DNA of 64,000 nt, taken from assembly GCF_048593235.1 (NCBI RefSeq), contig NC_133620.1, positions 291,911,765 to 291,975,764 of the forward strand, given 5' to 3'. A program made the translations under genes and the position numbers. Positions 1 through 64,000 of this stretch are shown here, piece by piece. The notes beneath the pieces were generated by a model that saw nothing but the letters and a program-made list of their open reading frames with translations, ran no database searches and was not told the DNA's origin. This DNA is from Sminthopsis crassicaudata. Lineage: Eukaryota. Numbering within the stretch: position 1 is the first letter of the stretch; every line of letters begins with the position of its first letter.

Positions 1-14940: not shown

Positions 14941-15480
14941 ATGAGACACCAAAACACAGTCCATTTAAGTCTTGTTCATAACTAGAAAGTGTTTCCCCTT
15001 AAACAGAATGAGGAGATTGGAAGATAATGGATATTAAAAACCCAATAAATTAAGTGGATACTCTGTCATTTAAAGAAATGGGTTATGGTGATTAGTTAGA
15101 ATAGCAGCTTTCTTAATAAAGTTACTTTTAAATAAATGCATTACTTCAGTAAAAAGCAGGATTCTGAAATGAATAGATTTAATTAGTAATGTTCATTAAT
15201 ATTTAAATCACTTGTTTTAGTTATTAATATTTAATCACTAGAGTTGATAAATTAGTGCTATTCCTCAATCACATACATTAAAATAGGTATTGTTCATTAA
15301 TTTTAAAAATTAATAGATTTGCTTACTATAAATTATTGGGCCTTTCCTGAAGATATTAACCAGAATCAATTAATTAGGCTTGTTCCCAAGAAGACTGAAA
15401 GAATTGATTAGCTTGAATTTTGCTAAAAAATAACTACCCAGATAAGTTAACTGAAGGGGGAGGAGAATTGTTTGCTATAC

Positions 15481-16542
15481 TGAAGCTGTGTTCCCTTTAA
15501 GATTATCACTCTGAAACTTTACTCCCTTTTGATCTGTGATCGCTTTTGGAGTCTCAGTCCCTGCTGGGGAAGGCATATTCCCCCCCAATTAAGTTATTTT
15601 TTGGGGATGCCAGAGCCTTTTATTCAATTAGAAATCCTGGTCAACAACAGGATGATTTCAGAAAGGCCTGGAGAGATTTACATGAACAGATGCTGAGTGA
15701 AATGAGCAGGACAAGGAGATCATTATATTTCATAGTGTATGATAATCAATTCTTATGGACGAGGCCCTCTCCAACAATGAAATGAACCAAATCAGTTCCA
15801 ATAGAGCAGTAATGAACTGAACCAGCTACACCCAGTGAAAGAACTCCGGGAGATGACTATGAACCACTACATAGAATTCCCAATCCCTCTAATTTTGTCC
15901 ACTTGCATTTTGGATTTCCTTCACAGGCTAAATGTACACTATTTCAAAGTCTGATTCTTTTTGTTCAGCAAAACAACTGTTTTGTATTTAATTTATACTC
16001 TAACATATTAAACATATATTGGTCGACCTGCCATGGGGGGGAGGAGAAAGAGGGGGAAATTTGGAAAAAAAGTTTTGGCAATTGTCAACGTTGTAAAATT
16101 ACCCATGCAAATATGTGGTAAATAAAAACTATTATTATTATTATTAAAAAAAAAAAAAATCTGGTCAAAAAGCACCCCTTGGAAGTTTTGTTAATTCCAA
16201 TAGGAGATCTGGGCCGGATACTACTAAGCATCTAGGCTGGGAACTTGGCTTCTTGAAGCCTCAAGACTCCTTTTAAAGAGCATTTTCTAAATTTACTCTT
16301 TGCAAAGCAGTTTGCTAGTATCATGCCAGCTGAGAAGGCATTCTCTTCTCAGTGCCAGACTCCATTTCCCTAACAGAATTTTGTCACTATAGAAGTCAGT
16401 CTCTTAGCAAACTGGTTTCTATCTAACAATAAACTTTCATTTTTGCCATTAATAATTTGGGATGAGTGAATTCTTTCACTTTGAACCTGCCTGCCCATCA
16501 AAAGGGGATTTTAACAACTCCTTTATTACTACTAACCTCATC
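15481..16542 (+). mobile_element. Solo LTR interrupted by a 5'-truncated L1 (~15645..16156)
   Basis: The LTR halves match 4292-4923. The L1 is flanked by a near-TSD AAATC(C)TGGTCAA. Confidence 0.75.
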
Positions 16543-17972
16543 ACCCCTGGGAATTGAGGGGATATAAACCTCATCATAACCAACAAAGAATAATGTGTTA
16601 AAGAGAAAGAATTTTCTTATTCAAATAAACAGTATTAAGAAACTGTGGAAAAGAAAGGTGGGGCTCATCCAGGTGTAAATCATTAGCACTTAGCTGATAG
16701 AATAGTAATCTTGTTCCCCTGATCTTTGGGGGAGGGGGTTGAACCTGGATTGGAAAAACCTAAATCCCAGCCCCTCCCAACCTCTGGGAACAACCCCACC
16801 CTCCTATTCCTAAGGGAAACTCCCATAATAATTTCCACCTACTATTCAATTGAAGATCTTGGCCTAGGGCACAATTACTACCCATTATTGATTAGTCCTT
16901 CAAATTCATTTGAAGATTTCTCCTTAGCTCTGGGCCATAGAAACCTAATATAATCAAAGGCTGTACCCCAACCCTTTGCTAATTTCTTTCAGGATTTGGC
17001 CCACTGGGTAATAAACCCACCCTCCCTTCCCTCTTTCCTTCCTCCCTTCCTTTCTTCCTTCTTTCCCTCCCTCCCTTCCTCCCTCCCCAGAAATCTTGCC
17101 TGCAGATGGGGACTGAGAATTCTTTCACAAAAACCTGAGACACCAACCTGGGAACTCCATTGCTATTAGGTTATCTCTCACCCCTCATTTCTCACCTCAA
17201 CACAGCTAGTCATTATTGAGGAGAAAATACCTCAATAAGATTAGGTCCTCCTGGTGGATTTGGTGAAAGAATCCCCACACTGAGTCTCCAAGTTAAAAGG
17301 CAAAGATTAATTATACTGATTGACAGTGGGCTAATTCCAGGAAAATCTAGCAAAGAGGCAGAATCAAGGAGATAATTTTGTAGGAAAGAGAAACTAAAAT
17401 TAAGTTGATAAGCTAATATTATGATTTAGAAATATAATTTTAGGGGCAGGTAGGTGGCGCAGTGGATAAAGCACCAGCCCTGAAGTTAGGAGGACCTGAG
17501 TTCAAATTTGACCTCAAGACATAGACCTACAATCCAAGCACCATAATGTTTAAATGCCTCAGCCACAGCTTGAGAAGTGAAGACTGGGCCAATGTCACTT
17601 TGTAAAGAGCTGGGCAGGCCAAAGCAAGGCATGATCTCCTTTAGCAAAAAAACTCTGAGCCTTTTCAGTCTTGCTAAAGGCTTTTACTCAATTAATAAAG
17701 ATATCAACAAAAATCAAAAGTAGTTTGAAGCCTCTGCAAGGGGGTATATGTGTAAAATCTATCTGCCAGCCCTCTCCTGGGTATGTATCCTTTCTCTAGA
17801 TAGGCTTCAACCCATTCAAAAAAACAAAACAAAACAAGGGATTGGAGGGCCTTTCCCCAATTCTAAAGCTCTGTTGAGAGCAATAAGTTTGGCTCTCTGC
17901 CCAGAGATTGGGGTGGGAGGTGGGGAGGGGGAGTGGTTTAGCCTCAGAGGTGCTTTTGAGAATCAGGGAGTA

Positions 17973-18128
17973 GGGGCAGCTAGGTGGCGCAGTGGATAAA
18001 GCACCAGCCTTGAATTCAGGAGGAACCCAGTTCAAATCTGATCTCAGACACTTAACACGTCCTAGCTGTGTGACCCTGGGCAAGTCACTTAACCCCAGCC
18101 TCAGGAAAAAAAAAAAAAAAAGAGAGAG
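17973..18128 (+). mobile_element. CORE-SINE (WSINE1-like)
   Basis: Full A/B boxes, CORE and polyA, with a near-TSD GAGAATCAGGGAGTA / GAGAATTTAGGAGTA. Confidence 0.9.
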
Positions 18129-18449
18129 AGAGAATTTAGGAGTAACCTGTCTTCCTTTCCCCATTTTCAAGAAAACTGGACCCATCTGTAAACCATTTAC
18201 CATCTGTGTTGTGAGAAGGAATGTCTCTCAAGACAGAATCTAAAGCTTGCTCACAGTTGTGAATGATGTGAATGATGTCACCTGAATGAGTATTCATTCA
18301 GGGAACAGGGTGGCTGGGTTAAGAGTGTGGCACATTCTCATATTGAGAGTATCTCACAGGAGAACCTGATACCTAGTAAGCTTCCCATTAGCAAGCCAAA
18401 GTACTTGTTTCCAAAATGTTCTGAATGGGGAGATGTTCTAGTGGGGAAT

Positions 18450-19980
18450 TAAAACCTTCAGTGGATGGCTTAGAGTGAGCTTGGAGGCTTCCTCACTTAG
18501 AAGGGTTGTGACAGCCACTGCTTTAAGGCAAAAGGATCACCCCCAAAACACCAGGTTTATTTGAGAAGTCTACCAAATCCAGCCATGCCCAGGAAAGTAG
18601 GAGGTTGTTTCTTTGAGGCAGGTTTGAGGCAGAGAAGATTGTCTGCTTCTTTTCTGTTGTGAGGGAAAGGGAAGTTAATTCATGGTCCACATATTTAACA
18701 GACTGACTGGCTATGTTGACCTTAGACAAAGGCCCTGGGAGGCCAAGAAGTTAAGGGTTTTTATGGCTGCAGCCAGAGAAGCCTCTAGAGTTGGGCTGCA
18801 GATCAAGATATCATCTACCCACTTGTATTGTGCTTATGATTTCTTTTTTTTTTTTTTTTTTTTTTACTTTCAATTTTATTAATCTCTTCTTTTATTTATT
18901 ATTTTTTACATGTTAAAATTAATTTTATAATTATAACTTTTTTTGACAGTACATATGCATGGGTAATTTTTTACAACATTATCCCTTGCACTCACTTCTG
19001 TTCCGAATTTTCCCCTCCTTCCCTCCACCCCCTCCCCTAGATGGCAGACAGTCCCATACATGTATATCCTAGATACAATATATGTGTGCAGAACTGAATT
19101 TCTTGTTGCACAGGAAGAATTGGATTCAGAAAGTAAAAATAGCCTGGGAAGAAAAACAAAAATGAAAACAGTTTACACTCATTTCCCAGTGTTCCTTCTC
19201 TGGATGTGACTGATTCTGTCCATCATTGATCAATTGGAACTGAATTAGATCTTCTCTTTGTCGAGGATATCCACTTCCATCACAATACATCCTCATACAG
19301 TATTGTTGTTGAAGTGTATAATGATCTCCAGGTTCTGCTCATTTCACTCAGCATCAGTTCATGTAAGTCCCTCCAATCCTCTTTGTATTCATCCTGCTGG
19401 TCATTTCTTACAGAACAATAATATTCCATAGCATTCATAGACCGTAATTTACCCAACCATTCTCCAATTGATGGACATCCATTCATTTTCCAGTTTCTAG
19501 CCACTACAAAAAGGGCTGCCACAAACATTTTGTGTGCTCATGATTTCTACTGACCACTTGCCCTGATTATAGAGATTTGCAATAAGAAGAAAAAGGAGTA
19601 TGATTATAATAGCAGCAAAAGAAGTCCTTCAGGCTTAAGTCTGAGGGCACACCCATGATAGAAGAAAGTATCTTTGGCTCTGTCTGACAACCAATTATGC
19701 AGTAACAATTCCATCTCATATCCAGACCCATGAATAATCAGATGGGAAACAAAGAAACAGAACTCAGAAACTGAGTCAGAAGAATCTGGCTTTAAGCAGA
19801 AGCTAAGGTTGTCCTCCCAACTCTTGCCCAGATAAGATGTTCATCTGTGACAGGAAGGCATCCCTCTGAGTAACTTAATGGCATTTCTCTCAAATGGTGG
19901 ATTACTAACTTTATGATCCATCAGGCAATCATACCCAAATTCAAAACTTAAAAGAATATTAATTACAGTTCCAAGAGATT
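18450..19980 (+). mobile_element. Old RTE-like LINE fragment, split by a younger L1
   Basis: ORF 18682.. contains REASRVGLQI, which resembles an RT motif of RTE-clade LINEs. The match is weak. Confidence 0.35.
18845..19532 (-). mobile_element. Young 5'-truncated L1
   Basis: The ORF2 C-terminus ([14 protein letters not shown]...) is intact, with a polyT head and a TSD TGTGCT(T/C)ATGATTTCT at 18829-44 and 19533-48. Confidence 0.92.
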
Positions 19981-19982
19981 CA

Positions 19983-20819
19983 GGTGTGTTTTGATTTATG
20001 CAATAGGTAGGTTCTTGGAAAGTTGAAGTGGGTGAGATTTTCAGTAGATTTCATTAATCTCCCTCAAAACCCTTTATCTCATTACTAGTGAATTTTCAGT
20101 GGCCAGAGACTCTTAACTACATTATTTTTGTTAATTCTTCCCCAGTCTCCTTTATTAAGTGGTTTGTGAACCGGGGTGTGTAGTTGATTCTATTATCCTG
20201 ACCCTTTGCTTCTCAATTTCTTTGCCTTTAAGTTACTTTACTTGCTCTTTGTGCCTCATTATTATATTTAGGTCTTTTTTCTTCCTGATTACTAGTTGGG
20301 ATACTCTAGGAAGTGATAGTATGGATAAAAGCTTAGGGTGTGTGGTGTGGGAAGGTTTTAAGCTCTCTATCCCTAATGGTATATGTGGATTCGGAAGGTA
20401 TATGATGTCTTCATTCTTTAGGATAGCAGAAAATTGAGGCCTGGCTATCTGGACCACTGGATGGATGGATGGCCTAAGAGGTTCCCATTATACTTTTCTC
20501 ACTTAACTGTATTGGAGTAGAAAGCATGCTGTCTGCTTAGGTACAGATGAGTTTGCTTGATTTTACTTCTTCCCAGTCAGAACTGGGCTGTCTTGGTTGG
20601 GGTAAATTGTGTCCAATAACTTTGCAACAAATCAAAAGCTCTGCCTTTCAATGTTCTCAGTTCCCTCAGTACATTCATCCTAATCCCAGAGGAAAGCAAG
20701 ACTTTTCAGAATTATGAGCAGAAGGGTATGGAAGGAACACTAGCTAAAGCCAGAAGATTTGAGTTCTAGCCCTGATTCTGCCACTGCCTAACTGAAATAG
20801 GAAGGGAGTCAATCTTTGA
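19983..20819 (+). repeat. Duplicated copy of DDX39B intron 4 (donor ~61264..62100)
   Basis: Line-by-line comparison shows about 7 substitutions and 1 indel over ~840 bp. The two copies give identical ORFs in the ORF track (20233..20457 and 61515..61739). Confidence 0.95.
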
Positions 20820-21272
20820 CTTAATTTTAGTTTAGGAGATTACTTAAATTCTAATTAAATGTTCCAGACAAACTGAATTATCATTTAATTATTTTCCAAT
20901 TCACACAAATCATTTTGTGAGCCAGGTTAAATAACAGTTTTTACTGACAGGGCCCTTCAGAGTCTGACTCTAGCTAGATAACTCAAAAGTAGGTTGTTTG
21001 TTGCCAGAGTTTTAAAAGTAGCTTTCTATTTTCCTAAAGTTCTCAAATTCTTAAATCTTCTATTAATACTGTCAGATAGATTACAATTTATATATCCTGT
21101 TAGTGGGCTTTAATTAAAGGTCCTTTAAAATTGCTTTTACTATCATATAACAAATAACAAATTTCACTGAACTGAGTATATTTTCTTTCTCTCCCTCTTA
21201 CTCCTAAGTCTTACTGCAGTTAGGGAAGGAAGGAAAGGGGAAGAAAGGAAAAGATACTCTCTTTCCTCTACG

Positions 21273-21434
21273 TTCTCCAAATACATGCCTAATGTCAAGG
21301 TAATTGATGGGGAGAAGACTAGATTAAGAGTAGAAAATAAGGGTGGAGGAAGAGAGCAATAATTAAGAAGGTATATTTGGGAATATAATAGAAAATCAGG
21401 CCATCTAATCCTAAAATGAATTTAGCCATTTCCA
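21273..21434 (+). repeat. Duplicated copy of the DDX39B exon 4 3' end plus intron 4 start (donor 61084..61245)
   Basis: TTCTCCAAATACATGCCTAATGTCAAG|GTAATTG... over 162 bp, with 2 substitutions. Confidence 0.95.
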
Positions 21435-22199
21435 ACCTCAAATGAGAGAAAGTATCAACCTTCATTAGAAACATCACAATAGAAATAGTCTACCTTTCCA
21501 AGAGCTAGCTCATACTAGAATTACCTCACTTCCTCTTTCTTCTTTTTAGTGCTCTCTCTCTCTTCTCTGTCTCTTTGTCTCTGTCTCCCTCTCCTTTCTT
21601 TTTTCCCATCATCCCTCTCTATTCTTCCTACTCCAAATCCTTATTTTGTCTTCCAGCAAATTCAGGAGGTCATGGTTGGTTTGTAGAAGAGAAGGTTCTC
21701 ATACTAAAGGGAAAGACATCTGGAACAAAGGGTGTGGGAGTTGGTGAATATAGGAGATTGCTTCATCATATTTCTTGAAACAGGAAAAGTTCCTTCAGCT
21801 ATAATTCAGAAGGAGGTTGTCTTTATATAGAAGCCAATTGACTAGCCTAGTGTTTGATAAGCCCAAAGTCCAAACTGCTGGAAAACACTGGAAAGAAATT
21901 TGTCATAAACTAGACATAAACCAACACTGCATAGCAAGATAAGTTCCAGTTGGATATGTGACTTAGACATAAAGGGTGACATAAACAAGTTAGAAAAGTA
22001 AGGAAGAAATTACCTTTCTAATCTATGAATAGGAAAAGAGTTCATGACCAAAGGATAAAGAGAATCACAAAATAGAAATAATTTTGATTACAAAATATAA
22101 TTTTTTTTAACAAATAAATCCATTGCTACTAAAATTAGAAAAGAAACATCTTTGAATATTTCTGAATAAGGTCTCGTTTTCAAAACATATAAAGAATTG

Positions 22200-23107
22200 T
22201 TCCAAATCACTATTGATCAGAGAAATGCAAATTAAGACAACTCTGAGGTATCATTACACACCTGTCAGATTGGCTAAGATGACAGGAACAAATAACGATG
22301 AATGTTGGAGGGGCTGTGGGAAAACTGGGACACTGATGCATTGTTGGTGGAGTTGTGAAAGAATCCAACCATTCTGGAGAGCAATCTGGAATTATGCCCA
22401 AAAAGTTATCAAAATGTGCATACCCTTTGACTCAGCCATACTACTACTGGGCTTATACCCCAAGGAACTACTAAAGAAGGGAAAGGGACCTATATGTGCC
22501 AAAATGTTTGTGGCAGCCCTTTTTGTAGTGGCTAGAAACTGGAAGATGAATGGATGTCCATCAATTGGAGAATGGTTGGGTAAATTATGGTATATGAATG
22601 TTATGGAATATTATTGTTCTATAAGAAATGACCAACAGGAGAAATACAGAGAGGCTTGGAGAGACTTACATCAACTGATGCTGAGTGAAACGAGCAGAAC
22701 CAGAAGATCATTATACACTTCAACAATGATACTGTACGAGGATGTATGCTGATGGAAGTGGATTTCTTCAATATAGAGAAGAGCTAATCCAATTCCAATT
22801 GATTAATGATGGACAGAACCAGCTACATCCAGAAAAGGAACACTGGGAAATGAATGTAAACTGTTATTTTTACCTTCTGAATCCAATTCTTCCTGTGCAA
22901 CAAAAAATTCGGTTCTACACACATATATTGTATCTAGAATATACTGTAATATATTTAACGTATATAAGACTGCTTGCCATCTGGGGGAGGGGGTTGGGGA
23001 GGAAGGGAAAAAATCTGAATAGAAGGGATAATGTTGTAAAAAATTACCCATGCATATGTACTGTCAAAAAAATGTTATAATTATAAAATAAAATAAAAAT
23101 AAAAAAA
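22200..23107 (+). mobile_element. Young 5'-truncated L1 nested in an older L1
   Basis: 179-aa open ORF2 C-terminus ([17 protein letters not shown]), polyA tail, and a perfect 17-bp TSD AAACATATAAAGAATTG at 22183-99 and 23108-24. Confidence 0.95.
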
Positions 23108-23279
23108 AAACATATAAAGAATTGGTTGAATTATAAGACATTCTCTAATTGATAAATTACTAATTGATAAAATTCTAATTGAAAAATTACTATTAAGTGC
23201 AAGGAAAACTTTTTTTAAAGAAAATTGCCTATAGGCAACTTTCTTTAAAAAAAGTTTTCCTTGCACTTAATAGTAATAT

Positions 23280-24640
23280 ATTATAATGTTTTACTTAATA
23301 TTTTATTTTTTCAACATTCACTTTTTTTTGTTGTGAGGCCCAAGGCCACAGTTAGTTAAGTGTGTGAGGTGGGATTTGAACTCAAGTCCCCCTGACCCAA
23401 GGGCCAGTACTCTTTCATTCAACAGTCCTTCAACATTTACTTTTATAAGCTCTTGAGTTCCAAATTTTTTCTCCCTCCTTACCCTACACCCCTCCCATGA
23501 CAAACAATCTGATATAGTTTATATATGTATAATCAATCATATTTAACATATTTCCATATTAGTTATGTTATGAAAGAGGATTCAGAACAAAAGGGAAAAA
23601 CTATAGAAAGAAAAAGCAAAAAGGGGAAAGGAATCACATGTACAAAAATGTTTGTAGCACCCATTTTTGTAGTGTCAAGAAACTGGAAACTGAATGAATG
23701 CCCATCAATTGGAGAATGGCTGAATAAGTTACAATATATGAATGTAATGGAATATTATTGTTCTATAAGAAACAATTAGTAGGTTGATTTTTAGAAAGGC
23801 CTAGAAAAACTTACTAAGTGAAATTAGTAGAACCAAGAGAACATTGTACACAGCAACAAGAAGATTATGCAATGATCAAATATGATGCACTTGGCTCTTT
23901 TCAACAATGAAATTATTTAGGGCAGTTCCAATAAACTTATGATGGAGAGAATCATCTGCATCCAAAGAGAGGGACTATTGGAACTAAATGAGGATCACAC
24001 TATAGTATTTTCACTTTTTTGTTGTTATTTGCTTGCTTGTTTTTTTCTTTCTCATTTTCCCCTTTTTGATCTGATTTTTCTTGTGCAGCATTAAATATAT
24101 TTAGAAAAATTGCACATGTTTAACTTATTGGATTATATTGGGAATATATTGAATTTCTTGGGATGGAGGTGGTAAAGAGGGAGGGAGAAAAATTTGGAAC
24201 AAAAGGTTTTGCAAGGGTGAATGTTGAAAACTATCTTTGCATGTATTTTGAAAAATAAAAAATGATTATTATTTTAAAAAATATATAATTTAAAGCAATT
24301 CTAAGATTCCACCTCACATTCATGGACTTGGCAAAGTTGATTTAAAAAGAAGGAAAATGATAAATATTGGAGGGGCTAGGGGAAAACAGGCACATTAATT
24401 TGGTGAATTGATATAGCTATTTAAAAAATCTATTTAGAACTATTTGCAAAAAAGTCATTAAATTGAGTAGACCTTTTGATTCAGCAATATCACTACTAAG
24501 CCTATACTCCAAAGAGATCAGATAAAGAGCAAAAGGAGTCATATGTACAAAAATATTTATAAAGGCTCTTTTTATAGTAAAGACCTGAAAACTAAGGGGT
24601 GCCCATCAATTATGAAATGATTGAACAAATTATAAAATTA
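23280..24640. mobile_element. Cluster of L1 and SINE fragments in both orientations
   Basis: L1 ORF2 end (KMFVAPIFVVSRNWKL), L1 3'UTRs and a MAR1-like SINE piece. Confidence 0.75.
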
Positions 24641-25520
24641 TAAAAAGAACACTTTTGTGGAAATTTATTTTGTTTGATTATGCATTTTTTAAGGGAAATT
24701 TTTTTGCCTTTTTTTTTTTTTTAATACAATTAGAAGAGTTAGAAAATGTGTTCGTTGGAAAAAAAAAACTTAATTAAAAAAGTGGGGGTTGCCCTACATG
24801 GCTGATAGGAAGAGCTGGTCCCCAGAGACAGACAGAACTGAGGGTAGAGAGGGGAGGGAGAGAGGAGGGTTGCCTGTAACTGGCCCCAAGACTTCTGCCC
24901 TTGCACTTCCTGTCCTCCAACCACTGGTTTCTGTTTTAGAGGAGAATGGGGCCTTGACTCCACCCCAGGGTCAGATATAACTAACCAAAATTTGGGAACT
25001 GGGAAAATGCTTACTATCCCACGGCGGAGGGCAAAGTGTAAGGAAAAAGGACAATGATTTTTAAAATATGGGGGAATTCAAAAAGAAATTCCTCAATTTC
25101 CTTTACCACCACTTCTCATTAGTTTCTTTTCTTTCAAGGGATAGAGAGGTACAGACTCACAGATACAAAATCTCCCTCCCTGGGCTGAGTCTTAGTACTC
25201 ATGAGAAGTTAGCCATTTGACCCTCTTTCCAGTTCCTACCTCCCTTAAAGATCAAGTTTTGCAACTAGTAAAGTCTCTGGCCTAGAAAATGTAGAGTCTA
25301 GAATGATCTTTGTTTCCTGGGGCAAAACAGATTATTGTTCCTCTAGATCTTTTCACCCAATCCTCCACTGTACAGCATCCTAAAGTACTTAGAGAGAGGA
25401 AGCTGAGCTGTGGGGTTTGAGGTTAGAACATATTCTTTTCTATAAATCAGAGTCCCCCAGAGGCCTCCTTCCCAGAATACTCATCCTTTACATTCAAATT
25501 TTGAGAACAAGACCTCCAAG

Positions 25521-26284
25521 TGATGAGGTGATCTAGTTTTCGGGGCTCTGGTCAGTCAGGGAACCAAAATATGATGATGAAGTCTAGTTTTTGGGGTTCC
25601 CTTTATTAGGGAACCAAATGATAAGGTCTAGATTTAGGGAGCCAAAATGAGATTAGGGTTTCTGGTGGTCAGGGAGTTAAATGATAAGGTCTAGTGGCAG
25701 GTTCCGGGTTCAGGGAACCAAATGGAGAGGTTTGACTCCCCTGCACCCCCTTTGGATTCAGCACAAGGGTAGGAGTTTTAGGGAACCCCCTTCTGGCATC
25801 ACAGGGATCCTCTGTAAATGAATTTATAGACCCAAAAACCTAGATTGATAAAAGAGGTTTATTACGGGGATTAGGAAGTAAGGTTAGAAATCCTGACAGA
25901 GAGGCATAAAGTCTCAGGGAAATAGGTGAGGGTAAAGAGAGGATAGCACTGGAAAAGAATATTCCAGTGGGTAGAGCTTCCTTGGCATGGCATGGCATGT
26001 TAGGACCCCTGCAAGGATTTGTTTCAAATTGATTCTTTTTATTTACAAGCTGGGTTTTGGCTATAGCTGGAATTTGAATAGAATTGAATGAGTTTCTTTA
26101 ATTCAATAGGTTTGGAATTCTTTTGCTCCAGACTGAACCAACCCACCTAGATAACAGGATGAAACTGTTTATCTTGTTTCCCTGGGGATAGGGTGGGGTG
26201 GGGTGGGGGGTGTCCTTCACTAAGGCAGAGTTGAAGGAGATTTTCTCCTTCAAGGAATTTTAGTTTTGGGATCCCTTCTTCACA
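25521..26284 (-). mobile_element. Solo LTR with internal short tandem units
   Basis: The minus strand runs TGTGAAG...CCTCATCA, the same 3' end as the 16542 LTR. AATAAA near 25858-63 and repeated GGGAACCAAA(A)TGATAAGGTCTAG units. Confidence 0.65.
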
Positions 26285-27865
26285 GGTATCCTTTTCTAAT
26301 TATTTCTGATTGCTGTCTTACATAGTATCCCTTTAACTCTCAGCATTAGGGCTCTGTGTCCTGTCAGAGAGGACTGCCCTGAGGAAACTTAGGGTGATGA
26401 AGAAAGTATATTTTGTGTTTGCTCTATCCTTTTCTTTCTTCCTGAGTGACCAACACAAGCCACTATTCAGAGGAGTATTTGACTAACCAAATGTCCAGGT
26501 CTCCATCCTTTCCCCTTCAGGAAATTCCTTCTCTTTTCCTACTAGTTAATGATAGTTAATGATAATGTAATTGTCCCCCAAAACTGACTCTTATGTGGCT
26601 GATGTAGCACCAAATATTATTTAGGTACCACATGATGTGCTTTAAGAAAAACACCAAAGGTTGGGGTCCGGTCGTGTGTAGAATTCACAATATGCATTCT
26701 CTTTGGCAAAAGGCAGATTTATTTAGGGAAGAGTTTACAGACAAAATGAAAGGATACAATAGACACCAGGAATGGTAAATATGAAATAATGTGGAACTCA
26801 CAACTACCTAGTATAAAGGGAGTATCCCATGAGGTTGGGGCATACCCTTAGCTGGCAGGCTAAAATCATGAAAGGATTTAGCATCCTAAAAGGGTTAGTT
26901 AGCTATAAGGAAGAGAAGTGGGTGGAGAAGCACAGTGGAATTAGGAGAAATACCACGTGGCATGGGGGAGGGGTAAAGGACAGACACCATGAGGCACAAT
27001 GTCATTGGCAGATTGACCCAAAGGAGGACATTAGGAAACCATGGCTCATAAGCTATTTTATAGGGAAAACTAAGTTTCAGAGATTTAATATAACTTGAAT
27101 TTCTAATTGGATTATCTCCAGAGGATGGGACCATGAAAATAAACTAATCTAGATTATCAGAACTTTTTTCCTATCTGCCCAGGGAAAAATTTTTGTCATT
27201 TCTTCAGTTTCTCTCTGCCAATCACACCCAGCACTTAGGACCTCATCAAATCTACTTCCCTTTTTCCTTATGTATAGAATCAGGCCACCAATTAACAAGT
27301 ATTAATTAAGCACCTACTATGAATCAGAAGTGTGTATTAAAGTTTAATAATAATCATGTGATACAGGTATTGCTTCTTATGTAACATCTTTCAGGGACTC
27401 CATATTACATTTGGATTGCTGCAGTAGCATTAACAACTGGCTCACATGCTGCTGCCTTCCTTAAGGAAGTTTAAGGAAACTATACAAATAAAGTTGTTGT
27501 TAAGCTGTTTTCTAGACTTGTCCATCTCTTCATGATTCCATTTGGGATTTTCTTAGTAAAGATAGTGGTTTGCCATTTCCTTCCTCATCTCATTTTACAG
27601 ATGAGGAGCTCAGCATTTAAGATTAAATGACTTGCCTAGGACCACACAGCTATTTAGTGTCTAAGGCCAGATTTGAACTGAGGAAAATGAGTCTTCCTGA
27701 CTCCAGGCCTAGCACTCTATTCAATGTGTCAATGTGGGATTCTAGTTGCCCAAATCAAGGAGTGTATGGAATATATTATTTGTTCAACAGGTAGTAATCT
27801 TTTCAATCTAAGTGGTCTCATCAGAGTTGCTCTGGTACCTCATATACCCTACTCCCTACTTTTAC

Positions 27866-28007
27866 NNNNNNNNNNNNNNNNNNNNNNNNNNNNNNNNNNN
27901 NNNNNNNNNNNNNNNNNNNNNNNNNNNNNNNNNNNNNNNNNNNNNNNNNNNNNNNNNNNNNNNNNNNNNNNNNNNNNNNNNNNNNNNNNNNNNNNNNNNN
28001 NNNNNNN
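27866..28007. other. Assembly gap
   Basis: Run of N. Confidence 1.
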
Positions 28008-28829
28008 AATTTTACTTATGAGCTTGTTATAAAATACTTTCAGGATTGTTAAAACCGGAAAATCTCTAGTTTACTATGCCCTACTTTGTATCTGAGATTT
28101 TTCTTCTTTCAGCCAAATAACCCTCTATGTTTATAAAGTGCAGTCAATCAATTTTTTGCAGCCATATAGCTTATTTAACTTAGTGAACTTGTAAGGGAAA
28201 ATTTTTCAGTGCTCTCACATGGGTTAGATATGTCATATTCCAGAACTTCCTTTCAAACGCAAAGGTTCATGGACAAGGAATAATAATAGTACTGAATAGA
28301 GTACAGGGCCCAGATCTAGGTCTGGGTCTAAATACTAAAAATGCTAAAGAAATTTGAGGTAGTGATAAGAGACAGGTCAGCCTTCTGATCTTCTTATCAA
28401 TTCAAAGGTTTCATAATGCCTTATTTGCTGTCTCTGCATAATGATGGTTCTTTACTAGCTGCTCTCTTTTTTCCTTGTGTCGTGATCAATGGAAGATGAG
28501 GGAAGAAAAGAAGATGGCCATTTTCAGAGACTTGATTTTTCCTCATTTTGTTCCTTAAATTACAAGATGCTGGGGAAAATATTAATTAGGAGATAAGAAG
28601 ATAGAATGACCATAATACCTTTCACTTTCATTCTCATCTTATATCCAGTCAATTCCACTTACTCAGCATCTCTCACATTCCTCCTTTTCTCTTTATTGAT
28701 GCAACTTATCTGGTTCAAACTCTCATTATATTTCTTCAAACCTTCATCTGGATTACTACAATAGTTTCTTAATTAGTATCTTTATGATCAGTCTCTTCTC
28801 TAAATCATCTTCTGCACAGTGCTAAGCCA

Positions 28830-29310
28830 ATATTCTTTTTTTGTTGATGTTGTTATAGTTTTTTATTTATAAAACATATGCATGGGTAATTTTTCAACAC
28901 TGACCCTTGCAAAACCTTCTGTTCCACCTTTCTCTCACCTTTCCTCCCAACCCCTCCCCTAGATGGCATGTAGTCTAATACATGTTAAATATGTTAAAGT
29001 ATATGTTAAATCCAATATATGTATACATATTTATACAGTTATCTTGCTGCACAAGAAAAAATGGATCCAGAAAGAAAGAAAAAAAATAAACCCAAGAAGG
29101 AAAACAAAAATGCAAGCAAACAATAACAAAAAGAGTAGGAATGCTATGTCATGGTCCACACTAATTTCCCATAGTTCTCTCTCTCAGTATAGCTGACTCT
29201 CCTCATTTCTAAGCAATTGGAACTAGTTTGAATCATCTCATTGTTGAAGAGAGCCACATTCATCAGAATTGATCATTTATAATTTTGCTGTTGCCATGTA
29301 TAATGATCTA
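28830..29310 (-). mobile_element. L1 3' end inserted in an L2 fragment
   Basis: Reverse-complement L1 3'UTR flanked by L2-like sequence. Confidence 0.7.
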
Positions 29311-29989
29311 AGCCAATATTCTTGAAGTTTATTCTTTTGCTTAATAAGCTTCAGGGTTTGCCCAATAGTTTGAGAGTAAAACCCAAATTCTTTTAGACTC
29401 CAATCTGTTTTTCTAAGTTAATTACCTATTAGCCACAGTCACAAATTCTGTGCTCCATTCAAACAGGCTGACTTGGTGTTCTTCATGCCATTTTCTAATT
29501 CTAGGCCTTTGTACAGATTGTCCTCCATGTCTGGAATGCCCTCCTTTCTCACCTCTGCTTCCTGTAACCTCTGCTTCCCTTTAAAGACCAGTTTTTTCAA
29601 GCTTCCTCTTTCAAGAAATTGTTCTTGATTCTTCTAGATGTCAGTTTTACCTTCCCTCATCCCTCATGATTGTGTATACTAGGTGGCACAGTGGATAGAG
29701 TACTGGAATCTGTATGAAGTAAAGTGGAGATCTGGAGTCAGGAATACCTAAATTCAAATCTAGCCTTAGACACTGACTAGCTTTTAAAGTACGTCACTTA
29801 AATTTTGTTTGCCTTAGTTTCATAAACTATGAAATGGAGACAATGATAGCACCTATCTTTAAGGATTATTATGAGGATCAAAGATTAATATTTGTAAAAC
29901 ATTGGTACATAGTAGGTGCTATATAGTCCTTCCTCCTTGTGTATCCATCTGTAAACATAATAATAATAGGATGTAAGTTCTTTCAACTC

Positions 29990-31830
29990 TGAGATAACAC
30001 TACAAACCACTCAGACTAGCTAAAATGACAGGAAAAGGTAATGATAAATATTGGAGGAGATGTGGAAAAATTGGGACACTAATACATTGTTGGTGAAATT
30101 GTGAACTGATCCAACCATTCAGGAGAGCAATTTGGAACTAAAGGGGGCTATTTAACTGTGCATATCCTTTTGATCCAGCAGTGTCTCTACTGGGTCTGTA
30201 TCACAACGAGATTATAAAAAAGGGAAAAGGACTCACCTGTGCAAAAATGTAGCAGCCCTTTTTCTAGGGGTAATAAACTGGAAACTGAGTGGACACCCCT
30301 CAGTTGGGGAATGGCTGAATAAGTTATGGTATATGAATGTTATGGAATGTAATTGTTCTATAAGAAATGATCAGTTACGTGAACTTATTCTGAGCCAAAC
30401 AAGCAGAACCAGGAATACATTGTACACAATAAAATAAGAATGTGCAATGATCAACTATGAGAAACTTGATTCTTCAGTGATCCAAAGCAATCCCAATAGA
30501 TTTTGAACAGAAAATGCCATCTACATCCAGAAAATGAACTAAGAGAACAAATGTAAATCAATACATGCTTTGTTCACTTCCTTTTTTTCTGCTTTTTAAA
30601 AAAAATTTCTCCATTTGTTCTGAGTTTTCTCTCTCAACATGATTCATAAAGTAATGTGTATTAAAAATTTTAAAAATAAAAATAAAAGTTAAAAAAAAAG
30701 AAAGAAAAAAGAAATGATCAACAGGATGATTTCAGAAAAGCCTGGAGAGATTTACATGAACTATAAGTGAAGTGAGTAGAACCAAGAGAACAGTGTACAC
30801 AGCAACAAGATTATGGGATAGACATGGCTCTTTTCAACATTGAGGTGATTTAGACCAATTGCAATAAACTTGTGATGGAGAGAGCTAGCCATCTGTATTC
30901 AGAAAGAGAACCATGGGGACTGAATGTGCATCACAACATATATTTCCACCTTTTTTGTTGTTTGCTTGATTTTTGTCTTTCTTATTTTTTCCTTTTTGAT
31001 CTGATTTTTCTTATGCAGCATGAAAAATGTGAAAATATGTATAGAAGAATTGTACAGATTTAATATATATTGGATTACTTACTGTTTAGGGAACGGGGAA
31101 GGGAAGGGAGGGAGAAAATTTTGGAAAACAAGATTTTGGAAAGGTGAATGTTGAAAACTATCTTTGCATATATTTTGAAAAAAAAAGCTACAAAAAAAGA
31201 AAAAGGATCCACAAGTGCAAAAATGTTTGTAGTAGCTCTTTATGTAGTGGCAAGGAGCTGGAAACTCGGTAGATGTCCATCAGTTGGAGAATGGCTGAAT
31301 AAGTTATGGTATATGACTGTTATGGAAAATTATTGTTCTATAAGAAATGATCAGCAGGATTATTGCAAGAAGAAGACCTGGAGAGACTTATGTGAAATGA
31401 GTAGAACCAGTAGAAATTGTACACAAGCAACAAGATTATGTGATGATCAATTCTGTTGGCATGGCTCTCTTCAACATTGGTGAATCAGGCTAATTCCAAT
31501 AGACAATTCCAATGTGATGGAGAAAGACATCTGCATCCAGAGAGAGGACTATGGGGACTGAATGTGGATCACTACATAGTATTCTCACCTTTTTTGTTAT
31601 TGTTGTTTTTTTGCTTTTTTTTCCCTTTTTGATCTGATTTTTCTTGTGTAACATGATAAATTTAGAAGTATTGCACATGTTTAACCTATACTGGATTACT
31701 TGCTGTCTAAGAAAGGGAGGTAGGAGGAGGGAGGGAGAAAAAGTTGGAGCACAAAGTTTTGCAAGGGTGAATGTTGAAAAATATCTTTGCACATATTTTG
31801 AAAACAAAAAGCTATTAAAACTTTTAAAAA
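29990..31830 (+). mobile_element. Stack of L1 3' ends, including a nested insertion at 30374..30708
   Basis: Repeated ORF2 C-terminal motifs and a TSD AAGAAATGATCA at 30362-73 and 30709-20. Confidence 0.85.
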
Positions 31831-32631
31831 TGTAAATTCCTTGAGGGCAGGAACAGACTCATTTTTGTATTTTTAGCACTAGTACTTAATATGGTACATG
31901 GCACATAGTAAAATAAATACTTATTAACCAATTGATTGAAGAAGGAAGTATCTTATCCTAATTTCACAGATGAGGAAACCGAGATTCAGAGAAAAGTGAA
32001 ATAATTTGCTCAAGGTTACAGTGAGTAAGTAGAAGATCAAAGATTCCAACTCAGGTCTTCTGACTTCACAGTCAGTTCCATAGAGGAAACCTCTTTAAGG
32101 GGCATTGAAAATGGAATGAAGAGACCTGGGTTCAAATTCTGAACCACATGCTTGCTCTATGACACAAGGCAAGTAAGTCCTTTAAGGTCACAAAACCTTA
32201 AAATGTAAAATGATGATAAAATTACTACCTATCTCACAGAATGGTTGTGGGGAATGGGCTTTGTGAGGACAGAAACTGTGTGTTCTATTTTCACATGCTC
32301 ACAGTATCTAGTATAAAGCAGATATTCAGTAAGAATCTATTGGCTAACTATCTCCTTATATATACACCTCTTTCATCTGCTTCAGCTACATTTCATTGCA
32401 ACATTACCAAGTCAAGTTTGTGAGGTATTGACAAAAAGATATAAAGGGTCTATCTCTTAGGCTACGATGTTTCCCCTCAGAATATAAATAAAGGGCCACA
32501 CAAACTTTATCTCTTTTCTCTTCCCCTCCCCTAGCCCTCAATCCCCTAAGGGACCCAGGCATGTATACCCTACCTCCTTCCCGAGTTCGGAGAATCTAGG
32601 CGTCTAGTTGCCCAGCCCTATCTCTGGGTAA

Positions 32632-32698
32632 ACAGGAAACCTGGTTGGGGCTTACTGGGGAGGAACCATGATGAGAGGAGGGGTATTTGGAAAGTCCC
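32632..32698 (+). promoter_or_regulatory. LTB proximal promoter: ETS and NF-kB sites
   Basis: ACAGGAAAC (32632-40) and GGAAAGTCCC (32689-98; reverse complement GGGACTTTCC, a canonical kB site), 100-170 bp upstream of the ATG. Confidence 0.7.
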
Positions 32699-32800
32699 AG
32701 ACAGATGTGGACATGGTATATGTGTGTGGGGAGGTGATAACCCCACCCCTGAGGTATGAAAGACCCTCTTCTCTTGTTCAGGCCCTAGCTCAGTGCATCA

Positions 32801-34858
32801 ATGGGGGCTTCAGGACTGGAGGCCCGAGTTGATGGACCTAACAGGAAGGGTTGCCTTTTGCTGGCTTCAGTAGGAGCTGCTGTGTTGGGGACTCTGCTGC
32901 TATCTGTACCCTTCACTGTCTTGGCTGTGCTGGCTCTGATGCCCCAAGAACAGGGGGGAAAGGTGAACATTGGCTGTTTGAGTCTCTTTCTCTAATCACA
33001 CTTTTCTTGTGGAGAACCTTTGTTTCTCTCTCTAGGTCCTGGTTTCTTTCTCAGTTTCTGTGTTTTCCTTTTTCCATCTGTGTGAAATATCTGGCATCCC
33101 TATATCCTTCTATGTGAGCATCAATAACACCCTCCTCCAATTTTCTTCATTCATGGTCTTATGCTTTTTTCCTGTGGCCTATACCTTCGACTTCTCTCTC
33201 TTTGAGCTATCAAAATTTGACGCCTTCCTTTCTCTTTTCACATTGACTCCAGTGACTCTCAGACCCTGGGAAATGTTGGGGGGAGTTGCTGGGGGAAGAA
33301 AATCTAAAGCTGAAAAATCTAATTCTTGGATCCAAGTGGAAGAGGAAGTAATGATGCCACGTTTGAACTTAAGTCATTGTCTCCTCATCCAGGTAGCTGA
33401 CCCTTCTGGTCCAGGAGGACAATTGCTGCAACAACTAGGTAAGGGTAATTCCTAGTGTCCAGATGTGGTCCCTTGGTCCTTTTCCCTATCCCTGTTCATC
33501 TCATGAACCCAAATATCTAGCTCATGATTTTTCAGAATCTTGACTATCCCAACCCTTCAATTTCCCCTCCCTCCCTGTCTTTCTCTCTAGGATTTCATAA
33601 ACTGCCAGTGGAGTCCAGATCAGATTTCAGTTCCATTCCTCCAGCTGCCCACCTCATAGGTAAGAGCTTGGATTTACCAGAGGATGTGGAGATGGGCTTG
33701 AACTTGGGAAGATTTGAAACAAACAGGGCTTTTTGTCTCTCCTTCCCTTTCCCTATTAGCTATCTTTTTCATTTGCCATTATCTTGTGTCCACACTCCTT
33801 AGTTGGTTCCTCAAACTTTTCATATTCTCTTCCCCACCCCACCCCATTCCTATTCTATATAGACATTCTTCCTATTTCCATTCTCAATTTTCCATTCATT
33901 TTTGTCTTAACTGTCCCAGGCTTATGCTAGCCTCTCACAGGTTCACTCTCATTCCTTTAGCATCCTGAATCTTGGCCTCCTGAGAACATCTAACCTAAAC
34001 TTGGAAAGGTGCCCTCTTCCATAAATCCAGATCTGAATTGTTATACCAAGACCTCTCTCTGGGATACACAAAATTCAGCTTTGAGTCCCTTAGACTGTTT
34101 AGAAACCTTCCCTTTCTCACCTCTTCCAACCCTCCCTGAATTTTCCAACCTTTTTCCCATCTTTTGAGCTTGTTCCTACTCTTGGTCTGATCAGCCACGG
34201 CTGGGCATACTGTAACTTGATTCTTAACATAGTGATGTCATTTTGGTCCTCTTCCAGACTGAAGAACAATAATCGACTGAGATTTCAATGCAACTTGCTT
34301 GATCCAGACAGAATCACTTAGCTCGGAAGCTGGTTCTTAAAGAGACAGTGTTCACCATTTCACCCCTATTTTTCTACAGGTGTCTCAAAATCAGCTCATG
34401 GACTGCACTGGGTGTCGGGACACGAGGAAGCATTTCTGAAGAGTGGAACACAATTCTTGGGGGATGAAGGGCTACTGGCCCTTCCTCAAGATGGAATTTA
34501 TTTCCTTTACTGTCATATTGGGTACAGGGGCCGAGCTCCCTCTGGTGGAGAACAGGCTCGCTCTCATAATCCAGGGGACCCTGGAGTTCCTGTCATCCTC
34601 AGCAGTTGGTTATATAGGGCTGGGGGAGCCTATGGATCAGGGGAGCCAGAACTGCTGCTTCAGGGGGCAGAGACTGTGACCTCTTCTGTGCGACAAAACA
34701 AGGGAGTTGAGCAGGGTACTTTGTGGTATGCCAGTGTAGGGTTTGGAGGATTGGTTCAGCTTCGAGGGGGTGAGAGGATCTATGTTAATGTCAGTCACCT
34801 AGACATGGTGGACTTCAGGAGGGGGAAAACATTCTTTGGAGCTGTAATGGTGGGATGA
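32801..34858 (+). CDS. LTB: Lymphotoxin beta; CDS join(32801..32962,33393..33438,33591..33659,34380..34858)
   Basis: Exon 1 encodes MGASGLEARV...LLLSVPFTVLAVLALMPQEQGGK (type II TM anchor). Exon 3 ends PAAHLIG. Exon 4 is the TNF-homology domain ending FRRGKTFFGAVMVG*. All introns are GT-AG, phases are consistent, and there are no internal stops. Confidence 0.97.
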
Positions 34859-35091
34859 GGGACACATAGATACTATAGAAAATGTCCATTGGTGGGAGTG
34901 GCAGTGACTTAGTTGGACTGGGGTTGGGTGCTGTTCAGGTAAAGGATCTCTAGGGAAAACGAAGGCTAAATGGTCAGATGAGTAGGGCCTAGAGGTAAGA
35001 GAAGGAGGGAGAGATGGGAAGAGAGATAAATTGTAATTGTATTAGTTTCTTAAATAAGGTATCAAGAGTATCTTGTAAGTTTTGCCCTGAC

Positions 35092-35097
35092 AATAAA
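35092..35097 (+). terminator. LTB polyadenylation signal
   Basis: AATAAA ~235 nt after the LTB stop. Confidence 0.6.
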
Positions 35098-35519
35098 GAT
35101 GATTGTCTCCTTTACCCTCTGTTTTGCTGTTTCCTTTGCTCGACACCTCAGCATTACCCTGTATTGTATAACATCATCTTCCTCTACTCAGCCTCAGATT
35201 TAAAGTAATTTCCAACTCCTTTACGGAGGGAATTGAGGTACAGAGAAGGTGAATTACCCAATGTCATACAGATACTAAGTGGGAAAGACAAGATTCAAAC
35301 ATAGGTTTTCTGACTCTAACTTAAATGTTCTTTCCTCTATACCATATGCCATCTCAGACTAAGGGTAAAGAGAACAGAACCCCATTAAATTTAAAAACAT
35401 TCTCACAACATTCCATAAAGCTACTCGCATTCCATCCTGGAACTTTTTTTTTTTTTTTTTGCTCAAGAAGTCTGACCTGTTGTCTGTAATCTTCCTAGGT
35501 ATAGATTGAGAAATTCAAA

Positions 35520-36710
35520 GGAAAGGAGAACAGTTATGTGGGAGACCTAGGCACTCCAGCTACATTCATCAATCTCTGCCTCACCTCCAGTCTCTTTAAA
35601 ATATCCTCAAATAAGCTTCCCCGCCCCCCTTCAGGATCTATCAAAATTTCTTTAGCCTGGGAAGACTAAAGACTAAAGAGAAAGAGGAATAGGAACTTTG
35701 TGTGTTTTAGAAGAATTATAACAAGGGGAAAATTTCTACCATCCAAAATGACCTGGCTTAAAATGCTATATAGGGATTATGTCTGACCCTTAGCCAATGG
35801 TATCTTTCTGAGTTAGGCCAATGGAGTTATGATGCTTCTTTCCCCCAAAGAGACTAGAACTTTCATGACAGAGGAAGAGAGAGGAAGAGACATATAGGGG
35901 TCGGAAGATATATGGAAGAAAGAAACTTATTTCAAAAGGAAGTTTCTGTATGGCAGAGAGGAAAGACTATCCTATCTTAGGAAAAAAATTAGTGGTGGTG
36001 ATTAGGAAAAAGAAAAAAAATTTTCAGAGGAGATCATTCTCAAATCCAAGGTAGAGTGGAAAGTCCTACTCCCCAGTTCACATCTTGGGTCCCCAGTTCC
36101 AAGAAGAGTTAGGGGAACTAGGGTGAGTAACAAGAGCATCCGCCCCAGCATCATTGACCCATTTAGAGCCCCAGTGTGGAGGAGGCAGATGGAGGACCCA
36201 ACACTCTTATCTAGGTCAGTCTTACTTTATGGGACCTTGCCTCCTTTCATTCCTCCCAGAATTATTTGATGTTAGAAACATATTTGTTCATCTATATAGC
36301 AAAACTGGAGGTAGAAATGGGAGTGTGTGGGAAGAAAACTCTTTCCATCTATAGTTTTGTTTTTGTCTTACTACATATCTCCCTTTCCCCATTGTATCCT
36401 AATTCAGAGAGACCAGACTAGGTCAGACATAATCCCTATATAGCATTTTAAGCCAGGTCATTTTGGATGGTAGAGCTAACCACCAACTACACCAAAATTT
36501 TTCCCTTGTTATAGTTTTTCTAAAACACACAAAGTTCCTACTCCTCTTTCTCTTTAGTCTTTAGTCTTCCCAGGCTAAAGAAATTTTGATAGATCCTGGA
36601 AGGGGGCAGGGAAGCTTATTTGAGGATATTTTAAAGAGACTGGAGGTGAGGCAGAGATTGATGAATGTAGCTGGAGTGCCTAGGTCTCCCAAGTAATTGT
36701 TTTCCTTTCC
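35520..36710. repeat. Long inverted repeat: arms ~35520..35788 and ~36421..36710, with a ~630-bp spacer
   Basis: GGGAGACCTAGGCACTCCAGCTACATTCATC...GTCTGACC is matched by its reverse complement. There are few substitutions and one ~20-bp indel. Confidence 0.92.
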
Positions 36711-36977
36711 TATTGAAAGACTATTTCAGAATAGTCTTTGTTGTTCTGTTTTTGATTTTTTCCAAATCTCTTTAATATCATTTCTTGGAGAACAGGAAAG
36801 GGAAAGGGAAAGCTGAGAGTACAAGAAACTTTGATCCCTGAAAGGAGTCTGTGAAGGAGGGAAATTGGGAGACCTAACACCTGACTTCCTGGAAGTTCTA
36901 TGACTCGGGTCATAGGAGATATTGTCCGTCCCCTGCTTTCTCAGGCCCCTGAATCTTAAACTTCACCTGAATTATGT

Positions 36978-37023
36978 GGAATTTTTCAGCTAGAAATTGG
37001 AATTCCCAGATTTGGAAATTCTT
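36978..37023 (-). promoter_or_regulatory. Clustered kB-type sites downstream of TNF (3' enhancer, kB4/HSS+3-like)
   Basis: The minus strand reads AAGAATTTCCAAATCTGGGAATTCCAATTTCTAGCTGAAAAATTCC. This resembles the recalled human/mouse TNF downstream enhancer and lies at a similar position. Confidence 0.65.
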
Positions 37024-38245
37024 AATTCTCTGGGTATGATTTCCCTAAGGAACTGGGGAAAAAAAGGGACTTGGAGTGGTGGTGGGGGAACAGATAGATG
37101 ACAGCTCTTTTCAAGCAATTGAAAGGCTGTTCTTAGAGAAGGTATTGGATTCGTGGATTGAACAATAACAGTTGTTAGGTGATCTAGTTTAACTCCCATT
37201 GTATAGATTAAGGATCTTACAGAGACAATAATTTGTCTAAGATCACATAATATGTATCAGAGATGGGTGTTTCACTCTGTTTAATGTTCTCTCCAAGATA
37301 ACACACTTCCCCTCTTTGTTGGTAACATTTAAAAAATTCATGAGAAAGGAGGATGTTCCATTTACATTTTGTTGGATGACAACAATTAACTCCCAATCAC
37401 ATCAAAATCTCTTTCTTTCAGTCTCTATTTGGTATGAGATTTTCCCCAATACATACAGAATCCCATTTCTCCTCTTTCTATAACATGAGACTCTTTTCTT
37501 TTCCATAGATTCCTGCCTTCCCAGGCTAAATAAATTTTGATTATTGATACTGAAGAAGAAAAGTTGTTTTCAGAAGAAGATGAGGATAAATACAGGTTGA
37601 GGGAAGGGACAGAAGCTAGTTGCATGAGATCTAGAAAAGTCTGGGTGACAGAAACAAAAATAAATGAAATTTTCAAGAAGTTGACAGTGAAATGGAGAGC
37701 AGATGTGTTTACAATCAATAGTCAAGGGAAGCTTTTTATATGACTGGAAAGACCTGAACATGTTTGTAGATGTTGGGAAGGAGTCAAGTAGATGGGTACT
37801 GGAAGTAGAAGAGGATGAGATCAAAGAATATAAGCTTGTGGAGGAAAAGGAATGCTTCTTCCTCTATGACAGGAGAAAAGAAAGAAAGGGTAAGATTTTT
37901 CAAGAGCAGTGTTGAGGAAGCTCCTATAGGATGGTCTCAATTGGCTTGGCAAAACAGGAAGCAATCTTTTTCTCTAAGTATCAAGGTATAATACTTTTCG
38001 AGTCTATCTCTATGAGATCTCTTGGATTCTATGATTTTAGAATGTAGCGTCTAGAGATGAGGAAAGGATTATAGAGAAAGCTCTTACATCCCAGAGAGAA
38101 GGAATTAGGAGGCAGGGATGAAAATTTTCTCACTTTGAAATGAGGCAGATAGAGGAAATAAAGCAACTGAATAACTCAAATGTATTGTGATCTCCCAGAC
38201 ATTTAATAACAATCACTTAATAACAAATCTCATTTTAAAGCAAAA

Positions 38246-38251
38246 TTTATT
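38246..38251 (-). terminator. TNF polyadenylation signal
   Basis: AATAAA on the minus strand at the end of a block resembling the human TNF 3' end (...CAGTGGCGTGAAATAAA). Confidence 0.8.
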
Positions 38252-38430
38252 TCACGCCACTGACAAATAGGGCGCTTACAAACATGGCTCCCCTGGGGAG
38301 CAGAGGTTCAGAGACACAGCAACACACAGCCACTAAATCAGCAATGTGATAAGATCAGATAATTTTTTTTAAATAGGCAGGTGAGAGGGTAGATGAGGGG
38401 CCAGAATAGGAGTACCCCTTGCTTCAGTTC

Positions 38431-38447
38431 CATTTTCATAGAAAATA
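38431..38447 (-). promoter_or_regulatory. TNF 3'UTR constitutive decay element (Roquin stem-loop)
   Basis: mRNA sense UAUUUUC-UAU-GAAAAUG matches the UUCYRYGAA triloop consensus and lies just 3' of the ARE. Confidence 0.85.
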
Positions 38448-38497
38448 CTCCAAAGCTGGGGAAACCTCAATATCTGGGTCCCCCATGAATCCTAACA

Positions 38498-38545
38498 TCC
38501 TAAATAAATATTTTCAAGAATAAATAAATAAATAAATAAATAAAC
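38498..38545 (-). promoter_or_regulatory. TNF 3'UTR AU-rich element
   Basis: mRNA sense UUUAUUUAUUUAUUUAUUUAUUUAUU...AUAUUUAUUUAG, with overlapping AUUUA pentamers. Confidence 0.9.
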
Positions 38546-38692
38546 AAACAATAAACACATTATCTAGTCATAAATAACAAAGGCCACCCCAGGTTTGATC
38601 CCAGGGAGGGGGGGGGAATAAAGGCAGGATTCCTGAATTACAGCCAATAGAGTAGGAATGATCTGAATTTTGATTCATTTCAGTGTTTAGAT

Positions 38693-38695
<3 letters not shown>

Positions 38696-38731
<36 letters not shown>
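38696..38731. repeat. (AT)18 microsatellite in the TNF 3'UTR
   Basis: Direct reading of the sequence. Confidence 0.97.
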
Positions 38732-38733
<2 letters not shown>

Positions 38734-39137
38734 ATCTCAGAGAGTGTTCTAGAATAAAGAGTATCCTTTCCCTCAGGTCAGGCTTCAAGGGGTGGCCTGG
38801 GCATTCTGGTTCCCAGTTTCGATCTAGATTCTTAATTTGTTTCAGCATGGATTTCTTGATAGTTTTATATTACTCTGAATCCTTTATTTCTATGGCCTGA
38901 CATATATAATAAATAATAAAAACTGCTGACAGCAGTTTTTATTACTACTTATATTCTTCTGACCCTTGTTTTCTTGATGCCCTTTGTCATATTTTAAATT
39001 GTTCTAAACTCTGGTTGTCAGTCTTTAAACCAATTCTCAAGCCCCCAAAAGGAAGGCTGATTGCCTCCAAGTTAAGGAGAAAGATTGATAAAGATTGTGG
39101 AATAAGGAGTTAGGAAGGTATGACTTCCTTTCTTCTC

Positions 39138-40750
39138 TCAAAGAGCAATGATCCCAAAATAGACCTGGCCAGGCTCAGCTAAGTCAAGATGTTTTGGATA
39201 GTTGGTGTTAGAACTGAGCTTATCACCTTCTTCAAGCTGGAAGACACCCCCCAGGTAGGTTGGTTCATACCAGGGATTAGCTTCCCTAGCTTCTCTTGTT
39301 GCCTTCTGGCACGGACTCTTGATGGCAGCAAGAAGGTTGACTTTGTTTTGGTAGGACAGTGCAAACCGGGAGATGGTATGAGTGAGGTACAGGGGTTCAC
39401 TGGCACAATTCTCTCCCTTGAAAAGGAGCTGGGAGTAGACCAGGTAAAGTCCAGAGGCAGGTATCACCAGCTGATTGTCTCTCAGTTCCATGCCATTATT
39501 CAGGAGAGCATTGGCACTCCTATTCAACCACTGGAGCTGCCCCTCTGCCCTGGAATTAGCTGTTGGGAAGGAGGAAGAAAAAGTTAAATCCACATGCTTC
39601 TTTTGAGTTCCGTCTTCCACATTTTGTTCCCCACAACTTATTTCTAAAATTCAAGACATTCTTTGTGCCATATCCCTCAGGTTCTTTCCATCCCCATAGA
39701 ATCCTATCCTTTGAATTCTTTCTTTCATCTTCCAGTTCTAGCCATCCAGTTCATTTCCACCCTCTCCCTCTTCCTCCCCTCCTAATATTTCTTCTCCTAT
39801 AGGTTCTGTTTTATCCCCAAAGTTCCATATTGACTTAGCCCATTCTTTGATTCCAGGCCCCATTTGACCCCACTTCCAAAATTTCAGATTATTACCTATA
39901 ACATGAGCTACAGGCTTGCCACTTTCACTCTGACAAGATCCTAGAATGGGAGAGAAAAGAGGAGGAAATGAAAGTTTAAAACTGAACTTAAGCTCTCTTT
40001 CATTCCCCTTTGCCAACCCCCACCAAAATTCAGAGATGCTTCCTGTCCTCTAAGAACTGTTCCCTTATCCCGATTCCCAGCCTCAACCCAGATACATCCC
40101 ACTTGAAAATGAGGGTTTATGAGATTGGGATAGTAAACAAGGGATACTTACTGACTCTCTGTGTCAGAGGGTTCATGTCACGAAAGGCATCTTGCTCCTA
40201 GAGAAGAAAAAAGAAGAGGTTAATGATGAATTATGGACAAAAAGAGTTAAAAAGACAGAGGTCAGAACCTACACATGCCTCTCATAATTCTCATCTTGTC
40301 TCTTTTCTCTCTTATCTTTCTTCCTTATTTCATTTTTCTCTTTATATTTCCCCATTTATATTTCTATTTAGTTCTCCCCCTCCTTCTTCCTTTCCATCAT
40401 TCTTTTTCTTTTCTATTTTCATAATTGTAATTTCCCCATCCCTCTATTATTGTGTTTCTCCCTCTTTTTCTTTACATCCTTATCTCTCTTTCCCCATCTG
40501 TCCTGCCTTTCCCAATTCCTCTCTGTTCCTGTTTTTATGGCCAAGTATTTGTGAGGCATCTCACCTCTTCCTTCTGAGGTCCTATCACACCGAAGTGCAG
40601 CAGGCAGAAGAGAATAGTAGCCCCAGCAAGAAAAAGGAAGGAGGTAAGTGTGAGGCAGAGGCAGCGGCCAGGGCCTTGGGGCCCCCTTGCCTTCCTTTGG
40701 AGTGCCTCTTCTGCTAGTTCCACGTCTCGGATCATGCTCTCTGTGCTCAT
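39138..40750 (-). CDS. TNF: Tumor necrosis factor; CDS complement(join(39138..39559,39896..39940,40152..40197,40565..40750)), 232 aa
   Basis: Reads [17 protein letters not shown]...[13 protein letters not shown] / [15 protein letters not shown] / [15 protein letters not shown] / [14 protein letters not shown]...[10 protein letters not shown]. Exon sizes are 186/46/45/422 with GT-AG sites. Confidence 0.98.
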
Positions 40751-41019
40751 GATTCCTCGTTTGGTGGAGCTGCTCAGTTTTCCAGGGATGTTGTGTCAGA
40801 AGAGGCTGAAGTCCAAATTTGTAGTTCCTTGGTGCAAAGAGGCAAAAGACTCAGTGGACAGAGTGTGTGTGCGTGTGTGTATGAGAGAGAAAGAGCTCAG
40901 TGGTTTGAGTTGTTTAAAGGGGTAAAAATTTCAGAAAGCCTGGAGTAGTCTTTCTTTCTCTCTGATCAGTCCCTTGATGTTCTCTGGGAGCTTCTGTCTA
41001 CTGATGAGTGAACAGCTGC

Positions 41020-41139
41020 TTTTATATGCCCCAAGGACAGGGTGTGGGGGGGTGTGGAAGGGTGTGTGTGGAGAAGTTCTCATTCTGAGGGCGGAAAACT
41101 TCCCTAGTGGAGAAACCCATGAGCTCATCTGGAGGAAGC
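41020..41139 (-). promoter_or_regulatory. TNF proximal promoter: TATA, NFAT/ETS, kappa3 and CRE sites
   Basis: TATAAAA 41020-26, GGAAGTTTTCC 41093-103, GGGTTTCTCC (k3) 41109-18 and TGAGCTCA (CRE) 41120-27. The order matches the known TNF enhanceosome. Confidence 0.9.
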
Positions 41140-41940
41140 TGCTGTGGGGGCCCTGTGGACCTTCCCCAAGCTCCTCTCAGTTTCCTCCTCTTAACGGGGG
41201 CGGGTATTGGAAAGTTGGACTTAAAGGAATCCAAGAGTCCAGAGATATCACTCCCCTTATGGGTTAACCCCAATGATGATTTCAGGAGGGAAGATGTCCT
41301 GAACTGATTGCCCATTCTAATTCCCCAGGCCTGGGCCCTTAAATTTTGAGACAAGAAAGGCTAGGGCTTAAGTGGGATTTTCAGATTCAGATGTCTAGAA
41401 CCCTTAAAGAAGAATACATTGAGGTCTGGGGGATTGGAGCTCTCTTAAGAGGAAAGGGAGAAAAAGAGAGAAAGTTGGTATTTAGAATCTGAATTTTGGA
41501 AAGGAGTAGAGACATCCCAACAAAGGTGAAATCAGTCCTAGCAATGTCCTTCTACTTTCATTCTGACTTCTGGATTTCTTCAGTTTCATTCTTGGTCTAC
41601 AGGAATTTTTTCTTGATATAGGACCCCCATATCATCTATGATTATCTCAGAGCATCTTTATGTCAGGGTATATATTCCTGGAAGCCCCCTATATTCTTTG
41701 ATATCACTCCCCACCCCCAATACCTTTATCATTCATCTTCTAAGCTTCCCATATTACTTTTATTTTCCCTTAGTCTTAAGTATTTTTCTCCTCCATTGTC
41801 CCCATATTTCCTCATGTATCCTTCCCTTCTCACATGGCCACTATTATCTTTTTTTTGTTTGTTTTCCCTTTCACAAAGATCTCTCTGTTACCCTAATCCT
41901 TTAAATAGACCAGACAGACAGGCATCTCAGAAGAAAAATA

Positions 41941-41946
41941 TTTATT
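41941..41946 (-). terminator. LTA polyadenylation signal
   Basis: AATAAA on the minus strand ~635 nt after the LTA stop, with an AUUUA cluster at ~42158-42190. Confidence 0.7.
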
Positions 41947-42581
41947 GAACTTTGCTGAGGGCATAAGTCCAGGCAGGATCCCTAGCACTCTGCTGTCACC
42001 ATTTCTACAAGCTCTTCTTCTCACACAAACCACCTCCTTCCCTCTCTCTTATTCCTTTTCTACTTTTTCTCTATTTTACCTCTGTGTCTACTTGATAAGT
42101 CTTCCCTTGATAGTTTTCTGTCTCTTCTAGCTCCCTCTTCTCATTCTCTGTTTCTCTATAAATAAATAATATTCATCATTCATAAATAATTTTCTCTATT
42201 TCCTCTCCCAACCAATCCCTGATTCCCATCCTCCATACTCTGTTTCTTTTTCCCTTCCACAACCAGGCTTAAATCTCACTCTGATTACTAACCATTTTTG
42301 TATGGGTATTATTTTTGTATGGGAAATTCTCAATCCAAAATTTGACAGTGATTTGGGGGTGAGGATGTGTGTGGTTGTCCTCACCTCAACCCCCATTCTG
42401 GAGTGCCTTCAAACCTCCCAGAATTTCATCTTTGGAGGTTGTAGAGAAGGGAAGTACTTGAAAGAAATGAAGCAATGTTGGAAGCAGAGAATGGTGATGT
42501 GGACCTTTGAAACTGTAGAAATAGAAGAATGGACATGGAGATGGGCCTTGAAACCATTTTTCTCTTTATTTTTCTATTTCT

Positions 42582-43431
42582 TTATAGTGCAAAGGCCCCC
42601 AAAAAGATACTACTAGGGGACTGTAGCAGGTGGGAGATACCGTCTGTATGAGTGGATAGCTGATCTCCCTGGGTGAGCAGGAACACAGCTCCCTGGTAGA
42701 CTGATTTCATCCAGGATCCTTGGGTCCCTTGGCACACAGACTTTTGAGCACTCAGGAGGGGTACATGAACTTGGTACTTGGTGGAGAAGAGGAGAACTTC
42801 ATGGCTCAAATAGAGTGGGGTGGGAGCAACCTGAGAACAACTGGCTCCTGAGAAGACAACTTGGGAGTAAATGAAGTAGAGGCCGCTTGAGGGGACCAAG
42901 AGGGAGTTGTTCCTTAGAGAAAAACCATGTCGGAGGAAAGCGTGATCTGTGCTTGCTCTCCAATGTATAAAGTCCTTCGCGCTGAGATCTCCTAGGGGAG
43001 AGACACAGAAGTCAGGGAATGTTATGGGACTGGGGAGAATAGATGTACAGGCCACTTGGGAGGAGAAATCTGGGAGCTGGTTGCTTGGGTCTGTGAGGGG
43101 AGTGAAGAAGGTAGAACATCTAGATTCTTACCAACAAGATGGGCAGCTGGTTTCAGAGTGTCTCTTATGAGGCTCTTCTGGCTGAACTGTTGAGCTGTCT
43201 GGAGTAGGGCTGGGCTAGATGAGTGAGAGTTATCAAGATTGAGAGCCCCCTATGAAAGAACATGGTTAAGAAGGTACCAGGGGGCCAAGATTTCTTTCTT
43301 GCCCCTTTAAGCTCTCAATCCCCAAATTATCCCCCAGTCCTGTTGCTTCTCACCTGAGCCTCTGGTGGCTGCAGCCAAAGTGCATGGAGGCTCAATGCCC
43401 CCAGGAGACATAGGACTCCAGATGAGGTCAT
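42582..43431 (-). CDS. LTA: Lymphotoxin alpha; CDS complement(join(42582..42991,43132..43249,43354..43431)), 201 aa
   Basis: Signal peptide [26 protein letters not shown], then ...[10 protein letters not shown], and a last exon ending [13 protein letters not shown] sites and phases 0/1 are consistent. Confidence 0.97.
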
Positions 43432-43599
43432 GGGGAGAATCTGAGGAGAGAGAAAGAGAAAGTGGAGAAGGGACCAAGGAGGAGATAAGGATGGAAAGAA
43501 TTAGAGATGGGGAGAAAGAGAGAAAGGAAATAGAAAACAAGTACAGAAACAGAAACAGGAAGATAGGAAAACACACTGATATAAAAAAGCTTATATATA

Positions 43600-43770
43600 C
43601 AAAGACAGAGACATAGACACAAGTAGACAGAAAAAGAGGAGAAACAGAGAGACAGAGAGAAACACAAAGACAGAGAAAGAGAGACAGACAGAGACAAAGA
43701 GATTGAGATAGACAGAAATGAGACATAGAGAAACAGAAACAGCCAGAGAGGAACAGAAACAGAAGTAAAT
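43600..43770. repeat. GA/GACA low-complexity tract in LTA intron 1
   Basis: Degenerate (AGAC/AGAG)n. Eutherian LTA intron 1 is also known to carry a TC repeat. Confidence 0.7.
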
Positions 43771-44026
43771 AGAGACTAATGGAAAGAAAGTCAGAAACTC
43801 AGAAAGGATGAGGTGGAGACCAAGCTCAAAGCAGACCTAGAGAGGGGCAGGTAGATAGACACAGGAAGCTATGGTGAAATAATTGGAATCAAGGTTTTTT
43901 GGGGTTTTAGGGTTTTTTTTTTTTTTAAAGGGCCAGGGGAGAAACGGCAAAGGGTTCAGGAGTGTCTCAGCCAGGGGCCCCTACCTGCTATGAGCTGGGC
44001 TTCCTGGGCCCGGTAGCCTGAGTCCC

Positions 44027-44091
44027 TTTATAGAGGAAGCAGCATCAGGGCGGGAGGGTTCAGGGCTCTAACCTGGCCTGGGGAAGCCCCC
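44027..44091 (-). promoter_or_regulatory. LTA proximal promoter: TATA, GC box and kB site
   Basis: CTCTATAAAGGG (TATA 44027-32), GGGCGGG near 44048-54 and GGGGGCTTCCCC at 44080-91. Confidence 0.85.
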
Positions 44092-46659
44092 AGGGTTTAC
44101 AAAAGGAGTTGGTGTTTTTGCTGAAGGCAGGAAAGGTTGGGGCTATTAGGTTAAGGCTAGAGGCCCTGAGACTAGGGTTCTGGGAAAAGGGAGTAGAGTT
44201 AGGAGGATTCAGGGGGAAGGTGACATGAAAATGAAGGGGAGGATACTGAATTGGGAAAGCTCCCAGAAATCTTCCAGATCTTTATTTTCTTCATGATCCC
44301 TGCACTCTCCCCCTAGACTATGCCGCTGCTATTTTCTTCATTTTTCACTATTTATATCTATCCTATTTGCCATTTACTCGCTCCTGATGTCTCATTACAT
44401 ATTCCTTAGCCCATATAAAATCTACCTGTCTCTAGCATATGTTGCCTAAGTTTTAACAAAGAATAAATCATGTTGCCATATGTAACAAAGATTCCTTCTT
44501 CCAGATTGAGTCTTAGAGAATTGTCTTCTTCTAATCTCACATAGTTATGCTCACAGGTGGCATAGTTATCTTTTGTATATTCTATATGTTTCTTAATCAT
44601 AACTTATGTGATAAATCATGCCAGTCAAATTACAGTTCATGTAAGCAGTATTCAACTGATAAGACTTCCCATGTTCTCCCATGTTCTGAGCTACCTATAT
44701 GATATAAGATATATTGGTTATAATGTACTTCAATTTACTCTCTCCACTCTGACAAAACAAACACACACACTTGCATGGTGATTCATTCTTGTCTCTCAAA
44801 TCTTTCTATCCCTCACCCCCAAGTTTTTCTCTACCCCCTTTCTCATTTGTCATTTCCTACTTCTCCCTCCTTCTCTTATCTATTTCCCATTCCTTTTCCT
44901 TATATCTAAGCTTGACTGCCTCTTTTTCTCACTATCTCTACCATCTCTGTTTCTTTAATCTTTTCTTGTATTGTTTCTTTCTGTTTTTGTTTTTGTTTTC
45001 TAAGAGTTTTATAGTCATTTGGTAGTGTGGGCAGATAAAAGACAGGGAGTTCTTGAGAAAATGGAATCAAATAAAGATGAAGCACACCCAGTCCAAATAT
45101 CAGTGAGACAGAAAGATGAGAAGTTTGAAATAACTGAGGTACTGAGAGAAACAGAAGAAAATGAAGAGAATGAAAGAATGAAAGAACGGGTCTGCAAAGT
45201 CTGAAGGACTGGGTAGCTGGATGGGGAGTGTCAAGAATTGAAAGAATCAGGGAGAGACTGAGAGACATAGAGAGACAGAGACAAAGACTAAAGAACCAAG
45301 AGAGGAAAATCCAGGGAGACTGAGTCTAAAGAATTGAATGTGAAAAACTGAGAGAGAGAGAAATGGGAATGAGAGAAGGATTATAAACTCATTTTGAGAC
45401 TGGAATACTCCAAGGCTGTGTTAGGTGCCTGATATAAAAGACATTATGATATTCTACTAGGATCATGTCAGGAAGGGCAGCTCTCAGTTTCAATCTCAGT
45501 TTCAGATATCGAGCAGGATTTAGTTTCTGTGAAGAGGCAGGTGGTTGTTTGGGGGATTTTCCTGGGTATGAAGAGTGATAATGTGTAGAGTTGGCTCTAG
45601 TATAACTTTATGGTGACATGGAGTAAGAAGGCTTTTCCAAAGAAATTAATGAAATTATTGAAGACTCCACATAGAAAGAGAAATCAAATAAGACTAACCT
45701 AGTTCCAGCCTGGAACTTAACATTGCTCTAACTCAAATTTGACTCCATCTTTAATCACAATCCTAACTCAATCCCAATACTGATCTTAACCCCAAATTCA
45801 TATGGCATTTTATCCTCAATATCAATACAACCTTTATTCCAACCTTAACTTTAATCTGTACTTCTAACTTAAACTTCCAATATACCAATTCAACTTCTAT
45901 TGTCAAATTCTTAACTTTGATTCTAGAGTTCACAAAATAGTTCATGCCTCTCATAGCTGTTAAGAACCTGAGTCACTAATCAGGGAGATCCCTAACCCCC
46001 CCAGAATAGGGGCACAGGATGCCTGGGTGCCTGGCCCCAGAGGGTGGGAGGAAGCTAAGGGCCCCCAGGGAACAAATATTTTTATCAGCATCAGAACAAG
46101 AGACACAGAGCCGGAAACTATGTGGTGAGAGAAAGTGAACTTCATCCTCATCTTTGGGGAACCCCCTTCAGGGCTGAGGGGTCAGACACTTTGAAAGTGG
46201 GATTTTTGAAGAGTTGAGAAATTAGGGATGGTACCTGGGAAATGGGAGACACCTGGATATATATTATTTTACACAACTGTAAGGGAAGAGGCAATGTACT
46301 TAGAAACAAAGAAAAAAGTTCTGGGTAGAAGGGAGAGGGTTGCCCAGATACCAGTATTTCCTGTCCCCTCTCTCCCCTAATTCCTCTTCCTCAGGGCATA
46401 AACTTTCCCATTCTTAACTCTGGGGCTCTTTGCATTCTGGGTCTGAAGTTTCTGGGCACTTTAAAGAACTGATGCCAGACTGTTCACCGCTCAAGCACAG
46501 TCCTTTCTAAATCATGCCAATTCCCTCTGAAAAAGTTCTTCAATTTCCCAGAGAACAATGTACTGTCCCTTCAAAAGGCTTATTTCCCATACTTCAATCT
46601 TGTCTGTCTCAGAAAATCTCATCCATATCCACGTATCCACATTCCCAAATTAAAATACA

Positions 46660-47260
46660 AAAATGTTCAAAAATGTTTGTGGCAGCCCCCTTTGTAGTGG
46701 CCAAAAACTGGAAACTGAATGGGTGCTCATCAATTGGAGAATGGCTGAATAAGTTATGGTATATGATTGTTATGGAATATTATTGTTCTGTAAGAAATGA
46801 CCAGCAGGATGATTTCAGAGAGGCCTGGAGAGACTTACAAGAACTGATGCTGAGTGAAATGAGCAGAATCAGGAAAACATTGTACACAAGATTATATAAT
46901 AATCAACTCTGATGGATGTGGTTCAACAATGAGAGGATTCCCGTAGACGTGTGATGGAAAGAGCCATCTGCATTCAGAGAGAGGACTATGGAGACAGAAT
47001 GTGGATCACAATACAATATTTTCACTGTTTTTGTTATTGTTTGCTTGATTTTTTTTTCTAATTTTTTTTCCTTTTTGATCTGATTTTTCTTGTGTAGCAT
47101 GATAAATATGGAGATATAAATAGAAAAATTACATTGGATTACTTGCTGAATAGGAGAGGGGGATGGGTGAAGAGAAGGGAAAGAGGAAAATTTGGAACAC
47201 AAAATTTTGCAAAGGTGAATGTTATTTGTTATATTTGTTATGTATTTTGAAAATAAAAAG
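46660..47260 (+). mobile_element. L1 3' end
   Basis: KMFVAAPFVVAKNWKLNGCSSIGEWLNKLWY followed by a 3'UTR. Confidence 0.85.
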
Positions 47261-48779
47261 CTAAATATGTCTTGGGGATCGTGAGGAGAAAAAACCCTCC
47301 AATTTTTGTTTTTGGGGCTTACATTCTACTAGAGTGAGAATGGAGGAAGGAGGCAAGAGGAACAATATATACAAAACTAATAGAACACAAATTGATCGTT
47401 GGAAGGATCAGAAAAGATCAATTGTCAGAGATTGCACATCATCTGAGTGTTGGAGAGAATCAGGGTTTCAGGCGAGGAAGGCGAGAATTCTAGACATGGA
47501 ACATATATGGCCTATGGCTAAGGTGCCAAAACAGACCGTCTGTTTATCCTATAGTTTCTTAAGATTTGTGCTTTAGGATTATAAAATTAGCAGTTACAAT
47601 GAAAAGAAACCGATTAGGCACCTATGGAAAGAAACCAGGGCAACAGTCCAGGTGATAAGGGCCTGAACTATGGTGGACTGGAGAAAACAAAGATCTGCAG
47701 GGACTAATTAGACATTAAATAGGGTGAATAAACAAATATTAAGGGTGATTGGAAACTTTGTTGTTTGAGACTATGTGTTCCATTCCCACTCCCATTTTCT
47801 ATTCATTTTTCTTCCCAAAAGGACCCTATACTTAACTGCCCTTTACGTGGCTCCATCTCTTTGGGGCTCCCTCATACTGATATGAGCTCTGTATGTAAAA
47901 ATTTAGTTTCTAACATAATACATAGATGAGCATGTACCCATAGGCATGAAAAGGTAGTGAGACACTATTATCTTCTTCCCTTCTAGCTCTTTCTCATAAA
48001 ACTAAAGAAGAATGATAAATATGGAAATATCTTTAGAAGAACTGCACATGTTTACTCTATATTGAATTATTTTGCTATCTAGGAGAGGTGGTGGGAGAGG
48101 AGGGAAAAAAATTTAGAACACAAGGTTTTTGCAAGGGTGAATGTTGAAAACTCTGCATATATTTTGAAAGTAAAAAGTTACTATTAAAAAACAAAACTAA
48201 AGCAGAGTGTTTGAGTTGGGTAGGAATGGGCTGGAAGGGAAGTAGACAATAATCTGATCTTCACTCCCACTCGTATTTCCTGAAAGCTAGGGTCAGAGGA
48301 GGGAGTAAGGAGCACTCTCCATGGGACTCCCCACCTGATTTCTAAGCCCCCTTCTCTGCACAGAATTTTAACCACTGTTTCCGGGAAGAGAAGATAATGA
48401 TCTATATAGACTGGGACAATATCACCACTTATAGACCAGAAGTTCCTGGGTTCTTGAGGGGAATAGAAACTGAAATGGAAAATCAGAGTCCTGAACTGGG
48501 AGGGTAGGGAAGAATGGAAGTGAAGTTGAGAAGTTGAAGAATGGAGGTGAAGTTGAGAATTGGGACAAGTCACTGGATTTTGAAAAGCAGAAGGGCTAGA
48601 AGGTAGTTCCAAGATATTGATGTCTGAATTCCTTGAGAAGTCTGATCTGCATGCTTAGTTCTCAGTTGGGAAACTAGATGCCTAGTTATTGGGCGTGGAC
48701 CTCGAGTTACCCAAGAATAGACAATCCAGGTTACACAATTTGGCCTTTCCTCATCCTTCCCCAATGCTATTTTTAGCAC

Positions 48780-49230
48780 TTGAAATTCCACTCCCCCACA
48801 AAGGGGCTGCTTCCCTCTCTGTTTTTGGTTTCCCTTAACTCAGTCCTCCTTACAATCCTCTTGAAGGGTCTCCTAGTCTCAACTACCCTCCATCTCAAAT
48901 CCTAGTGACTCAGCAAAGGGAAAGCCCTGGGGGAGGGGGTGGAGGTAAGGGGGTGGAGGATGTGGTTCTGGTAGAGGTTAGGGGGTGGAGAGGAGAAAAG
49001 AAGAGACTAGTTTTGTTCCCTTTTTTGACCTGACAGTAAGCCTCTTTCTCCAGCCACAAACAACTGGTTGAGGTGATTTAGGCACTTGGTCTAAAAGTTG
49101 TGGGGGAATGGAGGTGGAAGGGGAAGTTTGGGGGAAAAGGGAGGGGATGAGAGCTTTGGTGGAGCAAGCTAAAGACTCTAGACCTTGATCTTGGGAGGAT
49201 GGAGTGGCCAGGATGAGCTGATGTCATAGG
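48780..49230. promoter_or_regulatory. Candidate distal TNF/LTA enhancer
   Basis: AP-1 TGACTCA (48906-12) sits 5 bp from kB GGGAAAGCCC (48918-27), with a CRE-like TGATGTCA at 49219-26. The region is repeat-free and ~8 kb upstream of TNF. Confidence 0.5.
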
Positions 49231-49618
49231 TTGAGTACATCACATGCACATGTAGGTCTCTGGTATATAGAACTATAGACTAAAAATTCTGGAAGGAGGG
49301 AGATGTCATAGGTGACAGAAACCACTCAGATGGAAAAAGGCAGAGTAGCGCTCAAGAATAAGATGGGGAACTATATTTTATTAGGAAATGAGTAGGAAGA
49401 AAAGGGACTTAGTGGTAGTAGCCTCCCACTACTGCTCCAGCTCAGCTTTTATGTCTAACCCACAACTTGTCCTCATTCAGGTCTCATCTTTTCCTACAGT
49501 TCCATACTCAATTTTTTCCTTATTCCAGGTCCCATATTTTGTCCTTATTCTCTGTTCTTATCTTGTGGTCTTCATTATTTATATCAAATGTACTCATTCT
49601 CTGTATTTTTCTTCCAGA

Positions 49619-50700
49619 TCATTTTAGGCCTTCTGCATATTGATTGAGGACCTGAGACAGAGCTGTCACAATTTCTATTACTTTTTCCCTTTCCTTAGCC
49701 TCAATTTGGCCCCCAAATCTCTGTAGGAATTTGTCAGAATGCCACACTAAACCTGATGGACCTCAAATATTTCCTTAAGGTTCTCCGATCTGTGGGTGGG
49801 GTTCCCTAGCTACTAGGGCTACTGCCATTGCCTCAGGATCCTTCCTCCCAAGGCAGTGCCAGGGTATAGCTCCCAAACACCAAAATCAGTTCCCTCTCTT
49901 GGTGAGGTCTCCCTTGGGCTTTGTCCTGTTACGGTTTCCCCTACAATGCCCCCTGGCTTCCTGGACCTTCTTAGTTCTGCTTTCCCTCAGCTCTTCCTTA
50001 GCCTGGGCTTGCACTTGGAATAGCTGACATTCATTTTCTTGTTGCCAGCAGTGGTAGGAGGCTCTCTCTGTTGCTTGTTGAGGTCGTTATTTCTGGGCAT
50101 GTTCTTGGGCCAGACATTCAGTCCATGCAGAGTAGGACTCATATTCTGGGGTATCTAAGGCAGCATCCTCATCACCTAAGGAACAATGGGTATATAAATG
50201 GAAAGGTTTAAGGAGGGAGAAGGAAGAGAAACAATAAGGTCAGAAGGAAGATAGTCAGGAGACAGATGAGAGGCAAAAGATATGGAGACAAAAAAAATTT
50301 AAGGGATAGGAATTAATGTGGAATAGCTAAATAATAAAAGATATGGAAAGTGGGGGAGAAGATGAACCACTGAACCACCATTTTACATTACTGTCTGACA
50401 CTTTCAAAGCTATCCTTCTAAGGGGTGGACTCATCATTAGGACCTTGAAGAAAAGCAGCATGCAGAATAGTATTCCCATGGCAGTCCTGGCAAGTGGGGT
50501 CAGCACCAAGTAGCAGTTGAAAGGTAGGGATATCATGGCAGGCACAGGCTTAATGGAGTGGTGGTGGTTTTCCAGTATCTAATATCTAGCCTTGGGTGGT
50601 GTTGAAAGAGGGATGAGCCTTGCTCAGATGTCCTGTAGAAAGATATCTTCCGAAACATGGCTCATGTCTATGTTGGTAAGAGGAAGAACCCATGGTGGGT
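49619..50700 (-). pseudogene. NFKBIL1: Disabled NFKBIL1 (IkBL): exon 2 remnant ~50435..50700 and exon 4 remnant 49619..50175; exon 3 not found
   Basis: Exon 2 reads MGSSSYQHRHEPCFGRYLSTGHL...GKPPPLH*ACACHD...GADPTCQDCHGNTILHAAFLQGPN (ankyrin region). Exon 4 reads ...ESYSAWTECLAQEHAQK*...AKEELRESR...N*FWCLGAIPWHCLGRKDPEAMAVALVARE...WHSDKFLQRF...VTALSQVLNQYAEGLK*. Stops lie at 50550-52, 50087-89 and 49886-88. Frameshifts occur near 50580-50612 and 49745-49795. The donor reads ATGAGT at 50434-50429. The position between LTA and ATP6V1G2 is syntenic. Confidence 0.92.
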
Positions 50701-51539
50701 ATTGGAAAAGAGAGAAAATAAAGCAATTAAAATTAGAAGAGAATATAAGCTGCATGCTGTCTTTTCCATACATTCTCCATATTTTTCCCACTTTTATACA
50801 CTTCTACCTTTCATTTTATGTCTTAAAATAAAAACTGTCTTCTCAAAACTTAAGTTCATCTGTCCTGTGGGGTACTGTGATAAGTAGCTATATAATTTTG
50901 GAATGGAGATAAAGTTATTTGGGGGCCTTTGAGCCAAAAAGTACAATTTTTTTTTCCTATTACATAGTTTTTCATTTTTCATTTTATCTTCCATTCCAAA
51001 TTCTCTCCCTCTCTTCAGTGCCACCTTAATCCATTGAAAAAGCAAGAAATTCGATACCCATTCATATATGAAGTCATACAAAACATATTTCTGCATTAGT
51101 CACGTTCAAAAAGTACAATAAAGAAGATTTGAGTCTCTTTTTAGTAGAGGAACATTGGGCTAGTGGCAAAACTTCAGAAAATGAGTTTTGTAATCACCTA
51201 ATTTGATAATAATCTGTCTACATATTGATATTTATATCTTATGAGTAGGCAGGGCCCAAGTCCTCCTTCAGGGCTACCTCAGGCTGGAGGCAGGAGAGAC
51301 CCCTGGGGCTGACCCAACTGACCAGGGATATTACCCTGCAAAGCCCTAGTAATGAGTAGGGTAGGACCTTACAGGGCAGCCCTTAAATGTGGTAGTCTGC
51401 TTTCTGGAGTGGGGGAAAATGACATCTATTTTCACTAACCTCGAACTGAAATTTAGTCTTTTCTTAACTAATTTTTAAATGTTATTCCGAAATAGCCAAA
51501 TAGGTCCGCCAGGCTCCAGATCTAGCCTAATCCCAATTG

Positions 51540-52210
51540 CATGACGGAAAGGAATCTGAGGGTCAGGTGAAAACACTGGGTCTCAGGCCCCGCACGCAGC
51601 CGCCTAGTAGGAGGGTTGGGGAATCTAGGCCCTCGATCGTTTTGCAGAAATCCTCGCAACACCAGGCCTAAAGCAGCAGTAAACTCTTGGCCTGAAGCTC
51701 GGTGGAGAGAAGATAGGACCTCTTAAATCTAGCTAAACTGTGCGGGAGTCCCGCCTCGGGCCAGAAGGAAAAAAGGCGGAAACAAATCGGAAAGGAGACA
51801 GGGAGAACAAAGCGGACAGCTACTACAACCGAGCTGTTCCGTCGTCAGTTCCGGACTAGCAACGCGGAGCACGAGACAAAGGTTCCGCTGGCCGGGGAGG
51901 AGTAGGGAAAGATGAGGGGCTTTACTCTTTGGCGCGGGCGTGAAATGGAGAAGCTTGAGTGAAGTAAGAGCAGTTTGCTGTGATTTCACCACCGACCGCC
52001 TTCGTTGGTTGGGCTGGGGTCTGGTCTTTTAAAATTAATTAAATAAATAAAGTAATTAAATTTAATTTGAGAGGAAAATGGGGTTTGGGGAGGGAGAAAA
52101 AAATCTGAAGAGAAATGAGCACGGGGAGGAGACCCAGAAAGGGCTGGCGGAAGGTGGAAGTGGGGAGAAATGAGAGAAATACAAACTGAGCAAAGGACCG
52201 CAAGGGAGGA
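51540..52210. promoter_or_regulatory. CpG-rich promoter-like patch at the expected NFKBIL1 5' end
   Basis: Roughly 30 CpGs by eye in ~670 bp against a CpG-poor background, with ETS-like TTCCGG/TTCCGC and GC boxes. Confidence 0.7.
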
Positions 52211-52444
52211 AGAGAGAGAAGAGAGGGAGGAGGAGCTCAAGGAGTCCTAGTTCTAGAATTCAAACCTGGCCTCAGACATATAATCGTTAATCATACGAAT
52301 TTACTTGGCTTTTTAAGGTTTGCAAAACGCTTTACAAATATTTCGTTTTTATCACAACAACTCTTGTAAGTAGATGCAATTATCTCCATTTTACAAATGA
52401 GGAAATAAGTAGGCAGAAGTAAAAATATCTCACACGGAAGGAAT

Positions 52445-53610
52445 TTGTGACCAAAGAACTAGAGGTCATTATTAATCACAAAATAGAAAATTTCATTTAT
52501 ATTAAGTTAAAAAGCTTTTGTACAAATAAACCTAATGCAGACAAGATTAGAAGGGAAGCAATAAACTGGGAAAATATTTTTACAGCTAAAGGTTCTTATA
52601 AATATATAATTGACTCTAATTTAGCCATGCTCCAATTGATAAATGGTCAGAGAATATGAACAGACAATTTTCAGATGATAAAATTGAAACTTTCTACCCA
52701 TATGAAAAGGTGCTCCAAATCATTGTTGATTAGAGAAATGCAAATTAAGACAACTCTGAGATACCATTATACACCTCTCAGGAAAAAATAATAAATGTTG
52801 GAGGGGATGTGGGAAAACTAGGACACTGATACATTGTTGGTGGAGTTGTGAACGGATTTTGGAACTATACTCAAAAATTATCAAACTGTGCATACCCTTT
52901 GACCCAGCAGTGCTACTACTGGGCTTATATCCCAAAAAAATACTAAAGAGGGGAAAGGGACCTGTGTGTGCCAAAATGTTTGTGGCAGCCCTTTTCGTAG
53001 TGGTTAGAAACTAGAAATTGAGTGCATGCCCATCAATTGGAGAATGGCTGAATAAACTGGTATATGAATGTTATGAAATATTGTTCTATAAGAAATGACC
53101 AACAGGATGAATACAGAGAGGCTTGAAGAGACATGGACTGATGCTGAGTGAAATGAGCAGAACCAACAACAATACTATATGATCAATTCTGATGGATATG
53201 GCTCTCTTCAACAATGAGAGAATCTGAATCAGTTCAAAGTGATCTGTGAACCAGCTACACCCAGAGAAAGAACATTAAGAAATGAGTATGGACCACAACA
53301 TAACATTTCCACTCTTTCTGTTACTGTTTGCATTTTTGTTTTTTCTTCTCAAGTTATTTTTACCTTCTAAATCTGATCTTTCTTGTGCAACAAGATAACT
53401 ATATAAATATGTATACATATATTGTATTTAATATATACTTTAATATATTTAACATGTATGGGATTACCTGCCATCTAGGGGAGGGAGTAGAGGAAAGGAG
53501 GGGAAAAGTTGAAACAGAAGTTTTTGTAAGGGTCAATGTTGAAAAATTACCCATGCATATGCTTTGTATAAAAAAAGCTATAATAATAATAGTAAAAGAA
53601 ATATCTCACA
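52445..53610 (+). mobile_element. Internally deleted L1 3' portion between the CpG patch and ATP6V1G2
   Basis: ORF2 pieces (IKLKSFCTNKPNA) and a 3'UTR matching the 22.2-kb L1. Confidence 0.85.
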
Positions 53611-54472
53611 CACATAACTGTGAGCCTGGGCATTCCTCATTTGTAAAATAAAGATAACAGCATATACCTCCCAGGGTTGTGAGGATCAAAAAAGGTAATA
53701 TTAGTAATATGAAGCATGTTATTGAATCGAGTACATATTTCTTCCCTTAAGTAACTTGCCCAAGGTTACATTAGTGTCTTAGGTTAGGTATTTCCAGGTT
53801 CAAATGTGCTCTGTTCACACATACTAGCTGTGTGACCCGGGGCAAATCATTTAATTTCTCTTGCCTGTTTCCTCACTTGTAAGATGAGGATAACAATAGC
53901 AGGTACCTTCTGGGCTGTTTTATGGATAAAATGAGACCAAATCATAAAGCATTTTGCAAGCCTGAAGAGCATTAAACAAATGCTGGTTATTGTGCAATGA
54001 AATTGCTGAGATTTAGAGAAAAAAACAGAATTGTCCATCCTTTGTATTCCCATTTTGTGATGATCTCTTCCTCCCAGACCTTTATTGTCCATGTTCATAG
54101 CCCTCAATTACCATTATGATCTCTTTTACCGTTCACAGAAATCCTATTCATCAAAACCTAGAATGAGGTAGAACTTGCTGCCAAAAAATAGAGGCTAGAA
54201 AATTGCTCTGAGATAGGGAGGGATTTCCCTCCCTACCCCTCCTCTACCCAAAACAGGCAATAATCTGGTCTCTGTAGCCCTCAGATGGTACTACTGCAAG
54301 AACAAGGGAATGAGGTGGAGTAATTAGCTAGAATTGGGAATAAGAGGAAACCGAGAGCAGGGGGACACTAAGACCCAACGGAGTGGAGGATAACTGCATG
54401 TGGTGGGGTGTGGGGGTGGAGGTAGTGGCAGTAAACTGGTACCTTTGGTAGCATCACCACTCACAAATAGAG

Positions 54473-55539
54473 ATGGCCAGTCAATCTCAGGGCATCCAGC
54501 AACTGCTGCAGGCTGAGAAAAGAGCAGCTGAGAAGGTGGCAGATGCCCGAAAGAGTGAGAGCCTTGGTGGGAAACTAACAGGGTTTTAGAAGGATTGGTC
54601 AATTTAATTACTAAGAGGAGTGATGGGGGATGGGACAGAAAAGTGGAATGTGAAGTAGCCTAAGATGCCAGCATTTCTTTAGAGATGTATAAGGAATTGA
54701 ACTACCATGGTGATCACGAAGGACTCTTTTGGTTGAAAGTGCCCTTTAAACTATCTTTCTGCAGCTGTTCTTCCCTTCTTTCACTCCAGGGAAGGCTCGG
54801 CGTCTGAAACAGGCCAAGGAGGAGGCTCAGTTGGAGGTAGAGCAATATCGTAGGGAACAGGAGCAGGAATTCCAGAGCAAGCAACAAGCGGTAAGATTTG
54901 GCGTGTATTGCATATTGGAAAACATTATCAGGGTAATTTCTCTAATGGTATGGGAACTTTAATGAGGGACATTAGCATTTTCAAATATTTTTGTGGAGGG
55001 AAGTCTCTCAGGAAAGCATAGAATTTATGAGGCAGTGTTTGCAGGTTTTTATATCTATTGTGGAAAATAGCAGTGGGCTAGGGTGGGAAATATAAAATCT
55101 TCCTGGGTCAGGTGATAATGTTGAAGTGGATGGGGAATTCAGTTTTTGGATTATGGGTCTTAATGTACATACTTCTCTCTGGGCCTCAATGGCTTTTATA
55201 GAATTTGCATAGTCTGTACATAAAAGAGTAATATTCATATTTGCGTCTTTTTTTTTTTTTTTTTTTGCTCTCTCTTCTTGTGGCAACCTCATATTCTGGG
55301 ACTCTGTTTCCTATTTCTCTTTTCCTAATGCTCCCACCCACCTTATCCTCTCTTCCCCAAAACAGGCCATGGGTTCCCAGGGGAACTTGTCAGCTGAGGT
55401 GGAGCAGGCAACTCGGCGCCAAGTACAGAACATGCAGAGCTCCCAGCAGCACAATCGTGAGTGTGTCCTGGCTCAACTCCTTGGCATGGTCTGTGACATC
55501 AGACCCCAGATCCATCCCAACTATCGGATTGCTGCCTAG
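54473..55539 (+). CDS. ATP6V1G2: V-ATPase subunit G2; CDS join(54473..54554,54790..54890,55366..55539), 118 aa
   Basis: Reads MASQSQGIQQLLQAEKRAAEKVADARK/RKARRLKQAKEEAQ.../AMGSQGNLSAEVEQATRRQVQ...HPNYRIAA*. GT-AG sites. AATAAA at 56335-56340. Confidence 0.97.
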
Positions 55540-57449
55540 GGACTCTATACCAATCATCTCCCCTCTTCCCAAAACTTTATACCTTGTCTTCTAGCCATAT
55601 CCCTTTTCTCCCATCAGTCTTCCAGAAATGCAAGGAGTTACCCTGTGGTTCTCCCATGTAGAATCCTAAATCTTTAGCTCCATAACTCCTACCAGGAACT
55701 TTTAAGTTCTCAGAGAATGCTTATTTCACAAAGAATCTAAATCTACCTTAAAATGTTGACTTTGGTAACTGCCCTCTAGTCATTGTAATAGTTGTGTGCC
55801 TGGACAAGCTACTTAATTTTTTCATATGTAAAATGAAGAGAATTGCATGTAATTACAATGTTCTGGTGAAGATTAAATGAAATGACTTTTGTAAAATGTT
55901 TTGCAAATCTTAAAGTATTAAAGGCTATGCATCATTAAGATTTTTCCCAGATAGATCAAAATCTCTTCCCAGTTGATATCAATGAAATAATCCTAGTAGC
56001 CTTCTGATTTAAAGGACCATTCTTCAAAGTGTACGGATTTCCCTGCATGGCATTCCTTTGACCAGTGATGAAACTACTGACCTACAAAATTTTATTAATC
56101 TTATGATTCTAAGGGTTTCTTTTTCTTCCTGTTTTCCCTTTTATAATCTTTACATCATTCCTGCTACTTCTCCATTTTTTCTTGTTTCTCACAATTTATT
56201 GAAGAGACTTGTTTTACTTTCTTTATTCCAAGTGTTCTTATGTGAGTGTTCCCTATCTTTTTCTGTTTTCCTTCTCCCTCACTTTAGTTTCCTATTGTTC
56301 TATTCAATTCTAAAATGAAACAAATGCAAATGTCAATAAAATAAATTATGAAAACTTATAAGAATTCTTTTTTTTTTTTTTTTTGAAGAATCTCTCTCAT
56401 AATACTTCATTTTTCATTCCCCTTCACCTTCATTACTTATTGAAACTTGAAATATTTAAGTTTAGGACAAACCAATTCTGTTACTTTCCACATTGTCTTA
56501 ACATGTTCTAATTTCCAGAAGGGGAAAACTAGTTTTTGAAAGCAGCTCAACTTTAAATAAGGGGCAAACCTGGAATTTGTACCCAAATCTCCCACTCTAA
56601 ACCCATTGTTTTTCCCCTCCATTATTTCTTATATTTATGTAATATTCCAACAAATGATAAAGGTAGGAGATACCCCTCATCCCAAGAAAGCATTTGGATT
56701 TCACCTTGCCCCTAGGCAGAAGGGGCAAGTTTTTGTGGATATAGATCCCAAAACTGGAAGCAACAGCAAGAGGAATGGAAAATGAAGCCTTGTGCCTGAA
56801 TTTAGGCTCCTCATCCCTAACTTTGGGTCCTTAAAACTCTGCTCCCTTCCTGGGGCACCCGTAACTTTGCCCAGCTATGGCCTGTGACAGTGGCAAGTCA
56901 GTGGTCATATATCCTTTATAAATTTGTTACGGCATATTAGCATTGTTCCAAAATCAGACATATCCATAAGTGGGCCCATCTGCCTGGGACACTGGAGGGG
57001 GTTTCTCTGGTCAGCTGTGCAGACATCTTCCTCTTCCCCTCCATCCCAGCTTCAGTGAAGACTCTGCTCAAAACTCAATACAAGATGCCCCTCCCCCTCC
57101 CCCCCAATCCGCAGCGCCTTCTCAGAGACTACATTCCCTTTGTTCCCTATCTTGCATGTACACATGTCCAAGAGTACTAGTTTTTGGAGGCCTGGGCTGT
57201 ACTTTTTTGCTTTTGTTTTTTCTTGCATCATCAGCAGGCGCTTGATAAATGCTTGCTGACTGGCAGGACTGCACCAGGAGGTCGCTAAGGTTCCCTGTCA
57301 GAATGGCAGCATGCCCATTAACCTCCTTTCAGCAGGACAATGGGTTAGAAAGAAGACAAGGGCGTTCAGTTACTTCCGCTTTCAGAGCTCCTAAATCTGC
57401 TTCCCTTTTCTTCCACCCCTCGTCCTCAGCCATCGCACCCATCCCAGAG

Positions 57450-58330
57450 GCCCGGTAAAACCTGGCCTACGCCGAGGTCACCTTGGCAACTGCGGCAGTC
57501 GTAGGACGCCGGGAGAACGTGCCGCCACTTCCGCGACCCATTCATTGCGTTCCAAGTGAAAAGCAGCGCTTTAAGCAAGCCTGACTGAAAAGCAAAGTAG
57601 GAGAAGAGAGTCCGGGCTAGTGGGATGGGAAGGTTCGCAAAAAAGAGAGCGTAAATCTCCCCTCACAACTTTGATTCGGAAGGCGGCGGGAGAACCGAAA
57701 AGAAATTCATAGTTTTCATCCAGTCAGGCGATCCAGAGGGCATCTCTCTAATGCGCGGGACGGTTGATTCGTAGGAGGTCCTCGAGCCTTGCTTCCTGTT
57801 CCTCGCGTCTGCGCACTGGTACACTGGAAAGAGTGGGGTGGAAAGGGGAGAGGGAACGCGGGGACCGGAAGTGGAGGCCGCTTTCGTCGGTCGCCGCCGC
57901 TGCCGCCACCAGACGCATTTCTTCCCCGCTCAGGTAAGCGGCGGCCACGGCCTTTATCCACATCCATCCATCCTTCTCTAAGCCCATTCGATAGCAAGGG
58001 ACCCCCAATATCCCTGCCGAGAGCGATGCTTTAGCCTCCTGGCCCCTGCGGGGCCGTTATTTCCGCCTCTTTTCCCGCCCCGCCCGCGAGGGAAGAACCC
58101 CCCCCAGGGGGGAGGGGATGGCCGGGAGCGAAAGGGGAGGACCCAAGATGGCGGCGGTGGCGCCATTGTGTCCCAGCCCCCGAGGCCCCTCTGGTAACCT
58201 CACGCGCTTTGTCGCCATCCTCCTCTTCCCCGCCGGCGGCCTTGCTCCAGTTGGAGAAGGTCGGGAGGGACACTGTCTCCTCTTTAGCCAGTATGTTTGT
58301 GGGGATCGTAACATACGGACAATGCAGAGC
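57450..58330. promoter_or_regulatory. CpG-island promoter of DDX39B
   Basis: High GC and CpG density. ETS cores (CACTTCCG ~57526, CCGGAAGT ~57865) and a YY1-type AAGATGGCGGC at 58145-58155. Confidence 0.8.
57865..57933 (+). other. DDX39B: Probable non-coding first exon of DDX39B
   Basis: Lies in a CpG island, begins near a CCGGAAGT ETS motif and ends at a strong donor CAG|GTAAGC at 57933/57934. The 5' end is approximate. Confidence 0.6.
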
Positions 58331-59127
58331 CTTATCTAAAGCCACACTACCCGTGGAGTCTTTTCTCCCGGTTCTTTGTAGAAGAGGGACAGGTCTCTGG
58401 GCCCCATGTCTGTAAATTACCAACAGGTTTCCTCCCCCTGATCCTCCCCAATGATTCAAGCCATTAAAATGTTGGAGGGGAAACGTGACCCTCTTAGTGA
58501 AGACCTCTCTTGTCTCCCCATCCTACTTCCCATTGATGAAGAACGTTTGCCTTTGACTTTAAGGTTCTCCACCTGTGGTAGGTCCCTGTTCAAGAGGGAC
58601 TTGGACAGACTGGGGCTTGAGTAACAACCAGCCACGTAGTGTGTTCGTCATGAGGCTAGAACTCTGCGAGCTATGAATATCATACCTTTGGTTGCTGCAG
58701 GTTTGGGGGGGGAGAAGTTATTTCTTCTATAAGTCGTTAGACATTAATGCTGATGCAGGCTTTGTTCCAGCTCCAGACCCTCCCTTTGATATATTAAAAA
58801 AAAAAAAAATTTCCTTAACTCTTTTGTAGTTCTAAATTTGTAGTTGATTCATACTATCATCAATTTCTTCTCTTTTTCTATTACTCGGGTTCCTACATGT
58901 GTTAACAAGCTTCAAATTCCCCCCCTCCCCCAAAAATTTACTTTTCTCTGTCCTCAAACCTCATTTTTGTATTCTAGCTTGTCTGTTTTTCTCTATCCAG
59001 AAGAAATAGCTCAAAAAATTTTAAAAGAGGGAGGTATATGGAAAAAACTGGAGGTTGGTGGGAATTTTTTTTCTTTTATCACCAGCTTGTTTCTCCCAAT
59101 CCTATCTTCCTTAGCTCTCAATTCTGA

Positions 59128-63512
<4,385 letters not shown>

Positions 63513-64000
63513 TGAGTCCTCCCTGGAAAGACAGAGATAGAGACAGCCAGTGATAAGGTCTGCGCGGGTGCCAGGGAAACTCCGGAAGACTTGGTCGGGA
63601 TAAACACGAGAGCGGGTAGAAATCAAATAAACCCCAACAAAATAAGAAACCCAAGCAACAAAATTCTTTTTCCCTTTGGCAGGGTGGGACAGAATGTCCT
63701 ACCCCACCATCCACTATTTCCCTTGTCCCCCATGAGCATACACCCTCAAGGTGGCATCGAGCACAACTGGGGCCTTTTGGCCCCCCTAAAAACTCATCTC
63801 CCCAAAACCCACATTTCCTGATGACAGGAGAGCAAGAGAGGGACAGACATATTGCAGGGCATGGCCAAGAGAAGAGCAAAAACCACAAATGAGTCTGCCC
63901 CCTCCCCACCTTCAGGGGTGGGGGCCTTTGGCACCTCAACCCCCCACCCTTCTACTCCTTCCCTTCCCTTTCCTCATCCTCCCCCATCTGGACCCTGTGG

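What the first reader, a model, noticed from the sequence alone, without database searches (positions are those of the whole stretch)
49619..50700. NFKBIL1 is a decayed pseudogene at its conserved MHC class III position
Seen in sequence: the exon 2 and exon 4 homologues carry stops at 50550-52, 50087-89 and 49886-88, paired frameshifts in both exons, and a GT>AT donor change. No AG acceptor is evident at the exon 2 start. Many expected Arg codons now read Cys, His, Gln or stop, and only about 4 CpGs remain in 1.1 kb, the pattern of methylation-driven neutral decay. All five neighbouring genes are intact, which argues against generally poor sequence quality. Established: NFKBIL1 is normally retained between LTA and ATP6V1G2 in mammals. 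Inference: lineage-specific loss (unitary pseudogene) or relocation of an NF-kB/splicing regulator embedded in the TNF cluster.
Basis: partly seen in the sequence, partly recalled or inferred. Interest (0 to 1): 0.8.

Follow-up and report, generated by a model that had tools for sequence, protein, structure and literature searches.

The report
Dead NFKBIL1 gene in dasyurid marsupials
The immune regulator gene NFKBIL1, kept from sharks to humans, is a broken relic at its usual place in this carnivorous marsupial, and the Tasmanian devil shares three of the breaks, so the gene died before the two lineages split.

Summary
On the minus strand at 50693-49619, between LTA and ATP6V1G2, lie the remains of NFKBIL1.

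- **Homology:** tblastn E-values against seven functional marsupial orthologues are 1e-57 to 1e-73 for the last exon.
- **Lesions in the ancestral frame (Dromiciops as guide):** three stops (TAA 50552-50, TAA 50089-87, TGA 49888-86), five frameshifting indels, a GT>AT donor (50434-33) and no AG acceptor before the first coding exon.
a 1,049-bp deletion (junction 50380|50379) has removed the middle coding exon.
- **Shared with the Tasmanian devil:** the syntenic devil locus (87-91% identical DNA) is also dead. It shares a +1 insertion, a -1 deletion, the TAA at codon 194 and the missing acceptor. Each lineage then added its own lesions.
- **Signs of neutral decay:** relic exons diverge as fast as flanking DNA, 19 of 21 CGN arginine codons are gone, and 25 of 104 universally invariant residues are replaced.
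- **No intact copy found:** searches of 5.8 billion protein clusters returned only the devil's 196-aa 'LOW QUALITY' fragment. A whole-genome search could not be run.
- **Transcription:** a retained CpG island and k-mer hits in small, probably RNA, runs suggest the relic is still transcribed.

Verdict: a real unitary pseudogene, apparently unreported.

The parts
50435..50693 (-). Relic of the first coding exon (human exon 2 homologue, ankyrin-repeat part); ATG kept at 50693-50691
   Evidence: tblastn to marsupial NFKBIL1 residues 1-88, E about 1e-19 to 1e-24; three-way alignment with Dromiciops exon L002:5001-5265 and devil
50694..50745 (-). Upstream of the first coding exon: the polypyrimidine tract is present but there is no AG acceptor (same in devil; Dromiciops has CAG)
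50614..50615 (-). 1-nt deletion between these bases (window lineage only)
50582..50582 (-). 1-nt insertion (extra T in GAT-ATT-A-GAT), shared with the Tasmanian devil
50550..50552 (-). In-frame TAA at ancestral Arg codon 48 (devil and bilby have Gln here)
50510..50511 (-). 6-nt in-frame deletion between these bases (window lineage only)
50433..50434 (-). Splice donor reads AT instead of GT (devil and Dromiciops keep GT)
50379..50380 (-). Junction of a 1,049-bp deletion relative to devil L001:~8999-10047. It removed most of the first intron between coding exons, the whole middle coding exon (human exon 3) and 26 bp of the next intron
49619..50176 (-). Relic of the last coding exon (human exon 4). 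The acceptor AG is kept at 50178-50177 and the original TGA stop at 49621-49619
   Evidence: tblastn E 1e-57 to 1e-73 to marsupial residues ~164-358; alignment
50087..50089 (-). In-frame TAA at ancestral codon 194, shared with the Tasmanian devil
50063..50064 (-). 24-nt in-frame deletion between these bases (window lineage only)
49886..49888 (-). In-frame TGA (AGA in devil and Dromiciops)
49802..49803 (-). 1-nt deletion in the G/C run, shared with the Tasmanian devil
49746..49763 (-). Window-only -1 (49763/62) and +2 (49747-46). Together with the shared -1 they bring the reading back into the old frame
49377..49382 (-). AATAAA polyadenylation signal of the old gene. The 3' UTR is 95.5% identical to the devil's
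51500..52250 (.). CpG island (o/e about 0.8) at the position of the island that lies between ATP6V1G2 and NFKBIL1 in Dromiciops and devil; presumed shared promoter, retained
54473..55539 (+). ATP6V1G2, three open exons, 118 aa (intact neighbour)
42585..42992 (-). LTA last exon with a complete TNF domain (intact neighbour)

Best explanation
This is the orthologous NFKBIL1 gene (I-kappa-B-like protein), dead in place: a unitary, non-processed pseudogene.

The gene lost function in an ancestor shared by this dasyurid-like marsupial and the Tasmanian devil, after that lineage separated from the bilby lineage. The earliest recognisable lesions are:
- a +1 insertion in the ankyrin-repeat exon;
- a nonsense codon at position 194;
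- a -1 deletion in the conserved C-terminal part;
- loss of the acceptor of the first coding exon.

Which of these came first cannot be told. Afterwards both copies drifted neutrally, with CpG deamination removing nearly all CGN arginine codons. Each lineage also gained private stops, frameshifts and splice-site losses. In the window's lineage a 1-kb deletion removed the middle coding exon.

The CpG-island promoter region shared with ATP6V1G2 survives, so the relic is probably still transcribed as a non-coding RNA. That last step is inferred, not shown. No protein resembling NFKBIL1 can be made from this locus.
For: - Homology and synteny: tblastn hits and the gene order LTB, TNF, LTA, relic, ATP6V1G2, DDX39B. 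The same order holds in devil L001 and Dromiciops L002.
- Lesions in the ancestral frame.
- Shared lesions with an independent assembly of another species, at 87-91% DNA identity. The devil's own extra lesions are TAG at codon 6, exon-B acceptor AG>GG, TGA, TAG, -10, -2 and TGA.
- NCBI names the devil product 'LOW QUALITY PROTEIN', 196 aa.
- Neutrality since the split: devil-window identity is 0.891 for the first relic exon and 0.930 for the last, against 0.86-0.955 in adjacent non-coding DNA. dN/dS is 0.64 (bootstrap 0.38-1.24). Lineage-specific changes are spread evenly over codon positions: 10/12/11 and 12/7/6.
- Loss of constraint: 25 of 104 residues invariant in eight functional orthologues are replaced. 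The stem branch is 0.174 against 0.055-0.15 for functional marsupial tips.
- CpG decay: 21 CpG in the Dromiciops CDS against 4 here, mostly CG>CA/TG.
- Functional orthologues in seven other marsupials and echidna, and none intact in any dasyurid.
- Sequence reliability: 98-100% of sampled 31-mers over 49400-50900 are present in contigs of two samples from two studies.
- Dispensability is plausible: Nfkbil1 knockout mice are alive and were phenotyped (PMC4978889).
Against: - No read mapping could be done. The lesions private to the window, including the 1-kb deletion, therefore rest on the assembly plus k-mer shares. One of the two DNA samples may be the assembly's own source.
- The genome and transcriptome could not be searched for a second copy.
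- dN/dS between the two relics is below 1 in point estimate, although its interval includes 1.
- The ancestral states come from a single functional DNA outgroup (Dromiciops) plus protein sequences.
Confidence: 0.9

Rival explanations
1. Relocation or duplication: a functional NFKBIL1 copy, for example a retrocopy, sits elsewhere in dasyurid genomes, and the MHC copy decayed because it became redundant.
For: Not excluded. No whole-genome tblastn was possible, and the search of earlier findings by sequence was blank.
Against: A search with the bilby protein scored all 2132 candidates and returned seven other marsupials but only the 196-aa devil fragment for dasyurids. The search with the devil fragment found no further dasyurid protein. 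The annotated chromosome-level devil assembly is in that collection, as are Logan-assembled contigs.
Confidence: 0.05
2. Artefact: the stops and frameshifts are sequencing or assembly errors, or a null allele of the sequenced individual, and the gene is functional in the species.
For: Read mapping failed. One frameshift lies in a G/C homopolymer run.
Against: Three disabling lesions and the missing acceptor recur at the same positions in an independent assembly of a different species. There are more than ten lesions. 98-100% of 31-mers are held by two samples of two studies, and large shares by further small runs. 19 of 21 CGN Arg codons and a quarter of the invariant residues are replaced, which errors do not produce.
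Confidence: 0.01
3. Exapted relic: the protein is lost, but the transcript, or the conserved 3' end, is kept for a non-coding role in the TNF cluster. This is compatible with the main explanation.
For: - The CpG island is retained at 51.5-52.25 kb.
- The last-exon acceptor and AATAAA are intact.
- The 3' UTR and the 475 bp beyond it are the best conserved blocks between devil and window, at 0.955 and 0.940.
- Deakin et al. 2006 found a highly conserved element at the NFKBIL1 poly-A site (PMC1654159).
- Runs of only 74-850 million letters from four studies hold 0.63-1.00 of the last exon plus 3' UTR. That is far too little data for whole-genome contigs.
Against: - The runs are labelled only 'RNA? 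(a guess)' and could be capture libraries.
- The island may persist solely for ATP6V1G2.
- The identity differences among blocks are small.
- No strand, splice or abundance information could be obtained.
Confidence: 0.12

Closest known systems
Functional marsupial NFKBIL1 (Dromiciops gliroides P0071 / locus L002; bilby P0081; tammar P0072, 358 aa in three coding exons as in Deakin et al. 2006, PMC1654159)
   Same: Same position between ATP6V1G2 and LTA, same orientation, same exon phases. 59-64% amino-acid identity over the last exon when the relic is read through.
   Different: The window copy has three stops, five frameshifting indels, a dead donor, no acceptor for the first coding exon, and lacks the middle exon altogether.
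Tasmanian devil NFKBIL1 locus (GCA_048593225.1, L001:8678-10825; product KAM9002966.1 'LOW QUALITY PROTEIN', 196 aa)
   Same: An orthologous relic that shares the +1 insertion, the -1 deletion, the TAA at codon 194, two 3-nt deletions and the missing acceptor.
   Different: The devil still has the middle exon, itself broken by a lost acceptor, two stops and indels. It has its own TAG at codon 6, a -2 deletion and a TGA at codon 318. It lacks the window's TAA at codon 48, TGA at 49888-86, donor change, 6- and 24-nt deletions and 1-kb deletion.
NCR3 in the same MHC class III inflammatory region: a pseudogene in laboratory mice and undetected in opossum (Deakin et al. 2006, PMC1654159, citing Hollyoake et al. 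2005)
   Same: Lineage-specific death of a single immune gene inside an otherwise rigidly conserved gene cluster.
   Different: NCR3 is a young, fast-evolving receptor with paralogues. NFKBIL1 is single-copy, with orthologues recovered here from sharks, bony fish, amphibians, reptiles, monotremes and a snail-like homologue.

Membership tests
NFKBIL1 orthologue (by descent) | Significant sequence similarity to NFKBIL1 over the ankyrin-repeat exon and the conserved C-terminal exon | tested here: met
   tblastn E 1e-19 to 1e-24 (first exon) and 1e-57 to 1e-73 (last exon) against seven marsupial proteins. The C-terminal 47-aa piece retrieved NFKBIL1 proteins from 1.84 billion representatives.
NFKBIL1 orthologue (by descent) | Conserved position between ATP6V1G2 and LTA, transcribed towards LTA | tested here: met
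   Window map; the same order in devil L001 and Dromiciops L002.
Unitary pseudogene | Disabling mutations in the ancestral reading frame | tested here: met
   Three stops, five frameshifting indels, donor GT>AT, missing acceptor, and the middle exon deleted.
Unitary pseudogene | Not a processed copy: introns and flanks are those of the parental locus | tested here: met
   An intron remnant of 258 bp (50434-50177) separates the two relic exons. It is collinear with devil and Dromiciops DNA on both sides.
Unitary pseudogene | Functional orthologue in related lineages | tested here: met
   Full-length proteins in bilby, possum, koala, tammar, Dromiciops, opossum, wombat and echidna. The Dromiciops CDS was reconstructed exactly from its DNA.
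Unitary pseudogene | No functional copy elsewhere in the same genome | tested here: inconclusive
   No intact dasyurid protein in two database-wide searches. The genome itself could not be searched.
Unitary pseudogene | Fixed, not a private allele or an error | tested here: met
   Lesions shared with another species. 31-mers are present in several samples and studies. Read-level confirmation failed.
Unitary pseudogene | Neutral evolution after inactivation | tested here: met
   Relic exons are as divergent as their flanks. The dN/dS interval includes 1, and changes are even over codon positions. Invariant residues are replaced.
Transcribed pseudogene / lncRNA | A stable transcript from the relic on its own strand | tested here: inconclusive
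   Only word shares in small runs guessed to be RNA. No strand or splice data.

The most novel reading that the evidence does not exclude
NFKBIL1 was lost at or before the base of crown Dasyuridae, so every living dasyurid, the Tasmanian devil included, is a natural knockout of this negative regulator of NF-kB/TNF induction and partner in CD45 alternative splicing. The loss has measurably reshaped their inflammatory or anti-tumour responses, while the relic persists as a transcribed non-coding RNA inside the TNF cluster.
Probability: 0.12. Interest if true: 0.65.

Novelty: new member of a known kind. Interest (0 to 1): 0.45.

Why it matters
NFKBIL1 is a single-copy gene. From my own knowledge of the literature, not tested here, it dampens NF-kB-dependent cytokine induction and influences alternative splicing, and human variants are associated with rheumatoid arthritis and myocardial infarction.

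A clean, old natural knockout in a whole group of marsupials shows the gene is dispensable in a wild mammal lineage. That agrees with viable knockout mice (PMC4978889).

It also gives immunologists working on Tasmanian devils one more concrete difference in the TNF/NF-kB axis to take into account. Devils carry transmissible tumours, and dasyurids are reported to have high cancer prevalence (PMC12866920).

On the practical side, it corrects annotation. The devil 'LOW QUALITY PROTEIN' model is a read-through of a dead gene. I found no paper in the searchable library that links NFKBIL1 with dasyurids.

Tried and rejected
No read-level evidence was obtained.
- **DNA of more functional marsupial loci:** bilby, tammar and possum records have no DNA served. 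Koala, opossum and wombat isoforms are not on record. Only Dromiciops DNA was available, so branch-wise dN/dS and a proper dating of the inactivation could not be done.
- **Fetching transcript contigs through an ORF of the relic's 3' end:** not on record.
- **Searching earlier scan notes for a second copy:** nothing found.
- **CpG poverty as evidence by itself:** rejected, because the surrounding non-coding DNA is equally CpG-poor. Only the comparison with the functional CDS counts.
- **The extra TAG seen at about 49749-47 in the projected translation:** not counted, because it depends on where the 2-nt insertion is placed.
- **The 15-nt 'insertion' at 49908-49894:** present in both dasyurids and absent from Dromiciops. 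I read it as a probable Dromiciops deletion and did not count it as a lesion.
- **Dating:** two rough clocks disagree. Lesion counts give about 3-4 shared against 8-9 private per lineage. Replacements at invariant residues give 8-15 shared against 2-15 per lineage. I give only bounds.

Full report
**What is in the sequence**

The window is a marsupial MHC class III 'inflammatory' segment.
- Pfam finds complete TNF domains in the last exons of three genes: 34412-34858 (+), 39138-39620 (-) and 42582-43055 (-). These are LTB, TNF and LTA.
- ATP6V1G2 reads as three open exons giving 118 aa at about 54.47-55.54 kb (+).
- DDX39B starts at about 59.2 kb (+), with two SNORD83 copies in its introns.
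- Between LTA and ATP6V1G2, on the minus strand, lie two blocks that match NFKBIL1. Block 50693-50435 matches residues 1-88 of marsupial orthologues at E about 1e-19 to 1e-24. Block 50176-49619 matches residues about 164-358 at E 1e-57 to 1e-73.
- Deakin et al. 2006 (PMC1654159) describe an intact 358-aa, three-coding-exon NFKBIL1 at this place in the tammar wallaby and an opossum orthologue.

**Reference sequences**

A 47-aa stop-free C-terminal piece of the relic was searched against 1.84 billion representative proteins.
- It returned NFKBIL1 proteins. The best hit was a 196-aa protein at 80% identity, which NCBI names 'LOW QUALITY PROTEIN: NF-kappa-B inhibitor-like protein 1 [Sarcophilus harrisii]'.
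- Full-length searches recovered intact proteins of brushtail possum, koala, Dromiciops, tammar, opossum, bilby, wombat and echidna.
- I could fetch DNA for the devil locus (L001) and the Dromiciops locus (L002).
- The Dromiciops CDS was reconstructed exactly as three exons of 265, 228 and 572 nt. It serves as the ancestral-frame guide.

**Lesions in the window**

First coding exon (human exon 2):
- The ATG is kept.
- There is a -1 deletion at 50615/14, a +1 insertion at 50582, a TAA at 50552-50, and a 6-nt deletion at 50511/10.
- The donor reads AT at 50434-33.
- There is no AG acceptor in the 50 nt upstream, where Dromiciops has CAG.

Middle coding exon (human exon 3):
- It is absent. Relative to the devil, 1,049 bp are missing at the junction 50380|50379. 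The deletion took most of the upstream intron, the exon and 26 bp of the next intron.

Last coding exon (human exon 4):
- The acceptor is kept.
- There is a TAA at 50089-87, a 24-nt deletion at 50064/63 and a TGA at 49888-86.
- Frameshifts lie at 49803/02 (-1), 49763/62 (-1) and 49747-46 (+2).
- The original TGA is kept at 49621-19 and AATAAA at 49382-77.

**The Tasmanian devil shares the death**

- The devil locus has the same gene order and is 87-91% identical in DNA. The window therefore comes from a different dasyurid-like species.
- In the ancestral frame the devil copy shares the +1 insertion, the -1 deletion in the G/C run, the TAA at codon 194, two 3-nt deletions and the missing acceptor.
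- The devil's private lesions are TAG at codon 6, exon-B acceptor AG>GG, TGA and TAG inside exon B, +1 and -10 indels there, a -2 deletion, and TGA at codon 318.
- The NCBI model is a frameshift-corrected read-through of the last part.
- Shared lesions in two independent assemblies of two species exclude error or a private allele. They place the inactivation before the two lineages split.

**Evidence for neutral decay**

- Devil-window identity is 0.891 in the first relic exon and 0.930 in the last. Adjacent non-coding blocks range from 0.86 to 0.955.
- Pairwise dN/dS between the two relics is 0.64 (bootstrap 0.38-1.24). Lineage-specific substitutions are spread evenly over codon positions: 10/12/11 and 12/7/6.
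- Of 104 residues invariant in eight functional orthologues (six marsupials, echidna, a eutherian) and readable in both relics, 25 are replaced in one or both.
- The Dromiciops CDS has 21 CpG (o/e 0.27) and each relic has 4 (o/e 0.07-0.09).
- Of 21 CGN arginine codons, 2 remain Arg in each relic. The rest are mostly Gln, His, Cys or stop, the products of CpG deamination.
- The bare count of 4 CpG is no more than the regional background.

**Phylogeny and timing**

- A protein tree places the two relics together (100/100) as sister to the bilby (89/89). The stem is 0.174 substitutions per site and the tips 0.086-0.095. Diprotodont tips are 0.055-0.098 and the bilby tip 0.153.
- The loss therefore falls after the split from the bilby lineage, 48-64 Ma in the six analyses of PMC5715987. 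It falls before the devil/window split.
- If the window species lies outside the devil's tribe, as 7-13% neutral divergence suggests, that split is about 17-29 Ma on the same timescale. This is an inference.
- Two crude clocks (lesion counts, and replacements at invariant sites) disagree on how long before the split the gene died, so I give only these bounds.

**Is there another copy?**

- I could not search the genome.
- The bilby query scored all 2132 word-sharing candidates among 5.8 billion clusters and found seven other marsupials, but only the devil fragment for dasyurids.
- The devil-fragment query found nothing further.
- The collection holds the annotated chromosome-level devil assembly and many Logan-derived NFKBIL1 proteins, whose species the hit lists do not name. 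This argues against an intact, annotated or well-expressed copy but is not proof.

**Is the relic transcribed?**

- A CpG island (51.5-52.25 kb, o/e about 0.8) sits where Dromiciops and the devil have theirs, between ATP6V1G2 and NFKBIL1.
- Runs of only 74-850 million letters from four studies hold 0.63-1.00 of the sampled words of the last exon plus 3' UTR. One 99-million-letter run holds all of them but, by subtraction, next to nothing upstream of about 50176.
- Such small runs cannot assemble a random genomic kilobase, so they are probably RNA. Capture libraries are the other possibility.
- I rate transcription as likely but not shown.

**Reliability**

- Read mapping failed for procedural reasons.
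- Two DNA samples of two studies hold 98-100% of the 31-mers over 49400-50900, though one may be the assembly's source.
- The window-private lesions, notably the 1-kb deletion, therefore still need read-level confirmation. The pseudogene verdict does not depend on them.

**Known or new?**

- Full-text searches pairing NFKBIL1 with marsupial, Tasmanian devil, Sarcophilus, Antechinus, dunnart, dasyurid, pseudogene or gene loss found no report of this loss.
- A 2026 comparative study of dasyurid cancer susceptibility does not mention the gene in its main text.
- Nfkbil1 knockout mice are alive, so the loss is biologically plausible.
- This is a new, well-supported case of a familiar phenomenon. 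It is of moderate interest because the gene is old, single-copy, immune-related and embedded in the TNF cluster of a group that includes the Tasmanian devil.
- The same scan has flagged several other candidate unitary pseudogenes in this genome, one of them (LY6G6F) 133 kb away in the same MHC region. I did not test those.

Noticed in passing
window 57993-58190 (-), inside ORF 58031-58459 (-): The 71-aa N-terminal extension of opossum NFKBIL1 isoform X2 (P0077 residues 11-77) matches this stretch at 63% identity. It also matches devil L001:311-486. The stretch lies in the CpG island next to DDX39B, beyond ATP6V1G2. It is either a conserved upstream antisense exon or a chance ORF in GC-rich promoter DNA.
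   Followed up: no
window 60508-60583 and 62544-62622 (+): Two SNORD83 box C/D snoRNA genes in DDX39B introns (76.6 and 57.3 bits), as expected for this host gene.
   Followed up: no
protein P0081 (bilby), no window coordinates: Bilby NFKBIL1 is intact but has a long branch: 0.153 against 0.055-0.098 in diprotodonts. It carries Gln at several arginines conserved in other marsupials (codons 15, 22, 48, 188, 194). Constraint may already have been weaker in the common ancestor of bandicoots/bilbies and dasyurids.
   Followed up: partly
devil locus L001:2989-7911 (-): The devil annotation gives ATP6V1G2 a 205-aa product reaching into the CpG island, instead of the 118 aa seen in the other marsupial loci and readable in the window. 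This is probably an over-extended gene model.
   Followed up: no
hit lists: Among birds only ratites (ostrich, rhea, kiwi) gave NFKBIL1 hits, and these were short (252-278 aa) and about 30% identical. NFKBIL1 may be lost or highly diverged in other birds, or the word-based search may have missed them.
   Followed up: no
window 52423-53011 and 46.6-47.2 kb: Interspersed-repeat copies with many relatives elsewhere in the window lie between the CpG island and ATP6V1G2, and between the relic and LTA. They account for the wider spacing compared with Dromiciops.
   Followed up: no
   Followed up: no
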